In this document: positions 1-64,000 of the stretch, one piece after another
How positions within the stretch are numbered: position 1 is the first letter of the stretch
How the letters are laid out: every line of letters starts with the position of its first letter
Assembly (NCBI GenBank): GCA_016871255.1
Contig: VFZH01000004.1
Location: 567 to 64,566, forward strand
Length of the DNA stretch: 64,000 nucleotides
Reading direction: 5' to 3'
Origin: Acidimicrobiia bacterium
GTDB lineage: Bacteria; Acidobacteriota; Vicinamibacteria; Vicinamibacterales; UBA2999
Notes under the pieces: model-generated
What the model saw: the letters and a program-made list of their open reading frames with translations, nothing else
Told to the model about the DNA's origin: nothing
Database searches by the model: none
Made by a program: the position numbers and the translations under genes

Positions 1-1276
1 CAAGCAGGAAGAGTCGCCGCGCTACCACGGTCGAGACGTGGCGATCATGCGCGCCAGCCGGAGCGGCGCTCTCGTCGTGCTGGGATCCGCCACTCCGTCG
101 ATGGAGTCCTTCCATCACGCGTCCTCAGGCAAGTACACACTCGTGACCCTCACGCGCCGGGTCCACGACCGCCCGCTTGCCCGTGTGCGGATCGTGAACA
201 TGCGCGACGAGATGACAGAGGCGGGTCCCGACGTCGTCTTCAGCCGCGCGATGGCTGACGCGATTGCCGACCGGCTGGAGCGCCGGGAGCAGGTCGTCGT
301 CCTGCTCAATCGGCGCGGCTACGCCACGTCGGTGTTCTGCCGTCAGTGCGGCGACACGCTGGAGTGCCCCAACTGCAGCATCTCCCTGACCGTGCACCGG
401 TCGCGCCGGACGCCGCCGGGGACGACCGCCGGGCAGCGGGGGGGCGTCACCGACGACGCCGTGACGCGCGGACGCGCGCGGTGCCACTACTGCAACTACT
501 CGACGGCCGTACCCGGCCAGTGCCGCGTGTGCGCCGCGCCGTACCTCGACCTCGCGGGATTCGGAACCGAACGCGTGGAGCGGGAGCTCCGCGAGCGGTT
601 CCCCTCTGCCCGCGTGGGGCGCGTGGATCGCGACTCCGTGCGGCGGCGTGGCGCGCTCGGATCGCTGCTGGGGGCGTTCGCCGCGGGCGATCTCGACGTG
701 CTCGTCGGGACGCAGATGATTGCGAAGGGTCACGATTTCCCGCGGGTGACGCTCGTCGGCGTGGTCTCAGCCGATGCGGGGCTCGGCGTCGCCGACTTCC
801 GGGCCGCGGAACGGACGTTCCAGCTGCTGACGCAGGTCGCCGGGCGTGCCGGACGCGGCGATCGCCCGGGCGAGGCCATCGTCCAGACGGTGTACCCGGA
901 ACACTACAGCGTCAGCCTGGCCTGCCGGCAGGATTACCAGGCATTCTTTGCGAAAGAACGTGCGTACCGGCACGGCCTCCACTACCCGCCGGTCGTGGCA
1001 CTGATCAACGTCATCGTCCGCGGGCGGACGTTCGGAGAGGCGATGGAGACCGCGCGGGACCTCTCGCGTCTGATCGACGTGTCCGGGCCTGGCATCACGC
1101 TGCTCGGGCCGGCGCCGGCGCCGCTCGGCCGCCTGCGAGGCGAGCACCGCGTCCAGGTGCTGCTGAAGGGCCGGCGCAGGGCCGCGTTGCGCGAGGCTCT
1201 CGGTGCCGCGCTCGATCAGAGGCCGGACATCAGGCGGAGGGTCACCGTGGACGTCGATCCACAGAGCGTGCTCTGA
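1..1276 (+). CDS. priA: Primosomal protein N' (PriA helicase), 5' end lies outside the window
   Basis: The frame is open from base 2 (KQEESPRYHGRDVAIMRA...). It has Cys-rich zinc-binding motifs (CRQCGDTLECPNCS, CHYCNY, CRVC) and the helicase C-terminal motif VLVGTQMIAKGHDFP. Confidence 0.9.
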   Translation, partial: KQEESPRYHGRDVAIMRASRSGALVVLGSATPSMESFHHASSGKYTLVTLTRRVHDRPLARVRIVNMRDEMTEAGPDVVFSRAMADAIADRLERREQVVVLLNRRGYATSVFCRQCGDTLECPNCSISLTVHRSRRTPPGTTAGQRGGVTDDAVTRGRARCHYCNYSTAVPGQCRVCAAPYLDLAGFGTERVERELRERFPSARVGRVDRDSVRRRGALGSLLGAFAAGDLDVLVGTQMIAKGHDFPRVTLVGVVSADAGLGVADFRAAERTFQLLTQVAGRAGRGDRPGEAIVQTVYPEHYSVSLACRQDYQAFFAKERAYRHGLHYPPVVALINVIVRGRTFGEAMETARDLSRLIDVSGPGITLLGPAPAPLGRLRGEHRVQVLLKGRRRAALREALGAALDQRPDIRRRVTVDVDPQSVL

Positions 1277-2319
1277 GCCGGCGGGCACGCGTGCGCCATC
1301 CGCTCCTGACGGCGCTGCGGCTGCTGCGGGCTCACGAGATCCAGCGGCTCGATCGGGGCCGGCGTGAAGCACAGGCCGAACATGACGAGGGCGAACGCCG
1401 CCAGCCAGCGGCGGCCCCGGTCCAGCGGCACGTCTTCGTCCACCGTGCGTGGATGCCTCGGACCGAACGCGACCAGCATCGCGATCGTCAGGACGGTCCA
1501 GACCATCCACGAGGTGGAGACGAAGGTCAGGCCGATCAGGCATGCGACGGTGCCGAAGGTGACCAGCGTGGACCGCCGCCCGAACACGGCGTACGAGATG
1601 TGTCCGCCGTCGAGCTGCCCGATCGGAAACAGGTTGAGCGCCGTGGCGAGCAGCCCGAACCAGGCCGCGAACGCCATCGGGTGCATGTTGATCGAGTAGC
1701 CCTCCGGCGGAGTCCCCCAGGTGAGCCACGACACGAGGCGGAAGAGCAGCGGTTCGCCGAGCTCCATGCCCTGGAAGTCGGGCGGGACCATGACGACCCT
1801 GGACATCGCAACCCCGATCACGAGCAGCGGCACGGCCACGACGAAACCGGCAATCGGTCCCGCGATGCCGATGTCGAACAGCTGGCGCTTGGTGGGAATC
1901 GGCTGCCGGATGCGGATGAACGCGCCGAGCGTGCCCGTGAGCGGCAGCGGCGCCGGCAGGAAGTAGGGCAGCGACGCGTCCACGCTGTAGTACCGGCACG
2001 CCAGGTAGTGCCCCATCTCGTGGCAGCCCAGGATGCCGAGGATGGACAGGCTGTACCACAGGCCGTTCAGGTAGAGTTCGGCGGACGACAGCGGCAGCGG
2101 GCCGCTCCGGAAGTCCTGGACCCACGCGGCGTAGTGCAGGCCGCCCACGACGGTGGTCGTGAGGAAGGTGGCGAGGAGCAGGAGCGCGTACTTGGTGCGA
2201 CGCTCGGGCTCCTGGAGCGGCAACCGCGGATACGGGTATCCGCCCGGGCCGTGGGGCCCGGAATAGGGCGGCTGAGGTGAGGACAGGGGCGCTTCCGGCA
2301 ACTCGGGTGGGGTGGCCAT
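1216..2319 (-). CDS. Site-2 protease family (peptidase M50) membrane metalloprotease
   Basis: HEMGH zinc motif, a downstream NLFPIGQLDGGH motif, and multiple hydrophobic helices. Its 3' end overlaps the priA 3' end by 61 nt (convergent). Confidence 0.85.
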   Translation of the reverse strand: MATPPELPEAPLSSPQPPYSGPHGPGGYPYPRLPLQEPERRTKYALLLLATFLTTTVVGGLHYAAWVQDFRSGPLPLSSAELYLNGLWYSLSILGILGCHEMGHYLACRYYSVDASLPYFLPAPLPLTGTLGAFIRIRQPIPTKRQLFDIGIAGPIAGFVVAVPLLVIGVAMSRVVMVPPDFQGMELGEPLLFRLVSWLTWGTPPEGYSINMHPMAFAAWFGLLATALNLFPIGQLDGGHISYAVFGRRSTLVTFGTVACLIGLTFVSTSWMVWTVLTIAMLVAFGPRHPRTVDEDVPLDRGRRWLAAFALVMFGLCFTPAPIEPLDLVSPQQPQRRQERMAHACPPAQSTLCGSTSTVTLRLMSGL

Positions 2320-2347
2320 GCTCGGCGATGCCCGCGGACACGCGCGA

Positions 2348-2617
2348 CTAGCCGAGATTCTGCAGTTCCTTGCCTGGCTTGAATCTGATGGTACGGCCGG
2401 GAGGAATGCGAACTTCCTTTCCCGTCCGCGGGTTACGGCCGATCCCGCGCTTCCGCGGCTTCACCTGGAAAACACCGAACCCCCGCAGCTCGATACGGTC
2501 CCCACGCTGCATGGAGACCCTCATCGCGTCGAAGACCGCCTCCACGGCGACTTCGGCCTTGACCTTGGTGATGTCGGCCGCCTTCGAGACCTCGTTGACG
2601 ATATCGACCTTGATCAT
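2348..2617 (-). CDS. HU/IHF family DNA-binding protein
   Basis: 89 aa. Contains the typical RGFGVFQVKPRKRGIGRNPRTGKEVRIPPGRTIRFKPGKEL beta-arm. A GGAGG Shine-Dalgarno lies upstream of the ATG. Confidence 0.9.
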   Translation of the reverse strand: MIKVDIVNEVSKAADITKVKAEVAVEAVFDAMRVSMQRGDRIELRGFGVFQVKPRKRGIGRNPRTGKEVRIPPGRTIRFKPGKELQNLG

Positions 2618-2649
2618 GGGTCGGTCCTCCCGGGCCGGGAGCCGTAACT

Positions 2650-2678
2650 ACTATAAAAATAGTCACTTAGGCTGTCAA
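2650..2678 (-). promoter_or_regulatory. Sigma70-type promoter for the HU/IHF gene
   Basis: On the minus strand it reads TTGACA (2678-2673), a 17-nt spacer, then TATAGT (2655-2650). It sits about 33 nt upstream of the ATG at 2617 in the only AT-rich patch of the intergenic region. Confidence 0.6.
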
Positions 2679-2773
2679 CTGTGTCTGGAACCGCGCGCAC
2701 GTGCGTTCACGGGAGCGCACCCGCCGGCCAGACGGCCCGCCGAGCTGGGGCATACTGCTCTGGCAGACAGGAC

Positions 2774-4114
2774 ATGCGCCGCTCACACCCATCGGTCGTT
2801 CTCCTCGGTCGCCCGAACGTCGGCAAGTCCACGCTGTTCAATCGTTTGACGCGAACCCGTCGCGCGATCGTCACCCCGGTTCCCGGCACCACGCGTGACG
2901 TGATCGCCCAACGGGTCGAACTGGGTGGCGCGTCGATCGATCTGGTCGATACCGGCGGCATGTTCGGCGCCAGCGAGGATCCGCTCCAGGCCGAGGTGGT
3001 CCGGCGGGGACAGCGGGCCGTGTCGAACGCCGATCTCCTTGTTCTCGTGGTAGATGGACGGGAAGGGGCGGTGCCGGCCGACCAGGAGGTGGCGCGCGTG
3101 GCCCGGAGCGCCGGCGTCCCCGTGCTGCTCGTGATCAACAAGATCGACGATCGCCGGGCCGGGGCCGGAGCGATGGAGTTCTACCAGTTCGGTTTCGACC
3201 ACGTGTTCGAGATTTCGGCCGAGCACGGGGTGGGCGTGGCCGACCTGGTCGACGCGCTCGCCGCGCGAGTGGGCTCTCGAGAGCCGCAGGGAGATTCGGG
3301 GACGCCTGCGCCGGTCGAGCCGGCCATCGCCGTGGTCGGGAGACCGAACGCCGGCAAGTCCTCGCTCGTCAACCGGTTGCTGCGCGAGGATCGGATGCTG
3401 GTCAGCGACCTCCCAGGCACGACCCGCGATGCGGTGGACAGCGTAGTGACCTGGCATCGGCGCCAGTTCCGCATCGTCGATACCGCCGGCATCAGGCGGC
3501 CGGGCCGGGTGGCCCGTGGCGGCCAGGTCGAGACGGTCAGCGTGCTGCTGGCGCGGAGGGCGATCGAGGCCGCAGACGTCGTGGTGCTCGTGGTGGACGC
3601 GGCCGAAGGGGCGACCGATCAGGACGCCGCGATTGCCGGCGAGGCCGACAAGGCGGGGTGCGGCGTGCTGGTGGCCGCGAACAAGTGGGACCTGATGAAG
3701 GGGCGCGGGGAACGAACCGCGCGCGACTTCGACGAGGCGCTGCGACGCCGGCTCAAGTTCCTGGACTACGCGCCGATCCTGCACCTGTCGGCGGCGACGG
3801 GCGAGCGGGTGTCGAAGGTGCTGGAGACGATCGACCGGATCGCCGAGGCGCGCCGCCGCCGGATTCCCACGGGCGAGCTGAACCGGTTCGTCGAGCGCGT
3901 GACGGCCGCCCATCCACCCGTCAGCCCCGGCCGGCGGCACGTGCGGGTGCTCTACGCCGCGCAGACCGGCGTCGCACCGCCGACCTTCGTCTTCTTCACC
4001 AACGTGGCGACGCGCTTCCACTTCTCCTACGAGCGCTTCCTCATCAACCAGCTCCGCTCGGAATTCGGGTTTGCGGGCTCGCCGATCCGGCTTCACGTCC
4101 GCAAGCGCGGGTGA
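2774..4114 (+). CDS. der: Ribosome biogenesis GTPase Der (EngA)
   Basis: Two tandem G domains (GRPNVGKSTLFNRL...DTGG...NKID and GRPNAGKSSLVNRL...DTAG...NKWD) plus a KH-like C-terminus. I chose the ATG at 2774 rather than the track start at 2681. Confidence 0.93.
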   Translation: MRRSHPSVVLLGRPNVGKSTLFNRLTRTRRAIVTPVPGTTRDVIAQRVELGGASIDLVDTGGMFGASEDPLQAEVVRRGQRAVSNADLLVLVVDGREGAVPADQEVARVARSAGVPVLLVINKIDDRRAGAGAMEFYQFGFDHVFEISAEHGVGVADLVDALAARVGSREPQGDSGTPAPVEPAIAVVGRPNAGKSSLVNRLLREDRMLVSDLPGTTRDAVDSVVTWHRRQFRIVDTAGIRRPGRVARGGQVETVSVLLARRAIEAADVVVLVVDAAEGATDQDAAIAGEADKAGCGVLVAANKWDLMKGRGERTARDFDEALRRRLKFLDYAPILHLSAATGERVSKVLETIDRIAEARRRRIPTGELNRFVERVTAAHPPVSPGRRHVRVLYAAQTGVAPPTFVFFTNVATRFHFSYERFLINQLRSEFGFAGSPIRLHVRKRG

Positions 4115-4149
4115 CGGCCGCCCCTTCCCCTCCTGCTATACTCGGTCGC

Positions 4150-4626
4150 ATGCCGCAGCGGCTGTTCACCGGTTCCGAGGTCTGCGAACTGGCGCGGCTG
4201 CAGCCGTACGTGCTGCGGTCCTGGGAAAAGGAGTTTCCCGGGATCGGCGTCGAGCAGGAGGACCACAGCCAGCGGGTCTACCGCCAGGCGGACGTCGATC
4301 AGGTCCTCCGCATCAGGCAGCTCGTGTTCGGCGAAGGGCTGACGCTCAGCGGCGCGCGCCGCCGGATGGAGTCGGGCGACGAGGCCCCGGCCAGGGTCGA
4401 ACGTGCGGGGTTTCTCCCGCTGGGCCCGCTGGACGACGAGGCGCGAAAGCGGATCGGCGCTGTGCGGGAGGGTCTGCGATCGCTGCTCGAGATGCTCGAG
4501 CAGCAGGTGCACGCTCCGGCGCCGGCCACGTCACCTTCCGCAGCGGCCGGATCTCGGGCGGAGGGAGCCGCACGCCGTGAGGCGTCCGGGGCAGGGAAGC
4601 CGAAACGGTCGAGATCACGCAGCTGA
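4150..4626 (+). CDS. MerR family transcriptional regulator
   Basis: N-terminal MerR-type HTH (FTGSEVCELARLQPYVLRSWEKEFPGI...RVYRQADVDQVLRIRQL). This is an internal ATG of track ORF 3658..4626. A TATACT box ends 8 nt upstream of that ATG. Confidence 0.8.
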   Translation: MPQRLFTGSEVCELARLQPYVLRSWEKEFPGIGVEQEDHSQRVYRQADVDQVLRIRQLVFGEGLTLSGARRRMESGDEAPARVERAGFLPLGPLDDEARKRIGAVREGLRSLLEMLEQQVHAPAPATSPSAAAGSRAEGAARREASGAGKPKRSRSRS

Positions 4627-4647
4627 GCGTGCGGGAGTCGAGAGCGT

Positions 4648-4724
4648 CGGGGCGTAGCGCAGCCTGGTAGCGCACCTGAATGGGGTTCAGGGGGTCGCTG
4701 GTTCGAATCCAGTCGCCCCGACCA
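4648..4724 (+). tRNA. tRNA-Pro (anticodon GGG)
   Basis: I folded the cloverleaf by hand. Acceptor CGGGGCG/CGCCCCG; D-arm GCGC-AGCCTGGTA-GCGC; anticodon stem CCTGA/TCAGG with loop AUGGGGU; T-arm GCTGG-TTCGAAT-CCAGT; discriminator A and an encoded CCA. Confidence 0.93.
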
Positions 4725-4747
4725 GTTCTTCTCTCCCCCCTAGATCC

Positions 4748-4789
4748 GGCCGGCTGCCGTCGGCCTCGCTCAGGCCAGGAAAGCCGGCC
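4748..4789. repeat. 42-nt intergenic repeat, copy A (second copy at 14034-14075)
   Basis: GGCCGGCTGCCGTCGGCCTCGCTCAGGCCAGGAAAGCCGGCC matches copy B at 38 of 42 positions. The terminal 8-mers GGCCGGCT and AGCCGGCC can pair. Confidence 0.6.
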
Positions 4790-4805
4790 GCCACGAGTGT
4801 TCCGG

Positions 4806-5378
4806 TCAGCGGCGTCCTTCCCTCCAGGCGCGCCCGAACCTCGGCGCCGCCCACAGCACCCACGGCACGAGCAGCGCCCCGGCAATCAGGTCCACGACGT
4901 AGTGGTGCCGGAGGTAGACCGTCGCGGTCAGCAGGCCGCTGACGACGACCAGCAGGATCGGCACGTACCAGCGCAGGTACCGCCACGCGTAGACGATCGT
5001 CAGCAGGCTCACGGCCGCGTGCAGGCTTGGAAAGGCCGCGCGTGAGGCTTCGTTCGGCATCATCGAGATCAGTGCGTTCTCGAACGCCGTGATCCCCATG
5101 CCGGTGCCGCGCAGGTCCACCGAGAAGTAGCCGAGCGAGGCCATGTAGAGCCGCGGTGGCGCCGCCGGAAACACGAGATACAGGACGTAGCCGGTGTAGA
5201 AGCAGATGATCGTGCCAAGGAGTGTCGCCCGCGCCTCGGCATGGCGCCCGGTGAGCAGGAGCAGCAGCACGAGCGACGGCGCGATCATGAAGAAGGAGGC
5301 GTAGAAGGCGCTGAACAGCTCCGTCCGCGCCGGCGTGATGAACTGCTCGGCCCACACGACCGGCTGTCCCCCGAACAT
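4806..5378 (-). CDS. PAP2 superfamily phosphatase (membrane protein), possibly 5'-truncated by the adjacent IS
   Basis: PSLHAA and RHHYVVD PAP2 motifs and about 5 hydrophobic helices. The reading frame stays open upstream of the ATG at 5378, up to and into the IS left end. Confidence 0.75.
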   Translation of the reverse strand: MFGGQPVVWAEQFITPARTELFSAFYASFFMIAPSLVLLLLLTGRHAEARATLLGTIICFYTGYVLYLVFPAAPPRLYMASLGYFSVDLRGTGMGITAFENALISMMPNEASRAAFPSLHAAVSLLTIVYAWRYLRWYVPILLVVVSGLLTATVYLRHHYVVDLIAGALLVPWVLWAAPRFGRAWREGRR

Positions 5379-5420
5379 CCACGCCTCCAGCGCGACGAGC
5401 CACGCGTGGATGTCGTGCGG

Positions 5421-5472
5421 GTGTTGTGACTCCTTGATAATGTCCCCTCGCGGACTCGTTAGAAATGTCCCC
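5421..5472. repeat. IS left end: outer (degenerate) and inner (perfect) copies of the terminal motif
   Basis: The inner copy GACTCGTTAGAAATGTCCCC (5453-5472) is the exact reverse complement of 6979-6998. The outer copy (5428-5447) matches at 16/20. Confidence 0.7.
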
Positions 5473-5503
5473 CTAAGCTGACGACCTCTGAGGAGGTCGT
5501 GAA

Positions 5504-6844
5504 TTGGGGCGGACGGCGATGAGTACGACAGAGCTACGGCGTGCGGGCATCTTGGCGCGGGTCGCCGCGGGGACCTTGAAGGTGGGATCGGCGGCCCTCT
5601 TGATGGAGGTGAGCTACCGGCAGGCGAAGCGCGTGTACCGGCGCTACCGCGCCGAGGGTGCGAAGGGCCTCAAACATCGGAGCGCCGGACGCGCCTCGAA
5701 TCGGGCGACGGACGCGCGGACGCAGCGACGGGTGCTGGCGCTGATTCGCGAGAAATACGGCGGGGGCGTGGACGAGCGCTTCGGGCCGACGCTGGCCGCC
5801 GAGCATCTGGCGAGTGAAGACGGGATCACGGTCGATCACGAAACGCTGCGGCGCTGGATGTTGGCGGCCGGCCTGTGGAGCCGGGCGCGCAAGCGCAGTC
5901 CGCATCGCCGTCGTCGCGCCCGCATGGCGCACTTCGGGGAGCTGGTGCAGCTCGACGGCAGTTTCCATCCGTGGTTCGAGGACCGCGGCCCGCACAGTTG
6001 TCTCCTGACGCTGGTCGACGACGCGACCGGGCGCAGCCTGGGACGCTTCGGGGCGCAGGAGACGATCTGGGCGGCCGTGGAGATCGTGCGCGCGTGGATC
6101 GGGCAGTACGGGATTCCCCGGGCCCTCTACACGGATTGGAAGAATGTCTACGTGCGCCGGCCGAATCAGGAGGAGCGCGAGACGGGCGCCGCACCGTTGA
6201 CGCAATTCGGCCGCATGTGTGCGGCGCTGGGCATCAAGATCATCCCGGCGAGTTCGCCGCAGGCGAAGGGCCGCATCGAGCGCAACCATGGGACGCAACA
6301 AGACCGACTGGTGAAGAAACTGCGGCGGAAACGCATCGCCGAGGTCGACGCGGCGAATGCGTTTCTCGCCGCCGAATATTGGGCCGACCATAATGCGCGC
6401 TTCGCCCAGGCCCCGGCCTCGGGGGAAGACTTCCACGTGGCGGTCCCGCGGCGGGTGTCGTTGGACCAGGTCTTCCGGCTCGAGCAGAAACGGACGGTCT
6501 CGAACGACTGGGTCGTGCGGTACGACAATCGGCTCTTGCAGCTCGAGCGGCAGAGTGGGCGGCCGCCGGCGCGCAGCACGGTGCTGGTCTACGAGACCAG
6601 CGATGGCCAGGTGGAGATTCGCTATCGCGATCGCGTGATGCGCTGGACCGAACTCCCAGCGCTGCCGCCGAGCGAGCCTGTGCCGCCGGCGGCGGCCCCG
6701 GGCCGACCGGACCGCCCGCGCGTGATTCGGCTGAAGCCGAAACGCGTCTGCGACGATCATCCGTGGCGCCGGAGCGTCGAACAGTTCCGGATCGATCAGC
6801 AACTGGCCGCCGATCGCAAGGCGTACGACGCGGTCAATCCGTGA
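5504..6844 (+). CDS. IS transposase (N-terminal HTH plus rve/DDE integrase core)
   Basis: 446 aa. Candidate DDE residues lie in VQLDGS, LYTDWKNVY and KGRIERNHGT. A TTG start follows an AGGAGG 7 nt upstream. The protein resembles the roughly 440-aa transposases usually annotated as ISNCY family. Confidence 0.9.
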   Translation: MGRTAMSTTELRRAGILARVAAGTLKVGSAALLMEVSYRQAKRVYRRYRAEGAKGLKHRSAGRASNRATDARTQRRVLALIREKYGGGVDERFGPTLAAEHLASEDGITVDHETLRRWMLAAGLWSRARKRSPHRRRRARMAHFGELVQLDGSFHPWFEDRGPHSCLLTLVDDATGRSLGRFGAQETIWAAVEIVRAWIGQYGIPRALYTDWKNVYVRRPNQEERETGAAPLTQFGRMCAALGIKIIPASSPQAKGRIERNHGTQQDRLVKKLRRKRIAEVDAANAFLAAEYWADHNARFAQAPASGEDFHVAVPRRVSLDQVFRLEQKRTVSNDWVVRYDNRLLQLERQSGRPPARSTVLVYETSDGQVEIRYRDRVMRWTELPALPPSEPVPPAAAPGRPDRPRVIRLKPKRVCDDHPWRRSVEQFRIDQQLAADRKAYDAVNP

Positions 6845-6903
6845 GGCCGCCTGTGGAAGCTGCCCGAGCCGTGGACGCGAAGCGCACGCGCCCACCGCTC
6901 GTT

Positions 6904-6926
6904 GGAAAACTACAGAACAGTTTTCC
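6904..6926. repeat. Perfect hairpin-forming inverted repeat inside the IS, downstream of the transposase stop
   Basis: GGAAAACT (6904-6911), a 7-nt loop ACAGAAC, then AGTTTTCC (6919-6926). Confidence 0.5.
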
Positions 6927-6952
6927 ACAGCTACCACCGGCATCATCAACCA

Positions 6953-7005
6953 GGGGACATTTCTAACGAGTTAAGAACGGGGACATTTCTAACGAGTCTT
7001 GACAC
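6953..7005. repeat. IS right end: inner and outer copies of the terminal motif
   Basis: GGGGACATTTCTAACGAG at 6953-6970 and GGGGACATTTCTAACGAGTC at 6979-6998, 26 bp apart. This mirrors the 25-bp spacing at the left end. Confidence 0.7.
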
Positions 7006-7108
7006 GGTCGGCGCCCGGGCTTGTCACCGGGCCCCGAACCTGTGCTAAGGTTCGCGTACGTCACGCCGATGACACACCTTCGGTAGCGCCAACGAGGAGG
7101 GGCGGCCT

Positions 7109-7339
7109 ATGAATGCAGCCGAATCTCAGCACGTGCGCAGCCACCTGCTGCAGACCGACGACCAGTACCGCCAGCTGGCCACTCGGCATCAGGAGCTCGA
7201 ATCCCGCCTGCACGAGCTCACCAACAAGCACTACCTCACCGCATCCGAAGAACTCGAAGAAGTCACCTTGAAGAAGCGCAAGCTGGCCCTGAAGGACCAG
7301 ATGGAAGCGATTGCCAGGGGAGCTCACCGCTCGCCGTAG
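7109..7339 (+). CDS. DUF465 (YdcH-like) small coiled-coil protein
   Basis: 76 aa. The pattern HLLQTDDQYRQLATRHQELESRLHELTNKHYLTASEELEEVTLKKRKLALKDQM is typical of the family. GAGGAGG Shine-Dalgarno upstream. Confidence 0.8.
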   Translation: MNAAESQHVRSHLLQTDDQYRQLATRHQELESRLHELTNKHYLTASEELEEVTLKKRKLALKDQMEAIARGAHRSP

Positions 7340-7393
7340 CCGCACGCCCGCGCCGTGCCGGTGCCCGGTGCGCGTGGCACCCCGCGGCCTCGC

Positions 7394-7399
7394 TAGAAT
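7394..7399 (+). promoter_or_regulatory. Candidate -10 box (TAGAAT) giving a leaderless or near-leaderless psd transcript
   Basis: TAGAAT ends 6 nt before the psd ATG at 7406, and there is no Shine-Dalgarno between them. No convincing -35 was found. Confidence 0.35.
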
Positions 7400-7405
7400 G
7401 TCGGC

Positions 7406-8044
7406 ATGCTGATCGATCCGGCCGGGCGGCCTTTCGTCATTGGTGCCGCGGTCGCGGCGCTGGCGCTGGGTGCCTGGGGAGGCTGGTGGATGTCCGTGCC
7501 CGGGCTCCTGCTGGTCGCGCTGTTCCTGTTCTTCTTCAGGGACCCGCACCGGGGGGCACCCGGCGTCTCGAAGCAGACCGTGGTGTCTCCAGCGGACGGG
7601 CGGGTGCTGATCGCGGGCGACGCGGTCAGCGAGACGCTGCCGGACGGCGAGTGGCGCCAGGTCAGCATCTTCCTGTCGCCGCTGGACGTGCACGTCAATC
7701 GCATGCCCCTGGGAGGCCGCGTGACCCGCGTCTCCCGCCACCGCGGGCGCTATCTCCCCGCGTACCGGCGTGACGCAGGCGACCTCAACGAGTACGCCGA
7801 GGTTCACCTGGACCACGACGGGCAGACGGTCATCGTCCGGCAGGTGGTCGGTCTGCTGGCGCGCCGGGTGGTGTGCCGGGCGGCGGCCGGCGACGAGTTC
7901 ACGGCCGGTCAGCGGTACGGGGTCATGAAGTTCGGTTCGCGCATGGACGTCTTCCTGCCCGCGGGGAGCGCGATCCTCGTCAGCCCCGGTGACCGGGTCA
8001 CCGGGGGCGTGACGCCGATCGCAACCCTGGCGGTGGCTGACTGA
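7406..8044 (+). CDS. psd: Phosphatidylserine decarboxylase proenzyme (short type)
   Basis: 212 aa with N-terminal membrane helices, the C-terminal MKFGSRMDV self-cleavage (G-S) motif, and SIFLSPLDVHVNR. Confidence 0.9.
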   Translation: MLIDPAGRPFVIGAAVAALALGAWGGWWMSVPGLLLVALFLFFFRDPHRGAPGVSKQTVVSPADGRVLIAGDAVSETLPDGEWRQVSIFLSPLDVHVNRMPLGGRVTRVSRHRGRYLPAYRRDAGDLNEYAEVHLDHDGQTVIVRQVVGLLARRVVCRAAAGDEFTAGQRYGVMKFGSRMDVFLPAGSAILVSPGDRVTGGVTPIATLAVAD

Positions 8045-8907
8045 TGGTGTCTCACGACCACGATCTGCGGTTGCGGATCCTGCCACGCCGCCGGCGCGGG
8101 GGCGTGGCGGACCATCTGCCGCACGTGCGGCGCGGCGTGTATCTGCTCCCGAGCCTGCTCACGATGGGCAACCTGCTCTGCGGGTACGCCTGCATCGTGC
8201 TGGCCATGCGCGGAGACTTCGCGGTCGCTGCCGTCTTCATCGGCATCGCGATCGTGCTCGACATGCTCGATGGACGCGTGGCGCGGCTCACGGGCACGAC
8301 GAGCGCCTTCGGCATCGAGTTCGACTCGCTGGCCGACGTGGTGTCGTTCGGGCTGGCGCCGGCGATCCTCGCCTACGCGTGGGGCCTGCAGCCGCTCGGG
8401 CGGCTGGGGTGGGCGGCCGGCTTCGTCTTCCTGGCCGGTGCCGCCGTACGCCTGGCCCGGTTCAACATCCAGCAGGCCACGCAGGACAAGCGCTACTTCG
8501 TCGGGATGCCCAGTCCGGCGGCGGCCGGCGTCCCGGCCTCCACCGTGTTTGCCTACCCGGCCGGGTTCCACACCTTTCCCGAGGCGATTCCCGTCCTGGC
8601 CCTGGTGCTGGTACCGGCGCTGCTCATGGTCAGCGCGTTCCGCTTCCACAGCTTCAAGACGTTCGACCTTCGCGTGCGTCGCCGCTATCCCGTGCTGATC
8701 CTGGTGGCGGCCGGGTTCGCGCTGCTGGTGGCTCAACCGGACCTCGTACTGGTCGCGCTGGCCTACGGGTACCTCCTGTCGCCAGCCCTGACGGCGGCGG
8801 TCCAGCGCCTCCGACGACGGCCGCCGGCAGCCGAGGCGGATGGGGGCGACGAGGAGTCCGGCTCTCCTGTCGAGCCGCAGGCGGTTACACGGCCACCGGC
8901 AGGGTAA
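8044..8907 (+). CDS. pssA: CDP-diacylglycerol--serine O-phosphatidyltransferase
   Basis: CDP-alcohol phosphatidyltransferase motif DMLDGRVARLTGTTSAFGIEFDSLAD. The start overlaps the psd stop by 1 nt. Confidence 0.9.
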   Translation: MVSHDHDLRLRILPRRRRGGVADHLPHVRRGVYLLPSLLTMGNLLCGYACIVLAMRGDFAVAAVFIGIAIVLDMLDGRVARLTGTTSAFGIEFDSLADVVSFGLAPAILAYAWGLQPLGRLGWAAGFVFLAGAAVRLARFNIQQATQDKRYFVGMPSPAAAGVPASTVFAYPAGFHTFPEAIPVLALVLVPALLMVSAFRFHSFKTFDLRVRRRYPVLILVAAGFALLVAQPDLVLVALAYGYLLSPALTAAVQRLRRRPPAAEADGGDEESGSPVEPQAVTRPPAG

Positions 8908-11900
8908 TGGTGACCGTCGTGCCCTGATCGGGAACACTGCGGATGGCGATCCGGCCTTCGCACAGCTCCACGTTTCTTCGGGCAATCGGCAGCCCCAGGC
9001 CGGTGCCGGCCGCCTTCGTCGAGAAGTAGGGTTCGAACGCGCGACCGGCGGCGGCGGCGTCCATCCCCTGGCCGGTATCGCTCACCTCGAGACGGACTAC
9101 GCCGCGCCCCTGGCCGCTCGCATCGGCCTCCGTGGCGGCCTGCACCAGGAGCCGGCCGGTTCCCGGCATGGCGTGCAAGGCGTTCTCGACGATGTTGACC
9201 AGCGCGCGCACGATGAGCGTGCGGTCCACGTGAGCCGGCGGCAGGTCTGCGGGCACCTGCACGTCGAGGCCGATCCGGCCCGCCAGCCCTGCGCGGTACG
9301 GCTCGATCACCTCCGCGACCAGTTCGCCCACGTGGACGGGAGCAAGTGTCGCCACCGGCGCCGACGCGAAGCTCGAGAACTCCGAGGCAATCTGCCGCAG
9401 GAGGCGCACCTGTCCCAGGATCGTGTCCACCGACTCGCGCAGGACGGGGCCCAGCGGCTCGCCGCGATCGGTGTGCACCCGGCGCAGGTGCTCGGCGTTG
9501 AGCTGAATCGGCGTGAGCGGGTTCTTGATCTCGTGCGCCACCTGCCGGGCCATCTCGGCCCACGCCTCGAGACGATGGGTGCGCTCGAGCGCGTCGCGCT
9601 GCCGCTCGAGCTCGTCCGCCATCGAGTTGAAGTCTTCGACGAGGCGCCGGAGCTCGTCCGACGACGTCGCGGTGATCCGCGCGCCGAGATCGCCCCGCGC
9701 GATCCGCCTGGTGGCCCGCGTGAGCCGGTTGACCGGATCGGCGATCCGCTCCGCCATGGAGTACCCGATGCCCGCACCAGCCAGCACGAAGACGAGCACG
9801 GCCAGCAGGACCCGCCGATCCAGCGTGTCGACTTCCGACTCGACCTCCTGCTGCCTCAGCGTGAGGGGCACCGTCAGCAACTGCGTCGAGCCGGCGGGCT
9901 TCATGGAGGCGCCGACCACCATGTACTCGAGCCCGCCAATCCGGTCGCGTGTGACCGTGGAGGCACGCATCCCGAGTGCAAGGTCGCGGTACACGTCGGC
10001 CGGAGTCCGGGTGGGGAGGAGCCCCGACGCGAACAGGTTGCGTTCGCTGGTGGCGACCAGGCGCGGACCGGCGAACACGTTGACGTCTTCGCCAATCAGG
10101 CGGCTGGCCCACACGGTGAGGTTGTCGTCCACCGGGAGACCTCGCTGCTCGGCCTGGGGCGCCGCCAGATCCTCCACCACGCGCCTGGCAGCGGACGCGG
10201 TCCGCAGCGCTTCGAGCTCGATCGACTCGCGGATCTGCGCCGCCACGTACGCGCGGGTCACGAACGCCAGCGCGACCACCGGGATGACGGCCGCGGCCAC
10301 GAACGCGAGGAACAGCTTCCGGTAGAAGCTGGCGCGCATCTCCCGGAGCAGGGCGCGCCCGCTCCGATTCCGACGCCAGACGGCACCCGTCGCCGCAGCG
10401 GCCATCAATGCCAGCACGTAGGTCAGGCCGGCCAGCGCGGTCACCTCGCCCAGGTTCACGACGTGATCGAGGGTGGTGGGCAGCGGCACACCGAGCGCGT
10501 GGATGCCGCCGCGATCGTTCAGCATGAAGACCTCGAAGCGCTGCGCCCCATTCTCCAGCCGCGTCCAGAACGGGCGCCGCGAGGCGGCGGCCCCGTCGAA
10601 CGCCGCGTCGTCGAGCGTCCAGGCCGCCGATCGAGAGGAGTACAGCGGCATGCGGCTCCAGCCGTACACGGCGTACTCCACGTCGCGGCCGAACACGTCC
10701 TCGCCACGGGCCGGATCGTCGCGCCGGAGCAGTGCGGCGTACGGACTCTGCGACGCGATGAACGGCAGGTCGCCGTAGTCGAGCATGGCGTGCACGACGA
10801 TGGAACCCTCGCGCCGGCCGCCTGCGTCACAGAGTGCCCGGCCGGCGTGGAGCACCCGCCGCTCCTCGGCGAAGAACGGCGACACCTCCTCGTAGACGTC
10901 CCAGCCGCACGTCGGTTCCTCCCGGCGCCGGACAGCACTCAGGTCCTCGGGCAGGTTGAACGCGAAGCGGCTCTCCAGCACGCCCGTCGGGCCGTAGAGT
11001 TCGATCGACGAGGTCAGGGGCACCGACAAGCTCGTCCGGCGCCAGAGCGAGAACGCGCGATCCGTGTCCGGCACCCCGGCCGGCTCGTCAGGCCGAGCGG
11101 CCACGAGGGCGTCCAGGCCCGCCGTTGCATCGATCTGCTCGATCGCCTCGTCGAGCGCGGTCTGGATGACCGCCCGCTGAGCGATCGCCTGGGCCGCGAA
11201 ACGCGACTCGATGACGTCTGCCCTGGCGTCCCACGCGATCTGGAAAAGGGTAGGGTAGAACGCCAGCGGTGGGAGGATGACCACCATGGCGCCCGTCGCC
11301 AGCCTCATCGCCTGCGACCCGCGCCGGAGGCGGGTGGCGAGCCGCGGACCCACGAGCACGCCGGCCGCGACGAGCAGAAGCGGAAGCGCCAGGCCAATGA
11401 CACGCGGTGCATCGGCCCGCGCGACCAGGGCCCACACCATGAGCGGCGTGACCCAGCACGCGATCGCTCCCGCACGACGCGCCCGACTCCGTCGAACGAG
11501 ACCGAAGGGCAGGCTCGCGAGGCGCAGCAGCGCCAAGGCCAGCGCCGCCACCGCCACGTGGCCGATGACCAGGCCCGCCTGCAGGGCTACCCCCTCCGCA
11601 CTCCAGGGATGGAGGGAGAAATGCAGGGGATCGAGCGGCGTGCTCGCGAGGACGTCCACCAGCAGCGTGCGGTACCCGCGCAGCAGTCGGGCCAGCACCT
11701 CACCGGCGGCGACCTGCACCGCCACGAACGCGACGATCGCTTCGGAGTGCGTGGGAAGCCGGGGGACCAGTCGCCGAAGCCGCAGCCCCTCGACCAGCGC
11801 AGCGCACGTGGCCGCCACTCCGGCCGCGGCAGTCGCGGTCATCAGGAGGTCGAACGGCGAAGCCAGCAGTCCGAATGCCCGATCGGGAGCCGGTCCGGCC

Positions 11901-12868
11901 GGTGCGAACAGGGACCACCCCGCCCACGACTGCGGAGTGGCGAACCGAAGGACGCCGCGAGCGACGACGATCACTCCGGCGATGGCGAGCGCCGCGCGCA
12001 CGTGCGCACCACCCGTGCGCGCGCCACGCCGCCAGTCGAGCAGCGGTCCTGTCAGCCAGAGCAGAGTGAGGACGAGCGCCGAGAGCGCCGCCGCCCGCAC
12101 TCGCTCCTGCCAGCGCTCCCTGGCCCGGCTCACATCGCGACCCGCCAGGACCGCCGTCCCCAGTTCGCCGCCGGCAGGGTCCCGCACGATGAACGACGTG
12201 TCCTGGTCGCCGATCGGCGGCACGCCGCCCGGGAGGTGGATCGTGACGGGTGCCGCCGCGGCCTCCCAGGTGAAGGATCGCTCGGTTGACACCGGCAGGT
12301 CTGTCGGCGCGTTGAGCGCCTGCTCGGCTGTGACCGTTCCCAGGCGCCGGCCGTCGCTCTCGTCCGCCACGGCCCGCACGTAGGCCAGGCGTGGCCCGAG
12401 CTGGTTCGCCACGACGAACCACGTCTCTCCGGCCTCATGCTGCGCGAACGGCAGCTCGGCTGGGCGCCCCGCCCACACGATCGGCTCGCCTCGTGGCGAG
12501 TAGACGGTCAGCGACACGTCCGCTGCCGGCGCAGCGATCTCCCGGGAAGCCGCGAAATCGTCGAGGGCCGACGCCGCCCGGGCGAAGAGCCGCTCCTGGA
12601 CGCCCGGTTCCCGGGCGGCGGCCCGCAGGGTCTCCGCGTCGGCCAGGGCGGCCGCCAGATCCCGAAGGCCGAGCGCCATCGACTCGACCTCGCGGGTCAC
12701 CTCCGCGCGCACACGTTCGCGGGTGGCGGCCTCGTCGGCACCGAGGATCGCCCGGGCGGCGAGCAGGCCGGCTCCATACACGAGGGCCGCACAGACAACT
12801 CCAATGGCGGCGATCCGCAGGAGCCGTGTCACCGGGAACGATGCTGAAGCGGGGCCCGGAAGGGGCAC
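8885..12868 (-). CDS. Very large multi-pass sensor histidine kinase (NtrY-like H-box), 1327 aa
   Basis: C-terminal HAMP region; H-box HEIKNPLTPIQLNAEHL; N-box NIVENALHAM; G-boxes DTGQGM and GTGLGL. About 1000 aa of N-terminal sensor with several hydrophobic blocks. No response-regulator gene is adjacent. Confidence 0.9.
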   Translation of the reverse strand: MPLPGPASASFPVTRLLRIAAIGVVCAALVYGAGLLAARAILGADEAATRERVRAEVTREVESMALGLRDLAAALADAETLRAAAREPGVQERLFARAASALDDFAASREIAAPAADVSLTVYSPRGEPIVWAGRPAELPFAQHEAGETWFVVANQLGPRLAYVRAVADESDGRRLGTVTAEQALNAPTDLPVSTERSFTWEAAAAPVTIHLPGGVPPIGDQDTSFIVRDPAGGELGTAVLAGRDVSRARERWQERVRAAALSALVLTLLWLTGPLLDWRRGARTGGAHVRAALAIAGVIVVARGVLRFATPQSWAGWSLFAPAGPAPDRAFGLLASPFDLLMTATAAAGVAATCAALVEGLRLRRLVPRLPTHSEAIVAFVAVQVAAGEVLARLLRGYRTLLVDVLASTPLDPLHFSLHPWSAEGVALQAGLVIGHVAVAALALALLRLASLPFGLVRRSRARRAGAIACWVTPLMVWALVARADAPRVIGLALPLLLVAAGVLVGPRLATRLRRGSQAMRLATGAMVVILPPLAFYPTLFQIAWDARADVIESRFAAQAIAQRAVIQTALDEAIEQIDATAGLDALVAARPDEPAGVPDTDRAFSLWRRTSLSVPLTSSIELYGPTGVLESRFAFNLPEDLSAVRRREEPTCGWDVYEEVSPFFAEERRVLHAGRALCDAGGRREGSIVVHAMLDYGDLPFIASQSPYAALLRRDDPARGEDVFGRDVEYAVYGWSRMPLYSSRSAAWTLDDAAFDGAAASRRPFWTRLENGAQRFEVFMLNDRGGIHALGVPLPTTLDHVVNLGEVTALAGLTYVLALMAAAATGAVWRRNRSGRALLREMRASFYRKLFLAFVAAAVIPVVALAFVTRAYVAAQIRESIELEALRTASAARRVVEDLAAPQAEQRGLPVDDNLTVWASRLIGEDVNVFAGPRLVATSERNLFASGLLPTRTPADVYRDLALGMRASTVTRDRIGGLEYMVVGASMKPAGSTQLLTVPLTLRQQEVESEVDTLDRRVLLAVLVFVLAGAGIGYSMAERIADPVNRLTRATRRIARGDLGARITATSSDELRRLVEDFNSMADELERQRDALERTHRLEAWAEMARQVAHEIKNPLTPIQLNAEHLRRVHTDRGEPLGPVLRESVDTILGQVRLLRQIASEFSSFASAPVATLAPVHVGELVAEVIEPYRAGLAGRIGLDVQVPADLPPAHVDRTLIVRALVNIVENALHAMPGTGRLLVQAATEADASGQGRGVVRLEVSDTGQGMDAAAAGRAFEPYFSTKAAGTGLGLPIARRNVELCEGRIAIRSVPDQGTTVTITLPVAV

Positions 12869-12882
12869 GGGGACAGGATACC

Positions 12883-12911
12883 CTTCGACGTCGCTCCCCT
12901 CGACGTCGCTC
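12883..12911. promoter_or_regulatory. Tandem 14-mers, each containing the palindrome CGACGTCG, in the divergent kinase / membrane-protein intergenic region
   Basis: CTTCGACGTCGCTC (12883-12896) and CCTCGACGTCGCTC (12898-12911), with a 15-bp period. A third CGACGTC sits at 12981-12987. Confidence 0.35.
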
Positions 12912-12988
12912 AGGGCTGCCGTTCGGGTTCGCGGCAGTCACCCGCTGCCACGCAGCCCCGGGTACGTCTACCATGGAGCACGACGTCC

Positions 12989-13996
12989 ATGTCACCGCTC
13001 AAGACCGCGCTCAAGCGTGGGGCCCTTCTGGCCGCCGCCAACTGGCAGGTGGCCCTGATTCAGTCGATTGCCGACTCGCTGTTCAAGCTGCTGATCGCGG
13101 TGCCGGTCGTGGGCGGCGTCTTCCTCGTCGTGCTCGTCATCGGCGCCGAGCCTCAGGGGATCCTGGCGCTCGAGTGGCGCGAAATCCTCACCACGATCCT
13201 GGCGGCGCTGATGTCGCAACCGGCCGTCCTGACGGCGTTCCTGCTTGCGCTGGCGGTCGTCGTCCTGGGCGGCTCGCTTTTCCTGTTCCTCGTCAAGGCC
13301 GGCACCGTGGCCACGCTCGTGGCGGCGGATCGGCGCGCCCCCGGCATCGAACAGCCTCCGCTCCACCTCTCCACCATGGCGCGCGCGGGCGCGTTTGCGG
13401 TGGACGACTTCATCGCCAGCTCTGCCAGGCTGTTCCCGCGATACGCCGGGCTCGGCATGCTGCTCCTGGCGCTCTACGTGATCTCCGCGGTCGGGTTCGT
13501 TGCCGCGGCCACGCTGACGGCTCGCACCGTCGGCCTGGGTGCGGCGGCGACGCTCACCGCACCGTTCGTCGCCTGGATCACCTTCGTCAACCTTCTGTAC
13601 GTGCTCGCCCAGGTTGTCATCGCGGCAGACGACTGCGGCCCGACAGCCGCCATCCGGCGCGTTGCCGTGTTCCTTCGGGCCGATGTCCGCGGTGTGGCCG
13701 CGGTGTTCGGGGTGGTGCTGGCGGTCGTGGTCCTGGGAACCGGGGTGTCGATCGTGGCCATGGCCGCCTTGAGCCTGATCGGGTTCGTGCCCTTCTTTGG
13801 GCTCGCGGTCGTGCCGCTGCAGCTCGCCGCCTGGCTCTGCCGGGCGGTCGTGTTCCAGTACATCGACCTGACGGCGGTCGGTGCGTACCTGCACCGGTAT
13901 CGGGGCACCCCGGATCGCCGGTCGCGGGTCGACGTGGCCGTGGGGCCGCCGTCCGGAGACGCGGCCTGGACGCGACTGGCCGGTTCCGGGTCGTAG
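12989..13996 (+). CDS. Hypothetical polytopic membrane protein
   Basis: 335 aa with at least 6 long hydrophobic segments. I recognise no motif. Codon usage is GC3-rich like the neighbouring genes. Confidence 0.65.
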   Translation: MSPLKTALKRGALLAAANWQVALIQSIADSLFKLLIAVPVVGGVFLVVLVIGAEPQGILALEWREILTTILAALMSQPAVLTAFLLALAVVVLGGSLFLFLVKAGTVATLVAADRRAPGIEQPPLHLSTMARAGAFAVDDFIASSARLFPRYAGLGMLLLALYVISAVGFVAAATLTARTVGLGAAATLTAPFVAWITFVNLLYVLAQVVIAADDCGPTAAIRRVAVFLRADVRGVAAVFGVVLAVVVLGTGVSIVAMAALSLIGFVPFFGLAVVPLQLAAWLCRAVVFQYIDLTAVGAYLHRYRGTPDRRSRVDVAVGPPSGDAAWTRLAGSGS

Positions 13997-14033
13997 AGCA
14001 GCGACCGCGACGTCGTCCCCTGCACGCCGGGCG

Positions 14034-14075
14034 GGCCGGCTGCCTTCGGCTCCGCTCAGGCCAGGAAAGCCGACC
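14034..14075. repeat. 42-nt intergenic repeat, copy B
   Basis: GGCCGGCTGCCTTCGGCTCCGCTCAGGCCAGGAAAGCCGACC matches 4748-4789 at 38/42. Like copy A, it lies between convergent gene ends. Confidence 0.6.
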
Positions 14076-14134
14076 CCGACATGCGTCAGGACCGAGAGCG
14101 AGCCCCGACCGGTCCGCGCTGCACCAGTCCTGAC

Positions 14135-15334
14135 TCAGGGCCGCGCGACCGGTTCCGGCTCGCGGGGCAGCCGGCGCCCCGGCAGGTCCGTCAGGGGAGA
14201 GGTCTGGGGCTCGCGCATCATCATCCCGACAGGCCGCAGGGACGACACACGGCCGTCGCGGGTCACGACGATCATGGCGGACCGATACGGACGGAGCACG
14301 CGGTCCACGAGCGGCACCCCTTCCAGATCGCCGGCCGCCTGATGGGTGCCCTGCCCGGTGCCCGTGTTCCCGATGTAGGCGTCCACGCGCGGTGCAACCC
14401 CGGCGGACACGACCACGCCATCAACGGCGATGGGTGGCGCCGCCGGGCGTGTCTCCAGCGCCTTCTTCCATCGCTGGTTGCCGTTGCCGCGGTTGAACGC
14501 GCGGAGAATGTTGTCCAGTGACGAGACGTACACGAAGTCCTCGTCCACGTCGGCGCCCATCACATCCCCGCCCAGGCGCCACCGCCACACCTCTTCACCT
14601 GAAGACGGGCGGAGCGCGAAGAACAGGTTGGTCGTGGAACCCACGAAGACGCGGTCGCGGCCCACCGCCGGCTGACTGAGCGTCCCCTCGAACGTCCGCG
14701 TCCAGCGGCGTGCGCCCGTGGCCACGTCGAGCGCGACGACGCGGGCAGACCCGGTCGTCACGACCACCACGCCGTCTCCCACCGCCGCCGGGTGGGTGGC
14801 GACGCCCTCCACCGCCTGATCCCACCGGACGCCGCCCGAGTCTGTCGCCACCAGGAGCACACGCCCGTCGGTGGTCGCAAGGATCGCCCCACCGGGCGCC
14901 CCGACCGGGGCGGCCGCGGCCGCAACAGCAGGCCTCGTCCACCGGACGAGGCCCGTCCGGGCATCCAGACCCACGACGGTGTCGGCGCCTGCGACGACAA
15001 CGACGCCGCCGGTGACGAGCGGGGGCAAGCGGGTGTCAGCCCGGCTCGTCCAGAGCACGGCGCCGGTCTCGCGGTCGAACGCCGCAAGCTCGCCGTTCTG
15101 CAGCGGGATGTACGCGCGCTCGCCGTCGATGGCTCCTCCGGCCGACGGCAGCACCGTCAACGTCAGCGTCCAGAGCGCTTCGGCGGGGAACAGCGGAGCC
15201 GGGTCACGTTCGGGCGTGGACGCCGCTTCGCCAGTGCGGGCCGCCGCCAGCACCAGCCCCAGGACCAGGAACAGCGCCGGCCCGCGAGGGGTGATGCGCG
15301 TCAGACCTGATCCGGAGCGCGCGACCGTCGCCAT
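14135..15334 (-). CDS. PQQ-like beta-propeller repeat protein (BamB-like), secreted
   Basis: Signal peptide (ALFLVLGLVLAAARTGEA). Repeated motifs of the type G.V...D..TG...W (AFDRETGAVLWT, LDARTGLVRWT, LDVATGARRWT, SGEEVWRW). I chose the ATG at 15334; the longer track ORF would run across the guaA start. Confidence 0.8.
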   Translation of the reverse strand: MATVARSGSGLTRITPRGPALFLVLGLVLAAARTGEAASTPERDPAPLFPAEALWTLTLTVLPSAGGAIDGERAYIPLQNGELAAFDRETGAVLWTSRADTRLPPLVTGGVVVVAGADTVVGLDARTGLVRWTRPAVAAAAAPVGAPGGAILATTDGRVLLVATDSGGVRWDQAVEGVATHPAAVGDGVVVVTTGSARVVALDVATGARRWTRTFEGTLSQPAVGRDRVFVGSTTNLFFALRPSSGEEVWRWRLGGDVMGADVDEDFVYVSSLDNILRAFNRGNGNQRWKKALETRPAAPPIAVDGVVVSAGVAPRVDAYIGNTGTGQGTHQAAGDLEGVPLVDRVLRPYRSAMIVVTRDGRVSSLRPVGMMMREPQTSPLTDLPGRRLPREPEPVARP

Positions 15335-15437
15335 GTCACGATGAGGCCCGCGACGTCCGGTCCACTGCACGCGCCGACCACTAGATATTGTTGCGCCATG
15401 GCCAAAGACCACGCCATATAATAGCGGCACCGCGCGC

Positions 15438-17012
15438 GTGGCGGCCACCGTCTCACCCGGACTTCCTGTGCACCAGACCGTCCTTGTCCTCGATTTCGGC
15501 TCGCAATACACACAACTGATTGCCCGGCGTCTCCGCGAACTGGCGGTCTTCTCGCAGGTCGTGCCGTTCGACACCCCCATCGGGACGATTCGCGAGAAGC
15601 GTCCCGTGGGGATCATCCTGTCGGGGGGGCCCCGGAGCGTCTCGGACGCCGCGGCTCCCCGGTGCAGTGGCGACGTGTTCGCGATGGGCGTGCCCGTGCT
15701 GGGCATCTGCTACGGCATGCAGCTGATGACCACGACCCTTGGCGGCGGCGTCGCCCGATCTTCGCAGCGCGAGTTCGGCCATGCGCAGATCTCGCTCACC
15801 GCCAATGGTGCGGCGTCGAGGCTGCTGCGCGGTGTCCCGTCCACAGTTCGCGTGTGGGCAAGCCATGGCGATGCGGTGTCCGCGGCGCCGCCGGGCTTCA
15901 CGGTGACCGCCACCAGCGCCAGCGTGCCGATCGCTGCGATGGAGGCGCCCGAACGCGGTCTCTATGCGCTGTTGTTCCATCCCGAAGTGGCCCACACCGA
16001 CTCGGGGCTCGACATCCTGCGGAACTTCGCCTTCGGAGCCTGCGGCTGCACGGGCGACTGGACGGTGTCGTCGTTCGTGGAGGAGACGACCGCGCGGATC
16101 GCCGCGCAGGTGGGTGAGGGGCGGGTGGTCTGCGCGCTGTCCGGTGGCGTGGACTCGACGGTCGCGGCGCTGCTGATTCACCGCGCGATCGGCGAGCGGC
16201 TGACCTGCATCTTCGTGGACAACGGCCTGCTGCGCTGGGAGGAAGCGCGCCAGGTCCGGCAGCGGTTCGCCGACAAGCTGCGCCTGCCCCTGGAGTTCGT
16301 CGACGCGACGGAGCTCTTCCTGACGCGGCTCGCTGGCGTGATCGATCCGGAAGAGAAGCGCAAGATCATCGGGCGGACGTTCATCGACGTGTTCGAACAG
16401 CGGGCCGGCGAGCTGGGCCGCTTCGACTTCCTGGCGCAGGGCACGTTGTACCCCGACGTCATCGAATCGGCCTCGGTCCTCGGTCCTGCGGTGGTCATCA
16501 AGAGCCACCACAACGTCGGCGGGCTGCCGGAGCGGATGCGCTTCACGCTGGTCGAGCCATTGCGCGACCTCTTCAAGGACGAGGTGCGCCGGGTCGGCCA
16601 GGACCTGGGCCTGGATCACGCATTCGTCGTGCGACAGCCCTTTCCCGGTCCAGGCCTGGCCGTGCGGATCGTGGGCGACATCACGCCCGAGCGGCTGGAG
16701 CTGCTGCGGCTCGCGGACAAGGTCGTGGTGGAGGAGATCCGGAAGGCCGGCTGGTACGAGGAGTTGTGGCAGAGCTTTGCCGTGCTGCTGCCCGTGCAGA
16801 GCGTCGGCGTGATGGGCGACGCCCGCACGTATGAGTACACTCTGGCGGTACGGGCGGTCCAGAGCGTGGACGGCATGACCGCCGACTGGGCGCGGCTGCC
16901 ACACGACCTGCTCGCCTCGATCTCCTCGCGCATCGTCAACGAGGTGCGGGGCATCAACCGGGTCGTGTACGACATCAGCTCGAAGCCGCCGTCGACGATT
17001 GAATGGGAGTAG
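15438..17012 (+). CDS. guaA: GMP synthase (glutamine-hydrolysing)
   Basis: GATase domain ([20 protein letters not shown]), ATP-pyrophosphatase loop SGGVDSTV, and C-terminal [11 protein letters not shown] start. A TATAAT box lies at 15417-15422. Confidence 0.95.
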
Positions 17013-17027
17013 CCGCGCCGTACGCAC

Positions 17028-20000
17028 ATGGCTGAGTTCGTTCACCTGCACCTGCACACCGAGTTCTCGCTGCTCGACGGCGCCTGCCGGATTGACGAGC
17101 TGCTGGACGAAGCCGTCAGGCTGAGGATGCCGGCTCTCGCGGTGACCGAACACGGGAACATGTTCTCGTCGGTCGTGTTCCACGATCATGCCCGCGCACG
17201 CGGGCTGAAGCCGATTCTGGGCTGCGAGGTCTACGTGGCCGGCGGGAGCCGCTTCGACCGCAGCGGTTCGCAGACCGAGACGAACCACCTCGTGCTGCTG
17301 GCCGAGACCAGCGAGGGCTACGCGAACCTGATCAGGCTGGTGTCGGCCGGCTACACGGAGGGGTTCTACTACCGTCCGCGCATCGATCGGGAGCTGCTGG
17401 CTGCGCACGCGAAGGGGCTCATCGGGCTGAGCAGCTGCCTGAAGGGCGAGGTCGCCAGCGCCCTTCGTGTCGATCAGTACGCCAGGGGGCTCGACGCTGC
17501 CGCGCGGCTCCGCGACATCCTGGGGCGCGAGAACTTCTTCCTGGAGATGCAGTACCAGGGGATCGACGAACAGCAGATCGTGAACCGGCATCTGGTCCCC
17601 ATGGCCCGGGACCTCGACCTGGACCTGGTCTGCACGAACGACGTGCACTACCTGCGGCAGGGCGATCACCAGCCCCACGACATCCTGCTCTGCATCGGCA
17701 CGGGCAAGACCGTCAGCGACGCCCAGCGGCTGCGCTATACCGGCGACCAGTTCTTCCTGAAGACCGCCGAGCAGATGGCGGCGGTGTTCGGCGACATCCC
17801 GGACGCGCTGAAGAACACGGTCGCGATCGCCGAACGCTGCAACGTCACGATCCCGTCGGGCGAGAACCACCTGCCGTCTTTCGACGTGCCCGAAGGCGTC
17901 ACGCCGGAAGCGTATTTCGAGCAGGTGACGCGCGAAGGATTCGCCGCCCGCCTCGATCGGCTGCGGCACCTGGCCGCCTGCGGCCGGCTGCGGCACACGA
18001 TCGAGGAGTACGAGCGCCGGCTCGACTACGAGATCGCGATGATCAAGACGATGGGGTACCAGGGGTACTTCCTGATCGTCTGGGACTTCATCCGCTACGC
18101 GCGCGAGCAGGGGATTCCCGTGGGACCGGGCCGCGGATCCGCGGCCGGGTCGCTCGTGGCCTGGTGCCTGCGCATCACCGACGTCGATCCGCTCGATTTC
18201 GAGCTCATCTTCGAGCGCTTCCTCAACCCCGAGCGCGTGTCGCTCCCCGACATCGACGTGGACTTCTGCGAACGCCGCCGAGGCGAGGTCATCGAATACG
18301 TGACGCGGAAGTACGGCCGCGAGAACGTCGCGCAGATCATCACGTTCGGCACGATGAAGGCGAAGGCCGTCGTGCGCGACGTCGGCCGCGCGCTGGACAT
18401 GCCGTACGCGGAGGTGGATCGGATCGCGAAGCAGATTCCGGCGGCCCTGGACATGACCCTCGACAAGGCGCTCGCCGAGAACCCTGCGCTGCGCGAGATG
18501 GCGGAGCGGGACGCGAAGGTGAGGGAGGTCCTCGACATCGGGCGCCGGCTCGAGGGGATGTCCCGGCACGCGTCGGTCCACGCCGCCGGGGTCGTGATTG
18601 CGCCCGGCCCCATCACCGACTACGCGCCGCTCTACAAAGGACAGCGCGACGAAATCACGACCCAGTGGAACATGAAGGAGGTCGAGCGTGTCGGCCTTCT
18701 GAAGATGGACTTCCTGGGGCTGAGCACGCTGACGCTCATCCGCGACGCGCTGGACGAGATCCGGCGGACCGAGGGCGTGGACCTCGACATCGATGCGGTG
18801 CCGCTGGACGACCCGAAGACCTTCGAGGTCTTCGGAGAGGGACAGACCTACGGGATCTTCCAGTTCGAGAGCTCCGGCATGCGCGAGCTGCTCCGGAAGG
18901 CGAAGCCGACGCGCCTCGACGACCTCATCGCCCTCAACGCCCTCTACCGGCCGGGGCCGCTCAGGAGCGGCCGGGTCGACGACTGGATCGCCTGCAAGCA
19001 GGGGCGCAAGGCGGTCCGGTACGAGTTGCCGCAGCTCGAGCCGATTCTCGCCGACACGTACGGCGTCATCGCCTATCAGGAACAGGTGATGCACATCGCG
19101 CAGGTGCTGGCCGGATTCTCGCTGGGCCAGGCCGACGTGCTCCGCAAGGCGATGGGCAAGAAGGACCCTGCCGTCATGGCGAAACAGCGCGAGAGCTTCA
19201 TGGAAGGGGCGAGCGGGCAGGGTATCAGCGCAACGAAGGCCGCCAAGGTCTTCGAAGAGATGGAGCACTTCGCCGGCTACGGGTTCAACAAGTCGCACTC
19301 CACGCCGTACGCCCTCCTCGCCTACCAGACGGCGTACCTGAAGGCGAACTACCCCTGGCACTTTGCGGCGGCGCTGCTCACCATCGAATCGCAGAACACC
19401 GACAAGCTGGCGATGTACCTCGGCGAGTGCCGCGAGCGCGGCATCCCGATCCTGCCGCCGGACGTCAACGAGAGCCGGCTGCGCTTTTCGGTCGAGCCCG
19501 GTCGCGGCGTGCGCTTCGGGTTGACGGCCATCAAGGGACTCGGAGAGAGCGCGGCGGCCGCCATCCTCGACGCGCGTGGCGCGCTCGGCGGGCGCATTCC
19601 CGCCCTCCATGCGCTCTGCGAAATCCTCGACATGCGGATCGCCAACAAGCGGGTGTTCGAGGCGCTGGTCAAGGCCGGCGCCTGCGACTCGCTCGCTCCG
19701 GACGACGGCGCCGCGCCCCTCGGCCTGCGCCGGGCCCGGTTGCACGCCGCCATCGATCCGGCCTGCGAGCACGGGCAGCGCACGCAGCGCGATCGCGCGC
19801 TGGGGCAGTCCGACCTCTTCGGCGGCGGCGCGGGCGTCGAGGCACGGGCGGCGAACGTCCCGCTCCCCGATGCGGGTCCCTGGAGCGAGGTCGAACTGCT
19901 GAACTGCGAGAAGGACACGCTGGGCTTCTTCCTGACCGGCCATCCGATCGACCGCTGGGCCGCCGACCTCCGGGAGTTCGGCGCGCGATCGATCGCCGAC

Positions 20001-20621
20001 CTCGGCCTGCGGCGGGAGCCGGAAGCCGACGGCGCGGCCGAGGATGGCGCGGCCACGGACGGCAGCCGCACCGGAGGCCCCGAGTCCCGGCCTGCCCCGG
20101 CCATCCGGCGGCCGGCCGTCGAGGACGTCGCGGTGGGCGGCATCGTCTCCGGCGTACGCCCGCTCCGAACGCGCAAGGGCGACAGCATGTGCGTGTTCGT
20201 CCTCGACGACCGCGACGGCAGCATCGAGGTGATCGTGTTTCCCGACGCGTTCTCCACCTTCGGCCGCATCGTGGAGAACGGAGCCGCCGTGATCGTGAAG
20301 GGACGGCTCGAGCGGGACGCCGAGTCACCGCGGCTGGTCGCCGCCGAGGTGATGCCGATCGAGTCCCTCCCCGAGAAGCTGGCCACGACGGTGGCCATTC
20401 GCCTGTCCACGCCGCCTCACGGCCGCTCGACGTTCGAGCAGTTGTGGGACGTGCTGGCGCTCCACAAGGGCGATCGGCGCGTGGCGATCGACCTGACCGA
20501 TCGTGAACGGGATCTGCGCGTGCGCGTGGACGTCAACCCGACCATCCGTGTCCGGCCGTCGGCCGAGCTCGTCTCGGAGGTGGAACGGATCTGCGGGGAA
20601 GGGTCGGTGTCGCTGCGATGA
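17028..20621 (+). CDS. dnaE: DNA polymerase III alpha subunit
   Basis: 1197 aa. N-terminal PHP domain (FVHLHLHTEFSLLDGA), polymerase core (GLLKMDFLGLSTLT, YGFNKSHS) and a C-terminal OB fold. Confidence 0.96.
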   Translation: MAEFVHLHLHTEFSLLDGACRIDELLDEAVRLRMPALAVTEHGNMFSSVVFHDHARARGLKPILGCEVYVAGGSRFDRSGSQTETNHLVLLAETSEGYANLIRLVSAGYTEGFYYRPRIDRELLAAHAKGLIGLSSCLKGEVASALRVDQYARGLDAAARLRDILGRENFFLEMQYQGIDEQQIVNRHLVPMARDLDLDLVCTNDVHYLRQGDHQPHDILLCIGTGKTVSDAQRLRYTGDQFFLKTAEQMAAVFGDIPDALKNTVAIAERCNVTIPSGENHLPSFDVPEGVTPEAYFEQVTREGFAARLDRLRHLAACGRLRHTIEEYERRLDYEIAMIKTMGYQGYFLIVWDFIRYAREQGIPVGPGRGSAAGSLVAWCLRITDVDPLDFELIFERFLNPERVSLPDIDVDFCERRRGEVIEYVTRKYGRENVAQIITFGTMKAKAVVRDVGRALDMPYAEVDRIAKQIPAALDMTLDKALAENPALREMAERDAKVREVLDIGRRLEGMSRHASVHAAGVVIAPGPITDYAPLYKGQRDEITTQWNMKEVERVGLLKMDFLGLSTLTLIRDALDEIRRTEGVDLDIDAVPLDDPKTFEVFGEGQTYGIFQFESSGMRELLRKAKPTRLDDLIALNALYRPGPLRSGRVDDWIACKQGRKAVRYELPQLEPILADTYGVIAYQEQVMHIAQVLAGFSLGQADVLRKAMGKKDPAVMAKQRESFMEGASGQGISATKAAKVFEEMEHFAGYGFNKSHSTPYALLAYQTAYLKANYPWHFAAALLTIESQNTDKLAMYLGECRERGIPILPPDVNESRLRFSVEPGRGVRFGLTAIKGLGESAAAAILDARGALGGRIPALHALCEILDMRIANKRVFEALVKAGACDSLAPDDGAAPLGLRRARLHAAIDPACEHGQRTQRDRALGQSDLFGGGAGVEARAANVPLPDAGPWSEVELLNCEKDTLGFFLTGHPIDRWAADLREFGARSIADLGLRREPEADGAAEDGAATDGSRTGGPESRPAPAIRRPAVEDVAVGGIVSGVRPLRTRKGDSMCVFVLDDRDGSIEVIVFPDAFSTFGRIVENGAAVIVKGRLERDAESPRLVAAEVMPIESLPEKLATTVAIRLSTPPHGRSTFEQLWDVLALHKGDRRVAIDLTDRERDLRVRVDVNPTIRVRPSAELVSEVERICGEGSVSLR

Positions 20622-20657
20622 CGCGACCGGCCTCGCGCGGGGCGGCTGAGGGAGGCC

Positions 20658-21620
20658 ATGCCACCTGACACGCTGGACTTCGAGGCGCCCATCGCCGTCC
20701 TGCTCAGGGAGATCGAGGACCTGTCGAAGCTGCCCTCGACGCCCGAGCGCGACCGCGCGATCGAGGACCTCCGCACCCGGGTCGAGTCGATCCGGATCGA
20801 TCTCTACGCACACCTCCGCCCCTGGCAGCGCGTGCTCGTCGCCCGGCATCCGGCGCGACCGACGGTGCTCGACTACGTCAGCCACCTCTTCGCCGACTTC
20901 ATCGAGATCGCGGGCGATCGCCGGTTCGCCGACGACCGGGCGATCATCGCCGGCCTCGCCACGTACAAGGGGGAACCGGTTCTCGTCGTCGGCCACCACA
21001 AGGGGGGAGGAGACACGGCGCAGAAGATCCAGCGGAACTTCGGGTACGCGCGGCCGGAAGGATACCGGAAGGCGCTGCGGGCGATGAAGCTGGCCGAGAA
21101 GTTCGGCCGGTCCGTCGTGGTGTTCGTCGACACGCCGGCGGCGTACCCGGGCGTCGAGTCCGAAGAGCGGGGTATCGCCGAGGCCATCGCCTACAACCTG
21201 CGCGAGATGGCGGCCCTCACCGTTCCGATCGTGGTGGTCGTGCACGGCGAGGGGGGCAGCGGCGGCGCGCTCGGCATCGCGGTGGGCGATCGGATCCTGA
21301 TGCACGAACACGCCGTGTACAGCGTGATTCCTCCGGAGGGCTGCGCGGCGATCCTCTGGCGGAACGCGGAGCGGAAGGTCGAAGCCGCCGAAGCCCTCAA
21401 GCTGACGGCTCCCGATCTGCTGCGCCTGGGCCTGATCGACGAGATCGTGCCCGAGCCGCCCGGTGGGGCGCACGCGGACGGCGCCGCGGCCGCGGCCCTG
21501 CTCGACGAACCGCTCGAGCGCGCCCTGCGCGACATCGGCGCCCTGGACCCGGACACGCGCGCCGAGCGCCGCTATCAGAAGTTCCGGCAGATGGGCAGCG
21601 TCGGCATCACCGGCGAGTGA
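20658..21620 (+). CDS. accA: Acetyl-CoA carboxylase carboxyltransferase alpha subunit
   Basis: 320 aa with FVDTPAAYPGVESEERGIAEAIA and VVVHGEGGSGGALG motifs. Confidence 0.95.
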   Translation: MPPDTLDFEAPIAVLLREIEDLSKLPSTPERDRAIEDLRTRVESIRIDLYAHLRPWQRVLVARHPARPTVLDYVSHLFADFIEIAGDRRFADDRAIIAGLATYKGEPVLVVGHHKGGGDTAQKIQRNFGYARPEGYRKALRAMKLAEKFGRSVVVFVDTPAAYPGVESEERGIAEAIAYNLREMAALTVPIVVVVHGEGGSGGALGIAVGDRILMHEHAVYSVIPPEGCAAILWRNAERKVEAAEALKLTAPDLLRLGLIDEIVPEPPGGAHADGAAAAALLDEPLERALRDIGALDPDTRAERRYQKFRQMGSVGITGE

Positions 21621-21657
21621 CGTCCGGCACGGCGCGTGCAAGGCCGAAGAACGTCCG

Positions 21658-23379
21658 ATGACCTCCCGCATCTGGCACAGTGCCCCCTGCGATGACGTGG
21701 CCGCCTCCCGGCTGGCCGCCGAGCTCGGTGTCTCGCCGATCACGGCCCGCCTGCTCTGCCAGCGCGGGCTCGGCGATCCGGCAGACGCCCGGCGGTTCCT
21801 CTCGCCGTCGCTCGACGACCTGCACGACCCGTTCGCGCTGGCGGACATGGCGCCCGCAGTCGAGCGGCTGCTCGCCGCCATCGAGCGGGGGGATCGGGTC
21901 GCGGTACACGGCGACTACGACGTGGACGGCGTCACGTCCACCGTCATCCTGCGCCGGGCACTCGAACTGCTCGGGGCCAGCGTCGTCCACTTCATCCCGG
22001 AACGCCTGAAGGATGGCTACGGCCTGCAGCCCGCGGCGCTGGAGCGCCTTCACGCCGAGGGCGTCCGCGTCGTGGTCTCGGTCGACTGCGGCATCCGCGG
22101 TGTCGAGGCCGCCAAGCGGGCGCAGGACCTCGGGCTCGATCTGATCATCACCGACCACCACGAACCGGACGCGGAGATCCCGGATGCCCTGGCCGTGGTG
22201 AACCCCAAGCGCCGCGACTGCCGCTACCCGGACAAGAACCTGGCCGGTGTCGGCGTGGCGCTGAAGCTGGTCCAGGCCCTCTGCGCCAGGTCCGGGCGAT
22301 CGGCCTGGCTGCCCGCCTTCGTCAAGGTGGCTGCGATCGGAACACTGGCCGACGTCGTGCCGCTCGTCGGCGAGAACCGGGTGATCGCGAAGCTCGGGCT
22401 GGAGATGCTGTCGCAGGGCCCCAACAAGGTCGGGTTGCGCACCCTGATCGAGGCGGTCGGGCTGACGGGGCGAGAGCTCGACAGCTACCACATCGGGTTC
22501 GTGATCGCGCCGCGCGTCAACGCGGCGGGCCGCATGAGCACGCCCGACATCGCCGCGCGGCTGCTGCTGGCATCGGACGAGTCGATGGCCGGCGAGGCGC
22601 GGGCGCTTGCGGAACAGCTCAATGCCGAGAACCTGCGCCGGCAGGAAGAAGAGGCGCAGATCGTGGCAGCGGCGCGGAAGGCCGCCGAACGCGACCCGGA
22701 GATCGGCGCCCGCACCGTCCTGGTCGTGGCGGGGGAGGGCTGGCATCGCGGCGTGATCGGCATCGTCGCGTCGAAGCTGGTCGACACGTTCCACCGTCCG
22801 GCCATCGTCCTGTCGATCGACGGGGACACCGCGCACGGCTCCTGTCGCAGCATCCCCGCCTTCGACATGCTGGCTGGGCTGGAGGCGTGTGCCCCGCTGC
22901 TGACGCGGTTCGGCGGGCACCGCCAGGCCGCCGGGCTGACGATGCCCGCCGATCGGATCCGCGAGTTCCGTCTGTGGGTCAACGAGCACGCCGATGGCAG
23001 GCTCGAGCCCGACGATCTCCGCCCGAGGCTGCGCGTGGACGATGCGTTGCCGTTCCGTGCGATCACGGGACAGGTGGTCTCGGAGATCGAGTCGCTCGCC
23101 CCGTTCGGGGCGGGCAACCCCAGACCGGTCTTCCAGGCCAGCCGTGTGGCTGTCGTGGACGGGCCCCGGCTCGTGAAAGACCGCCACCTGAAGGCCGCCT
23201 TCCGGCAGGACGGCCGGACGCTGCGCGGGATCGCCTGGAGGGCCGCGGAGCGCGAGGCCTTCGTGGCCACGCACCGCGACGCGATCGACCTGGCGTTCTC
23301 GGTGGCGCACGACACCTGGAACGGCGAGCGCCACGTGCAGCTCACGATCGAGGATTTCCGGGCACCGGACGCCGGGTGA
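21658..23379 (+). CDS. recJ: Single-stranded-DNA-specific exonuclease RecJ
   Basis: DHH family motifs VHGDYDVDGVTS, DCG and ITDHHEP, plus the DHHA1 motif FGGHRQAAG. I chose the internal ATG at 21658 of track ORF 21463. Confidence 0.93.
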   Translation: MTSRIWHSAPCDDVAASRLAAELGVSPITARLLCQRGLGDPADARRFLSPSLDDLHDPFALADMAPAVERLLAAIERGDRVAVHGDYDVDGVTSTVILRRALELLGASVVHFIPERLKDGYGLQPAALERLHAEGVRVVVSVDCGIRGVEAAKRAQDLGLDLIITDHHEPDAEIPDALAVVNPKRRDCRYPDKNLAGVGVALKLVQALCARSGRSAWLPAFVKVAAIGTLADVVPLVGENRVIAKLGLEMLSQGPNKVGLRTLIEAVGLTGRELDSYHIGFVIAPRVNAAGRMSTPDIAARLLLASDESMAGEARALAEQLNAENLRRQEEEAQIVAAARKAAERDPEIGARTVLVVAGEGWHRGVIGIVASKLVDTFHRPAIVLSIDGDTAHGSCRSIPAFDMLAGLEACAPLLTRFGGHRQAAGLTMPADRIREFRLWVNEHADGRLEPDDLRPRLRVDDALPFRAITGQVVSEIESLAPFGAGNPRPVFQASRVAVVDGPRLVKDRHLKAAFRQDGRTLRGIAWRAAEREAFVATHRDAIDLAFSVAHDTWNGERHVQLTIEDFRAPDAG

Positions 23380-23452
23380 CACCGCGTCCGCCTTTCCGTG
23401 ACGCTGCCGGTGGACCAGGTGAAGGGCGGTCCGCGGGCTGCTATTCTGAGTC

Positions 23453-25654
23453 GTGAGCATGCGATGGCAGCAGCGCGCGCGACTCGGGATCGCCCTGGCC
23501 GGGGCGGGCTTCGCCGGGACGCTGTACTTCGCCATCGGCGAGCGGCAGGCCCGCGTGGCTCCGGCGCCACCCGACCGGCTCGACCCCACGGCCATCGTGG
23601 AATCATCCGGCGCCGTCGCGCGGCAGATCCGCGGCGTCAAGGAGCACTACCGGGTCCAGGCCGAGCACCAGCTCAGCTACGAAGGTGGCTCCTCCAGGGC
23701 CATCAACGCCGAAATCACGGTCCGCGCTCGCGGTGGCCGTGACTTCGTGATCACCGGCCGGGAAGCCCGCGTCGGGGAAGACCAGTCCTCGATCGAGGTT
23801 GGCGGCGACGTCACGCTGGCGGCCAGCGACGGGTTCCGCATGTCCACCGGGGCAGCCGCGTTCACCGAGAGCGACGGCCTCGTCCGGGCGCCCGGGGCCC
23901 TGACGTTCGGGCGCGGGCGCATGTCGGGCAGCGGCACCGGGATGACGTACGACAAGAACGGCGATGTCCTCAGCATCAGCGAAAGCGTGCACATCGCCTT
24001 CACGGACGAGGCGGGCGCCGTCACGATGGAGCTCGAGGGCGGGTCGGCTGTCTTCCACCGCGGGCAGCACCTGGTCGAGGCCGCGGGCGGCGTGCGGACG
24101 CTCCGCTCCGGGCAGACGATCGAGGCAGACGCCGCCACGGCGATGCTGAACGAGACCGACGAGTTCGTCGTCGGCATCGAACTCCGCGGCGCGGCACGTG
24201 TCGTCGGGGGATCGGGCACGTTCGACTCGATGCACGCCGATGCGATCACGCTCGACTACACCGACGACGGCGCGGCCCTGGAGCGGGTGTCCCTGGCGGG
24301 CCAGGCAGCCGTGGCGCTCCTCGGGCCTGACGGTGGTCCCGGCCGACAGATCACCGGAGAGCGACTGAACGTGACCGTGGCCCCCGACGGGGCGATCACC
24401 GCCCTCGATGCCAGCGGTGGCGTCCGGCTGGATCAGCCCGGGTCCGCGCAGACCGTCAGGCGCACCATCACGGCTGGAACGTTGCGCGCCACCGGCGAGC
24501 CCGGCGCCGGGCTCACGCTCGCCCGGTTCGACGACGCCGTCGAGCTCAGGGAGGCCGCGGACGCGCCGGGTGTCCGCCCCCGCGTCGTACGGGCACGCAG
24601 CCTCTCCGCCTCGCTGACCGGCGATGGCATGTCGGGCGCGGTGTTCACGGGCACGGTCGTCGTGGACGACGAGAACCTCAGCGCGGCGGCGGGCCTCGCC
24701 GACTACGATCCTGTCGCGGGATCCCTCTCGCTGAGCGGCGTGGAGGCAGGGTTGCCGCCGCGCGTCGAGGACCGGCTGGTGTCGGTCACGGCCACCACGA
24801 TCGACGTTGCGCTCGAGACGCATCGCATGGCGGCGTCCGGCAACGTGCGGACGGTGTTGCAGCCGAAGGCCGAACCGGGCGACCCGGATCTGCCAGGCCT
24901 GCTGTCCGGCGAAGGCGCCGTCAACGTCAACGGCGGCACGCTGCAGTACGACGGTGACGCCGGCCGGGTCCGCTATGCCGGTGACGTGCAGCTCTGGCAG
25001 GGAGACACCACGATCAGAGCCGATCAGCTGACGCTCGATCGCGCGTCGGGCGACCTGCTGGCCGCCGGCAACGCGCGGTCGACGTTCCTCCTGGACGGGG
25101 CGGCGGCGATCGGCCGGGCGGAGCAGATTCGCTACGCGGATGCCGAGCGACAGGTCGAGTACGGTCCCGCTCCTGTCGTGGCGCCGGCCGGAGCGGCGGT
25201 CACGACCCCGACGGCGCCCGCGTCACCGGCGGGTGCGCCCACCACTGTCCGGTCGCCGCTCGTCAAGGCGCCGGCGGCGGCCGCAGGGGCTGGTGCAGGC
25301 ACCATGGCGCGCGTGAGCACGACGCACGGCGATCTGCAGAGCGATCGGATCGTGCTGGCGTTGCACGCGAGCGACGCAAGGCTGGATCGGCTCGAGGGGT
25401 ACGGCCGCGTGCAGCTCACCCTCGAGACCCGCACGGCCGGCGGTGGGCGGCTGACGTACTTCGCCGCTGACGAGCGTTACGTGATCTCCGGATCGCCGGG
25501 CGAACCGGTGAAGGTGGTCCAGGGCTGCGACGAGACGATCGGCAAGACGTTGACCTTCTTCAAGGCCGCCGATAGGATCGTCGTCGACGGCGGCCAGGAG
25601 ATTCGCACGCAGACGAAGAGCGGCGGAACGTGCCCGCAGGCCGGTTCGCCCTGA
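23453..25654 (+). CDS. LptC/LptA-like fusion: membrane-anchored protein with multiple OstA-like repeats (733 aa)
   Basis: Single N-terminal TM segment ([18 protein letters not shown]). This is followed by repeated OstA/LptA-like beta-jellyroll sequence, e.g. [23 protein letters not shown] and the C-terminal [27 protein letters not shown]. It occupies the lptC-lptA position directly upstream of lptB-rpoN. Confidence 0.75.
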
Positions 25655-26379
25655 TGTCCACGCTGCGCACGAGTGAGCTGACCAAGTCCTACGGGGGGCG
25701 CACGGTCGTCAGAGGCGTCAGCCTCGATGTCGCCTCCGGCGAGATCGTCGGCCTGCTCGGGCCGAACGGGGCGGGCAAGACGACGACCTTCTACATGACC
25801 GTCGGGCTGACGTCGCCCGATTCCGGACGGGTGCTCCTGGACGGCGAAGACCTCACCGATGCGCCCATGTATCTCCGGGCCCGGAAGGGAATCGGGTACC
25901 TCCCGCAGGAACCGTCGATCTTCCGCGGCCTCACGGTCGAACAGAACATCCTCGCGATTCTCGAGACGCTGCCGCTCGGCCGCGCCGAGCGGCGGGAGCG
26001 CGCGGCGGAACTGCTCGCCGAGCTGAACCTGACGCCGCTCGCGAAGGCGCCGGCTCACACGCTGTCGGGTGGTGAGCGCCGCCGGGCCGAGATTACGCGG
26101 GCGCTCGTGATCGCCCCGCGCGTGATGCTCCTCGACGAGCCGTTCGCCGGCATCGATCCCATCGCCATCTCGGAGATCCAGAAGATCATCTTCCAGCTCC
26201 GGGAGCGCGGCATCGGCGTGCTGGTCACGGATCACAACGTCCGGGAAACCCTCCGCATCACCGATCGCGCCTACATCGTCCACGACGGGGTCATCTTCAG
26301 GAGCGGCACACCCGGGTCGCTGGCAGCCGACGACGAGGTACGCCGGATCTACCTCGGCACCGAGTTCCGGCTCGACTGA
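25654..26379 (+). CDS. lptB: LPS export ABC transporter ATP-binding protein
   Basis: Walker [12 protein letters not shown], signature LSGGERRR, Walker [13 protein letters not shown]. The ATG overlaps the upstream stop by 1 nt. Confidence 0.95.
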
Positions 26380-26492
26380 TGGCGTGGTTTCCGGCCGATT
26401 GGCGACAGACCGCGGTGGATTGTCCCGCACGTCCCGCGGCAAAACCCCCTAGAATGGGGCTGGGCTCCGGCCGTGCGGAGCCCCGCTGACGC

Positions 26493-27920
26493 ATGGCCAT
26501 CCAGCAGAAGCTGCACACGAAGCTCGTTCAGAAGCTGATTCTGACACCGTCGCTCCAGCAGGCGATCAAGCTGCTGCCGATGTCGACGCTCGAGCTGTCG
26601 GAGCTCCTCAACCAGGAGATGGTCGAGAACCCGATGCTGGAGGAGGTCCCCACCGAAGACCTGCAGGCCACCGAGACGCCCGCGGAGAAGACCGACGAGG
26701 AGGCCAAGCCGGCCGAGCAGAAGACCGACACGTGGGACGACCAGGACTACGAGTACTTCTTCGGCGACTACCTCGACGACGGCTACCGTCCCAGCACGCC
26801 AACCGAGGTCAAGGACCTGCCGCCGATCGAGAACACGCTCTCGACTTCCACCTCTCTCGCCGACCACCTGCTCTGGCAGCTCTCGATGCAGACCACCGAG
26901 CCGCTGATGCGGGAGATCGGCGAAGCGATCATCGGCAACCTGGATGACGATGGCCAGCTCGTCGCCACCATCGAAGAGATCGCCTCCATGGGGCCCTGGT
27001 CGACCGAAGAGGTGGAACGTGCGCTCGCCCTCGTCCAGGCCTTCGATCCGATCGGCGTCGCCGCCCGCGACCTGCAGGAGTGCCTGACGCTGCAGATCGC
27101 CCACCTCGGCCTGTCGGGAACCCCCGCCGAGCGGATCGTCACCGAACACCTCCGGCTCCTGCAGAATCACCAGATCCAGGAGCTGTCTCGGAAGATGGGG
27201 ATGAGCATCGACGAGCTGCGCGAGCCGATCGAGATCATCCGCCATCTGGATCCCCGGCCGGGCAGCCGCCTCAACCCCGCCGCATCGCAATACGTGATTC
27301 CGGACGTCTACATCGCGAAGGTCGAAGACCAGTACGTCGCGATGCTCAATGAAGAAGGGCTGCCGCAGCTCCGCGTCAGCCCGGTGTACCGCCGCCTGCT
27401 CGAGAAGAACGCCGAGTCGTCGGACGAGACGCGCGCCTACGTGAAGGACAAGTTCCGTTCGGCCCTCTGGCTGATCAAGTCGGTGGAGCAGCGCCAGAAG
27501 ACGATCCACAAGGTCGCCACCAGCATCATCAACTTCCAGCGCGATTTCCTGGACAACGGCATCGAGTACCTGCGGCCGCTGGTGCTGCGTGACGTGGCCA
27601 ACGACATCGGCATGCACGAGTCCACCGTGAGCCGCGTCGTCACGAACAAGTACATGCACACCCCGCAGGGCGTGTTCGAGATGAAGTACTTCTTCCACAG
27701 CGGCATCTCGAGCCATTTCGGCGAGCAGGTCTCGTCGGTCACCATCAAGCAGCGCATCCGGAAGATCATCGACCGGGAAGATCCGCGAAAGCCGCTGAGC
27801 GACTCGAAGATCGTGAACATCCTGCAGCGCGAGGGGCTCGAACTGGCGCGTCGCACCATCGCCAAGTACCGTGAAGAGCTGAAGATTCCCACGTCGAACC
27901 AGCGGAGAGTGCTGTACTAG
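26493..27920 (+). CDS. rpoN: RNA polymerase sigma-54 factor
   Basis: 475 aa with a Gln/Leu-rich N-terminus, HTH region LRDVANDIGMHESTVSRV and RpoN box ARRTIAKYR. Confidence 0.95.
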   Translation: MAIQQKLHTKLVQKLILTPSLQQAIKLLPMSTLELSELLNQEMVENPMLEEVPTEDLQATETPAEKTDEEAKPAEQKTDTWDDQDYEYFFGDYLDDGYRPSTPTEVKDLPPIENTLSTSTSLADHLLWQLSMQTTEPLMREIGEAIIGNLDDDGQLVATIEEIASMGPWSTEEVERALALVQAFDPIGVAARDLQECLTLQIAHLGLSGTPAERIVTEHLRLLQNHQIQELSRKMGMSIDELREPIEIIRHLDPRPGSRLNPAASQYVIPDVYIAKVEDQYVAMLNEEGLPQLRVSPVYRRLLEKNAESSDETRAYVKDKFRSALWLIKSVEQRQKTIHKVATSIINFQRDFLDNGIEYLRPLVLRDVANDIGMHESTVSRVVTNKYMHTPQGVFEMKYFFHSGISSHFGEQVSSVTIKQRIRKIIDREDPRKPLSDSKIVNILQREGLELARRTIAKYREELKIPTSNQRRVLY

Positions 27921-27943
27921 ACGACCGCCGCCGACCCGCTCGC

Positions 27944-28507
27944 ATGCGCCTCGAACTGACCGCCCGACACCTCGACCTGCCGCCCGGGATGCGCCGCGCG
28001 GTCCAGGCCCACCTGGCACGACTCCAGCGCGTGCTGAACGACAGTGCGCTGTCCGCGCAGGTGGTGCTCACGCGCGAGCGCACCCGTCTCACCGTCGAGA
28101 TGACGCTGCACGCGCGTGGAGAGCACTTCCTGCACGCCCGGGCGACGGGACGGGACTGGCAGACGGCCCTCGATACGGCCGCCGGGAAGGTCTCCCGGCA
28201 GGCCGCCCGGTTGAAAAGCCGGTGGAAGGAGCGCAAGCGCCGCGGTGTGCCGGCATCCCGCGTGACCGCGGCGCCTCCGGGGGAGAAGACGCCACGCCGG
28301 CCGCCCGGGACACGTTCGGGCGATGACGTGCGGGTGGTGCGCGCGCGGACGTATTCGGTCCGTCCGATGTCCGTCGAGGAGGCCGTGCTGGAGCTGCAGG
28401 ACGGGACGAACGCGTTCCTGGTCTTCCGCAATGCGGCGACCGACGCCGTCTCGGTGCTCTACCGGCGTCCCGACAGGCACCTCGGCCTCATCGAACCGGA
28501 AGCCTGA
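27944..28507 (+). CDS. hpf: Ribosome hibernation promoting factor (long form)
   Basis: S30AE/RaiA N-domain (LELTARHLDLPPGMRRAV...) plus a C-terminal dimerisation domain (KPMSVEEAVLELQ-like: RPMSVEEAVLELQDGTNAFLVFRN). Confidence 0.9.
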   Translation: MRLELTARHLDLPPGMRRAVQAHLARLQRVLNDSALSAQVVLTRERTRLTVEMTLHARGEHFLHARATGRDWQTALDTAAGKVSRQAARLKSRWKERKRRGVPASRVTAAPPGEKTPRRPPGTRSGDDVRVVRARTYSVRPMSVEEAVLELQDGTNAFLVFRNAATDAVSVLYRRPDRHLGLIEPEA

Positions 28508-28518
28508 CCCTCCGAACC

Positions 28519-29508
28519 ATGACGGCGCCGGGAATCAGCGTCGGCGACCTGCTGAGCGGCCGTCCGGACGTCGCCGGCATGCAGACGTCGCTGCTCGCGG
28601 GCCGCGCCGGGCTGTCCCGCCGGATCCGGAATCCCCACGTGCAGAAGACCGGCCTGGCGCTGGCCGGGTTCGACGAATACCTGAAGCCGGGGCGCGTGCT
28701 GGTGCTGGGCGAGAGCGAAGTCCGGTACCTGCAGAGCCTGCCCCCGTCCAGCCGGACCGGCGCCCTCGATCGGGCGCTCGGGCACGACATCCCGTGCATC
28801 CTCGTCACCGGGGACCTCGCGCCGCCCCGGGAACTGCTGGATGCGGCCGATGCGCACGCCGTGCCGCTGCTGTGCACGCCGATGACGACGCCGCTCGCCA
28901 TCGCCCGGCTGGGCGCGCTGCTCGACGACGTGCTGGCGGTCCGTCAGACCATCCACGGCGTGCTCCTCGACGTGCTGGGCCTCGGCATCCTCATCGTGGG
29001 GGAGAGCGGCATCGGCAAGAGCGAATGTGCCCTCGACCTCGTCGCCCGCGGCCATCGGCTGGTCGCAGACGACACCGTCGAAGTCCGGCGCCGGAGCGAA
29101 TCGAGCGTCATCGGAGCGTGCCCCGCGCTCACCCGCCATCACATGGAGATCCGCGGGCTCGGGTTGATCAACGTCCGGGATCTCTTCGGGGTGGCGGCCA
29201 CGCGCGCCGCCAAACGCGTCGAGCTGGTCGTCCAGCTCGAGCGCTGGGACCCCGGACGGGAGTACGATCGCCTGGGCCTCGACGAGCGGACGTACGACCT
29301 GCTCGGCGCCGCCATTCCGCTGCTCAGCATGCCCGTCGCGCCGGGCCGGAACGTGGCGATCCTGGTCGAAGTCGCGGCCCGGAACCAGTTGCTCCGCGCG
29401 CGCGGTCTGAACGCCGCCAGGGCGCTTGCGGAGCGGCTCGAACGGCAACTGGACGATGCCAGTGACCTCGAAGACGACGAAGGCTCCGAACCGGCGGACG
29501 ACGACTGA
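28519..29508 (+). CDS. hprK: HPr kinase/phosphorylase
   Basis: P-loop GESGIGKSECALDL, with HRLVADD and EIRGLGLINVRDLFG motifs. Confidence 0.93.
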   Translation: MTAPGISVGDLLSGRPDVAGMQTSLLAGRAGLSRRIRNPHVQKTGLALAGFDEYLKPGRVLVLGESEVRYLQSLPPSSRTGALDRALGHDIPCILVTGDLAPPRELLDAADAHAVPLLCTPMTTPLAIARLGALLDDVLAVRQTIHGVLLDVLGLGILIVGESGIGKSECALDLVARGHRLVADDTVEVRRRSESSVIGACPALTRHHMEIRGLGLINVRDLFGVAATRAAKRVELVVQLERWDPGREYDRLGLDERTYDLLGAAIPLLSMPVAPGRNVAILVEVAARNQLLRARGLNAARALAERLERQLDDASDLEDDEGSEPADDD

Positions 29509-30409
29509 TCGGTCTCGCCGGCAGCCGCGCCGCCGCGCGGCCGACCGGGGCCGCCGGCGGTTCATCATCGTCACCGGGCTGTCCGGGTCGGGAAAGTCGC
29601 ACGCCATCCGGGCCCTCGAGGACCTCGGGTACTTCTGCGTCGACAATCTGCCCGTGCAGCTCATCCCCACGCTCGCCGAGATCCCGACGGGGACCGGGGC
29701 AGGCGCCGATCGGGTCGCCATCGTCGTGGACATCCGCGAGGGGAACTTCCTGCGGGACTTCCCCGGCGCGTACCAGGCGCTGCGGGAGATGAGTGGCGTG
29801 GACTCGATGCTCATCTTCCTCGAGGCGAGCCACAGCGCGCTGGTCCGCCGCTTCAGCGAAACACGCCGCCCACACCCGCTCGCCAAGGATCGCTCGGTGA
29901 CCGAAGGCATTCGCGAGGAACGCAGCCGCCTGAACACCATCCGGCGCATGGCCGACCTGATCCTCGACACCTCGAACCTCACCGTGCACGAGCTGCGGGA
30001 CGCCTTCATGCGCCTGCTGCGCGACGGGCCCCACCGGACGCCGGTGGTCGTCACCCTGCTCAGCTTCGGCTACAAGCACGGGCTCCCCCTGGATGCCGAC
30101 CTCGTCTTCGACGTCCGGTGTCTGCCCAACCCGCACTTCGTGGACGACCTGCGCGATCTGACGGGCCGCGACCGGCCCGTCGTCGAGTACATGCGGCGCC
30201 ATCGCGGCACCCGGGACATGATCACGCGTCTGGCCGGATTCCTTTCGTTCCTGCTGCCGCAATACGTCGAGGAGGGGAAGAGCTACCTGACCGTCGCGAT
30301 CGGCTGCACGGGAGGCCGCCACCGGTCGGTCATGGTCGCCGAATCGCTGAAGCGGGCGCTGGCGCGGGTGCCGGACGTGCGCCTGCGGGTCAAGCACCGT
30401 GACAGTTGA
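29456..30409 (+). CDS. rapZ: RNase adapter / nucleotide-binding protein RapZ (YhbJ)
   Basis: Walker A GLSGSGKSHA, then FCVDNLP and C-terminal IGCTGGRHRSV. The only canonical starts (ATG 29456, TTG 29426) lie inside the hprK 3' end, which gives an Arg-rich N-terminal extension. Confidence 0.85.
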   Translation: MPVTSKTTKAPNRRTTTDRSRRQPRRRAADRGRRRFIIVTGLSGSGKSHAIRALEDLGYFCVDNLPVQLIPTLAEIPTGTGAGADRVAIVVDIREGNFLRDFPGAYQALREMSGVDSMLIFLEASHSALVRRFSETRRPHPLAKDRSVTEGIREERSRLNTIRRMADLILDTSNLTVHELRDAFMRLLRDGPHRTPVVVTLLSFGYKHGLPLDADLVFDVRCLPNPHFVDDLRDLTGRDRPVVEYMRRHRGTRDMITRLAGFLSFLLPQYVEEGKSYLTVAIGCTGGRHRSVMVAESLKRALARVPDVRLRVKHRDS

Positions 30410-30457
30410 GGCGCGCACCGCCCGTCGGGCCGGTGCGGCCTCTGTGGAGCCTTCGGC

Positions 30458-30898
30458 ATGATTGGAGTCGTCGTCGTCACGCACGGGCAGCTCGCGGTGG
30501 AGCTGCTGAACACGGCCGAGGCCATCGTCGGCGACCTCCCGCGGTTCCTGGCGGTGTCGATCGGGTGGCACGAGGACGTGCAGGAGGCACGGGATCAGAT
30601 CGCGGCGGCCGTTCGCCAGGTCGGCGCCGACGGGCACGGCGTGCTCGTGCTCACCGACATGTTCGGTGGCACGCCGGCCAACCTCGCCATCACGTTCCTG
30701 GAAACGGATCGGATCGAGGTCCTGACCGGGGTCAACCTGCCGATGCTGATCAAGCTGGCCAGGCTCACCGAGCCGGCCGGACTCCTGGACGTCGCGCGCG
30801 AGATGCGCGAGCACGGTCGCAACGCGATCTGGGTCGCCTCCGATCTCCTCCAGGGCAACCATCCGGCGCCCGGCACGCCGGAGACCACCGAATCATGA
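30458..30898 (+). CDS. PTS EIIA component, mannose/fructose family
   Basis: 146 aa. IGVVVVTHGQLA (phospho-His region) and LTDMFGGTPAN. Confidence 0.85.
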   Translation: MIGVVVVTHGQLAVELLNTAEAIVGDLPRFLAVSIGWHEDVQEARDQIAAAVRQVGADGHGVLVLTDMFGGTPANLAITFLETDRIEVLTGVNLPMLIKLARLTEPAGLLDVAREMREHGRNAIWVASDLLQGNHPAPGTPETTES

Positions 30899-31173
30899 CC
30901 AGCCGGAACGCGATGGTCTGCAACCAGCTCGGGCTGCACGCCCGGGCCGCCGCACGGTTCGTCCATCTCGCCTCACGCTACCGGTCACGCATCCGCGTCG
31001 CCCGCGATTCGAAGGTCATGGATGGCAAGAGCATCCTCGGCATCCTGCTGCTGGCGGCGGCCAGGGGCACGACCCTGACGATTTTGGCCGACGGCGCGGA
31101 CGAGCAGGACGCCGTGAACGCCCTCTGCACGCTCGTCGAGTCCGGATTCGGAGAGACCCCGTGGAACGCCTGA
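30895..31173 (+). CDS. ptsH: Phosphocarrier protein HPr/NPr
   Basis: 92 aa with the His-15 context LGLHARAAA and the Ser-46 context DGKSILGIL. The ATG overlaps the EIIA stop (ATGA). Confidence 0.88.
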   Translation: MTSRNAMVCNQLGLHARAAARFVHLASRYRSRIRVARDSKVMDGKSILGILLLAAARGTTLTILADGADEQDAVNALCTLVESGFGETPWNA

Positions 31174-32939
31174 GGGGCACGGGCGTCTCCACCGGCGTGG
31201 CGATCGGGACGGCGCTGGTTGCCGTCCAGCGCACGCAGGTCATCCGCTACCAGCTCGCTCCCGAACGGGTGGCCGACGAGCTGGCCGCGCTCGAGCGCGC
31301 CCGCCAGCGCTCGCGCGAGCAGCTGCAGCAGGTCCGCAGGCGGCTCGCGGCGCTCAGGGGACGCGAGCTGGCCGCGATCTTCGACGCCCAGATCCTGCTG
31401 CTCGACGACCCGATGCTCGCCACCCGCGCCTCGGCCCTTGTGCGCGACGAGCGGGTGAACGCGGAGTGGGCCGTTCAGCACGCCTTCGACGAGGTGGCCG
31501 CGCTGCTCAACGACCCGGCCGAGCCGGCCCTGGGCGAGCGGACCGGGGATCTCCGCGACCTCGCCCAGCGGCTCCGCGCGAACCTGCGGACGGAGCAGCG
31601 CGGCCGGTCCGGACCGTTCGAGCAGCTCGACGGCCCGTGCGTCGTCGTGGCGGACGAGCTGACGCCATCAGCGGTGGCACAGCTCGACTGGACGAGGATT
31701 GGCGGGTTCGCGACCGACATCGGCAGCCGGACGCACCACACCGCCATCATGGCGAGATCGCTGGGCGTACCTGCCGTGGTGGGGCTGGGCGACGCCAGCC
31801 TCCGCGTCCCGGCCGGTGCGACCGTCATCATCGACGCGGACTCGGGCGAGATCGTCGTGGATCCCACGCCCGCGGTGCAGCGCGAGGCCGAGGCACGTCT
31901 CCGGCTGTCGAGAGCGCGCAGCCTCGTGGTCGCCCGTGCGCCGGAAGGGCCGTTGACGACGGCAGACGGCCTGCGGATCACGTTGGAAGCCAACCTCGAT
32001 CGTCCCGAGGAGATCCCCGGCGCACTGGCGGCCGGAGCGGAGGGCATCGGGCTGTACCGATCGGAGGTGCTGCTCGCGGGTTCCCGGCCCGAACGGGCGG
32101 GCGAGGCGCACCAGTACGCCATCTACCGGCGCCTGCTCGAGGACATGCGGGGCCGCCCCGTGACGATCCGCACGTTCGACGTGGACGAGCGGCCGCCGGG
32201 CCGGGACCTGGGCGGCGGGAGCCTGCAGGCCCCGTGGCTGGGGGAGCCGGACACGCGCGACGGACACGCCGGGCTGCGCGGCATCCGCTTCGCGCTCGCA
32301 ACGCCCACGATCTTCCGGACGCAGCTCCGTGCGCTCCTGCGCGCAGCCTCCCATGGCTGGCTGCGCATCGTGTTTCCCTTCGTGTCCGGCGTCGAAGAGA
32401 TGCGAGCCGCCCGGCGGCTGGTGGACGACGTGCGCCAGGAGCTGGCGGGTGCCGGGCAGGAGGCCCCGCCGGTGCTCCTCGGCGCCATGATCGAAGTCCC
32501 GTCGGCGGCCCTCATGGCGGCCGCGCTCGCCTGCACGGCGGACTTCTTCGCGATCGGCACCAACGACCTCATCCAGTACACGCTCGCGGTCGATCGGGCA
32601 GACGAGCGGGTCTCCGCACACTACCAGCCGCTGCACCCGGCGATCCTCCGCCTCATCCGCCACGTGCGGCGCAGCGCGGCGCGCGAAGGCATCCCGGTGT
32701 CCGTCTGCGGGGAAATGGCGTCGGACCCCGTCCTCCTGCCGCTGCTGATCGGGTGCGGCCTGCGCACCTTCAGCATGACGCCGGCGGCCATTGCCGCCGC
32801 GCGGGCCGTCGTGGGTCGGACAGACAGCCGGGCCCTGGCGCGCGTCGCTGGCCACGCGGTGCGCTTCGGCACGACGGAGGAGGTGGAACGATACCTGGCT
32901 CGGCTGGAGGTGTCCGCAGTCGCGGCGGACCCGGTGTGA
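31161..32939 (+). CDS. ptsI: Phosphoenolpyruvate--protein phosphotransferase (Enzyme I)
   Basis: 592 aa. Phospho-His region GSRTHHTAIMARSLGVPAVVG; PEP-utilising domain FFAIGTNDLIQYTLAVDR; catalytic Cys in VSVCGEMA. Confidence 0.93.
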   Translation: MERLRGTGVSTGVAIGTALVAVQRTQVIRYQLAPERVADELAALERARQRSREQLQQVRRRLAALRGRELAAIFDAQILLLDDPMLATRASALVRDERVNAEWAVQHAFDEVAALLNDPAEPALGERTGDLRDLAQRLRANLRTEQRGRSGPFEQLDGPCVVVADELTPSAVAQLDWTRIGGFATDIGSRTHHTAIMARSLGVPAVVGLGDASLRVPAGATVIIDADSGEIVVDPTPAVQREAEARLRLSRARSLVVARAPEGPLTTADGLRITLEANLDRPEEIPGALAAGAEGIGLYRSEVLLAGSRPERAGEAHQYAIYRRLLEDMRGRPVTIRTFDVDERPPGRDLGGGSLQAPWLGEPDTRDGHAGLRGIRFALATPTIFRTQLRALLRAASHGWLRIVFPFVSGVEEMRAARRLVDDVRQELAGAGQEAPPVLLGAMIEVPSAALMAAALACTADFFAIGTNDLIQYTLAVDRADERVSAHYQPLHPAILRLIRHVRRSAAREGIPVSVCGEMASDPVLLPLLIGCGLRTFSMTPAAIAAARAVVGRTDSRALARVAGHAVRFGTTEEVERYLARLEVSAVAADPV

Positions 32940-32958
32940 TGCAGCGCGGAAGAGCGGG

Positions 32959-33372
32959 TCAGTGCCCCGGCACGCGGCTCACGCGGCCGTACCGGTCATC
33001 GAGCCGGACCACGTCGTCGAGTTCGGGCGTCGAGGCCTCGAGCACGTCGCAGTCGTCGATCGCCGTCATGCGGTGCACCGTCATCGGCGTCACGCGGATG
33101 CTGTCGCCCGGCTGCATCTCGATCCGGACCAGCTCGCCGTCCTCCTCGATCTCGTAGAGCAGCCGGCCGGAGTGCAGGTAGATCGTCTCGTCCTTGCGCT
33201 CGTGGTACTGAAGACTGAGCGCGTGGCCCGCGTTGATGTGCAGGATCTTGCCGACGTACCGGTCCGTGTGGGCCCAATGAATCTCGTAGCCCCACGGCTT
33301 CTCGACGCGCCTTACCTCGTTGTCCACGCGTACACCCGCAGGCGAAACGAGCGGCAGCGGCCGGGCCGCCAC
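32959..33372 (-). CDS. Cupin-domain protein (mannose-6-phosphate isomerase type II C-terminal-like)
   Basis: 137 aa with WGYEIHW...GHALSLQYHERKDETIYL...PGDSIRV, characteristic of cupin_2/MPI-like barrels. Confidence 0.75.
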   Translation of the reverse strand: MAARPLPLVSPAGVRVDNEVRRVEKPWGYEIHWAHTDRYVGKILHINAGHALSLQYHERKDETIYLHSGRLLYEIEEDGELVRIEMQPGDSIRVTPMTVHRMTAIDDCDVLEASTPELDDVVRLDDRYGRVSRVPGH

Positions 33373-33378
33373 CGGCCG

Positions 33379-33807
33379 TCAGAAGGGAATGTCATCGTCC
33401 GTGATCGGATCGAGCGGGGCCTCATCGTGGGGAGACCCGCCGCCGCTCCGGTCACCGCCGCCCGACCGGCCACCACCACCGCCGCCGAGGAGCGTGACGC
33501 GATCCGCCTTGACCTCTGTCGTGTAGCGCTTGTTGCCGTCCTTGTCGTCCCACTGGCGCGTCTGCAGACGGCCCTCGACGTAGATCTGCTTGCCCTTGGT
33601 CAGGTATTCCTGCAGCGACTCCGCCTGCTTGCCCCACAGGATCACGCGGTGCCACTCGGTCTTCTCCTGCCGCTGACCGTTCTTGTCGTTCCAGATCTCG
33701 GTGGTCGCCATGTTCAGGGTCGCCACGGCCGCGCCGCCCGGCGTGTACCGCAGCTCCGCGTCCCGTCCCAGGTTGCCGACCAGAATGACCTTGTTGACGC
33801 TGCCCAC
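33379..33807 (-). CDS. ssb: Single-stranded DNA-binding protein
   Basis: OB-fold N-terminus ([22 protein letters not shown]), a Gly-rich linker and the acidic tail DDDIPF. Confidence 0.93.
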
Positions 33808-33824
33808 GTCACGTGCTCCTTCGC

Positions 33825-34718
33825 CTACGGTTGGCGCGCAGCCAGGCGATCGAGCCCCTGCTGCGCCAGCCGGCCGGCGTCGCTCTCCGGGAAACCCTTG
33901 ACGGCGAGCTCCCAGGACTCGCGCGCCGCATCGACGTTGCCCTGCCGCTCCATCGCCAGCCCACGTTTGTAGTACGCGTCCGGAGCCGCGTTCGAGCCGG
34001 GGTAGAGCCGAATCACCTCATTGTATGCGTTCACCGCATTGGGGTTCCGGCCTGCGGCGTAGTGCGCTTCCCCGATCATGAACTGCGCGTCGTCAGCCAG
34101 ATCCGTGCCGGGGAACGTCCGGAGGAACGCCTCGTAGCCCTGAATCGCCAGCACGTACTGCCCCGAGGTGTAGTCCGCGAACGCCTGATCCAGCATCCGT
34201 CTCGGGGACAACCCGGCCGGGGAGGGCGTAGCCGGCACCTGAGGGATCGGCATGACGGGCGCGGCCGGAGGCGTTCCGGCCGCGGCCGCCGGATCGCCCG
34301 CGGCCGACGGATCGGCCGGATCGAGCGGCATCGGCATCGGGGGCGGGTAGATCGGGATCGACGCCCTGAGTGCCTCCACCTCCTGGTCGAGCGCGGAGAT
34401 CCGGACATTGGTCTCGCTCGAGCGCTCGCGGATGATCCGCAGGTCGTCGCCGATGCTGTCGAAGAGCACCTTCTGATCGGCGAAGGTCTTGCGGTCCGCG
34501 TCGACCTGCTGGTCGAGGCGGGTGTTGATCAGGCGGAGCGCATCGGACAGCGTCGCCACGGCGATCGCCAGCTGCTGCGCCTGCTCCTGCAGCATCCGGA
34601 TGTCCGCCATCATCTGCTGGTGCTCGCGGTCCGCCGCCTGCACCGGCGACGCCGCCAGCGCACCGATCAGCAGCACGCTCCCCGCCGCGATTGTCCTGCG
34701 CATGGCCAAGTCTCTCAT
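33825..34718 (-). CDS. cpoB: Tol-Pal system protein CpoB/YbgF
   Basis: Signal peptide, a coiled-coil region and a C-terminal TPR block ([26 protein letters not shown]...[22 protein letters not shown]). It sits immediately after pal. Confidence 0.8.
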
Positions 34719-35287
34719 CTCGAGGTGATCACGAAGTGCGCCCGGCGGTTCTGCTGCCAGGCCGACTCGTCGTGGCCCGGGTCGAACGGGAACTCCTTCC
34801 CGTAGCTCACGATACGCAGCCGATCGGGGGCCACCCCGAGCGACTCCAGGTACCGCCGGGCGGCCGCGGCCCGTCGCTCGCCGAGAGCCAGATTGTATTC
34901 GGCCGTGCCGCGTTCGTCACAGTGTCCTTCGATCGTGACCGTCCAGGTGGGGTAGCGCCGCAGTACGTCCGCGTTGCCTCGAACGGCCAGCTGGGCGGCT
35001 GCGTTCAGATCCGTGCTGTCGTACTCGAAGTACACCGGGGCGAGCGGGGAGTTGCGGTTGAGGTCGTCGAGCGAGCGGCTGCCCACGTCGTCGGCCGCCA
35101 CCGGCTCCGGCGGCGGCAGCGGCACCGGCTCCTCGACCCGCTCCCGCACGACGGGCGCCGGGGCCGGCTCGTCCATGGCCGGGGGTGGCATGGGCGCTTC
35201 CACCACGGGCGGCGTCTTCTCGCCGCACGCGGCCGCTGCCAGGGCCACGAGCGCCAGCGCCCCGAGGGCTCGATTCTTCATGCGCAT
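34715..35287 (-). CDS. pal: Peptidoglycan-associated lipoprotein Pal
   Basis: Lipobox LAAAACG and OmpA-like domain TIEGHCDERGTAEYNLALGERRAAAARRYL. I chose the ATG at 35287 (MRMKNRALG...). Confidence 0.9.
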   Translation of the reverse strand: MRMKNRALGALALVALAAAACGEKTPPVVEAPMPPPAMDEPAPAPVVRERVEEPVPLPPPEPVAADDVGSRSLDDLNRNSPLAPVYFEYDSTDLNAAAQLAVRGNADVLRRYPTWTVTIEGHCDERGTAEYNLALGERRAAAARRYLESLGVAPDRLRIVSYGKEFPFDPGHDESAWQQNRRAHFVITSR

Positions 35288-35306
35288 CGCTCTGACGCCT
35301 CCATGG

Positions 35307-36719
35307 CTACTGCGACCAGCTGGGGGTGAAGTTGTTGCCGTCGCGCGTGATCTGGCGGACGTCCCGGCCATCACGCGCCACCGTGAAGATCTGGGCCCGC
35401 CCCGCGCGGGTCGACGTGAACGCCAGATGACGGCCGCTCGGCGAGAAGGCCGGGCTCTCGTTGCTCCCCTCGCCGAAGGTGATCTGCCGGGTCTGGCCGG
35501 TCGAGACGTCGTAGATCTTGATGTCGTACCCGGGGCCGGTCTGCGCCGCGAACGCAATTTCGTTGTTGGGCCCCGAGGACCAGGTCGCACGGTCGGCGTA
35601 CTGCTCCCCGATGCTGATCCGCCGGGGTGTCCCCAGCCCGTCCGCGCTGACGACGAAGACCTGTGCTCGGCCCGCCCGGTCGGACGTGAAGGCGATCTCG
35701 GTCCCGCTGGGCGACCACGTGGGCGTCACGTCCCCGGCAGGGTGGTTCGTCAGGCGCCGGACGCCGCTGCCGTCGGCGTTCATCACGTAGATCTCCGGGT
35801 TGCCGTCGCGACTCGACATGAACGCCATCCGCTTGCCGTCTGGCGACCAGGCGGGCAGGAAGTTGCTCCCCCGGCCGGCGGTCGGATTTTCCGAGCGCCC
35901 CTCGTAGATGTACGCGACGAGGATGTCGGGCACGCCCTTGCGATAGGACGTGTACGCGATCGCCCGGCCGTCGGGCGACCAGACCGGCGTGATGTTCAGC
36001 GTCCGGTTGACGGTGATGCGTCGCTGGTTGGCACCATCGTAGTCCGCGATGTAGACCTCCTTGACGTCGCGATCCTGGACCGTGCCGCCGACCTTCTCGC
36101 GGTTGCGGTCCGACGAGAAGGTCAGCTTGGTGCGCGCCACGCCCCGCAGCGCCCTCTGGTGCTGGTGGATCTCGTCCGAGATCGTGTGGGCGTACACGCG
36201 GGGGTTGCTCGCCGAGCCTCCGTACTCCCGCGCGAACACCGACTGGCGCGACCGCACGTTGAACAGCCGGACCTCCACGCGCACGTCGTTGCCGGTCTTC
36301 GACACGGTTCCGAAGACGACACCGTCGGCACCCAGCTCCCGCCAGGCGTTGTAGGGAATCTGGCCCGGCGCACGTGCCTGCGGCACCGTGGTGTAGGTGT
36401 CCCGCGGTATCAGATAGAACTCCCGCTCGAAGTTCAGATCGTCCCAGAGCACGGCGCTGACGACCTTCGCAACCTCCGCCGCGTCCGGCGTCAGCGCCAC
36501 GAACTCGGGGACGGCGAAGCGGGGAGGGGTTCCCGGGTCACCCGAGATCGAGAGTTCGACCTCGCTCGGCTGACGCTGGCTCGCGGGTGGCGCCTGGCTT
36601 GCGGGGACCTGCGCTGCGGCCGGCGGTGGCGCGGCGACCGGCTGCCGGCCGGCCACCAGGCCACCGGCCACGACGAGGGTCAGGGCAGCGACGGCTACGT
36701 GCATCGGGGTCTGTGTCAT
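35307..36719 (-). CDS. tolB: Tol-Pal system beta-propeller protein TolB
   Basis: TolB N-domain plus repeated P.WSPDG blades (PVWSPDGRAIAYTS, PAWSPDGKRMAF, PTWSPSGTEIAF, PAFSPSGRHLAF). The ATG at 36719 overlaps the upstream stop (ATGA). Confidence 0.92.
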   Translation of the reverse strand: MTQTPMHVAVAALTLVVAGGLVAGRQPVAAPPPAAAQVPASQAPPASQRQPSEVELSISGDPGTPPRFAVPEFVALTPDAAEVAKVVSAVLWDDLNFEREFYLIPRDTYTTVPQARAPGQIPYNAWRELGADGVVFGTVSKTGNDVRVEVRLFNVRSRQSVFAREYGGSASNPRVYAHTISDEIHQHQRALRGVARTKLTFSSDRNREKVGGTVQDRDVKEVYIADYDGANQRRITVNRTLNITPVWSPDGRAIAYTSYRKGVPDILVAYIYEGRSENPTAGRGSNFLPAWSPDGKRMAFMSSRDGNPEIYVMNADGSGVRRLTNHPAGDVTPTWSPSGTEIAFTSDRAGRAQVFVVSADGLGTPRRISIGEQYADRATWSSGPNNEIAFAAQTGPGYDIKIYDVSTGQTRQITFGEGSNESPAFSPSGRHLAFTSTRAGRAQIFTVARDGRDVRQITRDGNNFTPSWSQ

Positions 36720-37501
36720 CAGCGTTGGTACTCGAACCACATGTGAACGGTGAGCGTCGAGTTCGAAAAGGCCGCCGGGAGTTCTGGCACGGTCTGCGTC
36801 AGGAGCAGGGCCCGCTGCGCCGCCATGTCGAGTGCCACGAAGCCGCTGGGGCGCTCCACCAGCACCTTCGTCAGCGCACCGTTTCGTTCGATCGTAAACT
36901 GCATCAGCGTCTTCGCCGTGACGTTTTGCTTCGAGTTCCAGTTGCGCTGGATCGCCTGCACGACCGCCTGCAGGTACTCCGGACAGCAGAAGTCACCCAC
37001 GTCGAGATACGCGCCCGATCCCGTGCCTCCGCCGCCGGTCAACCCGAACCCGCGGCCGCGCGCTCCCGTGTCTGCCCGCGCGCTGCCTTCACTGACCTCT
37101 TCACCCGTGGTCGGCCGCTGCCCCCTGGCCTCCGGCGTCCGCGTCGGAGCGGTACTCGGCCTCGGGGCCGTCCGTGCTTCTTTGGACGGCAACGTCATCT
37201 CCGGCGGTTTGGCCGCCGGAGGCGCTTCGGCCCTGGGGCGCGGCGCCTCCTGCGGTGCCACCTGCTGGACCGCCCGGCCCCCGATCGCGGACAGTCCACC
37301 TGCCGGGCCCGGGCTGCCCCCGAGGCTGATCGCCATCACCAGCCGCGGCTCGTCGTCCGGCCCGGCCGCTGGCATCAGGATGACGCCGGTCACGAGCAGG
37401 GCGTGCGCCACGATCGAGGCAGCCACGACGGGCCCCCAGGACTCGCGCGTGGCGGCGCGGGACAGGATGGCGGCCGTTGCGCTCTCAACCATGGCCGTCA
37501 T
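36719..37501 (-). CDS. TolA/TonB-family energy-transducer protein (TolA position in the operon)
   Basis: N-terminal anchor helix, a Pro/Ala-rich spacer and a C-terminal TonB_C-like domain (QAVVQAIQRNWN...VERPSGFVALD). It lies between tolR and tolB. Confidence 0.7.
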   Translation of the reverse strand: MTAMVESATAAILSRAATRESWGPVVAASIVAHALLVTGVILMPAAGPDDEPRLVMAISLGGSPGPAGGLSAIGGRAVQQVAPQEAPRPRAEAPPAAKPPEMTLPSKEARTAPRPSTAPTRTPEARGQRPTTGEEVSEGSARADTGARGRGFGLTGGGGTGSGAYLDVGDFCCPEYLQAVVQAIQRNWNSKQNVTAKTLMQFTIERNGALTKVLVERPSGFVALDMAAQRALLLTQTVPELPAAFSNSTLTVHMWFEYQR

Positions 37502-37516
37502 CTCCGGTCGCCGCGC

Positions 37517-37978
37517 TCACCGCTCCCCGGGCAGGGCCGTCACCAGCCCGACGTTCTCCACGCCGCCTTCCTTGAGCGTGTCGAGAATCGTCATGAACTC
37601 ATCGTACCGAATGCCCCCATCGCCGCGGAGGAACACCTGCCGATCCGTCCGGTTCAGCAGCGTCTGGCGCATGCGCTCGGCCAGCGCCGTCAGCGGCACG
37701 GTTTCCTCGCCAAGGTACACCCGCGTGTCCTCGCGATACGACAGCGGGATCGACACGAACAGCCGCTCGCTGGCGATTTCTTCCGAGCGCGTGGCCACCG
37801 GCAGCTTCACCTCCACACCCCTTTGCAGCATCGGTGCCGCCACCATGAAGATGATGAGCAGCACCAGCATGACGTCCACCAGCGGCACGACGTTGATCTC
37901 GGCCAGGGTGGGCGTCACGCGCCGGCCTCGGCTGTGCCGGCCGCCGGCGCCGGGTGCCGCGGCTGCAACCTTCGGCAT
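37517..37978 (-). CDS. tolR: ExbD/TolR family protein
   Basis: 153 aa with EINVVPLVDVMLVLLIIFMV and a periplasmic domain. Confidence 0.88.
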   Translation of the reverse strand: MPKVAAAAPGAGGRHSRGRRVTPTLAEINVVPLVDVMLVLLIIFMVAAPMLQRGVEVKLPVATRSEEIASERLFVSIPLSYREDTRVYLGEETVPLTALAERMRQTLLNRTDRQVFLRGDGGIRYDEFMTILDTLKEGGVENVGLVTALPGER

Positions 37979-37982
37979 CGAT

Positions 37983-38741
37983 CTAGGTGAAGTTCCGTTC
38001 CGCGATGTTCAGGAACTCGAGGGCGAAGTCGTCCATCGCCGCCGACAGTTCCTTCACGCGGTGGGTGAAGTGGTTGTAGAAGAGCACCGCCGGGATGGCG
38101 GCGAACAGCCCCGCGGCCGTGGCCAGGAGCGCTTCGCTGATGCCGGGCCCCACGACGGCGAGGTTCGTCGAACCGGTCGTGCCGATCCGCTGGAACGCGA
38201 TCATGATGCCGACCACCGTGCCGAACAGCCCGATGAAGGGCGTCACGCTGGCCGTCGTCGCGAGGAAGGTCAGGCGCCGTTCGAGCTTGCCGACTTCGAC
38301 CGTGGCCGCGCGGATGAGCGCGCGATCCACGGCGTCCAGGCTCTTGAGCAGCGGGCGGCTCCCGCCGCCGGGCGACGACTCCTGTCCGGCGCCAGCCTGC
38401 CGGAACTGGGCGTTGATCTCCGCGAAGCCCGCCTGAAAGACGCCGACCAGCGGCGTCTCCGGCAGCGTCGGGCAGACGGCCTGGACCTCGGAGAACTTCT
38501 TGCTCTTGTGGAAGACGTCGAGAAACGTCCGAGTCTGGCGCTCAACCGCGCGATACGCCAGCAGCTTCAGCAGGATGATCGCCCAGGACGCGATCGAGAA
38601 GATCACCAGGATGGCGAGCACGACCTGGTTGATCGCCGTGCTCTGGGCGATGATGTGCGCGATGTCGCCGGTCCCAGCAGCCGGGGCTGCGGCCGCGTCC
38701 TGGACCTGGAGGGCCAGGACGAAGCGGGCAAACGTCTCCAA
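37983..38741 (-). CDS. tolQ: MotA/TolQ/ExbB proton-channel protein
   Basis: 252 aa with three TM segments and the conserved C-terminal region TVAPFIGLFGTVVGIM-like (VTPFIGLFGTVVGIMIAF). Confidence 0.9.
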   Translation of the reverse strand: METFARFVLALQVQDAAAAPAAGTGDIAHIIAQSTAINQVVLAILVIFSIASWAIILLKLLAYRAVERQTRTFLDVFHKSKKFSEVQAVCPTLPETPLVGVFQAGFAEINAQFRQAGAGQESSPGGGSRPLLKSLDAVDRALIRAATVEVGKLERRLTFLATTASVTPFIGLFGTVVGIMIAFQRIGTTGSTNLAVVGPGISEALLATAAGLFAAIPAVLFYNHFTHRVKELSAAMDDFALEFLNIAERNFT

Positions 38742-38816
38742 CGAAACCTCCGGTCATCGATCGGGCGCCGCTGGGACAGCGCAGTCGTCGGAGCGTAGCA
38801 CGGGCTCTGAAAGCTG

Positions 38817-38828
38817 TCAAACGTTTGA
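38817..38828. promoter_or_regulatory. Perfect 12-bp palindrome TCAAACGTTTGA upstream of recN (candidate operator)
   Basis: The sequence is its own reverse complement. It ends 21 nt upstream of the recN ATG (38850), in the tolQ/recN divergent region. Confidence 0.4.
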
Positions 38829-38849
38829 TACCATGGAAGTTCCGCTGAC

Positions 38850-40517
38850 ATGCTCCGAGCGCTGCGTATCCGGAATCTGGCGGTGATCGAAGCCGCGGAG
38901 CTGGCGTTCGCACCCGGTTTCAACGTCCTCACCGGTGAGACGGGCGCCGGCAAGTCGATCCTGATCGAGGCCGTGGGCCTGCTGCTCGGCGCGCGCGCAT
39001 CCGGCGACATGGTGCGTACCGGCGAGGCGGAAGCCGTGATCGAAGCCGAGTTCGACCCGCCCGCTGGAACCGGCCCGCTGGTGCTCCGTCGCGAGATCAC
39101 GGCGCAGGGCCGCAGCCGCTCCTTCATCGACGGCGAGGTGGCCACGGCAGCGGCCCTTCGCGATCTCTCGCACCAGCTCGTGGAGATTCACGGGCAGCAC
39201 GAGCACCAGCTGCTCCTGAACCCGGTGACGCATCTGCCGATGCTCGACTCACACGCGGGCCTGGCCGCCGAAGCGGAGGCCGTGGCCGAGGCATGGGCGG
39301 CGCTGCGCGCGCTGGAGACCGAGATCGAACGGGCCCGCATGGACGAGCGCGAGAAGGCCGCCCGGCTCGACCTCATCGCCTTCCAGCTCGGGGAGATCGA
39401 GCGCGCGCGCCCGCAGCCGGGCGAGGACGAGGAGCTGGCCGCCACACGCCGCGTGCTCGCCCGGGCCGATCAGCTCCAGCGCCTGTCGCAGCACGCCTAC
39501 GCTGCGCTGTACGAATCCGATCACTCGGCGCTCGCAAGCCTCGGCACCGTGTGGAAGCGGCTGGAGGAGCTCTCGTCGATCGACCCGCGCTCGGCCCCGT
39601 ACCTGGAGATGCGGGACGCCGTCCGCGGCCAGCTCGACGACCTCGCCCTCTTCCTGCGCGACTACGGACTGGGCATCGACGCGTCGCCCGAACGGCTGCA
39701 GCAGGTCGAAGACCGTCTGGCGCTGCTCGAGCGCCTCAAGAAGAAGTACGGCCCCACGCTGGCAGACGTCATCGCCCGCGGCGCACAGCTCGCCGACGAG
39801 CGGCGCCGCATCGAGACCGCCGGCGCTCGTGCCGCCGAGTTCGAGGCCGAACACCACGCGGCCCGGGAGCGCTTCCGCACGCAGGCGGCGGCGCTGTCGA
39901 CAGCACGGCGTGCGGCGGCACCGGCGTTCACGAGCCGGCTCGAGACGCTGCTTGCACGGCTCGCCATGACCGATGCCCGGGTCGAAGTGCGGTTCAACGC
40001 CAGCGACACGCCGGACACACCGTGGAGCGAGCGGGGGATCGACGAGGCCGAGTTCTACGTGTCGCCCAACATCGGCGAGGATCTCCGCCCGCTGGCGCGG
40101 GTCCTGTCCGGAGGCGAGCTCTCACGGGTCATGCTGGCCCTGAAGACGATCGCCGTGTCCGACCGGCCCGGCCGGACGCTGATCTTCGACGAAGTGGACG
40201 CCGGGATCGGGGGGCGGGTGGCCGGAGTGGTGGGGGAGCAGCTCCGGATGCTGGGGTCACGGTTCCAGGTGCTGTGCGTGACGCACCTCCCGCAGATTGC
40301 CGCCTGCGCAGCCACGCAGTTCCACATCGACAAGACCGTGCGCGGCGCCCGCACGGTCACGACGGTGACGCCGCTGGACGAGGCGACCCGGGTAAGCGAG
40401 ATCGCCCGTATGATCGGAGGCTACGCCATCACGGACGAAGTCACGGCCGGCGCGCGCGAACTGCTGCGCGCGAGCCAGGCCGTCGGCGGGACACCGCAAC
40501 GGCGAAAGCGAAAGTGA
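38850..40517 (+). CDS. recN: DNA repair protein RecN
   Basis: Walker A GETGAGKSIL, a long coiled-coil middle, C-terminal LSGGELSRVMLAL and LIFDEVDAGIGG. Confidence 0.94.
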   Translation: MLRALRIRNLAVIEAAELAFAPGFNVLTGETGAGKSILIEAVGLLLGARASGDMVRTGEAEAVIEAEFDPPAGTGPLVLRREITAQGRSRSFIDGEVATAAALRDLSHQLVEIHGQHEHQLLLNPVTHLPMLDSHAGLAAEAEAVAEAWAALRALETEIERARMDEREKAARLDLIAFQLGEIERARPQPGEDEELAATRRVLARADQLQRLSQHAYAALYESDHSALASLGTVWKRLEELSSIDPRSAPYLEMRDAVRGQLDDLALFLRDYGLGIDASPERLQQVEDRLALLERLKKKYGPTLADVIARGAQLADERRRIETAGARAAEFEAEHHAARERFRTQAAALSTARRAAAPAFTSRLETLLARLAMTDARVEVRFNASDTPDTPWSERGIDEAEFYVSPNIGEDLRPLARVLSGGELSRVMLALKTIAVSDRPGRTLIFDEVDAGIGGRVAGVVGEQLRMLGSRFQVLCVTHLPQIAACAATQFHIDKTVRGARTVTTVTPLDEATRVSEIARMIGGYAITDEVTAGARELLRASQAVGGTPQRRKRK

Positions 40518-40521
40518 ATAT

Positions 40522-41892
40522 TTGGCGAAAGCGAAAGCCGGACCTGGACACCCGAGAGCTCCCGTGGCCCCTCGCTACCTGATTGAAACCTTCGGCTGCC
40601 AGATGAACGTGCACGATTCCGAGCGGATGGCCGGTCTGCTCGAGCAGGCCGGCTACGAAGCCGCGCTCGACGAGCGTGACGCGGACGTCGTGGTCATCAA
40701 CACCTGCAGTGTCCGGGAACACGCCGAGGACAAGCTGTACACACGCCTCGGAGAGATCCGGGTGCTTGGCGAGGAAACCGGCCACACGCCCGTCGTCGCC
40801 GTGACGGGCTGTGTGGCGCAGCAGGAGGGGGAGGCGCTGCTCGGCGCCACCAACGGTCGCCTGATCGACGTCGTGCTGGGCACCCAGCAACTCCGCATGC
40901 TGCCCGATCTGGTCGCCCGGGCGACGTCGAACCCGTTCCCCGAAGTGCGGATCGATCCGCAGAACGACGTCAGCTTTCCGCTCGGGATCGCCAGGCGGTC
41001 GGACCCCGTCAAGGCCTACGTGACGATCATCGAGGGCTGCAACGACCATTGCGCCTTCTGCGTGGTGCCGTCGACGCGGGGAGCCGAGCGGATGCGCCGG
41101 AAGGGCGAGATTCTCGACGAGGTGCGCGAAGCGGTCGCCTCCGGCCGCCGGGAAATCCACCTGCTCGGCCAGATCGTGAACCACTACCGGGCACCGGACG
41201 ATCCCGGATGCGACTTCGCCCGGCTCCTGCACGAGGTCGACGCCGTTCCGGGCGTGGCGCGGATCCGGTTTGCGAGCCCGCATCCCCGGCACACCTCCCG
41301 GCCGCTCATCGAAGCGATCCGGGATCTGCCGCGGGTCTGCAAGCACCTGCATCTGCCCGTCCAGTCCGGCTCCTCACGGGTCCTCGCGGCGATGCGGCGG
41401 CGCCACACCCGTGACGACTACCTCCGCCTCGTGGACGACGTCCGCGAGGGTATCCCGAAGATCCAGCTCTCGACCGATATGATCGTCGGGTTCCCGGGCG
41501 AGACGGCGGCGGACTTCGAGGACACGCTGAGCCTGACCAGGCGGGTCGGTTTCCACAGCATGTTCTCGTTCAAGTACTCACCGCGGCCGAACACGCTGGC
41601 GGGGAAGCGGCTGACCGACGACGTGCCGGAGACGGAGAAGACGGCCCGGATCGTCGTCCTCCAGTCGCTGCAGCGAGAGGTGCAGACCGCGCTGCACGCG
41701 AGGGAGGTCGGCCGGGTGGTGGACGTGCTCGTGGATGCCGCCAGCCGGCGCCGGCGCTCCGACGTCTCGGGGCGCACGAGCGGGAACACCGTGGTCAACC
41801 TGCCGGGCGACCCCGGCTGGATCGGGCGGACCGTGCCCGTGCGCATCGAGCGCGCGGGCCCGAACAGCCTGTGGGGCGTGGCTGCCGGCTGA
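40522..41892 (+). CDS. miaB: tRNA-i6A37 methylthiotransferase MiaB
   Basis: UPF0004 N-domain (ETFGCQMNVHDSERM), radical-SAM cluster CNDHCAFCVVP and a C-terminal TRAM domain. Confidence 0.94.
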   Translation: MAKAKAGPGHPRAPVAPRYLIETFGCQMNVHDSERMAGLLEQAGYEAALDERDADVVVINTCSVREHAEDKLYTRLGEIRVLGEETGHTPVVAVTGCVAQQEGEALLGATNGRLIDVVLGTQQLRMLPDLVARATSNPFPEVRIDPQNDVSFPLGIARRSDPVKAYVTIIEGCNDHCAFCVVPSTRGAERMRRKGEILDEVREAVASGRREIHLLGQIVNHYRAPDDPGCDFARLLHEVDAVPGVARIRFASPHPRHTSRPLIEAIRDLPRVCKHLHLPVQSGSSRVLAAMRRRHTRDDYLRLVDDVREGIPKIQLSTDMIVGFPGETAADFEDTLSLTRRVGFHSMFSFKYSPRPNTLAGKRLTDDVPETEKTARIVVLQSLQREVQTALHAREVGRVVDVLVDAASRRRRSDVSGRTSGNTVVNLPGDPGWIGRTVPVRIERAGPNSLWGVAAG

Positions 41893-41920
41893 GGGGCCGG
41901 AGATCAGGGACGGGGCAGCG

Positions 41921-42406
41921 ATGCTGATCGAGATGACGATCAAGGGGCTGATGGTGGATCCAATCACCAACACGCCGATCGTCCTGTTGAAGGACGCGCA
42001 GGGCGACCGTGTCCTGCCCATCTGGGTGGGGATCTTCGAGGCGAACGCCATCGCGCTGCAGATCGAGAACATCGCGATGCCTCGACCGATGACGCACGAC
42101 CTGCTGCGGAACATCATCACCGACCTCGAAGGGAACGTCGACCGGATTGTCGTGTCGGACCTGAAGGACAACACCTTCTACGCCGTGATCCACCTGACGG
42201 TCCGTGGCGAGCGCCTGGCGGTGGACGCGCGCCCGAGCGACGCGATCGCGCTGGCGCTCCGGACCCGCGCGCCGATCCTGGTGGAGGAGGCCGTCATCGA
42301 CAACGCCAAGCCTGTGGACCTGGTGACCGACCGTACCGATCCCGATCGCCTGCAGAAATGGCTGGAGAGCCTCGACCCGGACGATCTCGGGAAGTACAAG
42401 ATGTGA
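41921..42406 (+). CDS. Bifunctional nuclease family protein (DUF151)
   Basis: 161 aa. VLLKDAQGDRVLPIWVGIFEANAIA...MPRPMTHDLL...ARPSDAIALALR is typical of the family. I chose the internal ATG of track ORF 41735. Confidence 0.85.
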   Translation: MLIEMTIKGLMVDPITNTPIVLLKDAQGDRVLPIWVGIFEANAIALQIENIAMPRPMTHDLLRNIITDLEGNVDRIVVSDLKDNTFYAVIHLTVRGERLAVDARPSDAIALALRTRAPILVEEAVIDNAKPVDLVTDRTDPDRLQKWLESLDPDDLGKYKM

Positions 42407-42424
42407 ATGTCGGCCGGCCGACAT
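42407..42424 (+). terminator. 18-bp perfect palindrome directly after the nuclease stop (hairpin, no U-tract)
   Basis: ATGTCGGCCGGCCGACAT can form a 7-bp stem with a CCGG loop. It is followed by TGG rather than a T-run, so terminator function is uncertain. Confidence 0.35.
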
Positions 42425-42445
42425 TGGCGGCCGGCCACCCGCCGT

Positions 42446-42475
42446 TTGACAGCAGCGCGCGGCGGTCCCTAGAAT
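42446..42475 (+). promoter_or_regulatory. Sigma70-type promoter for parAB
   Basis: TTGACA (42446-42451), an 18-nt spacer, then TAGAAT (42470-42475), 24 nt upstream of the parA ATG. Confidence 0.5.
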
Positions 42476-42499
42476 GGCGCCACTCCCTCGGCGCCTCCC

Positions 42500-43270
42500 A
42501 TGATCGTCGCCATCGCCAACCAGAAGGGCGGGGTCGGCAAGACCACCACGGCGGTGAACCTTGCCGCTGCGCTGGCCATGCGAGGCCGGCCCACGCTGCT
42601 CATCGACCTCGACCCCCAGGCCAACAGCAGCCTCTCGTTCCTCGACCTGCGCGCGGTCGAGCGCAGTACGTACGACGCGATTGCCGACGCGCACACCACG
42701 CTCGACGACATCATCCTGCCGGCAGCGCTGGAGAACCTGTCGATCGCACCGGCCCGCATCGCGCTTGCCAAGCTCGAAGGACGCCTGGTGGGGGAGATCG
42801 ACGCGCATTACCGCCTGAAGGACAAGCTGCGGCCGCTCGTGAGCCGCTTCGCGCACGTCGTCATCGACTGCCCCCCGGCCCTCGGCCTGCTGACGCTCAA
42901 CGCCCTGGTCGCCGCAACGCACCTGCTCATCCCTATCCAGTCCTCCTACTTTGCCCTCGAAGGGACGGACGACCTCCTCGAGACGATCGAGAAGGTTCGC
43001 CAGCGGCCGAACCCGGCCCTCCAGATCCTCGGCGTCGTCATCACCATGCATGACAAGCGCACGGCGCTGGGGCGGGACATCCGGGAGCAGATCCAGAAGG
43101 TCTTCGGAGGCAAGGTCTTCAAGACCGTGATCAGCAAGAACGTCCGGCTGGAGGAGAGCCCGGCCTACAAGGAATCGATCTTCACGTACGCGCCCGACTC
43201 GGCGGGCGCCACCGACTACTACAGCCTGTGCGAGGAGGTGATCGAACGTGCCGAAGCGCGGACTGCCTGA
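42500..43270 (+). CDS. parA: ParA/Soj family chromosome partitioning ATPase
   Basis: Deviant Walker A NQKGGVGKTTT, with DLDPQ and IDCPP motifs. 256 aa. Confidence 0.93.
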   Translation: MIVAIANQKGGVGKTTTAVNLAAALAMRGRPTLLIDLDPQANSSLSFLDLRAVERSTYDAIADAHTTLDDIILPAALENLSIAPARIALAKLEGRLVGEIDAHYRLKDKLRPLVSRFAHVVIDCPPALGLLTLNALVAATHLLIPIQSSYFALEGTDDLLETIEKVRQRPNPALQILGVVITMHDKRTALGRDIREQIQKVFGGKVFKTVISKNVRLEESPAYKESIFTYAPDSAGATDYYSLCEEVIERAEARTA

Positions 43271-44084
43271 CACCCTGCGGATGCGGCATGACGAGCACTA
43301 CGTCGAGGCGCTGACCGGAGGGGCCGGTGCGCCCGTCGGCCGGGTGCTGCCGATCGACCAGCTCGATCCGAACCCCGACCAGCCGCGCCAGGTCATGGGC
43401 GATCTGTCGGAACTGATCGCCTCGGTGGTCGAAAAGGGGATCATCGAACCGCTGATCGTCCGCCGCCGTGAGGGGCGCTACCAGATCATCGCCGGCGAGC
43501 GGCGCTACCACGCGGCGGTTCAGGCCGGCCTCCGTGAGGTCCCCGTCGTCGAGCGCGACAGCGACGACGCCGAAGTGCTCGAAATCGCGCTCATCGAGAA
43601 CCTCCAGCGCAAGGACCTGACTGCCTTCGAGGAAGCCGAAGCCCTGGCCCAGTTGGCCGAGCGCTGCGGGTACACGCACGAGGAACTGGCCAGGCGGCTC
43701 GGCAAGTCGCGAACGGCCATCACCGAGGCCCTGTCGCTGAACGCCATGCCGGCTGATATCCGGAACCTCTGTCGGCTGGCCGACATCACCGCCCGATCCA
43801 CGCTGCTCCAGATCGTCCGCCAGGGTGATGCCCGCAGGATGCTGGCCCTGGTGGAACGGCTCACGGCGCAGGGGGGCGGGGCGACACGCCAGCAGGTCCG
43901 CCAGGAAACCGCGACCGAAAAGGCCGGGAAACGACCTCGCCCCTTCACCTTCAACTTCAAGCCCTCCAGCAAGTCGTTCGCGCTCCGGATGACGTTCCGG
44001 AAGGGGCGCGTGGCGCGATCGGAGATCATCGAGACCCTCGAGCAGATCCTCCGGGAACTGCGTGCCGCTCGAGATTCGGACTGA
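43248..44084 (+). CDS. parB: ParB/Spo0J family partition protein
   Basis: ParB box GERRYHAA, with IENLQRKDL and the HTH YTHEELARRLGKSRTAITEAL. GTG start overlaps the parA 3' end. The C-terminal third is atypical. Confidence 0.9.
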   Translation: MPKRGLPDTLRMRHDEHYVEALTGGAGAPVGRVLPIDQLDPNPDQPRQVMGDLSELIASVVEKGIIEPLIVRRREGRYQIIAGERRYHAAVQAGLREVPVVERDSDDAEVLEIALIENLQRKDLTAFEEAEALAQLAERCGYTHEELARRLGKSRTAITEALSLNAMPADIRNLCRLADITARSTLLQIVRQGDARRMLALVERLTAQGGGATRQQVRQETATEKAGKRPRPFTFNFKPSSKSFALRMTFRKGRVARSEIIETLEQILRELRAARDSD

Positions 44085-44169
44085 GGCCGGACCGACGAGA
44101 GGGGGACGACCGCCTCCCGCGGCGCCGTACGAGGGCAAGGCCGTTCCGGCGATTTCTCGTCCCTTCACA

Positions 44170-44197
44170 ACGTCGCATAATGTATGTTCTGTTAACT
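44170..44197 (+). other. dif-like XerC/XerD recombination site
   Basis: ACGTCGCATAA-TGTATG-TTCTGTTAACT, aligned with E. coli dif GGTGCGCATAA-TGTATA-TTATGTTAAAT, is identical at 21 of 28 positions, including an 11-nt run GCATAATGTAT and TGTTAA. It is intergenic and lies in a local AT-rich patch. Confidence 0.75.
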
Positions 44198-44273
44198 TAT
44201 CCCTCCAGCGGTGCCCGTGGCGGCCGCGACGCCCGGTCCCGCCCGCGCCATAATTGACTGCTCCGCCACGAGC

Positions 44274-46568
44274 ATGAAGACGACCCTCGACCGCTACGTC
44301 ATCCGCCAGACCCTCCTGCCGGCGTTCCTCGGCCTGCTGGTGTTCGCCTTCCTGCTCGTCGTTGACGTCCTGCTGCCAACCGCCGAAGAGCTCATCGCCA
44401 AGAACGTCCCGGCCGGCATCATCCTGACGCTGACCCTGACGCTGCTGCCGCAGGCCCTCGGCCTCGCCATCCCGATGGCGCTGCTTTTGGGGCTGCTCGT
44501 GGCCTTCGGCCGGCTGTCCACGGACCGCGAATGGGTGGCGCTCCAGGCCTGCGGCATCGGCCTGACCCGGCTCCTCTGGCCCGTCGCGTTGCTCTCGACC
44601 GTCGCGTTTGCCGCGACCTCGTACGTCCTCCTGGTCGCCCTGCCGAACGCCAACCAGAACTACCGCGAGATCATCTTCTCGATCCTGTCCACCCGGGCCG
44701 AGGGCGAGGTCAAGCCACGCGTCTTCTTCCAGGAGTTCCCCAACCTGGTGCTGTACGTCCGCGATCTGCCGCGGTCAGGTGGCTGGCAAGGCGTCTTCCT
44801 GGCCGACTCCCGACCCGGCCAGCCCCAGGCGATCTACGTCGCCCGGCAGGGCCGTGTCGTCATCAACCGGGACCTGCGCCGCGTCGAAATGGTCCTCGAG
44901 GACGGCGGCAGCCACATGCTGAGCGACGCCGGCTCGTATGAGATCTCGAGTTTCGACCGGACCATCCTCAGCGTGAATCCCGAAACGGTCTTCCCGCGCA
45001 TCGGACCCGGCAGGGGCGAACGCGAGATGGCGATTCCGGAGCTGCGGGAACGCATCGTGGAGCTGGAACGGCAGGGGCTCTCCACGGTCACCCCGCGGGT
45101 GGAGATTCACAAGAAGTTCGCGATCCCCTTCGCGTGCCTGGTCTTCGGGCTGATCGGCCTCTCGCTCGGCGCGAGCACCCGCCGTGAGGGCCGGCTGGCG
45201 AGCTTCGTCGTCGGCATCGTCGTGATCTTCACTTACTACGTCCTGCTGGAGTCTTCGTCGAACCTGGCGCGCGGCGGCTTCCTTCCGCCCTGGCTCGCGG
45301 TCTGGCTCCCCAATGTCGTCTTCGGCACGCTGGGGATCTGGCTGTTCGTCCGCCGGCTGCGCGCCATCGGCCGCTCCTCGCGCTGGGCAATCGGCCTGGC
45401 GGCGCTGCAGGCCCGGCTGCCCGGCCGCCCGGCCCGACCGGCGGCACCGACACTGCTGGGCACCCGTCTCACCTTCCCGCGGCTGCTCGACCGCTATGTC
45501 ATGCTGCTCTACGGGCGCATCTTCGCGATCGCCGGCGCTGCGCTCGTCGGGGTGTTCCACCTCTCGACGTTCATCGACCTGTCCGACGAGGTACTCCGCG
45601 GAGACGCGACCTGGTCCCAGCTCGGCGGGCACGTCTGGTTCGCCACCCCGCAGGCGCTCTACTACGTCCTTCCGATCTCCGTGCTCCTCGCCACGCTGAC
45701 CACGATCGGCATGCTCACGCGCCACAGCGAGCTGGTCGTCATGAAGGCGTGCGGCATGAGCCTGTACCGCGTGGCCGTGCCGCTCGTCCTGACCGCGGCC
45801 GTGGTGTCCGGCGTGCTGTGGCAGCTCCAGGAGCGGCTGCTGGGCCCGGCCAACTACCGCGCCGAAGGCCTGCGCCACGTGATCCGTGGCCGGTCGCCGG
45901 AAACCTTCGACGTGCTGAGCCGGCGCTGGGTGACCGGCACCGGAGGGGAGATCTACAACTACGACTTCTTCAACCCCCGGGAACGCGTACTCGGAGGCCT
46001 GTCGGTGTACCGCCTGTCCCCTGACATGTCGCAGGTGGAGGGACGGACGTTTGCCGAGCGCGCCTCCTTTGCGCCGGATGCTCCGGCCGCCACCACCGTG
46101 TGGCACGCAGAGCGCGGGTGGGCGCGCGACTTCTCGGGTCCCGGCGTGAGCTACGAGCCGTTCGACGCGATGGCGCTCGACCTCGAACCGGCGGACTACT
46201 TCTCGACGCAGGAACCGAACCCCGACTTCATGAGCTACGGCCAGCTGCGCGACTACATCGCCCGGCTCGACGCGGGGGGACTGGACGTCATCGAACAGCG
46301 CGTGGCGCTCGAGCGCAAGGTGGCGTTTCCCCTCGCCACGCTCATCATGACGCTGATCGGCGTCCCCTTCGCCGTCACCACCGGCAGCCGCGGCGCGATG
46401 TACGGCATCGGTGTCGGGATCGTGCTCGCGTTCCTCTACTGGGGGGCGATGAGCGTCTTCGCGGCGCTGGGGACGGCGGGCCTGATGGAGCCGGCGCTGG
46501 CAGCCTGGTCCCCGAACGCCCTGTTCGGCGCAGGCGCCGGCTATCTCGTCCTCACGGCCCGGACCTGA
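44274..46568 (+). CDS. Fused LptF-LptG LPS export permease (two YjgP/YjgQ modules in one ORF)
   Basis: 764 aa. The first module starts LDRYVIRQTLLPAFLG and the second starts LLDRYVMLLYGRIFAIAG at about residue 400. Each has TM helices flanking a periplasmic beta-jellyroll-sized insert. Confidence 0.85.
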   Translation: MKTTLDRYVIRQTLLPAFLGLLVFAFLLVVDVLLPTAEELIAKNVPAGIILTLTLTLLPQALGLAIPMALLLGLLVAFGRLSTDREWVALQACGIGLTRLLWPVALLSTVAFAATSYVLLVALPNANQNYREIIFSILSTRAEGEVKPRVFFQEFPNLVLYVRDLPRSGGWQGVFLADSRPGQPQAIYVARQGRVVINRDLRRVEMVLEDGGSHMLSDAGSYEISSFDRTILSVNPETVFPRIGPGRGEREMAIPELRERIVELERQGLSTVTPRVEIHKKFAIPFACLVFGLIGLSLGASTRREGRLASFVVGIVVIFTYYVLLESSSNLARGGFLPPWLAVWLPNVVFGTLGIWLFVRRLRAIGRSSRWAIGLAALQARLPGRPARPAAPTLLGTRLTFPRLLDRYVMLLYGRIFAIAGAALVGVFHLSTFIDLSDEVLRGDATWSQLGGHVWFATPQALYYVLPISVLLATLTTIGMLTRHSELVVMKACGMSLYRVAVPLVLTAAVVSGVLWQLQERLLGPANYRAEGLRHVIRGRSPETFDVLSRRWVTGTGGEIYNYDFFNPRERVLGGLSVYRLSPDMSQVEGRTFAERASFAPDAPAATTVWHAERGWARDFSGPGVSYEPFDAMALDLEPADYFSTQEPNPDFMSYGQLRDYIARLDAGGLDVIEQRVALERKVAFPLATLIMTLIGVPFAVTTGSRGAMYGIGVGIVLAFLYWGAMSVFAALGTAGLMEPALAAWSPNALFGAGAGYLVLTART

Positions 46569-48270
46569 CTTCCCCGCCCAGCCCTTCGATCCAGAACAGG
46601 CCGCTCGAACCGGAGGCGGTGTTGACGGTGTCCACGACGAACAGCAGGTCGCGCACCAGGTCGAGGGGCGGCAGCTGCTCGCTCGTGTCCTTGAAGGGCC
46701 GCAGGTCGTCCAGGTCGATCGACACGTCGCGGGTGACGTCGGCCACGTAGACCGATCGCTGCCAGCGCTCCCCCGTCTCGCTCGCGGGCACGCGGAGCTG
46801 CACCGACACGCGCATGGGGCGATCGGCGCCAATGCGGAACCGCAGGCGGGCGAACCCGGCCAGTCCGTCCGGCAGCGGAACGGCGGCCGCAGCGTAGGGG
46901 TGGCTGCTCTCCGCGCCTGAGATCGCGTACCGGATCTGCGCCTGCACGCCTCCCGACAGCCCCCGCCCTTCGTCCAGCGCCGCGTCCGAGCCCTCGCTGT
47001 GCTCGATCGCCCATTCCGCGATATCCGCCCCGAGGGGCGTGACGGCGCCGCTCTGTTCGGCGCTCGCCCTCGGCTCTGCCTGGCCGGATGGGTCCTCCCG
47101 GCCGACGTAGATCGGGTTCGACAACATCCACGGCACCGGCGGCTGCCCGGGCGCCCCAGGCAGCTCCACCTCGACCCGATAGACCGCCGGCACGGCCTCG
47201 ACAACACGGTCCAGCCAGGTGCCGGCAACCGGTTCGAGGCGCCGGCCATCCTGCACCAGAACGATGCGGGCCGTCGAAGGCGCGTGGATGCGTACCTGCA
47301 GCCGCACGGGTCCGTCGATCGGCAGCGCATCGCCGGCTGCGGCGGTGAGGTTGCCGCTCGACGCCTCGAACCGCAGGGCCCCCGGCGTGGCCGCGGCGTC
47401 GATGACCGAGTACACGCGGCCGGCCGTGAGCGCGCCGAGGACGGCGGCGCTGTCGGCGGCGGCGTCGCCGGACAGCACCGTCCCCTGCAGTCCGATCGAG
47501 AACGCGCGGAAGACCGCCTCGTAGCCGGGGACGCGCAGCGCGAGCGCATCGGTGCGCGACGCCTGTGCCCCCTCCCCCACCAGCCGCAGGCGGGCGTGCG
47601 CGTCGCTTCCTGCCACCGCCACGATCCGGCGGGCTGCGGTCAGCGCGTCCCACCGCGCCAGCGTGGCATCCGGCCGGTCGAGCACACGCCCCAGGGACTC
47701 CGGTGATCGGAGCAGGTACGTCAACGCCAGGCGGGCGATCTGGCTGCGGGGCTCGTCCCGCCATTCGCTGTCCCCGTTCAGCCACTCGAGCGCGTCGATC
47801 GGCTGGTCCCACGCGCTCCATCGGAGCGAGCGTCTCGCCGAATCCGGATGGGCGGCCACGGCGAATCCACCGAGGCGGTGCACGTCCTCGACGACGTCGC
47901 GCCCGTCGCCACCGAGCCGGTACGGCGCCTCACCGAGGCCGAGCGCGACCAGGTGGCCCTGGTTGGTGCTGATCTCGACGGCGTCGATGACCAGCGCGCC
48001 GGACCGGTAGGCCGGCGGCTCGGGCGGTCGCGTGCCGTCGCCATGGTCGGTGACCACGACGAACTGGAGTCCGGCCCGCGCGGCGGCTTCCGCCACGTCG
48101 TCGATGGAGCCACCGCCGTCGGAACGGTCCGTGTGCACGTGAAACACGCCGTGCACGGGGCTCCCGAGCGGCGGCGGCACCGAGCCGAGCTGCCGCGCCG
48201 GCGGCGGCAGGAGCGACCAGACACCGGTGAGGCCGGCCAGCAGTGCGATCCCGAGGAGGCGCCGGGTCAT
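46552..48270 (-). CDS. PHP-domain metallohydrolase (CehA/McbA-like) with a large uncharacterised C-terminal region
   Basis: Signal-like N-terminus; PHP motifs HVHTDRSDGGGS and VVVTDHGD. The remaining roughly 400 aa have no motif I recognise. Confidence 0.75.
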   Translation of the reverse strand: MTRRLLGIALLAGLTGVWSLLPPPARQLGSVPPPLGSPVHGVFHVHTDRSDGGGSIDDVAEAAARAGLQFVVVTDHGDGTRPPEPPAYRSGALVIDAVEISTNQGHLVALGLGEAPYRLGGDGRDVVEDVHRLGGFAVAAHPDSARRSLRWSAWDQPIDALEWLNGDSEWRDEPRSQIARLALTYLLRSPESLGRVLDRPDATLARWDALTAARRIVAVAGSDAHARLRLVGEGAQASRTDALALRVPGYEAVFRAFSIGLQGTVLSGDAAADSAAVLGALTAGRVYSVIDAAATPGALRFEASSGNLTAAAGDALPIDGPVRLQVRIHAPSTARIVLVQDGRRLEPVAGTWLDRVVEAVPAVYRVEVELPGAPGQPPVPWMLSNPIYVGREDPSGQAEPRASAEQSGAVTPLGADIAEWAIEHSEGSDAALDEGRGLSGGVQAQIRYAISGAESSHPYAAAAVPLPDGLAGFARLRFRIGADRPMRVSVQLRVPASETGERWQRSVYVADVTRDVSIDLDDLRPFKDTSEQLPPLDLVRDLLFVVDTVNTASGSSGLFWIEGLGGEVRSGP

Positions 48271-48274
48271 GTGG

Positions 48275-49198
48275 TCATGATCTCGGATGAAAGCGATCGT
48301 AGACGGCCCGCAGGCGATGTTCGAGCACGTGCGTGTAGATCTGCGTGGTGGAGAGGTTGGCGTGGCCGAGCATCATCTGGATAGCCCGCAGATCCGCGCC
48401 CCGCTCCAGCAGGTGCGTGGCGAACGAGTGGCGGAGCACGTGTGGACTGAGGGGAGACGAGATGCCCGCGCCCCGTCCGTACGCTTTCAGGATCTTCCAG
48501 AATCCCACGCGCGTGAGACCTGCGCCGCCCCGGGCATTGACGAAGAGCCGGGGACTCGTCCGCCGCACCAGCAGCGCCGGCCGGCCGTCGCGCGCGTAGC
48601 GCTCGACCCACCGGCCTGCTTCATCACCGATCGGCACGATGCGCTGTTTCGACCCCTTTCCCGTGCACGTGAGGAACGACGACTCGAGGTTGACGTCCGC
48701 CGGGCGCAGCGACACCAGCTCTGACACGCGCATCCCTGTGGCGTACAGGAGCTCGATCAGCGCGCGGTCGCGCAGGCCGCGCGGCGTGGACACGTCCGGC
48801 TGCTCGATGATCCGATCCACTTCCTCCACGGAGAGGAAGCGCGGCAGCGTCTGCCACGCGCGCGGCGGCCGGAGGTCGTCGGCCGGACTGGCCGCGATCC
48901 GTCCCTCGCGCAGCAGGAAGCGATAGAAGCCGCGGAAGCAGGCCACCGCCCTCGCCACCGATCGCGGCGAGCGCCCCGCGGCCATCAGATCGCGAACCAG
49001 GGACTCGAGGTCAGGCCGGGCCAGTTCCACGAGCGGTGTCGTACGCCCCGCGGCGAAGCGCGCCAGCAGCGTCATGTCCCGCCCGTAGCTCTCGACCGAG
49101 CTGACGGCGAGCCGCCGCTCGACCGTCAGATGTGTCAGGTAGGCGTCCACGTCGTGCCACGGCGTTCCGTCTCGTCGGGACTCTCCAGTAGGAGCCAC
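48275..49198 (-). CDS. xerD: Site-specific tyrosine recombinase XerD
   Basis: 307 aa with catalytic motifs ATGMRVSEL, SPHVLRHSFATHLLERGADLRAIQMMLGHANLSTTQIYTH, and a C-terminus ending HPRS, as in XerD. Confidence 0.92.
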   Translation of the reverse strand: MAPTGESRRDGTPWHDVDAYLTHLTVERRLAVSSVESYGRDMTLLARFAAGRTTPLVELARPDLESLVRDLMAAGRSPRSVARAVACFRGFYRFLLREGRIAASPADDLRPPRAWQTLPRFLSVEEVDRIIEQPDVSTPRGLRDRALIELLYATGMRVSELVSLRPADVNLESSFLTCTGKGSKQRIVPIGDEAGRWVERYARDGRPALLVRRTSPRLFVNARGGAGLTRVGFWKILKAYGRGAGISSPLSPHVLRHSFATHLLERGADLRAIQMMLGHANLSTTQIYTHVLEHRLRAVYDRFHPRS

Positions 49199-49236
49199 GG
49201 TCGGAAAGATTGTAGGCTATCCCTCAGAGAGCCCGA

Positions 49237-50187
49237 ATGCCGCGCCGCCGCTCCAGGTTCGAATCGCTCCCCACCGAAGCCATCAATCCCGCGACGCTGG
49301 CGATCGACAAGCTGTCCGCCGACGAGATCGTGGACCTGATGATCGCGGAAGACCGCCGCATGCTCGCCGCGGTGCAGAAGGAACGAGCGCGCATCGCGAG
49401 CGGCGTGGACCTGGTGGTGACTGCGCTGCGCAAGGGTGGACGGATCCTCTTCGTCGGCGCCGGCACGAGCGGGCGGCTGGGCATCCTCGAGTCGGCGGAG
49501 ATGCCGCCGACGTTCAGCACCGACCCCAGCCTGGTGCAGGCCATCCTGGCCGGCGGGCGCGAAGCGATGCTCGGCACCAAGGAAGGGATCGAGGATCACT
49601 TCGAGGACGGCGCGCGCGCGATGGCCCGCCTCGCGCCGACGCGGAAGGACATCATCATCGGCGTCTCGGCGAGCGGGATGACCCAATACGTCCGTGGCGC
49701 CATGACCGCGTCCCGCAAGGCCGGAGCCCGCATCATCTTCGTCACCTGCGATCCTGCGGCCGAGATGGAGACGTTCGTGGACCTGATGATCGCGCCGGCA
49801 GTCGGGCCGGAAGTCATCGCCGGCTCCACCCGGCTCAAGGCGGGCACCGCCACCAAGCTCGTGCTGAACATGCTGACCACGGCGGCCATGGTGCGCACAG
49901 GCAAGACCTACGGGAACCTGATGGTGGACGTGCAGCCGACCTCCGAGAAGCTGCAGGAGCGCGCCCGCCGGATCGTCAGCATCGCCACCGCCCTGTCGCA
50001 CGACGAGGCCGACAGGCTGCTGCGGAAGGCGCACTGGAACGTCAAGGCCGCCATCGTGATGCACAAGGCCGCGCTTTCCTACACCAAGGCGCTGGCGCGC
50101 CTCCGCAGGGCACACGGCTCGATGCGGGAAGCCGTCGGCGAAGACATCGAGGGACGCCTCCGCGAGGTCCTCGACGATCACCACTGA
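49237..50187 (+). CDS. murQ: N-acetylmuramic acid 6-phosphate etherase
   Basis: SIS domain with FVGAGTSGRLG and ISASG-like VSASGMT. 316 aa. Confidence 0.93.
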   Translation: MPRRRSRFESLPTEAINPATLAIDKLSADEIVDLMIAEDRRMLAAVQKERARIASGVDLVVTALRKGGRILFVGAGTSGRLGILESAEMPPTFSTDPSLVQAILAGGREAMLGTKEGIEDHFEDGARAMARLAPTRKDIIIGVSASGMTQYVRGAMTASRKAGARIIFVTCDPAAEMETFVDLMIAPAVGPEVIAGSTRLKAGTATKLVLNMLTTAAMVRTGKTYGNLMVDVQPTSEKLQERARRIVSIATALSHDEADRLLRKAHWNVKAAIVMHKAALSYTKALARLRRAHGSMREAVGEDIEGRLREVLDDHH

Positions 50188-50206
50188 ACCCCTGGCGCCC
50201 CGGCCG

Positions 50207-51259
50207 ATGTCGTTCGACGCCCCGCGGCGGGTGATAGCGGAGGCCGTGGCCGCCCGCGCCTGTCCCGCCGCGGTCGTGGACGTGGGCGACGCCACCCGCC
50301 CGCTCTGGCGCGAGGCGTTCGGGAGGCTGACGTTCGAGGTCGATGCGCCCGCCGCGACGCCAGACACGATCTTCGATCTCGCCTCCCTGACCAAGGTGCT
50401 CGCCACCACGCCCATCGTGATGCAGATGGCCGAGCGCGGCACGCTCTCGCTCGACGATCGCGTCGACGGCCTCGTGCCCGGCTGGCGTGGCACCGATCGC
50501 GCGGAGGTGACGATTGAAGACCTGCTGGCACACTGCTCGGGGCTGCCTGCGTGGCGTCCCTTCTACGAATCGTGCGTGGGGCGGGAAGCGTTCGAACAGG
50601 CGATCGTCGACCTGCCGCTCGAATACGCGCCGCGCAGCCGCTCCGAGTACAGCGATCCCGGCTTCATGCTCCTCGCGTTCATCGTCGAAGACGCCGGTGG
50701 CATCAGGCTCGACGACCGCTTCCAGACCCTGCTCGCGCAGATGGGCGTGGTGGACCGGATGCAGTTCACGCCCCCCTCGCGCTGGCGGCCCGACGTCGCA
50801 CCCACGGAATACGATCCCTGGCGCGGGCGGCTGCTGGTCGGCGAAGTCCACGACGAGAACGCGGCGGCCCTCGGCGGAGTGGCCGGGCATGCGGGGCTGT
50901 TCGGGACGGCGGGCGCCGTGGCCGCCTGCGCCCGCCATCTGCTCCAGATCGCGGGCGGCCGGACGGGCGCCTTCCAACCCTCCACGCTGGCCCACTTCAC
51001 CAGCCGGCGCACCGGCGTCCCCGGCAGCTCCCGGGCCCTCGGCTGGGACACCATGCTGCCGACGTCGTCGTGCGGGACCCGCATGTCGCCGCGCGCGTTC
51101 GGACATACCGGGTTCACCGGCACGTCGCTCTGGATCGATCCCGACCGCGGGATCTACGCCGTGCTCCTGACCAACCGGGTCCATCCCACCCGCGCGAACG
51201 ACCTGATCCGGGCCGTGCGGCCGGCGTTTCACGACGCGGTGATGGACGCCCTCACGTGA
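50207..51259 (+). CDS. Serine hydrolase (beta-lactamase/transpeptidase-like family)
   Basis: S-x-x-K motif in LASLTKVLATTP and a C-terminal HTGFTGTS motif. It directly follows murQ, so a peptidoglycan-recycling context is plausible. Confidence 0.85.
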   Translation: MSFDAPRRVIAEAVAARACPAAVVDVGDATRPLWREAFGRLTFEVDAPAATPDTIFDLASLTKVLATTPIVMQMAERGTLSLDDRVDGLVPGWRGTDRAEVTIEDLLAHCSGLPAWRPFYESCVGREAFEQAIVDLPLEYAPRSRSEYSDPGFMLLAFIVEDAGGIRLDDRFQTLLAQMGVVDRMQFTPPSRWRPDVAPTEYDPWRGRLLVGEVHDENAAALGGVAGHAGLFGTAGAVAACARHLLQIAGGRTGAFQPSTLAHFTSRRTGVPGSSRALGWDTMLPTSSCGTRMSPRAFGHTGFTGTSLWIDPDRGIYAVLLTNRVHPTRANDLIRAVRPAFHDAVMDALT

Positions 51260-51274
51260 CAACTGACCCGGGAG

Positions 51275-51337
51275 AGAACCAACCGGGTTGGATGTTCGTG
51301 AGATCGTGACTCGAAAACCAACCCGGTTGGTTGTTCG
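51275..51337. promoter_or_regulatory. Two 24-bp direct repeats, each centred on a 13-bp palindrome, upstream of the Phd-like gene
   Basis: AGAACCAACCGGGTTGGATGTTCG (51275-51298) and AAAACCAACCCGGTTGGTTGTTCG (51314-51337). The cores CCAACC-G-GGTTGG and CCAACC-C-GGTTGG are 39 bp apart. Confidence 0.4.
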
Positions 51338-51388
51338 GCCAGTGCTGAATACTCGTTACACGTGACATACGTAACACGAGGATGAGCT

Positions 51389-52054
51389 ATGGGCGAACGG
51401 ACGCGACCAGGTCGGGTGAAGGCCACGGAGGCTGCCAAGCATTTCGGGGCACTGGTCGACCGTGTCCGGCAGGAGCGGACCACGTACGTCGTCGAGCGGG
51501 GCGGCCAGGCGGTGGCCGAGCTCCGGCCGGTGAGCCAGAGGCAGTGCTCAGTAGCCGAACTCATCCGGCTGCTGGACGAGGTGGGACCGTTCGATCGAGG
51601 GTTCGCGGATGCCCAACGCAGACCCTGCGCCTCCGAGCCCCCCGGACCGCACACCTCCGAACCCAACTCAGACGCTGCGCCTCCGCAGACGCGCGCCCCG
51701 GTCAGACCAGGGTGCGCGTCTTCACGTCCCAAGGTGCGGGGCCTCGCATGGAGCGGTGCCAGGCAACTTGGGTTCACAACCGCGAACGGTTACGATGGGA
51801 GCCGAGAACATGGCTGCCCGGTGGGGATGGTGCGCGTGCCTGGTGGTGGCAGCGGTGTCTCTGGCGGGCTGCGACCGGATCCCGCTGCTCGCCCCCAGCC
51901 AGTCGACGATCTCGCTCAGCGCTCCTCTTCGCATCCTTCCCCTCAACGGCTCCACGGAGCTGACGGCCGTCGTCATCGAACAAGGCGGCACGCCGGTCCA
52001 CAACGGCACCGCCGTGCGGTTCACGACGACGCTCGGCAGGGTGGAGCCGGCTGA
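51389..52054 (+). CDS. Phd/YefM-like antitoxin domain protein; only the first ~75 codons look genuine and the 3' end is doubtful
   Basis: The N-terminus VKATEAAKHFGALVDRVRQERTTYVVERGGQAVAELRPV fits the Phd/YefM fold pattern and has a GAGGA Shine-Dalgarno. The remaining ~145 codons are low-complexity and overlap the next gene out of frame. Confidence 0.5.
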   Translation: MGERTRPGRVKATEAAKHFGALVDRVRQERTTYVVERGGQAVAELRPVSQRQCSVAELIRLLDEVGPFDRGFADAQRRPCASEPPGPHTSEPNSDAAPPQTRAPVRPGCASSRPKVRGLAWSGARQLGFTTANGYDGSREHGCPVGMVRVPGGGSGVSGGLRPDPAARPQPVDDLAQRSSSHPSPQRLHGADGRRHRTRRHAGPQRHRRAVHDDARQGGAG

Positions 52055-53381
52055 GGTCCAGACGCGGAACGGCGTGGCAACCACGACGTACTACGCCGGC
52101 GAGTCCTCGGGAATTGCGGAAGTCCGGGCGATCTCCGGAGCCGCGGGCGGCGGCACAGACACCGCCTCGCCCTCCAACGTCATCTCGATCACGATCGGCG
52201 CAGCGGCGGTTGAAACGGTCACCGTCCGCGCCAATCCGGCGAGCGTCAGCGCTGCCGGCGGCACGGTGGACATCATCGCCGGCGCCCTCGGGGCGAACGG
52301 CCGTTCGCTGCCCGGGGTGCCGGTGACCTTCAACGCGGACAACGGCACGCTGAGCGCCTCGTCGGCCCTGACCGACGCGAACGGCGAAGCGACCGTGCGC
52401 CTCACGACCAACGTGACCACGATCGTGACCGCGGCCGCCGGTGGCAAGACGCCGGCCACCGTCACGGTCTCCGTGCGATCCGCCCCCGCCGTGACACTGA
52501 CCTGCCGTACGGGTGATGGGACTGCGGGCAACAGCTGCACGGCCGTCACGGGCACCAGCATCATCTTTGCCGCGGCCCGCGCAGAGGGCTCCGCGCCCCT
52601 CACCGGCGCCACGCTGGAGTTCGGTGACGGCACCGCGACGGCGCTCGGCACGCTCTCGAGCGGGTCGACCGTCGCGCACACCTACGACACTCCCCGGAAC
52701 TACACGGCCACGCTCCGCGCCACCGACGTCAACGGCACGACGACGACCGCGACGGTCGCCGTGAACATCACCGGCGGCCAGCTCGCCGTCGAACTGAGCT
52801 GCGCGGGTGCGACTACGGCCATCGGGGTCTGCAGCCAGATCGCCGGACAGCCGGTATCCTTCACCGCACAACGCGCCGCGACCAACACCGCGACGCTCTC
52901 CGGGGCATCGCTGGCGTTCGGCGACGGGAGGTCGGCCACGCTCGGGACCCTGTCCGGCCCGGCGTCAACGCTCCACACGTACGGCGCGGCCGGCACGTAC
53001 GTGGCCACGCTCACGGCGACGTCGGCCACGGGCGCCACGACCACCGCCAACGTCGTCGTGACCGTCACGGCGCCAACTCCGCTCACCGTCACCCTGGCGG
53101 CAGCGGTGGGGACGGCGACGACCACGGGACAGCCGGTGAGCTTCACCGCAACCGCGACGGCTCCCGCGTCGTCTCCCGTGGAGTCGTTCACCTGGGACTT
53201 CGGCGATGGTGTCACGACCACGACAGCTGGCAACACCACGACGCACGTATACGGGCCGGGCAGCACTCCTCCGCCCAACGCCGTCACGTCGACCACCTAC
53301 ACCGCAACGGTGACCGTGCGGACCACCGACGGTCGGACGGCTACCACCAGAACGGAGTTCCAGGTCCGCCTCGCGCCGTAG
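51810..53381 (+). CDS. Surface lipoprotein with bacterial Ig-like (Big_1-type) and PKD-like repeats
   Basis: Canonical lipobox SLAGC. Two invasin-like Ig repeats (GIAEVRA..., NGEATVRLT...). Three PKD-like repeats with F/WxFGDG and H.Y...G.Y..TLT patterns (LEFGDGTA...HTYDTPRNYTATLRATD; LAFGDGRS...HTYGAAGTYVATLTAT; WDFGDGVT...HVYG). Confidence 0.8.
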   Translation: MAARWGWCACLVVAAVSLAGCDRIPLLAPSQSTISLSAPLRILPLNGSTELTAVVIEQGGTPVHNGTAVRFTTTLGRVEPAEVQTRNGVATTTYYAGESSGIAEVRAISGAAGGGTDTASPSNVISITIGAAAVETVTVRANPASVSAAGGTVDIIAGALGANGRSLPGVPVTFNADNGTLSASSALTDANGEATVRLTTNVTTIVTAAAGGKTPATVTVSVRSAPAVTLTCRTGDGTAGNSCTAVTGTSIIFAAARAEGSAPLTGATLEFGDGTATALGTLSSGSTVAHTYDTPRNYTATLRATDVNGTTTTATVAVNITGGQLAVELSCAGATTAIGVCSQIAGQPVSFTAQRAATNTATLSGASLAFGDGRSATLGTLSGPASTLHTYGAAGTYVATLTATSATGATTTANVVVTVTAPTPLTVTLAAAVGTATTTGQPVSFTATATAPASSPVESFTWDFGDGVTTTTAGNTTTHVYGPGSTPPPNAVTSTTYTATVTVRTTDGRTATTRTEFQVRLAP

Positions 53382-53444
53382 ACGCAGCGCCCATCGAACC
53401 CGTCACGCCCGTCGAGCGAGCGTGTGAAACGTGATCCTCTTGTT

Positions 53445-53500
53445 GAGATTCGGTGTCTGGGATTCGGCTTGGGATTCGGGTTTCGGGCTTCGGGCTTCGG
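53445..53500. repeat. TTCGG-periodic tandem repeat in the convergent intergenic region
   Basis: GAGATTCGG TGTCTGGGATTCGG CTTGGGATTCGG GTTTCGG GCTTCGG GCTTCGG. There are six TTCGG cores with spacings of 14, 12, 7, 7 and 7 nt. TGAAACG is present on both flanks (53425 and 53504). Confidence 0.7.
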
Positions 53501-53528
53501 GACTTGAAACGGTCCCCGAGGCCGCCGC

Positions 53529-53960
53529 TCACCAGTCGCGGTAATTCGATCCGTCCAGCGCCGCCCCCTCCGCCCCGCTCTTCACGTCGTACACACCCGG
53601 CACGTCCGCGGGGTTCGTGGGATCGAACTCCGACATCTCGGTCACCCACGTGTCGGCGCTCTGCGTGATCGGATCGGCGGGCACGGCCCGGAGGTAGCTC
53701 TCCGTCACGAGCTCTTCGAGCGACGACGGGTACTGGTTCTTGTCGGCGTGATACTGGTCGATGGCGTCGCGCATCCGGTACAGGTTCTCCTTCAGCACAG
53801 CCTCCTTCGAGCGGGTCACGCTGTTCGAGTACGTCACCAGGCCGACGCTCGCCAAGATCACGATCAGCGACATCACGACCAGCAGCTCGATGAGCGTGAA
53901 ACCGGACCGCGCACCCAGCACGCGTCGCAACCCCGGCCCGGCCCACGCGTTCGGCATCAC
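53529..53960 (-). CDS. GspG-like pseudopilin / type IV pilin-like protein
   Basis: Prepilin motif G|FTLIELLVVMSLIVILA with Glu at +5. The GspG-like body reads KEAVLKENLYRMRDAIDQYHADKNQYP. C-terminus is ...LDGSNYRDW. Confidence 0.85.
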   Translation of the reverse strand: MMPNAWAGPGLRRVLGARSGFTLIELLVVMSLIVILASVGLVTYSNSVTRSKEAVLKENLYRMRDAIDQYHADKNQYPSSLEELVTESYLRAVPADPITQSADTWVTEMSEFDPTNPADVPGVYDVKSGAEGAALDGSNYRDW

Positions 53961-53963
53961 GTC

Positions 53964-54497
53964 CTACCAGTCCCGGTACTTCGTCCCGTCGAGTCCCGTG
54001 CCCTCGCTCTGCGTGTACACGTCGAACACGCTGTTGCCACCCCAGCTCCGGCTGTCCGGGTCGTCGGAGTAGGCGCGGAGCCCCCAGTCCGCCCCGCCGG
54101 TCATGGGATCGATCGGAATCCGCCTCAGGAACTTCAGCGTGCGTCCGGACGCGTCGCCAACGGCGGGAACGCCTTCGACGAGCGTTTCCAGGTCCGGCGG
54201 GTACCCCTCGCTGCCGGTTTCCACCTCGGTGGTCGCGATCCGGCCCTGGTCCACGGCGTCCTTGAACTCGTCGATCGCCGTGCGGATCTCGCGCAGGTTC
54301 CGGCGCAGCTCGGCCTCACGCTGCCGCTGCATCGTGACGCGCGTGAGCGGCAGGACGGCCGACGCGAGGATGAGCAGGATCGCCGAGACAACGACGAGCT
54401 CGATGAACGTGAACCCGCGCTCAGCAGCGCCACCATGCCCGGCCAGGAGCCGGCACCGAACCCGCTGGACGGCACGGCGAATCGGACGCGGGCGCAT
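53964..54497 (-). CDS. GspG-like pseudopilin / type IV pilin-like protein (paralogue)
   Basis: Prepilin motif G|FTFIELVVVSAILLILA, then REAELRRNLREIRTAIDEF. C-terminus is ...LDGTKYRDW, shared with the neighbouring paralogue. Confidence 0.85.
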   Translation of the reverse strand: MRPRPIRRAVQRVRCRLLAGHGGAAERGFTFIELVVVSAILLILASAVLPLTRVTMQRQREAELRRNLREIRTAIDEFKDAVDQGRIATTEVETGSEGYPPDLETLVEGVPAVGDASGRTLKFLRRIPIDPMTGGADWGLRAYSDDPDSRSWGGNSVFDVYTQSEGTGLDGTKYRDW

Positions 54498-54512
54498 CGC
54501 TGGGCGACCCGC

Positions 54513-56939
54513 TCACCGGACGGTCACCACCGCCGGCACGAAGGTCAGCGGCGCCACGGTACCATCCGGCAGCGTCGCCGAACCGGTCATGGTGAAGTTG
54601 CCGAACCCTGGGGCCGCCGCATCGAACAGAATCGCCGACAGCAGTCCGGAGCCGGAGGCCCCCGCGGCATCGCCCGTTCGCACGATCGCGATGTCGATCC
54701 GGCCGACGACCGGATCGACCTGCTGCGTGAACTGGACGTTGGTCCCGCCCTGACGCATGAAGCTTCCCTCCTGGATGCTTCGCACGCGCAGGACCGACGG
54801 GTCGAACGTGAGCGTGATCGACACCATCGACAGCCGAGACGCGTTCGACACGGAGATCGGCACGGTATACGGTCCACCGCCGACCTGCAGTTCGTTCGCC
54901 GGAGCCGTCAGCAGGATCTGCGCCGGCGGCACGGGCTGTCGCTGGGCCGAGGGAACCGGCGTGCCCCCTCCGGCCGGCTGCGTCGTACCCGGCACGGTGT
55001 TGCTGCCGGGAGGAATGACCGGTTGTGCCGCCGGAGCGCCGGTCTGGGGCGCGACGGCCGGCGGCGGAGGCAGTGCGTCGGTTGCCGGCGGCGTACCTGG
55101 AGGCTGCGGCGTTGCCGTCCCCTGCGGGTCGGGCAAACCGCCCGGCCCGATCGTCGGGGGCGGGCCACCCAGCGCCAGGTTCTGCTGCGAACCGATGTAG
55201 ATGGGCGCCACGTCGTCCTGCGTCAGCTCGTGCGTCCGCACGAGCCGTGGCGTCAGCAGCATCACGATGTCGGTCTGCTCGACCCTATCAGAGGTATTCC
55301 CGAACAAGTTACGAATAATCGGCAATCGCAAGAGCCCTGGGAAACCCTTGGCGGACGTGCGTTCTCTCTCTTGGAGCAACCCTGCTAGCAAGTTCGACTC
55401 GCCGTTGCGTAGTCGGAGCCTGGTGTTCACCTTCCGGGTGAAGAACGAGGGCAGGGTCTGGGGATTGTCGGTACTTCCGATGACAACACCAGGCCCTAGG
55501 GAGCTACTCTCCACCGATAGCTCAAGGATGATCTCGTCCTCGAAAGTGACGCGCGGGGTCATCTCCACCACCACGCCGACGGTCCGGTACGTGAACGATG
55601 TCAGCGGATTCACGTTCACGCCGCCCTGGGCGAACGGCGTGAACACGGTCGAGGGAACCGGGACCTCGTCGCCCAGGTTGAGCGTGATCAGCTGGCCCTC
55701 CTGACCGCGCAGCTGGGGCTTGGCTATCAGCTTCGTCTGGTCATCGTTCTCCAGAAAACTGACAATGGCTGACGGAATCGCCAAGTAGAAATCGCCTGTG
55801 TTGACACCGCGTGTAATCGTGTTCAGGTTGAACGTATCAGTCGCATCTTCCGCTGCCGGGTTGCGTTCCGGTGAGAACACACCTCGTACCGCGTAGCTAC
55901 TGAGGTCCAGGCCGAACTGCTTGGCACGGCTCCGGTTCACCTCGAGGATCTGCACGTCCACGACGACCTCGGCGCGCGGGTTGTCGTTCTGCTCGATCAG
56001 CTTCTCGACGATCTCGACCACGTTGGCCGAGGCGCCGACGGTGATCGTGTTGGCCGCCTTGTTCGGCACGATCCGCGGCGGCACGGCCATGCTCGGCAGC
56101 CGGATCACCTGCACCAGCAGCTGCGCCAGCTCGGTGGCGTCGGCGTGGGAGATGAAGAACGTCTGGATGACCTGCTCCTCGTACTGCGCCCGCTTCTGGT
56201 TGGTGTCCGGAACGACGAGAATCGTGCGGTCGTTGACGACCTTGTAGAAGTACTGGTTGACGGTCAGGATCTGGTTCAGCGCGTCGTTCAGCGTGACGTC
56301 GTCCAGCTCGACCGTGTAGCTGCGATCCTGGAAGTCGCGATCGTAGGTGACGTTGATGTTGGTGGCGTCACCGATGAAGTTGAGGATGTCGCGGACGCTG
56401 GTGTTGACGAAACGGATCGTCGGCAGCGTCGACTCGAGGTTCAACAGCGGCTGGGGCCCCTCCTGCCGCGCCCGCTCCCGGAGCTGGTCGATCGTCGGCT
56501 TCGGGAGCTCGGCTTCGAGCTGCTCCCGGATCCGGCGCTCCAGCTCGCGCACCTTGTCGGCGATCGATCGGCTGACCGGATCGAACTCGTTCGCCCGCCG
56601 GTACTCGCGCAGCGCCTCGTCGAGCTGGCCGCGCGCTTCGAACACGCGCGCCTGATCGAGGTGACGGCCCGCGGCGTTGATCATCGCGCGTTCGAGCGCG
56701 ATGCGGTACTCCGCCCGGTTCGGTTCCTTCTGGACGGCCTCCCGGAAGTGCAGGACGGCCGCATCCCAGTCGCCGTTCCGTCCGGCCTGGTCGCCGCGTC
56801 CGTACGCGCGGCTCGCGCCGCATCCCGCCGCGAGCACGGCGGCAATCAGGAGAGACGCCAGCGCGGTCGCACGTCGCCCCTGCTGGCCGGGCCTGTCGCG
56901 TCTGGACACTCGGCTCGTCATGCTGATGGGTGTGGTCAC
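54513..56939 (-). CDS. Secretin (GspD/PilQ family) with a lipobox plus TPR-like N-terminus and a C-terminal cohesin-like domain
   Basis: 808 aa. N-terminus has VLAAGCG followed by TPR-like helices. N0/N1-like repeats (VRDILNFIGDATNINV..., TELAQLLVQV...). Secretin core (TRLRLRNGESNLLAGLL...GFPGLLRLPIIRNLFG). A Pro-rich linker. The C-terminal ~130 aa (PYTVPISVSNASRLSMVSITLTFDPSVLRV...GLLSAILFDAAA) resemble cohesin modules. Confidence 0.9.
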   Translation of the reverse strand: MTTPISMTSRVSRRDRPGQQGRRATALASLLIAAVLAAGCGASRAYGRGDQAGRNGDWDAAVLHFREAVQKEPNRAEYRIALERAMINAAGRHLDQARVFEARGQLDEALREYRRANEFDPVSRSIADKVRELERRIREQLEAELPKPTIDQLRERARQEGPQPLLNLESTLPTIRFVNTSVRDILNFIGDATNINVTYDRDFQDRSYTVELDDVTLNDALNQILTVNQYFYKVVNDRTILVVPDTNQKRAQYEEQVIQTFFISHADATELAQLLVQVIRLPSMAVPPRIVPNKAANTITVGASANVVEIVEKLIEQNDNPRAEVVVDVQILEVNRSRAKQFGLDLSSYAVRGVFSPERNPAAEDATDTFNLNTITRGVNTGDFYLAIPSAIVSFLENDDQTKLIAKPQLRGQEGQLITLNLGDEVPVPSTVFTPFAQGGVNVNPLTSFTYRTVGVVVEMTPRVTFEDEIILELSVESSSLGPGVVIGSTDNPQTLPSFFTRKVNTRLRLRNGESNLLAGLLQERERTSAKGFPGLLRLPIIRNLFGNTSDRVEQTDIVMLLTPRLVRTHELTQDDVAPIYIGSQQNLALGGPPPTIGPGGLPDPQGTATPQPPGTPPATDALPPPPAVAPQTGAPAAQPVIPPGSNTVPGTTQPAGGGTPVPSAQRQPVPPAQILLTAPANELQVGGGPYTVPISVSNASRLSMVSITLTFDPSVLRVRSIQEGSFMRQGGTNVQFTQQVDPVVGRIDIAIVRTGDAAGASGSGLLSAILFDAAAPGFGNFTMTGSATLPDGTVAPLTFVPAVVTVR

Positions 56940-57487
56940 TGGCCCGTCAGGCGCAGCACCTGGCGTCCATGCCCGTCGGCATGGGTGAGCTCGGCCGTGT
57001 CAGCGCCAACGCGTACCAGGCGATACCGTCCGTCGATGATATCGCCTTCCTTCCCATGGAACACGTTCCCGGACCCGTCCGCCAGCACCGCCAGCCGTCC
57101 ACCGGTTCCCGCGCCCTCGACCAGCCCGATGAACTTCAGCGGGATCGGGGGCACGGACGGAGGCGGAGGTAGCCCGCTGCTCACGGGGGGCGGGGGCCGG
57201 GGTGCCGGTGGAGGCTCCAGGTCCGGCACGTCCTTTCGGGGCGTCGCCCGCGCTTCGAAACGGAACGGATTCCGCGCGGCGGGCTCGAGCGCCTCGCGCG
57301 CCTCGCCGAGACGCCCGAGACGCAACCCGTCCTGCAGCGCGGATGGCACGGTGTTCACCGGAGCCCCGGTCGATGCAACCGCCGCCGTGGGCGCCACCGC
57401 CGTCGCGGCATCATCACCGCGGAAATACCGGACACCCGCCACACCCAGCAGGACGACCAGCACGCCAAGCAGCACGCGCTGCCTCAT
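56936..57487 (-). CDS. PilP/GspC-like small inner-membrane-anchored protein
   Basis: 183 aa with an N-terminal TM, a Pro-rich spacer and a C-terminal beta domain (LKFIGLVEGAGTGGRLAVLADGSGNVFHGKEGDIIDGRYRLVRVG). It sits between pilO-like and the secretin, and both ends overlap their neighbours by 4 nt. Confidence 0.6.
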   Translation of the reverse strand: MRQRVLLGVLVVLLGVAGVRYFRGDDAATAVAPTAAVASTGAPVNTVPSALQDGLRLGRLGEAREALEPAARNPFRFEARATPRKDVPDLEPPPAPRPPPPVSSGLPPPPSVPPIPLKFIGLVEGAGTGGRLAVLADGSGNVFHGKEGDIIDGRYRLVRVGADTAELTHADGHGRQVLRLTGQ

Positions 57488-58062
57488 GACGCCGGGGTGT
57501 GGAAGTAGGTGGACAGCTGCAGGCTGAGCACCAGCTCTCCCGTCGCCTCCGACCCCTGCGTCAGTCTGACGTCGTCCACGACGACGAACTCCGGTGCCGT
57601 TTCGAGGCTGTAGATGAAGGCCCGCATCGCTCCGTAGGTGCCGCGGAGCACCAGTTCGCTGCGCACCCGCGTCAACGCGCTGCCGCGCACGCTCTGCGGG
57701 TCGAACGTGTACCGCTCGTAGTCCAGCCCCGCCTCGTCGGCCAGTTGCGCCAGGCGCGGGTGCGTCAGGCGCCGGGCTGCGGGCAGATCGACGGGCAGCA
57801 CCTTGCCGTAGAACGTCTCGAGCTCCGATGCCGCGCGCTCCTTGCCGTTGAGCGTCCCCTGCGCGGCCTCGAAATCGCGTCTGGCCACCGCGAGGGTCTG
57901 CTCCGCGGCCCGGTCGCGCTGCTCGATGTTCGCCACCCGCTGCTGCAGGGGATAGACGCCGAACGCGAACACGCCGGCGTTGAGCGCGACGACGACCGCC
58001 AGTGGCACGAGGACGCGGCGCCACTCCGACAGGATGCGCGCCGCCAGGCCGGCCCGGCTCAT
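57484..58062 (-). CDS. PilO/GspM-like bitopic protein
   Basis: 192 aa with a single TM (VLVPLAVVVALNAGVFAFGV), a coiled coil and a ferredoxin-like C-domain. I chose the ATG at 58062, which overlaps the upstream stop. Confidence 0.7.
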   Translation of the reverse strand: MSRAGLAARILSEWRRVLVPLAVVVALNAGVFAFGVYPLQQRVANIEQRDRAAEQTLAVARRDFEAAQGTLNGKERAASELETFYGKVLPVDLPAARRLTHPRLAQLADEAGLDYERYTFDPQSVRGSALTRVRSELVLRGTYGAMRAFIYSLETAPEFVVVDDVRLTQGSEATGELVLSLQLSTYFHTPAS

Positions 58063-58622
58063 GGCTGACGCTCCGGCACGGCGTAGACCCCCTCGACGAT
58101 CGCCTCGATCAGCCCGTCGGCCTGCACGCTCTCCTCGACCGGCTTCACGTCCCGGAAGGTCCCCGTCTGTTCGAGCGCCTCGATGAACTCGTCCACGTCG
58201 TCCACGCCGCGCGCCTGCGCCACGACCGCCACGGCGAACGTCCCCTGATTGAGGCGCGGCTGCACCGCCTTGATGCGCACGTCTGGCGGCAGCGTCGCCT
58301 CGAACTGCGCGAAGAGATCCGTCCACGAAAAGGCGCGCTGGTCGATGATGGCGTTCGCCTCACGCGCCGCCGCGGCGACCGACTCCAGCTCCCGCGGGTC
58401 GATCCGCGTGCGTACGGCGGCCGCCTCGACCCTCAGGCGGCTGGCTTCCGCCTCGGCTTCCTCGGCGTGCGTGCCGAGCCGCGACTGCGCCGCCGACAGG
58501 CGGACGAGTTCCTCGACGTTGAAGAGCGTGAACGCGACGGCCAGCACGGCGGCCACACCGATGCCCAGCCGCACGGCGCTCTCGTTGTAGAACGGCCGGG
58601 TCGCCAGGTTCGTGTGCAGCAT
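58059..58622 (-). CDS. PilN-like protein
   Basis: 187 aa. The N-terminus NLATRPFYNE is the conserved PilN/fimbrial-assembly motif that binds PilM. It has a single TM. Confidence 0.75.
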   Translation of the reverse strand: MLHTNLATRPFYNESAVRLGIGVAAVLAVAFTLFNVEELVRLSAAQSRLGTHAEEAEAEASRLRVEAAAVRTRIDPRELESVAAAAREANAIIDQRAFSWTDLFAQFEATLPPDVRIKAVQPRLNQGTFAVAVVAQARGVDDVDEFIEALEQTGTFRDVKPVEESVQADGLIEAIVEGVYAVPERQP

Positions 58623-59575
58623 CAGGCCGCCTGCTCCGCGCGCAGTCCGCGCAGCGAGACGCCGACGAGGGGCGCGAGGACATCCATCAGGGCCGGCGTC
58701 ACCGAGATGCGGTCGGCAACGGCGGCGAATCGCGTCGGGTCGATCGGCTCGACCGCAAGGCCCAGCCGATCCTCGACGCTCCGCCGCGCGTCGTCGAGCG
58801 TCCCGCCGCCGCGGCCCGACCCGCCCACCAGGACGCGGACGAAGCCGCTGCCGGCCAGCCGATCCTGGTAGTACATCGCCGTCCGGTGGACGAGGTCCGC
58901 GAGCCCGCTGTCGTCGTCTCCCCCCTGCGTCCGGAGGTAGATCACATCGGTCCCCCGGAGGATGACGATCGTGGTCGCGTCGCCGCGCACGTGCACCAGC
59001 AGCCAGTCGCCATCGGGCACCGGGGCCGACAGGAACAGCTCCAGCAGGCAGACCGTGGACACGTCCACGAGGCCGGGGTACGCGGACGCCCGCTCGCAGA
59101 CCGCTTCGTACGCGCGCACCGTCTCCCGGCGGGCCACGCTGACGAGGTATTCACGTCCGCCGTCCACGCGACGGCCGGCCGCATAGCTGACCAGGGCGTC
59201 ATCGACGGGGAACGGCACCGACTTGCGCGCCTGCCACCGGATCAGCCGGTCGAGATCGTCGCGTCGTCCCGGCTCGTGTTCGAAAGGCACGATCGAGACG
59301 CGCGCGGCGGCATCGGGAATCACCAGCGCCACGCGCTTCGGCCGGGCCGGCAGCCGGCCGAAGACCTCGTCGATCGCGTTCGCCACGGCGTCCGGATCGG
59401 CGATGTTCTCCCCCGCCAGCACCGGTGTGACCACGCCGGGTGGCAGGGGCACGGTCGCATGGGCCGCGACCACCGGGGCGGCATGGCGCTCGCCGATGAC
59501 GGCGGCCGAGACCCGATCCGCCGCGATCTCGACGGCGGCGTCCGGCGGGCGGCTCCGCAGCCACGAGGGGATCAC
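58622..59575 (-). CDS. PilM-like actin-fold assembly protein
   Basis: 317 aa with PilM-like sequence (RVALVIPDAAARVSIVPFEH...LIRWQARKSVPFPVDDALVSY). It is first in a pilMNOP-like gene order. Confidence 0.8.
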   Translation of the reverse strand: MIPSWLRSRPPDAAVEIAADRVSAAVIGERHAAPVVAAHATVPLPPGVVTPVLAGENIADPDAVANAIDEVFGRLPARPKRVALVIPDAAARVSIVPFEHEPGRRDDLDRLIRWQARKSVPFPVDDALVSYAAGRRVDGGREYLVSVARRETVRAYEAVCERASAYPGLVDVSTVCLLELFLSAPVPDGDWLLVHVRGDATTIVILRGTDVIYLRTQGGDDDSGLADLVHRTAMYYQDRLAGSGFVRVLVGGSGRGGGTLDDARRSVEDRLGLAVEPIDPTRFAAVADRISVTPALMDVLAPLVGVSLRGLRAEQAA

Positions 59576-59588
59576 CGTCGCCTCCCCG

Positions 59589-61220
59589 TCATTCGACGAA
59601 CGTCACCTTGTTGATCTCGCGGAGCGTGGTCATGCCCCGGAGGACCTTCTCGACCGCGCTCTCGCGGAGGAACCGCATCCCTTCCTCGTGCGCCGCCTTC
59701 TTCACTTCGGAGTTCGGCCGGCGCTGCAGGATCATCTCACGGATGCGATCCGAGAGGTCGAGCAGTTCGCAGATCGCCGTGCGCCCCTTGAACCCCGTTC
59801 CGCCGCAGTCGATGCACCCGGCGCCCTCGTAGAACGCGTGCCGCTCGAGCAGGGCGGGATCCATCCCCGATTCCTGGAGCTGTTCCCGCGTGATGGCGGC
59901 CGGGCGCTTGCACTGGTCGCAGATGAGCCGGACGAGCCGCTGCGCCAGCACGCAGTTGAGCGCCGACACGAACTGGTACGGCTCCACGCCCATGTTCAGG
60001 AAGCGGCCCAGCACGTCCACGACGTTGTTCGCGTGCACGGTCGTGAAGACCAGGTGCCCCGTCAACGCCGACTGGATGGCGATCTGCGCCGTTTCCGGGT
60101 CCCGGATCTCGCCCACCATGATCTTGTCCGGGTCGTGCCGCAGGATGGACCTGAGGCCGCGCGCGAACGTCAGGCCCTTCTTCTCGTTGATCGGGATCTG
60201 GGTGACCCCCCCGAGCTGGTACTCGACCGGATCCTCGATCGTGATGACCTTGTCCTCGATCGACTTGATCTCCGAGAGCGCCGCGTACAGCGTCGTGGTC
60301 TTGCCGCTGCCCGTCGGGCCGGTGACCAGCACCATGCCGTACGGCTCCCGGATGTACTTCCGGAACCGGCGCAGCTCGTCCTCGGGAAACCCCAGGATGT
60401 CCAGCCTCAGTTCAGTGAACTGCTCGCTGATCGACTCCTTGTCGAGGATCCGGATCACGGCGTCTTCGCCGTGCACGCTGGGCATGATCGACACCCGGAA
60501 GTCGATGGTCTTCCCGGGCATGCGCACCTTGAAGCGGCCGTCCTGCGGCACGCGCTTCTCGGCGATGTCCAGCTCCGCCATCACCTTGATGCGCGAGATG
60601 ATCGGGCTGTGGAACTGCTTGGCCATCGGCCGCATCGCGGGCTGCAGCACGCCGTCGATCCGGTACTTCACGTGGACGGCGTCGTCGCCCGTCTCCACGT
60701 GGATGTCGCTCGCCCGCCGCTGGATGCCGGCGAAGATCAGCGAGTCCACCAGACGGATCACCGGGCTGGTGTCGCTCGTGAGCCGCTCGACCGTCAGACT
60801 CTCGTCGCCACCCTCGTCGTCCTTCAGGACCTGGAGCTGGAAGCCCTCCGTGGCGTCCTCGAGCACGCGCTGGGAGCTCTCGCTCTTCTTCAGGATCGAC
60901 TGGATCGCCGAGGGCGCGCCCACCGTGACCCGGAGCGGCGTGGCGAGCACCGTCCCGAGCTCGTCGATGAGCGGCAGATCGGTCGGGTCCGACACGACGA
61001 TCACCAGCGTCCGCCCCTCGCGGCGGTGCGGCACGAACCCGTAGCGGAGCATCAGATCGGCGGGAATGCTCCGGAACAGCTCCTGGTCGATCCGGAACGC
61101 CTGCATGTCCACGAAGTCGAGGCGGTACCGTTCGGCCAGGGCACGCGCCCGTGCCACCTCGGCCGCATGGTCCTCCACGACCGGTGGCAGATTCACGGCG
61201 TCTTCGACGGGACCGGCCAT
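59589..61220 (-). CDS. GspE/PilB family type II/IV secretion ATPase
   Basis: 543 aa with a T2SSE_N-type N-domain, Walker A GPTGSGKTTT, Asp and His boxes, Walker B, and the tetracysteine CDQC...CIDC. Confidence 0.95.
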   Translation of the reverse strand: MAGPVEDAVNLPPVVEDHAAEVARARALAERYRLDFVDMQAFRIDQELFRSIPADLMLRYGFVPHRREGRTLVIVVSDPTDLPLIDELGTVLATPLRVTVGAPSAIQSILKKSESSQRVLEDATEGFQLQVLKDDEGGDESLTVERLTSDTSPVIRLVDSLIFAGIQRRASDIHVETGDDAVHVKYRIDGVLQPAMRPMAKQFHSPIISRIKVMAELDIAEKRVPQDGRFKVRMPGKTIDFRVSIMPSVHGEDAVIRILDKESISEQFTELRLDILGFPEDELRRFRKYIREPYGMVLVTGPTGSGKTTTLYAALSEIKSIEDKVITIEDPVEYQLGGVTQIPINEKKGLTFARGLRSILRHDPDKIMVGEIRDPETAQIAIQSALTGHLVFTTVHANNVVDVLGRFLNMGVEPYQFVSALNCVLAQRLVRLICDQCKRPAAITREQLQESGMDPALLERHAFYEGAGCIDCGGTGFKGRTAICELLDLSDRIREMILQRRPNSEVKKAAHEEGMRFLRESAVEKVLRGMTTLREINKVTFVE

Positions 61221-61232
61221 GGCTCTCCCCTG

Positions 61233-62444
61233 TTATCGGACGACGGTGCTCAACTCGAACAGGGGGAGGTACAGGGCCAGCACGACCGCGGCGATGACCA
61301 CCCCCATCAGGACCAGCAGGATCGGCTCGATGAGGGTGATGTAGCGGGCCACCTCCGCCTCCACCTCCTCGTCGTAGAAATCGGCCAGGCTGTTGAGCAT
61401 CTCCTGCAGCGCCCCGGTGGACTCCCCCACGTCAACCATCTTGACGGCCACGTCCGGGAACGAGCCCCGGGCCCGGAGGGCGGCGCCGAACGCCTCCCCT
61501 TCCCGCACCCGGCGCCCCACCGTTTCGACTTCTCCGGCGAGAAAACGGTTGGTCATGGACCGGGCGGCGGTTTCCAGCGCGTTCACGAGCGGGATCCCGC
61601 CCCCGAGCAGCGTCGCCAGCGTCCGCGCGAGCTGCGACGTCGCGAGCTTCCGGAACGTGGACCCCACCCAGGGCAGCGACAGCACACCCCGGTCGAATCG
61701 CTCCCGCTGTCCGGCCTGGCGCAGCCACCAGGCCACACCCATGGCCCCAGCCGCCAGCGCCGCCGCCACCAGCAGGATGTTGCCGCGCACGAAGTCGGAC
61801 AGGGCCACGATGACGCGCGTGGACGCCGGCAGTTCCTGCCCGAACCCGGCGTAGAACTCCGAGAAGGCGGGCACGACGCGCAGCACGATGATGCCGACCA
61901 GGGCCACCATCATGGCCACCAGGATGGCCGGGTAGATCAGCGCGGAGATCGTGCGGCGGCGGACGGCGCTGATGACCTTTTCGTACGCCACGTACCGCCG
62001 CACCACCGAATCGAGTTCGCCCGCGCGCTCGCCGGCGGTCAGCGTCGCCGCGTAGATCAGCGGGAAGAGGTCGCCGTGCGCCGCGAACGACTCGGACAGC
62101 GCGGCGCCGGCCTTGACGCGGTCGTGCACGTCGTCCAGCACCGACTTGAACGTCGCGGACTCGATGCGCTCCCGCAGGATGTCCAGCGACTGGACTAGCG
62201 GCATGCCGGCCTTCAGCAGGGTCGCCAGCTCCTGGTTGAAGGCCAGGAACTCGCGCTGCGGGATCCTCCGCCGCCGGGCCGGCAGGGACAGGCTGGGCAG
62301 CCCCAGTCCTCCCTTCCGCTGGAGCGAGAGGATCAGCAGCCCTTTCTCTTCCAGGTCCCGCCGCAGGCGCGCCTCACTCTCGGCGACGTAGGTGCCCTCG
62401 ACGATCTCGCCGCCGGGGGTGCCCAGCCTGCAGCGGAACTCCAC
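61233..62444 (-). CDS. GspF/PilC family platform protein
   Basis: 403 aa with two T2SSF repeats (FNQELATLLKAGMPLVQSL and LARTLATLLGGGIPLVNAL) and three TM segments. Confidence 0.93.
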   Translation of the reverse strand: MEFRCRLGTPGGEIVEGTYVAESEARLRRDLEEKGLLILSLQRKGGLGLPSLSLPARRRRIPQREFLAFNQELATLLKAGMPLVQSLDILRERIESATFKSVLDDVHDRVKAGAALSESFAAHGDLFPLIYAATLTAGERAGELDSVVRRYVAYEKVISAVRRRTISALIYPAILVAMMVALVGIIVLRVVPAFSEFYAGFGQELPASTRVIVALSDFVRGNILLVAAALAAGAMGVAWWLRQAGQRERFDRGVLSLPWVGSTFRKLATSQLARTLATLLGGGIPLVNALETAARSMTNRFLAGEVETVGRRVREGEAFGAALRARGSFPDVAVKMVDVGESTGALQEMLNSLADFYDEEVEAEVARYITLIEPILLVLMGVVIAAVVLALYLPLFELSTVVR

Positions 62445-62446
62445 GC

Positions 62447-63334
62447 TCAGCGCACCTCGAGAAACGCGTGAAAGACGCGCACGCCCAGCTCCCGCGTGTC
62501 GCCACCCGCCATCGACGGCACCCTGGCCGGCACGAACGTGCGGTCCACGGTCATCTGCAGCTCCACGACGTCCCCGTCGCCCAGGAGGCCGGCCGACAGC
62601 GGAATCCGCCGGAGATCGGCCTGCCCCGGGGCGAGGGTGAAGGCGTCGACCTCCTGGTCACCGAGCGTCAGCCGCACCTGCTGCGGCTCCGGGATCGCAT
62701 CCGAGCGGTCGAGCTGCAGGAACAGTCGCGCGTCGCGCCGCGGATTGCGGAACGCGAGCGTGGCCGCGCCCGTGGACCACTGCCACTGCCGCATGCTGCC
62801 CTCGGCCTGCTCCACGTTGTGCCACCCGTCCTTGAAGACGACGAACACCGCGTCCGCCTGCAGGCGCATGTCGAACGTGGCCACGCGGTAGCCGCGCTGC
62901 CCGATCGCCTCCCCTTCGAGCCGCATCCGCTGGCCGGTCGACTTCGACATCAGGCCGATCTCGACGTCGGTCTCCCCCACGTACGGGATCTTCGGCACGA
63001 AGACCGTACGGGTGTACTCGATCGTCTGGCCGGGCGCCCAGAGCGACATCGGCGTCGGCGGCTGGTGGTCGTCGGTCCACATCATCTCGCCGGCGGTGTC
63101 CAGAAAGTGCACGAACACCCACCCGTCCTCAGGAAACGGCGGGGCGTCGGCGGCCACCTCGAAGCGGAACTGCATCTCGAGGGGACCGCCGATGACCGCC
63201 TCGCGGCTGCCGAGCGTGAGGGTGGGCGTGGCCGCTATCACGCCCGTGTCCGCGGCCGGCCCGCAGGCCGCGCCCAGGACGGAGAGCAGCAGGGCGCACA
63301 GAAGACCCGGTGAACGATTCGTCGATGCTGGCAT
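62447..63334 (-). CDS. Hypothetical exported protein (probable lipoprotein); first gene of the type-IV-filament operon
   Basis: Signal peptide with LSVLGAAC. No family I can name. The stop lies 2 nt from the gspF-like start. I chose the ATG at 63334 (GGGGA Shine-Dalgarno) over the TTG at 63346. Confidence 0.6.
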   Translation of the reverse strand: MPASTNRSPGLLCALLLSVLGAACGPAADTGVIAATPTLTLGSREAVIGGPLEMQFRFEVAADAPPFPEDGWVFVHFLDTAGEMMWTDDHQPPTPMSLWAPGQTIEYTRTVFVPKIPYVGETDVEIGLMSKSTGQRMRLEGEAIGQRGYRVATFDMRLQADAVFVVFKDGWHNVEQAEGSMRQWQWSTGAATLAFRNPRRDARLFLQLDRSDAIPEPQQVRLTLGDQEVDAFTLAPGQADLRRIPLSAGLLGDGDVVELQMTVDRTFVPARVPSMAGGDTRELGVRVFHAFLEVR

Positions 63335-63435
63335 GTCAGTCCCCAATTCTGCTACAGTCGCTGCCGAAGCGCGACGTGGTCACCGGCGCGTGTGGGACGC
63401 GCCTGCCGGACCCGGTTTCGGCGCACCCGACCAGC

Positions 63436-64000
63436 ATGCCTCCGGCTGGAGACAGCCCTCCCAGGGGAACCGACCGCGATCTGGCCTCCATTGCCGAGGC
63501 CCGGGCGCTCGCGCGCACGGCGCGCGCCGCGCAGGACGCCCTCGCCGAGATCTCCCAGGAACGGATCGACGCGATCGTGACGGCCATGGCCCAGGCGGTG
63601 ACGCCGCACGCCGAGGCGCTCGCGAGGCTCGCCGTCGAAGAAACCGGATACGGGGTCGTCGCCGACAAGACGCAGAAGAACCTCTTCAGTTCCCGACAGG
63701 TCTACGAGTTCATCAGGCCCATGCGCACGGTGGGCGTGATCCGTCGCCTCGACGATCGCCGCGTGGTCGAGATCGCCGAACCCTTCGGCGTCGTCGCCGC
63801 CGTCGTGCCCTCGACCAACCCGACATCCACCGCCATCTACAAGGTGCTGATCGCGCTGAAGGCCCGCTGCGCCATCGTGGTCAGCCCCCACCCGTCGGCG
63901 GCCCGGTGCATCACGCGCACCGTCGAGATCATGGCCGAGGCGGCCGCCCGCGCCGGTGCGCCGGCCGGCAGCATCGGCTGGATGACGCACGTCACGCTGG
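63436..64000 (+). CDS. Aldehyde dehydrogenase family protein (CoA-acylating, EutE/acetaldehyde dehydrogenase-like), 3' end lies outside the window
   Basis: I translated it by hand: ...QERIDAIVTAMAQAV...LARLAVEETGYGVVADKTQKN...EPFGVVAAVVPSTNPTSTAIYKVLIALKARCAIVVSPHP. It is absent from the track because the window contains no stop codon. Confidence 0.85.
   Translation, partial: MPPAGDSPPRGTDRDLASIAEARALARTARAAQDALAEISQERIDAIVTAMAQAVTPHAEALARLAVEETGYGVVADKTQKNLFSSRQVYEFIRPMRTVGVIRRLDDRRVVEIAEPFGVVAAVVPSTNPTSTAIYKVLIALKARCAIVVSPHPSAARCITRTVEIMAEAAARAGAPAGSIGWMTHVTL

What the first reader, a model, noticed from the sequence alone, without database searches (positions are those of the whole stretch)
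42446..49198. parAB, a dif-like site and xerD within 7 kb, with a coding-strand bias switch at the site
parAB normally sits next to oriC, while dif marks the terminus roughly opposite. Here the dif-like site starts 86 bp after the parB stop, and xerD is 4 kb further on. Upstream of the site about 70% of coding DNA is on the + strand, including the 17-kb guaA-to-ptsI run and recN-parB. Downstream about 64% is on the - strand (PHP, xerD, the 9.8-kb pilus-like operon). That pattern is what converging replichores would produce. Either parAB is terminus-proximal in this organism, or the site has another role such as an IMEX or accessory Xer site. I saw no convincing parS in the window.
Basis: inference. 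Interest (0 to 1): 0.6.

Follow-up and report, generated by a model that had tools for sequence, protein, structure and literature searches.

The report
Second ParABS system beside terminus dif
The parAB genes in this window are a second, divergent ParA/ParB pair with their own 16-bp palindromic docking sites, lying right beside the chromosome dimer-resolution site dif at the replication terminus; much of the phylum Acidobacteriota shares this layout, and I found no paper that describes it.

Summary
parA (42500-43270), parB (43248-44084), a 28-bp XerC/XerD dif site (44170-44197) and xerD (48275-49198, minus strand) lie within 7 kb. The paradox resolves in an unexpected way. The genome, a Vicinamibacterales MAG, has the ordinary origin set on another contig: mnmG-rsmG-parA-parB, a consensus parS, and dnaA-dnaN-gyrB. 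The window's pair is a paralogue (47% and 44% identity) that I call ParA2/ParB2. ParB2 keeps the CTPase motifs but has a rewritten recognition helix. Its likely centromere is the palindrome TGTCGGC-NN-GCCGACA, here called parS2. It occurs at 42408-42423, next to a strong promoter, and at 43770-43785 inside parB2. These are the only two copies in the 3.9-Mb genome. The dif site is unique per genome. It follows parB2 in 77 of 80 related loci and in about 36 of 60 loci from other acidobacterial families. In ten complete or nearly complete genomes the locus lies 42-58% of the chromosome from dnaA. In one relative the replication-linked GC skew flips there. Perfect parS2 sites occur in 86 of 118 ParB2-positive genomes and 1 of 83 ParB2-negative ones, and only around the terminus. 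Canonical parS occurs only beside dnaA. The function, probably positioning or segregating the terminus, is inferred.

The parts
42408..42423 (.). parS2-a: perfect 16-bp palindrome TGTCGGCCGGCCGACA (20 bp with flanks, AATGTCGGCCGGCCGACATT, 42406-42425). It starts 2 bp after the stop of the upstream BFN-domain gene and ends 23 bp before the -35 of the parA2 promoter. Candidate ParB2 loading site.
   Evidence: It is one of only two sites with <=1 mismatch in the whole 3.9-Mb genome. The same motif at the same intergenic place recurs in most of the 80 related loci and in other families.
42446..42475 (+). Sigma-70-like promoter TTGACA-18-TAGAAT (11 of 12 matches) upstream of parA2.
   Evidence: 1 found against 0.1 expected in shuffles. 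This is a consensus match only.
42500..43270 (+). parA2: Soj-type ParA ATPase of 256 aa with the deviant Walker A NQKGGVGKTT. It is 47% identical to the origin-side ParA1 on contig C11.
   Evidence: Best solved relatives are an entry named 'ParA family protein' (8RAY, 2.5e-58) and a 'segregation protein' entry (1WCV, which I recall as T. thermophilus Soj).
43248..44084 (+). parB2: divergent ParB of 278 aa with a GTG start that overlaps parA2 by 23 nt. It keeps DQPRQ, GERRYHAA and ENLQRKDL (CTP-binding and hydrolysis motifs). Its recognition helix is changed (GKSRTAITEALSLN, against ParB1 GRERSTVANYLRLL). Its N-terminus is distinctive (KRGLP...MRHDEHYVE).
   Evidence: The AF2 model matches the C. 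crescentus ParB-parS structure 6T1F (target TM-score 0.80, rmsd 2.8 A). Identity to ParB1 is 44%.
43770..43785 (.). parS2-b: TGTCGGCTGGCCGACA inside parB2 (codons C-R-L-A-D-I), 384 bp before dif.
   Evidence: The site sits at the same codon position in most of the 80 related loci and in many distant ones.
44170..44197 (+). dif: XerC arm ACGTCGCATAA, central region TGTATG, XerD arm TTCTGTTAACT. The XerC arm faces parB2.
44211..46568 (+). Fused lptF/lptG permease gene. It is the conserved right-hand neighbour of dif (context only, not part of the system).
48275..49198 (-). xerD tyrosine recombinase. It lies within 5-9 kb of parB2 in nearly all Vicinamibacterales loci and 0.8-3 kb from it in several other families.
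41735..42406 (+). BFN (bifunctional nuclease) domain gene. Together with miaB it is the conserved left-hand neighbour of parA2 across the phylum. Whether it belongs to the system is unknown. The ORF start overlaps miaB, so the true start is probably later.

Best explanation
The window covers the replication terminus of a Vicinamibacterales (Acidobacteriota) chromosome. It carries the genuine XerC/XerD dif site and, directly beside it, a complete second ParABS-type system. That system has a Soj-like ATPase (ParA2), a ParB paralogue with intact CTPase motifs but a rewritten DNA-recognition helix (ParB2), and cognate 16-bp palindromes (parS2, TGTCGGC-NN-GCCGACA). The ordinary ParABS system serves the origin and lies elsewhere in the genome. 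Shown here: two orthogonal site and protein sets, one beside dnaA and one beside dif; the terminus position; and conservation of this layout across the phylum. Inferred: ParB2 loads at parS2 as a CTP-gated sliding clamp and spreads over the neighbouring DNA. That zone includes dif, which lies 0.4-1.8 kb from the parS2 sites in this window. ParA2 would then position or separate the ParB2-coated terminus region. This would keep dif where septal FtsK and XerCD act, or pull sister termini apart after dimer resolution. The role would resemble that of MatP/matS in E. coli, but carried out by a ParABS machine. Because parS2-a abuts the operon promoter, ParB2 probably also autoregulates parA2B2.
For: (1) Two systems exist. 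Contig C11 carries mnmG, rsmG, parA1 and parB1, the parS TGTTCCACGTGAAACA, and dnaA-dnaN-gyrB. ParB1 matches solved chromosomal ParBs far better than ParB2 does (216 against 127 bits).
(2) The dif site is genuine. It is unique in this genome. XerD, an XerC-like gene and an FtsK fragment with motor and gamma domains are all present.
(3) The locus is at the terminus. The distance from dnaA to parB2 is 0.47-0.58 of the replicon in G082, G119, G053, G102, G169, G195, G205, G011, G091 and G048. It is 2.54 Mb of 4.9 Mb in G001. In G001 the replication-linked skew is negative before 1.25 Mb, positive from 1.38 to 3.79 Mb, and negative from 3.90 Mb. dnaA is at 1.32 Mb and dif at 3.86 Mb.
(4) parS2 behaves as a centromere. 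All 80 related loci carry it. So do about 44 of 60 loci from other families, including genomes of 32-45% GC. Its position varies between the intergenic region, inside parB2, and just 3' of parB2. Only two copies exist in this genome, both at the operon.
(5) Protein and site co-occur. Perfect parS2 is found in 86 of 118 ParB2-positive genomes and 1 of 83 ParB2-negative genomes, against 5 of 201 for the reversed control pattern.
(6) The two site types occupy different parts of the chromosome. parS2 sites lie only around the terminus: single sites in most genomes, 4-7 sites over 80-130 kb in G169 and G119, and 9 sites over about 1.1 Mb in G205. Canonical parS lies only 8-30 kb from dnaA.
(7) ParB2 is a real ParB by fold and motifs, and ParA2 is a real Soj-type ATPase.
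(8) The linkage is conserved. dif lies 20-1560 bp after parB2 in about 36 of 60 distant loci and in 77 of 80 close ones.
Against: There is no biochemical or cell-biological evidence. ParB2 binding to parS2, CTP-dependent spreading, stimulation of ParA2 and any effect on the terminus or on Xer recombination are all inferred. This MAG has 243 contigs, so the distance from dnaA to this locus cannot be measured in the window's own genome. About 40% of sampled Acidobacteriota lack ParB2, so the system is dispensable in some lineages. In about a third of distant ParB2 loci I found no dif within 4 kb, and in families f29 and f11 the pattern found no dif anywhere. dif adjacency is therefore not proven to be universal. 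Tight linkage could partly be inherited gene order, since miaB-BFN-parA2-parB2 and lptFG are also conserved. A purely regulatory role for ParB2, like KorB, is not excluded.
Confidence: 0.72

Rival explanations
1. The organism's only chromosomal parAB has simply moved to the terminus. Segregation still works through origin-proximal parS sites, or there is no origin-side system at all.
For: parAB sits beside dif, and no canonical parS is present in the window.
Against: A complete canonical set (mnmG-rsmG-parA-parB, consensus parS, dnaA-dnaN-gyrB) lies on contig C11. In G195 and G205 a second ParB hit lies about 13 kb from dnaA. Canonical parS occurs only near dnaA in six relatives. The recognition helix of ParB2 differs from the parS-reading consensus.
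Confidence: 0.03
2. The dif-like site is an accessory Xer site or the junction of a Xer-integrated element (IMEX or plasmid). On this view parAB2 is cargo of that mobile element, not a chromosomal function.
For: Plasmids carry parABS, and some integrate at dif. ParB2 is divergent. In one relative (G205, locus L153) the position next to parB2 holds a hybrid half-dif, which looks like an integration junction.
Against: There is one site per genome and no flanking second copy. The flanks are housekeeping genes (recN, miaB, lptFG) in the same order in 80 of 80 loci and across about 45 families. The best plasmid ParB hits are at most about 40% identical, no closer than chromosomal ParBs. The site lies at the skew switch and opposite dnaA. 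An ancient domesticated plasmid as the evolutionary origin cannot be excluded.
Confidence: 0.07
3. ParB2 is mainly a local, CTP-dependent transcription regulator (like KorB or VirB) of its own operon and perhaps its neighbours. On this view its closeness to dif is inherited gene order with no functional coupling.
For: parS2-a abuts a near-consensus promoter. Most genomes have only one to three parS2 sites, all at the operon. miaB, BFN and lptFG are conserved neighbours too.
Against: ParB2 is nearly always paired with a Soj-type ParA. Several lineages spread parS2 sites over 80 kb to 1 Mb of the terminus region, far from the operon. dif stays within tens to hundreds of bp of the parB2 stop across deep divergence, although its orientation flipped at least five times. 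That pattern points to selection on proximity.
Confidence: 0.12
4. ParA2/ParB2 uses the terminus as a landmark to place the division site (like MipZ or PomZ), or to load or block SMC at the terminus. It would not move the terminus itself.
For: ParA2 gives a weak match to the MipZ family (3.9e-11). From established knowledge, ParB-parS complexes load SMC, and in B. subtilis XerD sites in the terminus unload it. The system is specific to the terminus.
Against: ParA2 scores much better as a generic Soj/ParA than as MipZ. Nothing here tests an interaction with FtsZ or SMC.
Confidence: 0.15

Closest known systems
Canonical chromosomal ParABS (Soj/Spo0J-parS of B. subtilis and T. thermophilus; ParAB-parS of C. 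crescentus and M. xanthus)
   Same: A Soj-type deviant Walker A ATPase and a three-domain ParB with the GERRxxA and ENLQR CTPase motifs and an HTH. A 16-bp palindromic site lies in or next to the operon, one copy inside the parB gene, which I recall is also the case for the B. subtilis parS in spo0J. The two genes overlap. The fold matches 6T1F.
   Different: The system sits at the terminus beside dif, not within the origin region. It recognises a different palindrome (TGTCGGC-NN-GCCGACA, against TGTTNCACGTGAAACA) and has a different recognition helix. Its N-terminal peptide is distinctive. It coexists with a canonical origin-side system on the same chromosome.
MatP/matS organisation of the Ter macrodomain (E. 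coli and relatives)
   Same: A sequence-specific protein whose palindromic sites are confined to the terminus region around dif. In some lineages (G205, G119, G169) the sites are spread over 0.1-1 Mb centred on dif. The proposed role, keeping the terminus in place for late segregation and dimer resolution, is the same.
   Different: The proteins are unrelated: MatP is a small ribbon-helix-helix and coiled-coil protein with no ATPase partner. Here the machine is a ParB CTPase clamp plus a ParA ATPase. Most genomes have only 1-3 sites. The likeness is one of function and is inferred, not tested.
Noc/NBS of Firmicutes (a ParB paralogue with switched DNA specificity)
   Same: A chromosomal ParB duplicate whose recognition helix evolved to read a new 16-bp palindrome while keeping the CTPase clamp.
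   Different: From my own knowledge, not tested here: Noc has no dedicated ParA, its gene sits by the origin, its sites are scattered but avoid the terminus, and it has a membrane-targeting helix. ParB2 has its own ParA, and its sites occur only at the terminus.
XerC/XerD-dif-FtsK chromosome dimer resolution
   Same: A 28-bp site with 11-6-11 layout and about 75% identity to E. coli dif. It is unique per chromosome and lies at the skew switch opposite dnaA. XerD, an XerC-like gene and FtsK with its gamma domain are all present.
   Different: As a dif site it is ordinary. Two things are unusual: it directly abuts a partition operon, and it has been repeatedly inverted in place.
Replicon-specific ParABS systems of multipartite genomes (V. 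cholerae chr2; Burkholderia chromosomes 2 and 3)
   Same: Several orthogonal ParAB pairs in one cell, each with its own parS sequence.
   Different: Those serve the origins of separate replicons. Here both systems lie on one chromosome, at opposite poles of the replication map.

Membership tests
ParABS partition systems | ParA: deviant Walker A (KGGxGK[ST]) P-loop ATPase of the Soj/ParA type | tested here: met
   NQKGGVGKTT at residues 7-16. Pfam AAA_31 7.5e-52 and CbiA 6e-28. Solved ParA 8RAY 2.5e-58 and 1WCV 2e-53.
ParABS partition systems | ParB: N-terminal ParB/Srx domain with the CTP-binding and hydrolysis motifs (GERRxRA box, ENxQR) | tested here: met
   ParB_N 1.2e-27. GERRY, ENLQRKDL and QPRQ are invariant in 40 Vicinamibacterales orthologues and conserved in 66 sequences across the phylum.
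ParABS partition systems | ParB: central HTH DNA-binding domain and C-terminal dimerisation domain | tested here: met
   HTH_ParB 3.2e-14. The AF2 model superposes on C. crescentus ParB bound to parS (6T1F, target TM-score 0.80). The C-terminus is predicted as beta-beta-alpha at pLDDT 70-84. Dimerisation itself is not testable here.
ParABS partition systems | A cognate palindromic centromere site in or near the operon | tested here: met
   TGTCGGC-NN-GCCGACA occurs at 42408 and 43770, the only two copies in the genome. It is present in 80 of 80 related loci. It co-occurs with ParB2: 86 of 118 ParB2-positive genomes against 1 of 83 ParB2-negative. Binding is inferred.
ParABS partition systems | ParB loads at the site with CTP, spreads, and stimulates ParA ATPase through its N-terminal peptide | not testable with these tools
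   Only the motifs are seen. The N-terminus has an invariant R-G-L-P (KRGLP in the window), which resembles the canonical LG(R/K)GL peptide.
Canonical chromosomal (origin-type) ParABS | Origin-proximal location next to gidAB/dnaA, and recognition of TGTTNCACGTGAAACA | tested here: not met
   The window pair lies beside dif, 0.42-0.58 of a chromosome from dnaA in relatives. No canonical parS lies on the contig. The recognition helix is altered. The pair on contig C11 does meet this feature.
XerCD/dif dimer resolution site | A 28-bp site: two 11-bp arms of partial dyad symmetry around a 6-bp central region, similar to known dif sites | tested here: met
   ACGTCGCATAA-TGTATG-TTCTGTTAACT, matching E. 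coli dif at 21 of 28 positions (the E. coli sequence is from my own knowledge).
XerCD/dif dimer resolution site | A single copy per chromosome, at the replication terminus | tested here: met
   Unique in G000 and in 9 of 9 relatives. It lies at the skew switch in G001 and opposite dnaA in complete genomes. The position in the window's own fragmented genome cannot be measured.
XerCD/dif dimer resolution site | XerC and XerD recombinases and FtsK with a gamma domain are encoded | tested here: met
   XerD is over the cut-off. The XerC-like gene on C2 has XerC as its best family; it scores 274.7 bits (cut-off 335.15), but I submitted only its C-terminal 249 residues. An FtsK motor-plus-gamma fragment lies on C228.
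IMEX / Xer-integrated mobile element | The element is bracketed by two dif-like sites, carries mobile-element genes and is patchily present among close relatives | tested here: not met
   Only one dif-like site occurs in the genome. The flanks are housekeeping genes, and the order is identical in 80 of 80 loci.
MatP/matS (considered only as a functional analogue) | A MatP-family protein and the matS consensus | not tested
   I did not search for a MatP homologue. The resemblance is limited to the terminus-restricted distribution of sites.

The most novel reading that the evidence does not exclude
Acidobacteriota run two orthogonal ParABS machines on one chromosome. The classical one sits at the origin. 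The second, ParA2/ParB2/parS2, is dedicated to the terminus. On this reading it coats the dif region and actively positions or separates sister termini, which would physically couple terminus handling to XerCD-FtsK dimer resolution. It would be a ParABS-based counterpart of MatP/matS. In some families its sites have expanded into a Ter-domain array of 0.1-1 Mb.
Probability: 0.45. Interest if true: 0.88.

Novelty: new variant of a known kind. Interest (0 to 1): 0.8.

Why it matters
How bacteria outside the enterobacteria organise and segregate the terminus is largely an open question. MatP is confined to a narrow group, and ParABS is treated in textbooks as a device of the origin. This is a second ParABS system with its own centromere sequence, fixed beside dif across a major soil phylum. 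It would show that the ParB CTP-clamp and ParA machine has been recruited to the opposite pole of the chromosome. It also makes the question directly testable, because the protein, the site sequence and the expected location are all defined, and complete genomes in the sample carry the system. Practically, it warns annotators that 'parAB' is not a safe marker for oriC in this phylum. It also provides a new orthogonal ParB/parS pair that could be used to label DNA loci.

Tried and rejected
- Two genome searches returned nothing because I mistyped the dif pattern, with one base too many. The corrected pattern was checked locally first and then worked.
- I looked for KOPS-like polar octamers using 400 kb of G001 with known replichore polarity. 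Nothing stood out (best z = 3.7 among about 65,000 words), and nothing switched at dif in the window. The test was underpowered, so this is not evidence of absence.
- I considered whether the 2.2-kb gene that lies between dif and lptFG in many relatives might be ftsK. It is a GH57 glycosyl hydrolase, and it is absent from the window.
- Plasmid origin: the best plasmid ParB hits are at most about 40% identical, so there is no sign of recent plasmid ancestry.
- The search for ParB2 homologues returned only close soil relatives (66-79% identity) with generic names. It did not show whether the family exists outside Acidobacteriota. That question remains untested.
- Four literature searches found no paper on a terminus-located ParABS or on parAB beside dif. 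The library lacks most subscription journals.
- Crude ORF calls in the G001 samples suggested more coding on the lagging strand. The strand-corrected analysis and the contig-level test in G000 show weak, normal co-orientation, so I treat the G001 result as sampling noise.

Full report
**What is in the window.** The window is 70% GC. It is contig C4 of a 243-contig, 3.9-Mb metagenome-assembled genome. The closest ParB relatives are labelled Vicinamibacterales, phylum Acidobacteriota.

Around the finding the genes run as follows:
- recN, 38850-40517
- a MiaB/RimO-type radical-SAM gene, 40522-41892
- a BFN-domain gene, ending at 42406
- parA, 42500-43270
- parB, 43248-44084
- a fused lptF/lptG gene, 44211-46568
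- a weak PHP-domain gene on the minus strand
- xerD, 48275-49198 on the minus strand, which passes the NCBIfam XerD cut-off

The intergenic island 44170-44197 reads ACGTCGCATAA-TGTATG-TTCTGTTAACT. This has the 11-6-11 layout of a XerC/XerD dif site and matches E. coli dif at 21 of 28 positions.

**The dif site is genuine and marks the terminus.**
- It is the only match in the genome.
- A clade-specific pattern, GTCNNATAAYNNNNGTTATGTTAAC, finds it just 3' of parB in 77 of 80 related loci.
- The same pattern finds it exactly once in each of nine long-read relatives.
- An XerC-like gene and an FtsK fragment with motor and gamma domains are present elsewhere in the genome.
- In relative G001 (4.9 Mb, with a 4.05-Mb contig) dnaA is at 1.32 Mb and dif at 3.86 Mb.

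I sampled twenty 20-kb stretches along that contig and separated plus-strand from minus-strand genes. The strand-independent GC skew is negative up to 1.10 Mb, about zero at 1.25 Mb, positive from 1.38 to 3.79 Mb, and negative again from 3.90 Mb. It therefore flips at dnaA and at dif.

In ten complete or nearly complete genomes from several families the orthologous locus lies 0.42-0.58 of the replicon from dnaA.

In the window itself the skew is clearly negative to the right of dif and near zero to the left. Gene-strand bias in this genome is weak, about 55%. The window alone would therefore not have proved the point; the relatives do.

**The paradox resolves through a second system.** A tblastn search of the whole genome finds a second parA-parB pair on contig C11, 47% and 44% identical to the window pair. 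It sits in the classical order mnmG-rsmG-parA-parB. A consensus parS (TGTTCCACGTGAAACA) lies just upstream of that parA, and dnaA-dnaN-gyrB lie 8 kb away.

That ParB1 has the canonical LGKGL N-terminus, GERRWRAA, and the recognition helix RSTVANYLRLL. It scores 216 bits against solved M. xanthus ParB.

The window's ParB2 scores 127 bits against its best solved relative. It keeps DQPRQ, GERRYHAA and ENLQRKDL, but its recognition helix reads RTAITEALSLN. It also has a distinctive N-terminus, KRGLP...MRHDEHYVE. These features are conserved in 40 close orthologues and in 66 sequences across the phylum.

An AlphaFold model (pLDDT 76) superposes on C. crescentus ParB bound to parS (6T1F, target TM-score 0.80) and ends in a beta-beta-alpha C-terminal domain. 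ParA2 is an ordinary Soj-type ATPase.

**The system has its own centromere-like site.** I counted k-mers shared by the 80 related loci. This brought up a 16-bp palindrome. In the window:
- TGTCGGCCGGCCGACA lies at 42408-42423. It starts 2 bp after the BFN stop and ends 23 bp before a near-consensus promoter, TTGACA-18-TAGAAT.
- TGTCGGCTGGCCGACA lies at 43770-43785, inside parB2.
- These are the only two sites with at most one mismatch in the whole genome.

All 80 related loci carry the motif. In 60 loci fetched from about 45 other acidobacterial families, about 44 carry TGTCGGC-NN-GCCGACA. The arms are invariant and the central dinucleotide varies. The motif is present even in genomes of 32-45% GC. 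Its position varies between the BFN/parA2 spacer, the inside of parB2, and just after parB2. The intergenic copies rule out a mere coding by-product.

Across 201 sampled genomes of the phylum:
- Perfect sites occur in 86 of 118 ParB2-positive genomes.
- They occur in 1 of 83 ParB2-negative genomes.
- The reversed control pattern hits 5 of 201.

**The two systems divide the chromosome between them.** In complete genomes, perfect parS2 sites lie only around the parA2B2/dif locus.
- Most genomes have one to three sites at the operon.
- G169 has four perfect sites within 39 kb upstream to 14 kb downstream.
- G119 has five perfect and two near-perfect sites within 53 kb upstream to 77 kb downstream.
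- G205 has nine sites (at most one mismatch), all within about 1.1 Mb around the locus, several spaced about 100 kb apart.

Canonical parS, allowing one mismatch, occurs only 8-30 kb from dnaA in six of these genomes, with no control hits.

**How widely the linkage is conserved.** ParB2 orthologues that align over the full length occur in about 118 of 201 sampled Acidobacteriota. The block miaB-BFN-parA2-parB2 is conserved nearly everywhere. A dif-like site follows parB2 within 20-1560 bp in about 36 of the 60 distant loci.

In the remainder I found none within 4 kb. For families f29 and f11 the pattern found no dif anywhere, so their dif may differ in sequence. Even so, their parB2 still lies opposite dnaA.

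xerD also tends to stay close.

**A curiosity: dif has flipped in place.** The orientation of dif relative to parB2 is not fixed. It is '-' in 56 loci and '+' in 18, including the window. On a ParA2+ParB2 tree this needs at least five changes. Throughout, the site stays in the same short spacer between the same neighbours. Only the site of about 30 bp is inverted. From my own knowledge, dif is reported to work in either orientation, so small terminus-centred inversions may be neutral. The fact that the site never drifts away from parB2 argues for selection on proximity.

**Mechanism.**
- Shown: two orthogonal sets of ParA, ParB and palindrome, one at the origin and one at the terminus; a genuine dif that abuts the second set; and intact ATPase and CTPase motifs.
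- Inferred: ParB2 loads at parS2 as a CTP-gated clamp and slides over the neighbouring DNA. This zone necessarily includes dif, which is 384 bp from parS2-b in the window. ParA2 then positions or separates this nucleoprotein complex. That would hold dif where septal FtsK and XerCD work, or drive sister termini apart. The promoter-adjacent site suggests autoregulation.
- I put about 0.9 on the existence of a terminus ParABS-type system and about 0.45 on the specific role in positioning or segregating the terminus.

**Rival explanations.**
- A relocated sole parAB: contradicted.
- Cargo of a mobile element at dif: unlikely for the present state, though possible as an ancient origin.
- A purely regulatory ParB.
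- A division-site or SMC-related role that uses the terminus as a landmark.

**Comparison with what is known.** By its parts, this is a member of the ParABS kind. It fails the defining location and site specificity of the canonical chromosomal system.
- It resembles Noc in being a ParB duplicate that was re-targeted.
- It resembles the systems of secondary replicons in being orthogonal.
- It resembles MatP/matS in its terminus-restricted distribution of sites.

Four full-text searches found no description of a terminus ParABS.

Notes from earlier agents of this scan on other acidobacterial genomes reach the same reading. I treat them as leads that agree with mine, not as independent evidence. 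One of those notes took the dif-side pair for the chromosome's own partition operon, and my data contradict that point.

**Verdict.** The explanation is a new variant of a known kind, and it is of high interest.

Noticed in passing
window 44170-44197, with loci L006-L085: dif is inverted relative to parB2 in different relatives (56 '-', 18 '+'; the window is '+'). This needs at least 5 changes on the ParA2+ParB2 tree. The site stays in the same spacer between parB2 and lptFG or GH57 throughout. Only about 30 bp flips, and the mechanism is unknown.
   Followed up: partly
L153 (G205:C1, about 3.664 Mb), position ~4927 of the oriented locus: Next to parB2 lies a hybrid site, GGTCTGATAATGTCCA|GTGTGTCGACACT. 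Its left half equals the dif XerC arm of the sister genome G195, and its right half is foreign. It looks like the junction of a Xer-integrated element. It may explain why the parS2-like sites in G205 lie mostly on the other side of parB2 compared with G195.
   Followed up: no
G205:C1 3.17-3.72 Mb; G195:C1 0.74-1.07 Mb: In family f69 the parS2-like sites (GTCGGCYGGCCGAC core, outer T/A often changed) form an array with roughly 85-105 kb spacing across the terminus region. This resembles a Ter-macrodomain layout.
   Followed up: partly
window 42446-42475: A near-consensus sigma-70 promoter (TTGACA-18-TAGAAT, 11 of 12) lies 23 bp downstream of parS2-a and 25 bp upstream of the parA2 ATG. This suggests that ParB2 autoregulates the operon.
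   Followed up: partly
window 43248-43270: parB2 starts with GTG 23 nt inside the end of parA2. The GTG start is conserved in 79 of the 80 related loci, which suggests translational coupling.
   Followed up: partly
L006 11020-13224 (-), L046 11157-13406 (-), and many other related loci: A GH57 glycosyl hydrolase gene lies between dif and lptFG and converges on parB2 in many relatives. It is absent from the window, where lptFG starts 14 bp after dif.
   Followed up: yes
window 41735-42406, with loci L107-L166: A BFN (bifunctional nuclease, PF02577) domain gene always precedes parA2 across the phylum, with parS2 often in the spacer between them. It could be a third component of the system or only a conserved neighbour.
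   Followed up: no
G000 contig C11:18407; G001, G053, G119: The origin-side parS in the Vicinamibacterales genomes checked (G001, G053, G119) is TGTTCCACGTGGAACA, a perfect palindrome one base off the textbook consensus. It lies 8-9 kb from dnaA, and one or two copies were found per genome.
   Followed up: partly
G169 (two contigs, 2.66 Mb and about 1.0 Mb): This relative has two contigs that may be two replicons. dnaA and the ParABS2/dif locus lie opposite each other on the larger one. Whether the smaller one has its own partition or dif set was not examined.
   Followed up: no

What the first reader, a model, noticed from the sequence alone, without database searches (positions are those of the whole stretch)
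44170..44197. dif-like XerC/XerD chromosome dimer resolution site in the parB-lptFG intergenic region
The 28-mer ACGTCGCATAA TGTATG TTCTGTTAACT has the canonical 11-6-11 dif architecture. It matches E. coli dif (GGTGCGCATAA TGTATA TTATGTTAAAT) at 21/28 positions, including nearly the whole inner parts of both arms. It lies in non-coding DNA in a short AT-rich patch. No ORF-based annotation would report it.
Basis: partly seen in the sequence, partly recalled or inferred. Interest (0 to 1): 0.7.

Follow-up and report, generated by a model that had tools for sequence, protein, structure and literature searches.

The report
Chromosome dimer-resolution (dif) site beside parAB
The 28-base sequence is very probably the real site where this soil bacterium untangles joined sister chromosomes, an ordinary kind of element, but here it sits unusually right beside the chromosome-partition genes parA and parB.

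Summary
The 28-mer ACGTCGCATAA-TGTATG-TTCTGTTAACT is at window 44170-44197, in the non-coding gap between parB and a fused lptF-lptG gene. It matches E. coli dif at 21/28 positions and is unique in the window.

The dif reading is supported. The window comes from a Vicinamibacterales (Acidobacteriota) MAG.
- **Conservation.** In 80 related genomes, nearly every locus that covers the DNA after parB has one such site. The two 11-base arms are conserved and the central 6 bases vary freely.
- **Recombinase.** An intact xerD lies 4 kb away in conserved synteny.
- **Polarity.** The E. coli FtsK-guiding motif GGGNAGGG points toward the site 114:25, and a de novo motif, RGGGGAG, 294:23. The switch falls within ±100 bp of the site and does not depend on gene strand.
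- **Precedent.** Kono et al. 2011 predicted very similar dif sites in three Acidobacteria.

It is therefore a new member of a known kind.

Two caveats apply. The window's XerD arm reads TTCTG where all 58 relatives read TTATG. Genome-wide uniqueness and the position of oriC could not be tested.

The context is unexpected. The site always directly follows a parAB operon whose ParB has an altered recognition helix. That operon carries its own palindrome, TGTCGGC-NN-GCCGACA. The arrangement is also found in Aminicenantes.

The parts
44170..44180 (+). Left arm, ACGTCGCATAA. Inferred XerC-binding half-site.
   Evidence: Read. It matches the E. coli XerC arm GGTGCGCATAA at 7/11. Positions 3-5 and 8-11 are invariant or nearly invariant in 58 relatives. 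A distant subclade has GRGTCYGATAA instead, as in the predicted Ellin345 dif. The assignment to XerC rests on analogy with E. coli.
44181..44186 (+). Central region, TGTATG, where the strands are exchanged.
   Evidence: Read. Relatives carry 26 different hexamers at this place; only the last G (56/58) and the second A (51/58) are common.
44187..44197 (+). Right arm, TTCTGTTAACT. Inferred XerD-binding half-site, with an unusual C at 44189.
   Evidence: Read. It matches the E. coli XerD arm TTATGTTAAAT at 9/11. Relatives read TTATGTTAACT. The third base is A in 58/58 relatives and in 116/120 metagenome matches to a pattern that left this base free.
44150..44169 (+). Flank on the XerC side that is conserved together with the site (short T-tracts and CA before the arm). 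Role unknown.
   Evidence: With all sites turned to the same dif orientation, information content rises at -18/-17, at -8 to -5 and at -1/0. It also rises at +29/+30, but is near zero from +33 onward. The flank turns with the site where the site is inverted. In the window the first T-tract is shifted by 2 nt.
48275..49198 (-). xerD, tyrosine recombinase.
   Evidence: It has the Pfam domains Phage_int_SAM_1 and Phage_integrase. On the NCBIfam XerD equivalog TIGR02225 it scores 347.5 bits against a cutoff of 329.6. It aligns to E. coli XerD (1A0P) at E = 6e-67, with the GxRxSE, GKGxK, HxLRH and LGH...Y motifs kept. It occupies the same position in 68 of 80 related loci. It is the only tyrosine recombinase in the window.
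43248..44084 (+). parB (ParB/Spo0J family, atypical recognition helix). Its stop codon is 86 bp before the site.
   Evidence: It has the Pfam domains ParB_N and HTH_ParB and matches TIGR00180. The helix reads GKSRTAITEALSL where Thermus and Caulobacter ParB read GK(A/S)RS.VAN..RLL. The site follows parB in all relatives. The start codon is uncertain: this exact product is not on record.
42500..43270 (+). parA (Soj-type ATPase).
   Evidence: Pfam AAA_31, CbiA and MipZ.
42408..42423 (.). Perfect 16-bp palindrome TGTCGGCCGGCCGACA upstream of parA. Inferred variant parS or ParB operator.
   Evidence: In relatives, all 116 copies with at most 1 mismatch in 1.4 Mb lie in or around parAB. Aminicenantes loci have the same palindrome upstream of parA, even at 35% G+C.
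43770..43785 (.). Second copy of the palindrome, TGTCGGCTGGCCGACA, inside parB and 385 bp before the site.
   Evidence: The same position inside parB holds a copy in 54 related loci.
44274..46568 (+). Fused lptF-lptG gene, the right-hand neighbour of the site.
   Evidence: Two LptF_LptG domains in Pfam; TIGR04407 and TIGR04408 both above their cutoffs. It is identical to P0001.

Best explanation
This is the chromosomal dif site of a Vicinamibacterales bacterium (Acidobacteriota).

Inferred by homology with E. coli: XerC binds the left arm (ACGTCGCATAA) and XerD binds the right arm (TTCTGTTAACT). When sister chromosomes have become a dimer, FtsK at the division septum pumps DNA in the direction set by oriented G-rich motifs (GGGNAGGG / RGGGGAG) until it reaches this site. 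It then activates XerD. The two recombinases exchange strands across the 6-bp centre and resolve the dimer.

Shown here: the sequence and its architecture; its conservation pattern; its fixed syntenic place; the neighbouring intact xerD; and the convergence of oriented motifs on the site.

Inferred: which recombinase binds which arm, the dependence on FtsK, and activity of this particular copy despite its A-to-C change in the XerD arm.
For: - **Sequence.** The match is exact and unique, and the site is the only high-scoring position in the window.
- **Relatives.** The 80 loci fetched with the LptFG protein are all Vicinamibacterales or Acidobacteriota MAGs. The gene order recN-miaB-nuclease-parA-parB-[site]-(GH57)-lptFG-PHP-xerD-murQ-bla is kept. 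58 loci have a site with at least 18/22 arm matches and 10 more have a weaker one. The other 12 either end before the DNA after parB (11) or have a damaged left arm (L033).
- **Conservation pattern.** The arms are nearly invariant and the centre takes 26 different hexamers, as expected for a Xer site.
- **XerD.** It is present, above the equivalog cutoff and catalytically intact.
- **Polarity, fixed in advance.** E. coli KOPS GGGNAGGG points toward the site 114 times and away 25 times. 46 loci point toward, 3 away and 3 are tied.
- **Polarity, de novo.** RGGGGAG points toward the site 294 times and away 23 times.
- **Switch point.** The best switch point is offset 0 ±100 bp.
- **Independence from gene strand.** The + strand genes to the right of the site carry the motifs on the - strand: lptFG 5:25, murQ 0:7, bla 2:14. 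In Aminicenantes, - strand genes to the left carry them on the + strand.
- **Window alone.** The best switch point falls at 42-46.5 kb for three of four motif sets; for GGGNAGGG (n = 15) the optimum is a flat 38-61 kb plateau that also includes the site.
- **Precedent.** Published predicted acidobacterial dif sites are close. Ellin345 has ATGTCCGATAACAGATATTATGTTAACT, which is 20/28 to this site with 10/11 in the right arm (supplement of PMC3025954).
- **Genomic setting.** The context is core chromosome: rpoN, hpf, hprK, ptsI, tol-pal and recN. There is no dnaA gene and no DnaA-box cluster nearby.
- **Metagenome scan.** About 70 of 120 hits were of the Vicinamibacterales type. Every one of them was next to parB or lptFG and none was in another context.
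Against: - The third base of the XerD arm is C (TTCTG), where 58/58 relatives and 116/120 metagenome matches have A. This copy might therefore bind XerD less well. TTCTG does occur in 3 other metagenome sites and in the predicted A. capsulatum dif.
- No xerC or ftsK is in the window.
- Uniqueness in the whole genome and the position relative to oriC are untested, because the source contig is only 66 kb.
- GC skew is weak. The cumulative maximum in the window is at about 25 kb, with only a local maximum at about 41 kb. Per-gene third-position skew is only roughly consistent with a switch at the site.
- parAB genes are normally near the origin, so a terminus site next to them is unexpected.
- Counts of oriented motifs over homologous loci are not fully independent.
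Confidence: 0.9

Rival explanations
1. It is the dif locus, but this particular copy is weakened or inactive because of the A-to-C change in the inner part of the XerD arm. The change could be a real mutation or an error in the MAG assembly.
For: Position 20 is A in 58/58 relatives and in 116/120 metagenome matches to a pattern that left this base free. The inner TTATG is common to the dif and plasmid Xer sites I know of (my own knowledge).
Against: xerD next to the site is intact. TTCTG is also seen in three independent metagenome sites (L102, L186, L198) and in the published predicted dif of Acidobacterium capsulatum. No second candidate exists in the 64 kb window.
Confidence: 0.06
2. The site is a binding site (centromere or operator) for the adjacent ParB rather than for Xer recombinases.
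For: It lies within 25-400 bp of the parB stop in two classes of Acidobacteriota, whatever gene lies beyond it. No canonical parS is nearby.
Against: - The arms match Xer half-sites, not a ParB palindrome.
- The outer arms are asymmetric.
- Another, perfect palindrome (TGTCGGC-NN-GCCGACA) is the obvious ParB target in the same locus.
- About 50 metagenome sites with the same arms in other taxa have no parB nearby.
- Oriented motifs converge on the site.
Confidence: 0.02
3. It is the attachment or resolution site of a mobile element: an element that integrates by Xer recombination, or a plasmid-type par-plus-resolution cassette that entered the chromosome.
For: The order palindrome-parA-parB-recombination site looks like a plasmid maintenance cassette. 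dif-like sites do occur on IMG/VR viral contigs.
Against: There is only one site per locus and no duplicated site flanking an insert. The flanking genes are core housekeeping genes in conserved order across an order of bacteria, including 5-7 Mb chromosomes. Chromosome-scale motif polarity converges on the site. None of the viral hits shares the context.
Confidence: 0.02

Closest known systems
E. coli dif with XerC, XerD and FtsK/KOPS
   Same: A 28-bp, 11-6-11 site with 21/28 identical bases. The inner CATAA/TTATG is palindromic and the outer arms differ. A XerD orthologue is present. GGGNAGGG motifs point at the site from both sides.
   Different: The outer XerC arm is ACGT instead of GGTG. 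The XerD arm reads TTCTG...AACT. The site directly follows parAB and lies 4 kb from xerD. A further ~20 bp on the XerC side is conserved. No Tus/Ter system or FtsK could be examined.
Predicted dif sites of Acidobacteria (Kono et al. 2011, PMC3025954, supplementary table)
   Same: Ellin345 ATGTCCGATAACAGATATTATGTTAACT and S. usitatus ACTTCCGATAACGAATATTATGTCAACT share the right arm and the ATAA core. The distant Vicinamibacterales subclade (GRGTCYGATAA) matches them even better. A. capsulatum also has TTCTG.
   Different: Those are from other classes (Acidobacteriia, Solibacteres) and were found by HMM and skew in complete genomes. The Vicinamibacterales left arm is TCGCATAA, not TCYGATAA. Whether parB is adjacent in those genomes was not checked.
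Plasmid multimer resolution sites cer and psi
   Same: The same XerC/XerD core. The extra conserved DNA is on the XerC side, and the site sits next to partition genes.
   Different: cer and psi need about 180 bp of accessory sequence bound by PepA, ArgR or ArcA and do not depend on FtsK (my own knowledge). Here the extension is only about 20 bp, the context is chromosomal, and KOPS-type polarity points to the site.
Single-recombinase systems with the gene next to the site (XerS/difSL, XerH/difH, archaeal XerA/dif)
   Same: The recombinase gene is kept close to the site.
   Different: The recombinase here is a XerD equivalog (the XerS model scores 96 bits against a cutoff of 267, and the XerA model 207 against 220). 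The two arms are clearly different, which argues for two recombinases. The gene is 4 kb away, not adjacent.

Membership tests
dif (XerC/XerD chromosome dimer resolution site) | 28 bp: two 11-bp half-sites in inverted orientation around a 6-bp centre, with a shared inner part and different outer parts | tested here: met
   ACGTCGCATAA / TGTATG / TTCTGTTAACT. The inner CATAA pairs with TTATG in relatives (TTCTG in the window).
dif (XerC/XerD chromosome dimer resolution site) | Sequence similarity to experimentally defined or previously predicted dif sites | tested here: met
   21/28 to E. coli dif (hand count). 20/28 to B. subtilis dif (hand count against the sequence recalled from memory). 20/28 to the predicted Ellin345 dif, with 10/11 in the right arm.
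dif (XerC/XerD chromosome dimer resolution site) | Arms conserved and central region free to vary among related genomes, at a homologous place | tested here: met
   58 sites, 45 distinct 28-mers and 26 different spacers, always after parB.
dif (XerC/XerD chromosome dimer resolution site) | One copy per chromosome | tested here: inconclusive
   There is one copy in the 64-kb window and one per 22-kb related locus. All Vicinamibacterales-type metagenome hits share the same context.
dif (XerC/XerD chromosome dimer resolution site) | Lies where FtsK-orienting (KOPS-type) motifs converge | tested here: met
   GGGNAGGG 114:25, RGGGGAG 294:23, switch at 0 ±100 bp, independent of gene strand. The signal in the window alone is weaker but consistent.
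dif (XerC/XerD chromosome dimer resolution site) | Lies at the GC-skew shift point, roughly opposite oriC | tested here: inconclusive
   Window skew is positive on the left and negative on the right, but the cumulative maximum is at about 25 kb with a local one at about 41 kb. Per-gene GC3 skew fits only roughly. The position of oriC is unknown. No dnaA or DnaA-box cluster is nearby.
dif (XerC/XerD chromosome dimer resolution site) | Cognate XerD with catalytic R-K-H-R-H-Y | tested here: met
dif (XerC/XerD chromosome dimer resolution site) | Cognate XerC, and FtsK with a gamma domain, in the same genome | not testable with these tools
   Neither gene is in the window (for recombinases). The rest of the MAG is not available.
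dif (XerC/XerD chromosome dimer resolution site) | Recombination at the site resolves chromosome dimers | not testable with these tools
   This needs experiments.
parS (ParB centromere) | 16-bp palindrome TGTTNCACGTGAAACA bound by ParB | tested here: not met
   The 28-mer is not such a palindrome. No canonical parS with up to 3 mismatches occurs in the window, and none with up to 2 mismatches in 1.4 Mb of related loci.

The most novel reading that the evidence does not exclude
In at least two classes of Acidobacteriota (Vicinamibacteria and Aminicenantia), dif is part of a fixed module: [TGTCGGC-NN-GCCGACA palindrome]-parA-parB-dif.

The ParB of this module has a changed DNA-recognition helix, and canonical parS is absent. 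The palindromes would then be a variant parS. A ParB clamp loaded there, 0.4 and 1.8 kb from dif, would spread over dif.

That would place a ParABS-type partition complex at the point where FtsK-guiding motifs converge (the terminus), not at the origin. It would suggest that ParAB acts on the terminus or on dimer resolution in these bacteria.
Probability: 0.3. Interest if true: 0.75.

Novelty: new member of a known kind. Interest (0 to 1): 0.45.

Why it matters
By itself the site is a routine but useful annotation. It marks the segregation terminus of an uncultured soil lineage and gives a consensus, ACGTCGCATAA-N6-TTATGTTAACT, that finds dif in Vicinamibacterales assemblies. That is handy for orienting MAG contigs and for growth-rate estimates from coverage.

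The context matters more. If the partition genes and their likely binding sites really sit at dif rather than at the origin, these abundant soil bacteria organise chromosome segregation differently from all model species. The question can be tested directly by ParB ChIP-seq and marker-frequency analysis in cultured relatives such as Vicinamibacter or Luteitalea.

Tried and rejected
- **ParB look-up.** A look-up of the contig that encodes the exact ParB product found nothing, probably because the annotated start codon differs. The source was identified through LptFG instead.
- **Gene-by-gene GC3 skew.** The signal was only weak and gene-dependent, so I did not rely on it.
- **Canonical parS.** None in the window or in the related loci.
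- **dnaA.** No hit in any fetched DNA.
- **DnaA boxes.** One match, which is no more than chance.
- **Promoter and terminator scan of the intergenic gap.** Nothing found.
- **Locating oriC on the complete chromosomes** (OZ252293.1, OY969603.1 and others).
- **Viral-contig scan with a looser pattern.** 120 dif-like sites were found, none in this context, and I did not pursue them.
- **Mechanism of site inversion.** Comparing close pairs with opposite orientation showed only that the flanking genes stay colinear and the non-coding flanks do not align. No mechanism emerged.
- **Literature.** Searches for the palindrome and for a natural parS next to dif found nothing.
- **Rejected readings.** I considered and rejected a chance AT-rich patch, the lptFG promoter and a plasmid origin. 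The site is kept in both orientations and before different downstream genes, on 5-7 Mb chromosomes.

Full report
**1. The observation**

The 28-mer ACGTCGCATAATGTATGTTCTGTTAACT is at 44170-44197 on the + strand. By hand count it matches E. coli dif at 21/28: 7/11 in the left arm, 5/6 in the centre and 9/11 in the right arm.

It is the only match in the window at up to 3 mismatches, to itself or to the E. coli 24-base core. There were none in 100 shuffles.

The window is 70% G+C and the 28-mer is 36%.

A third-codon-position GC filter, Pfam and NCBIfam give these genes around the site:

| Gene | Coordinates | Strand |
|---|---|---|
| recN | 38850-40517 | + |
| MiaB-like methylthiotransferase | 40522-41892 | + |
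| bifunctional nuclease | 41735-42406 | + |
| parA | 42500-43270 | + |
| parB | 43248-44084 | + |
| **the site** | 44170-44197 | + |
| fused lptF-lptG | 44274-46568 | + |
| PHP/CehA-type hydrolase | 46552-48270 | - |
| xerD | 48275-49198 | - |
| murQ-like | 49237-50187 | + |
| beta-lactamase-fold protein | 50207-51259 | + |

The site is therefore non-coding, 86 bp after parB and 77 bp before lptFG.

**2. Where the window comes from**

LptFG is identical to a protein on a 66,464-bp contig of an NCBI MAG labelled 'Acidimicrobiia bacterium'. All relatives, at about 63% identity and below, are Vicinamibacterales or Acidobacteriota.

The rest of the window is core chromosome: lptB, rpoN, hpf, hprK, rapZ, ptsI, tolQRAB with a TPR (CpoB-like) gene, and a type II secretion/type IV pilus cluster.

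**3. Conservation**

A scan of one genome per species with an LptFG alignment returned 80 loci, all from this lineage. They include 5.35-, 5.42-, 5.97- and 7.04-Mb records.

The gene order recN-miaB-nuclease-parA-parB-[site]-lptFG-PHP-xerD-murQ-bla is kept.
- 58 loci have a 28-mer with at least 18/22 arm matches to ACGTCGCATAA...TTATGTTAACT.
- 10 more have a weaker version, with the left arm GRGTCYGATAA.
- The remaining 12 either end before the DNA after parB (11) or, in L033, have a truncated parB and a damaged left arm.
- The arms are nearly invariant, while the central six bases take 26 different forms.
- There is one site per locus.

In many relatives a GH57 glycoside hydrolase gene on the - strand lies between the site and lptFG, so the site sits between convergent genes.

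**4. Recombinase**

The 307-aa protein at 48275-49198 passes the XerD equivalog cutoff (347.5 bits against 329.6). It does not pass the XerC, XerS or XerA cutoffs.

It aligns over its full length with E. coli XerD. The active-site arginines, lysine, histidines and tyrosine are in place.

It is the only tyrosine recombinase in the window, so xerC must be elsewhere in the genome.

**5. Polarity of oriented motifs**

This was the strongest test I could run of whether the place is the right one for dif.

*A motif fixed in advance.* E. coli KOPS is GGGNAGGG (role and consensus as in PMC3384302).
- In the related loci it points toward the site 114 times and away 25 times.
- 46 loci point toward, 3 away and 3 are tied.

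*A motif found without prior choice.* A search for strand-biased 7-mers gave RGGGGAG, at 294 toward and 23 away. That motif was chosen using the site as pivot, so I then moved the assumed pivot. Both motifs peak at offset 0 ±100 bp and fall off steadily on either side.

*The bias is not a gene-strand effect.*
- The + strand genes to the right of the site carry the motifs on the - strand: lptFG 5:25, murQ 0:7, bla 2:14.
- In Aminicenantes, - strand genes to the left carry them on the + strand.

*The window alone.* Counts are small: GGGNAGGG is 9:3 on the left and 1:2 on the right, and RGGGGAG is 10:5 and 3:9. The best pivot lies at 42-46.5 kb for three of four motif sets. For GGGNAGGG the optimum is a flat plateau from 38 to 61 kb that includes the site.

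*Caveat.* Homologous loci are not independent samples.

*GC skew.* It has the sign expected for a terminus but is weak and noisy. This fits the low skew indices that Kono et al. list for Acidobacteria.

No dnaA homologue and no DnaA-box cluster is near the site.

**6. Comparison with what is known**

Kono et al. 2011 predicted dif in three Acidobacteria. Their supplementary table gives:

| Genome | Predicted dif |
|---|---|
| Ellin345 | ATGTCCGATAACAGATATTATGTTAACT |
| S. usitatus | ACTTCCGATAACGAATATTATGTCAACT |
| A. capsulatum | ACGTCTGATAATGAATATTCTGCATTTC |

The window's site is of this kind, so it is a new member of a known kind.

The mechanism I propose is carried over from E. coli as established knowledge and was not tested here. 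XerC binds the left arm and XerD the right arm. FtsK is guided by the oriented motifs and activates XerD.

**7. A caveat on this copy**

The third base of the right arm is C (TTCTG). All 58 relatives have A, as do 116 of 120 metagenome matches to a pattern that left this base free.

Three metagenome sites and the predicted A. capsulatum dif also have C, so the change may be tolerated. It could also be an assembly error or a weakened site.

**8. Unexpected context**

*The site always follows parB.* In the metagenome scan, about 70 of the 120 hits were of the Vicinamibacterales type, and all of them were next to parB or lptFG. About 50 hits came from other taxa and had no parB.

*The same arrangement occurs in a second class.*
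- Two low-GC hits (L166 and L181, 35% G+C) also had parA-parB-[site], followed in L166 (the contig long enough to show it) by rho, lon and tig instead of lptFG.
- Their ParB is 42% identical to the window's over its full length and belongs to Aminicenantes.
- Three further Aminicenantes contigs, fetched through their ParB, have a dif-like site 25-170 bp after parB, with yet other downstream genes. The oriented motifs converge there too: summed over L321, L323, L324 and L166, RGGGGAG is 18:1 on the left and 1:14 on the right.

*This ParB is not a textbook one.*
- Its recognition helix reads GKSRTAITEALSL, where Thermus and Caulobacter ParB read GK(A/S)RS.VAN..RLL.
- No canonical parS occurs in the window or in 1.4 Mb of related loci.

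*A different palindrome takes its place.*
- A 16-bp palindrome, TGTCGGC-NN-GCCGACA, occurs 116 times in those loci.
- All copies lie in or around parAB: upstream of parA, at one fixed place inside parB, or just after parB. None lies elsewhere.
- The window has a perfect copy at 42408-42423 and a one-mismatch copy at 43770-43785.
- Aminicenantes have it upstream of parA even at 35% G+C.
- I found no paper that mentions the palindrome or a natural parS next to dif.

I read the palindrome as a variant parS or a ParB operator. This is an inference.

If ParB loads there and spreads, dif lies inside the ParB complex, at the point where FtsK-guiding motifs converge. That would be an unusual chromosome layout. 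I cannot exclude that further palindromes and the real centromere lie near oriC.

**9. Other details**

- The site occurs in both orientations relative to parB and lptFG (22 +, 36 -). This includes close pairs whose flanking genes are colinear.
- About 20 bp on the XerC side (short T-tracts and CA) and 2 bp on the XerD side are conserved and turn with the site.

**10. Verdict**

The element itself is ordinary. Its tight and ancient linkage to an atypical parAB module is the part worth following up.

Noticed in passing
window 42408-42423 and 43770-43785; L001-L080 within 3.3 kb left of the site; L166, L181, L321, L323, L324: A 16-bp palindrome TGTCGGC-NN-GCCGACA occurs 1-3 times per locus. It is found only in or around parAB: upstream of parA, at one fixed place inside parB, or just after parB. 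It is also present in Aminicenantes at 35% G+C. It is likely a variant parS or a ParB operator. I found no paper that mentions it.
   Followed up: partly
window 43248-44084 (parB): The ParB recognition helix reads GKSRTAITEALSL instead of the canonical GK(A/S)RS.VAN..RLL. The C-terminal part (PFTFNFKPSS...LRMTF.K) is shared with Aminicenantes ParB. No canonical parS lies within the window or in 1.4 Mb of related loci.
   Followed up: partly
window 44189: This base is C, where all 58 relatives have A (TTCTG against TTATG in the XerD arm). It could be a real variant, a weakened site or an assembly error.
   Followed up: partly
L001-L080, site positions listed: The dif site is found in both orientations relative to parB and lptFG (22 +, 36 -). 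It flips even between close relatives (L012 vs L016, L023 vs L027) while the flanking genes stay colinear. The mechanism is unknown.
   Followed up: partly
window 44150-44169 and 44198-44199: Conservation extends about 20 bp beyond the XerC arm (two short T-tracts about 10 bp apart, then CA) and 2 bp beyond the XerD arm, and it moves with the site when the site is inverted. This could be a bend or a binding site for an accessory factor.
   Followed up: no
L014 7780-9978, L020 7670-9871 and many other loci: In many relatives a 732-aa GH57 glycoside hydrolase gene on the - strand lies between the site and lptFG. It is absent at this place in the window.
   Followed up: partly
window 44274-46568: LptF and LptG are fused into one 764-aa protein. 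The fusion is conserved throughout the Vicinamibacterales relatives, which are 744-808 aa long. As far as I know, LptF and LptG are usually two separate proteins.
   Followed up: no
whole window (source contig): The source MAG is labelled 'Acidimicrobiia bacterium' at NCBI, and some relatives are labelled 'uncultured Bifidobacteriaceae' or 'Gemmatimonadaceae'. Gene content (Lpt, Tol-Pal) and all close relatives point to Vicinamibacterales, so these labels look wrong.
   Followed up: no
L033 7790-7910: One relative has a truncated parB 3' end and a site with the spacer and right arm intact but a destroyed left arm (GCCGCAAACAA TAGATG TTATGTTAACT). It may be a deletion or an assembly artefact.
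   Followed up: no
None has the parB/lptFG context.
   Followed up: no
window 54513-56939: A secretin of the type II secretion/type IV pilus cluster carries N-terminal TPR repeats and a C-terminal cohesin domain. I had not seen this combination before.
   Followed up: no

What the first reader, a model, noticed from the sequence alone, without database searches (positions are those of the whole stretch)
53529..63334. Compact hybrid T2SS/T4P-like (type IV filament) operon lacking minor pilins, a prepilin peptidase and a retraction ATPase
Ten tightly coupled minus-strand genes, several with 4-nt stop/start overlaps. Order: unknown lipoprotein, GspF/PilC, GspE/PilB, PilM, PilN, PilO, a PilP/GspC-like protein, secretin, and two GspG-like pseudopilins. 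This mixes the T4aP alignment module (PilMNOP) with T2SS-type GspG pseudopilins. It lacks GspH-K or minor pilins, PilD/GspO and PilT. It is not obvious whether it builds a secretion pseudopilus, a pilus or something else.
Basis: partly seen in the sequence, partly recalled or inferred. Interest (0 to 1): 0.6.

Follow-up and report, generated by a model that had tools for sequence, protein, structure and literature searches.

The report
Acidobacterial type II-like secretion machine operon
This soil acidobacterium carries an intact ten-gene operon for a pilus-like secretion machine from an old, unstudied lineage that is present in about 80% of sampled genomes of its phylum and also known as Ralstonia's "unorthodox T2SS"; it is not a one-off hybrid, and the parts that look missing are encoded elsewhere in the genome.

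Summary
Ten intact, tightly coupled minus-strand genes (53529-63334) encode a lipoprotein, GspF, GspE, PilM, PilN, a GspM/PilO-like protein, a PilP/GspC-HR-like protein (shown by fold), a secretin and two GspG-type pseudopilins.

The "hybrid lacking parts" reading is only partly right.
- The genome encodes a prepilin peptidase and PilT beside a separate ordinary type IVa pilus cluster.
- A third pseudopilin without Glu5 (G3) sits on another contig. In most relatives it lies next to G2.
- The architecture F-E-M-N-O-P-secretin-G1-G2(-G3) recurs across Acidobacteriota. G1 was found in 240 of 301 sampled genomes.
- The same architecture occurs in Burkholderiales as the uncharacterised "unorthodox T2SS" of Ralstonia solanacearum. 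The secretin build is the same: lipobox-TPR front, cohesin tail.

ATPase and secretin trees place this lineage in its own strongly supported clade, outside canonical GspE/GspD and PilB/PilQ. Its deep position is unresolved.

I judge it most likely to be a T2SS-like machine that builds a short periplasmic pseudopilus to export or surface-display proteins. The neighbouring Ig-like lipoproteins are candidate cargo, but function is inferred, not shown. It is a new variant of a known kind, of moderate interest.

The parts
62447..63334 (-). Lipoprotein (lipobox LGAAC), 295 aa, two tandem beta-sandwich domains. Order-specific accessory protein or cargo.
   Evidence: No Pfam, NCBIfam or PDB sequence hit. 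AlphaFold model has pLDDT 88; Foldseek gives only generic two-domain Ig/FnIII-like matches (RbmA, arrestin) with TM about 0.27. Present upstream of F in 20 of 21 Vicinamibacteria-like loci and absent in other classes.
61233..62444 (-). Inner-membrane platform protein (GspF/PilC family), 403 aa.
   Evidence: T2SSF 1.9e-53 with two repeats. GspF model 344.9 bits versus PilC 278.7, both below cut-off.
59589..61220 (-). Assembly ATPase (GspE/PilB family), 543 aa, with an MshEN-type N-domain, Walker A GPTGSGKT and a CxxC...CxxC motif.
   Evidence: T2SSE 2e-128 and MshEN 6.6e-19. GspE 534.7 versus PilB 532.5 bits, both below cut-off. 65-87% identical across Acidobacteriota. Forms a 100%-supported clade with the Burkholderiales 'unorthodox' ATPases.
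58622..59575 (-). PilM-like cytoplasmic actin-fold protein, 317 aa (the counterpart of the GspL cytoplasmic domain).
   Evidence: PilM_2 2e-14; TIGR01175 69.3 bits, below the 133 cut-off.
58059..58622 (-). PilN-like bitopic protein, 187 aa. N-terminus reads HTNLATRPF, resembling the PilN INLLP motif.
   Evidence: PilN 0.0024, weak. The Ralstonia counterpart h2 also hits PilN. The motif was read directly from the sequence.
57484..58062 (-). GspM/PilO-like bitopic protein, 192 aa.
   Evidence: T2SSM_b 5e-7, PilO 7e-4, GspM_XpsM 1.4e-9.
56936..57487 (-). Bitopic protein, 183 aa: TM helix, Pro-rich linker and a C-terminal PilP/GspC-HR-fold beta domain. Presumed link to the secretin N0 domain.
   Evidence: No sequence hit. 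In the model, residues 117-180 have pLDDT above 90. Foldseek top hits are PilP (3jc8_Pa, 2ivw, 2y4y), GspC-HR (3oss_C, TMt 0.78, rmsd 2.5) and PulC-HR (6hcg_e).
54513..56939 (-). Secretin, 808 aa: lipobox (LAAGC), TPR module, STN/N0, Secretin_N, secretin core, roughly 100-aa Pro-rich tether, C-terminal cohesin.
   Evidence: Pfam Secretin 5e-32, Cohesin 2.3e-6, TPR, STN. Thousands of same-length relatives with the same domains. The same build occurs in Ralstonia, with Cohesin 9e-23. It is the only cohesin in the genome, and there is no dockerin. The clade is separate from GspD and PilQ.
53964..54497 (-). Pseudopilin G1, 177 aa: 28-aa Arg-rich leader, G|FTFIE with Glu5, GspG-type globular part, C-terminal ...LDGTKYRDW.
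   Evidence: N_methyl. hhalign to E. coli GspG gives probability 97.7 over 99 columns, but only the helix aligns with GspH. 46-49% identical to the first post-secretin pseudopilin of Ralstonia and Burkholderia. Found in 240 of 301 phylum genomes.
53529..53957 (-). Pseudopilin G2, 142 aa: G|FTLIE with Glu5, GspG-type globular part, C-terminal ...LDGSNYRDW. Candidate major subunit.
   Evidence: N_methyl and T2SSG. hhalign to E. coli GspG gives probability 98.6 over 104 columns. The profile hits the globular part of solved GspG structures. 45-49% identical to the second Ralstonia/Burkholderia pseudopilin.
51810..53381 (+). Big/PKD-repeat lipoprotein, convergent with the operon. Candidate cargo or partner; association only.
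   Evidence: Homologues follow G2 in 14 of the 17 Vicinamibacteria-like loci that keep the secretin in the operon, usually between G2 and G3, and in 0 of the 4 loci that lack it.

Best explanation
The operon encodes the core of a type IV filament machine from a distinct, ancient lineage. That lineage is found in about 80% of sampled Acidobacteriota and also occurs in Burkholderiales, where it is called the 'unorthodox T2SS' of Ralstonia.

Shown here:
- All ten genes are intact and tightly spaced, several with overlapping stop and start codons.
- The parts form a full trans-envelope set: hexameric-type ATPase E and platform F; an alignment complex of M (cytoplasmic), N, O and P; and P's PilP/GspC-HR-type domain, which in known systems docks on the secretin N0 domain.
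- The secretin D carries a lipobox and a TPR module at its front and a cohesin on a Pro-rich tether at its end.
- G1 and G2 are two GspG-type pseudopilins.
- The remaining parts are supplied in trans: a prepilin peptidase on contig C25 (a second on C122) and a third, Glu5-less pseudopilin G3 on contig C22.

Inferred:
- The peptidase cleaves G1-G3.
- G3, which lacks Glu5, caps or primes the filament.
- G2, perhaps with G1, polymerises on F, driven by E, into a short periplasmic pseudopilus.
- Like a T2SS piston, the pseudopilus drives folded periplasmic proteins or lipoproteins through the secretin.
- The lipobox-TPR module lets the secretin reach the outer membrane without a separate pilotin.
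- Candidate cargo are the Ig-like lipoproteins kept beside the genes: Big/PKD at 51810-53381 and the tandem beta-sandwich lipoprotein at 62447-63334.
- The role of the cohesin is unknown.
For: Parts and coupling.

Fold of P.

G1 and G2 are GspG-type through the globular domain.

No retraction ATPase in any of about 80 related loci. The genome's only PilT sits in a separate pilB-pilT-pilC-pilA-pilD cluster, whose proteins score T4aP above T2SS, while the window's F, D and O score T2SS above T4P.

Only two GspE/PilB-type ATPases exist in the genome, so this is its only T2SS-like candidate.

G3:
- Glu5-less.
- Adjacent to G2 in most relatives.
- Located at C22 in this genome.
- Equivalent to Ralstonia p3.

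Conservation:
- E is 65-87% identical across classes.
- G1 is in 240 of 301 genomes, single copy, 58-72% identical within the order. PilA is 41-51% identical and present in 1-8 copies. That pattern is expected for a hidden pseudopilus rather than an exposed fibre.

Same architecture, same TPR-cohesin secretin and orthologous G1/G2 in Ralstonia, Burkholderia, Janthinobacterium and Eleftheria. There the cluster is flanked by typical exported proteins: M4 metalloprotease, RHS proteins and large hypotheticals.

Own clade in the ATPase tree (100/100) and in the secretin tree.

Big/PKD lipoprotein co-occurs with the in-operon secretin, 14/17 versus 0/4.
Against:
- No GspH-K tip complex and no true GspG in this genome. 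The Burkholderiales versions do carry a true GspG, so in Acidobacteriota the major subunit is uncertain.
- The position of the ATPase clade relative to T2SS or T4aP is unresolved: sister to GspE at 41% in one tree and to PilB at 31% in the other.
- PilT exists in the genome and could act in trans.
- The 28-aa leader of G1 is longer than usual for T2SS.
- The cohesin has no dockerin partner in the genome.
- The Big/PKD association could reflect general synteny and a single lineage-specific loss.
- This copy lacks the lytic transglycosylase gene that 19 of 21 close relatives keep between the lipoprotein and F.
Confidence: 0.6

Rival explanations
1. It builds a true extracellular pilus of G1/G2, used for adhesion, motility, DNA uptake or electron transfer. 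Retraction, if any, is borrowed from the PilT of the T4aP cluster.
For: - PilM, PilN, PilO and PilP are separate proteins, as in T4aP.
- The best solved-structure matches of E are T4aP PilB: 442 bits versus 368 for EpsE, partly because of the shared N-domain.
- With more references the ATPase clade falls weakly with PilB.
- The long leader peptide is pilin-like.
- PilT is present in the genome.
- In Terriglobia the E orthologue lies downstream of a PilA-like pilin gene.
Against: - The pilins are GspG-type and small, single copy and better conserved than PilA.
- No PilT, PilY1 or T4aP minor pilin set is linked to the cluster in any locus.
- The genome already has a full T4aP with its own PilMNOPQ.
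- F, D and O score T2SS above T4P.
Confidence: 0.22
2. It is an ordinary T2SS whose missing genes (GspC, H-K, L, M, O) are encoded elsewhere in a canonical arrangement.
For: The peptidase and a third pseudopilin are indeed encoded elsewhere. F, D and O lean towards the T2SS models.
Against: - No component reaches a T2SS equivalog cut-off.
- No further GspE-type ATPase, no true GspG and no GspH-K relatives are found in a 99.8% complete genome.
- The ATPase and secretin fall outside the GspE and GspD clades.
- The same non-canonical set recurs in hundreds of genomes.
Confidence: 0.03
3. In this genome it is a decaying or silent remnant, because it has lost the lytic transglycosylase and G3 from the operon.
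For: The SLT gene is absent here but present in 19 of 21 close relatives. G3 has moved to another contig.
Against: All ten genes are intact, tightly spaced and overlapping, with conserved catalytic motifs. G3 is intact at C22. Other SLT paralogues exist at C115 and C54.
Confidence: 0.05

Closest known systems
[quoted passage not shown]
   Same: - Same order: F-E-four small genes (M, N, O, P)-secretin-pseudopilins.
- Same secretin build: TPR, STN, Secretin_N, Secretin, Cohesin.
- G1 and G2 are 45-49% identical to the first and second post-secretin pseudopilins. A Glu5-less third pseudopilin is also shared.
- The ATPases form one 100%-supported clade and the secretins one clade.
   Different: - The Burkholderiales versions add a true GspG (T2SSG, 133 bits) next to F or after the pseudopilins.
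- They are flanked by RHS or protease genes.
- They coexist with an orthodox T2SS.
- The acidobacterial version has no true GspG, has order-specific lipoproteins beside it, and is the genome's only T2SS-like system.
Canonical type II secretion system (Gsp/Pul/Xcp/Eps)
   Same: - GspE/F-type motor and platform.
- GspM-like protein.
- GspC-HR-fold protein.
- Secretin with an N0/STN domain.
- GspG-type pseudopilins.
- No dedicated retraction ATPase.
- Peptidase shared with T4P, as in Pseudomonas (established knowledge).
   Different: - GspL is split into PilM and PilN.
- The GspC-like protein has no PDZ domain.
- There is no GspH-I-J-K set, only one Glu5-less pseudopilin.
- The secretin carries a lipobox-TPR front and a cohesin tail instead of an S-domain with a pilotin.
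- All equivalog cut-offs are missed, and the system lies outside the GspE and GspD clades.
Type IVa pilus machine (PilBCMNOPQ, PilT, PilA plus minor pilins)
   Same: Separate PilM, PilN, PilO and PilP-fold proteins. ATPase with an MshEN-type N-domain. A TPR lipoprotein pilotin (PilF/PilW/Tgl) exists there as a separate protein (established knowledge).
   Different: - No PilT, PilA-type pilin, PilY1 or minor pilin operon is linked to the cluster.
- P is a bitopic protein, not a lipoprotein.
- The genome has a separate, better-matching T4aP set on contigs C25 and C8.
Non-canonical T2SS-like systems of Chlamydiae and Bacteroidetes (Cytophaga), as discussed by Denise et al. 2019 (PMC6668835)
   Same: They are secretion-type type IV filament systems that the standard models class as 'generic', because components are missing or branch apart from T2SS.
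   Different: Different component sets. The chlamydial system lacks GspLM homologues and minor pilins. The Cytophaga system clusters with T4aP. Neither is reported with a TPR-cohesin secretin. I did not compare their sequences directly.

Membership tests
Canonical T2SS | GspE, GspF and GspD orthologues (NCBIfam equivalogs TIGR02533, TIGR02120, TIGR02517) | tested here: not met
   Scores of 534.7, 344.9 and 143 bits against cut-offs of 630.25, 424 and 351.35. Homologous, but below the equivalog level.
Canonical T2SS | Major pseudopilin GspG | tested here: inconclusive
   TIGR01710 gives 27-41 bits against a cut-off of 88.85. However, hhalign to E. coli GspG gives probability 97.7-98.6 through the globular domain. 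There is no true GspG in the genome, unlike Ralstonia.
Canonical T2SS | Minor pseudopilins GspH, I, J and K | tested here: not met
   None in the operon. A genome-wide prepilin motif scan and tblastn find only T4aP pilins plus G3.
Canonical T2SS | Fused GspL, GspM, and GspC with HR and PDZ/coiled-coil domains | tested here: not met
   GspL is replaced by separate PilM and PilN. A GspM-like O protein is present. P has the HR fold only.
Canonical T2SS | ATPase and secretin fall inside the GspE and GspD clades | tested here: not met
   They form a separate 100%-supported clade. A sister relation to GspE has only 41% support and is lost when more references are added.
Type IVa pilus | PilB, PilC and PilQ orthologues | tested here: not met
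   532.5 against 675.65; 278.7 against 700; 100.7 against 284.35. The genome's other cluster scores higher on the PilB and PilC models.
Type IVa pilus | Retraction ATPase PilT belonging to the system | tested here: not met
   None in the operon or in about 80 related loci. The only PilT (452 bits against a 319 cut-off) lies between pilB and pilC on contig C25.
Type IVa pilus | PilM-PilN-PilO-PilP alignment complex | tested here: met
   PilM_2 at 53.7 bits is above the Pfam cut-off. PilN and PilO matches are weak. The PilP fold is seen by Foldseek. These are also the homologues of GspL, GspM and GspC.
Type IVa pilus | PilA-type major pilin with T4aP minor pilins and PilY1 | tested here: not met
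   G1 and G2 are GspG-type. PilA and the minor pilins lie on contig C25.
Acidobacteriota/Burkholderiales 'unorthodox T2SS' lineage (not a curated family) | Gene order F-E-M-N-O-P-secretin-G1-G2(-G3) | tested here: met
   In this genome G3 lies in trans at contig C22.
Acidobacteriota/Burkholderiales 'unorthodox T2SS' lineage (not a curated family) | Secretin with an N-terminal TPR module and a C-terminal cohesin | tested here: met
Acidobacteriota/Burkholderiales 'unorthodox T2SS' lineage (not a curated family) | Orthologous G1 and G2 pseudopilins, and shared ATPase and secretin clades | tested here: met
   45-49% identity to the Ralstonia and Burkholderia p1 and p2. Clade support is 100%.

The most novel reading that the evidence does not exclude
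The Acidobacteriota-plus-Burkholderiales lineage is a separate class of type IV filament machine, neither T2SS nor T4aP. It would work with a minimal three-pseudopilin filament: two GspG-type subunits and one Glu5-less, glycine-rich cap. It would have a self-piloting lipoprotein secretin whose ring of tethered cohesins acts as a receptor for cargo or for the filament tip. It would be dedicated to exporting or surface-displaying Ig-like lipoproteins and other large exoproteins in one of the most abundant soil phyla.
Probability: 0.2. Interest if true: 0.75.

Novelty: new variant of a known kind. Interest (0 to 1): 0.5.

Why it matters
Acidobacteriota are among the most abundant soil bacteria and are thought to live largely on secreted hydrolases and surface proteins, yet their protein export routes are almost unstudied. 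This machine is found in about 80% of sampled genomes and is highly conserved (the ATPase is 65-87% identical across classes). In this genome it is the only T2SS-like candidate. Working out its function would fill a real gap in acidobacterial cell biology. It would also give a function to the long-noted but uncharacterised 'unorthodox T2SS' of Ralstonia and Burkholderia. The lineage bears on how T2SS and T4aP diverged, because it has a split GspL and a reduced pseudopilin set. It also offers a natural case of a cohesin fused to a secretin.

Tried and rejected
- **Sequence searches for P.** Pfam, NCBIfam and a profile against PDB found nothing. Only the fold comparison worked.
- **The lipoprotein.** No PDB sequence hit. 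The fold search gives only generic tandem beta-sandwich matches, so no function was assigned.
- **Dockerin partner for the cohesin.** None in the genome. The cohesin-dockerin cargo idea remains untested.
- **TPR module of the secretin against PDB.** Only generic TPR hits, with no specific match to PilF, PilW or Tgl. 'Fused pilotin' therefore stays an inference.
- **Deep placement of the ATPase clade.** Two ML trees disagree and support is low (41% and 31%). I do not claim it is sister to either T2SS or T4aP.
- **Terminator and promoter scan after G2.** Found nothing.
- **Literature searches.** Searches for an acidobacterial description or a secretin-cohesin fusion found none.
- **'Canonical T2SS with parts elsewhere'.** Considered and rejected; see the rival explanations.
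- **TXSScan/MacSyFinder.** Could not be run.


Full report
**Observation**

The window has about 70% G+C. Ten minus-strand ORFs occupy 53529-63334 and all are intact.

| Gene | Coordinates | Product |
|---|---|---|
| lipo | 62447-63334 | lipoprotein |
| F | 61233-62444 | GspF/PilC-family platform |
| E | 59589-61220 | GspE/PilB-family ATPase |
| M | 58622-59575 | PilM-like |
| N | 58059-58622 | PilN-like |
| O | 57484-58062 | GspM/PilO-like |
| P | 56936-57487 | PilP/GspC-HR-like |
| D | 54513-56939 | secretin |
| G1 | 53964-54497 | pseudopilin |
| G2 | 53529-53957 | pseudopilin |

The gaps between successive genes are 2, 12, 13, -1, -4, -4, -4, 15 and 6 nt.

Pfam and NCBIfam confirm most identities:
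- F: T2SSF, 1.9e-53.
- E: T2SSE, 2e-128, with an MshEN N-domain.
- M: PilM_2, 2e-14.
- N: PilN, weak.
- O: T2SSM_b, GspM_XpsM and PilO.
- D: a secretin with TPR, STN, Secretin_N, Secretin and Cohesin domains.
- G1 and G2: prepilin N-methylation motifs on both pseudopilins.

No protein reaches an NCBIfam equivalog cut-off for T2SS, T4aP, MSH or Com.

**The uncertain parts**

P has no sequence-level relative in Pfam, NCBIfam or PDB.
- An AlphaFold model built on 13 orthologues shows a TM helix, a disordered Pro-rich linker and a confident beta domain at residues 117-180.
- The best structural matches of that domain are PilP of M. xanthus, Neisseria and Pseudomonas, and the HR domain of GspC/PulC (3oss_C, TMt 0.78, rmsd 2.5 Å).
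- 'PilP/GspC-like' is therefore supported at the fold level.

The leading lipoprotein models well (pLDDT 88) as two tandem beta-sandwiches. It has only generic matches such as RbmA and arrestin, so its role stays open.

Profiles of G1 and G2 align with E. coli GspG through the globular domain (probability 97.7 and 98.6, about 100 columns). With GspH they align only over the N-terminal helix. The G2 profile also hits the globular part of solved GspG structures. Both pseudopilins carry Glu5 and end in ...LDG(T/S)xYRDW.

**What is elsewhere in the genome**

The window is C4:567-64566 of a 3.9-Mb, 99.8% complete assembly.
- Peptidase_A24 genes lie at C25:12479-12805 (inside a 256-aa ORF) and at C122.
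- Contig C25 carries pilB, pilT (TIGR01420, 452 bits against a 319 cut-off), pilC, pilA, pilD and minor pilins. Contig C8 carries pilM..pilQ. The organism therefore has an ordinary T4aP as well.
- On that cluster PilB and PilC score T4aP above T2SS, whereas the window's F scores GspF above PilC and E ties.
- Only two GspE/PilB-type ATPases exist, so there is no canonical T2SS.
- A paralogous TPR-secretin without a cohesin stands alone at C8:32887-34746.

The third pseudopilin family, G3, is the key addition.
- Its features are GF/YAMAALL... without Glu5, a conserved REREAELIFRGEQYARAI block, a Gly/Pro-rich middle and a C-terminal ...Y.EW.F.
- It follows G2 in most relatives and corresponds to the third Ralstonia pseudopilin.
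- In this genome it is an intact stand-alone gene at C22:33379-34251.
- It is present in 49 of 61 sampled phylum genomes.

**Distribution**

- The ATPase has relatives of 65-87% identity in more than 590 genome records, nearly all labelled Acidobacteriota. Vicinamibacterales are closest, which places the organism there. Terriglobia, Thermoanaerobaculia, Holophagales and Bryobacterales are also represented.
- G1 has a homologue at E <= 1e-15 in 240 of 301 sampled Acidobacteriota genomes (156 of 187 genera). It is usually single copy and 50-72% identical.
- Within the order, PilA is only 41-51% identical and occurs in 1-8 copies per genome.

Among 21 Vicinamibacteria-like loci with enough flank, the usual layout is lipo-SLT-F-E-M-N-O-P-D-G1-G2-[Big/PKD]-G3:

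| Component | Loci with it |
|---|---|
| lipo | 20/21 |
| SLT lytic transglycosylase | 19/21 |
| D | 17/21 |
| G3 | 19/21 |
| Big/PKD | 14/21 |

- This window's copy is atypical in lacking the SLT gene and having G3 in trans.
- Four loci lack P and D in the operon. Two of those genomes carry a 52-54% identical secretin elsewhere.
- In other classes the system is commonly split. F-E-M-N-O-P-G3 lies in one place (G3 near E in 26 of 28 loci), and D-G1-G2 is usually not adjacent.

**Outside the phylum**

The best plasmid and chromid matches to E (about 51% identity) are 'GspE/PulE family' genes on the Ralstonia solanacearum megaplasmid and on Burkholderia, Paraburkholderia, Janthinobacterium, Variovorax and Eleftheria replicons.
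- Their clusters read (gspG)-F-E-four small genes-secretin-three pseudopilins.
- The Ralstonia secretin has the same TPR-STN-Secretin_N-Secretin-Cohesin build (Cohesin 9e-23).
- Its first and second post-secretin pseudopilins are 45-49% identical to G1 and G2.
- Its third pseudopilin lacks Glu5.
- This is the 'unorthodox T2SS' noted in Ralstonia genome papers as seven core genes with four hypothetical genes between gspE and gspD. Its function has not been characterised (PMC5080846).
- These clusters are flanked by RHS proteins, an M4 metalloprotease or very large hypothetical proteins.

**Phylogeny**

An ML tree of the ATPase core used these references:
- PilB of Geobacter and Myxococcus, and PilF of Thermus, copied from PDB alignments.
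- E. coli K-12 GspE and HofB.
- Sphingomonas GspE.
- The genome's own PilB and PilT.

It groups the acidobacterial and Burkholderiales ATPases with 100% support on a long stem, outside the GspE clade (96%) and outside PilB. Adding Acinetobacter PilB and GspE and two more Burkholderiales sequences keeps that clade at 100/100, but moves its weakly supported neighbour from GspE (41%) to PilB (31%). The deep position is therefore unresolved.

A secretin tree gives the same picture. Acidobacterial secretins (including the orphan paralogue) and Burkholderiales secretins sit together, apart from GspD, PilQ/HofQ and a third own secretin on C216.

**Interpretation**

PilM+PilN, PilO and PilP are the established homologues of GspL, GspM and the GspC HR domain. 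The 'mix' therefore reduces to an unfused GspL in a system whose platform, secretin, GspM-like protein and pilins otherwise lean towards T2SS.

I favour a T2SS-like mode of action, at about 0.6, for these reasons:
- No linked retraction ATPase.
- Small GspG-type pilins that are single copy and better conserved than PilA.
- A Glu5-less third pilin of the kind that caps filaments.
- Exoprotein-type neighbours in Burkholderiales.

In that mode a short pseudopilus is primed by G3 and built from G2 and/or G1 on F, powered by E. M-N-O-P aligns it under the secretin, and it expels folded periplasmic proteins or lipoproteins.

The Big/PKD lipoprotein is a candidate cargo. It usually lies between G2 and G3 and is present only where the secretin is in the operon (14/17 versus 0/4). 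The count is not phylogenetically independent. The lipobox-TPR head of the secretin plausibly replaces a separate pilotin, but its TPR is generic. The cohesin is the only one in the genome and there is no dockerin, so its partner is unknown.

The main rival, at about 0.22, is a true surface pilus that may use PilT in trans. I cannot exclude it without imaging or mutants.

**Literature and earlier notes**

Searches found no description of the acidobacterial system or of a secretin-cohesin fusion. Denise et al. 2019 describe 'generic' type IV filament systems and atypical T2SS, but the main text does not mention Acidobacteria.

Earlier reports of this scan on other genomes reached the same main conclusions: a phylum-wide lineage, the link to the Ralstonia 'unorthodox T2SS', the Glu5-less glycine-rich pilin and the lipo-secretin with a cohesin. 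I had reached these points independently before reading them, and I treat the earlier reports as agreement, not as evidence.

**Verdict**

This is a real, intact member of an uncharacterised but widespread variant of the T2SS/T4P kind. Interest is moderate. Function remains inferred.

Noticed in passing
outside the window: G000:C8:32887-34746 (L086 6888-8747): Stand-alone paralogue of the secretin, 619 aa, with lipobox and TPR but no cohesin. It is 37% identical to D and closer to the Ralstonia secretin (31%) than D is (25%). Some relatives that lack D in the operon have only this type.
   Followed up: partly
outside the window: G000:C22:33379-34251 (-): Third pseudopilin G3, 290 aa, without Glu5 (GFAMAALL) and with a long Gly/Pro-rich middle. 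It is stand-alone here but adjacent to G2 or Big/PKD in most relatives.
   Followed up: yes
window 62444-62447 (lipoprotein/F junction): Nineteen of 21 close relatives have an SLT-type lytic transglycosylase gene between the lipoprotein and F, orthologous (42-53%) to one in the Burkholderia ambifaria cluster. Here the two genes are 2 nt apart and the SLT gene is gone.
   Followed up: yes
window 54414-54497 (G1 leader): G1 has a 28-residue Arg-rich leader before G|F, with no alternative start codon in between. The Ralstonia counterpart has 20 residues. This is long for a T2SS or T4a prepilin. The G2 leader could be 7-20 residues, depending on the start codon.
   Followed up: partly
window 59589-61220 (E N-terminus): Residue 27 of E aligns with residue 75 of Geobacter PilB, so E lacks roughly the first 50 residues of PilB. 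As far as I recall, that region holds the c-di-GMP-binding motifs of MshE/PilB. I did not test this.
   Followed up: no
L031, L008, L013 (related loci): Several related long-read MAG loci show the orthologous genes broken into many tblastn pieces. These are probable frameshift sequencing errors, not real pseudogenes.
   Followed up: no
L083, L084, L101, L102 (Burkholderiales loci): The betaproteobacterial versions of the cluster sit next to RHS repeat proteins, an IPT/TIG protein, an M4 metalloprotease or a 1340-aa hypothetical protein. These are possible dedicated substrates.
   Followed up: partly
outside the window: G000:C122:1534-1821: Second, short Peptidase_A24 gene (171-aa frame) on a 12-kb contig. 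I did not examine its context; it could belong to a Tad-type system together with the C216 secretin.
   Followed up: no
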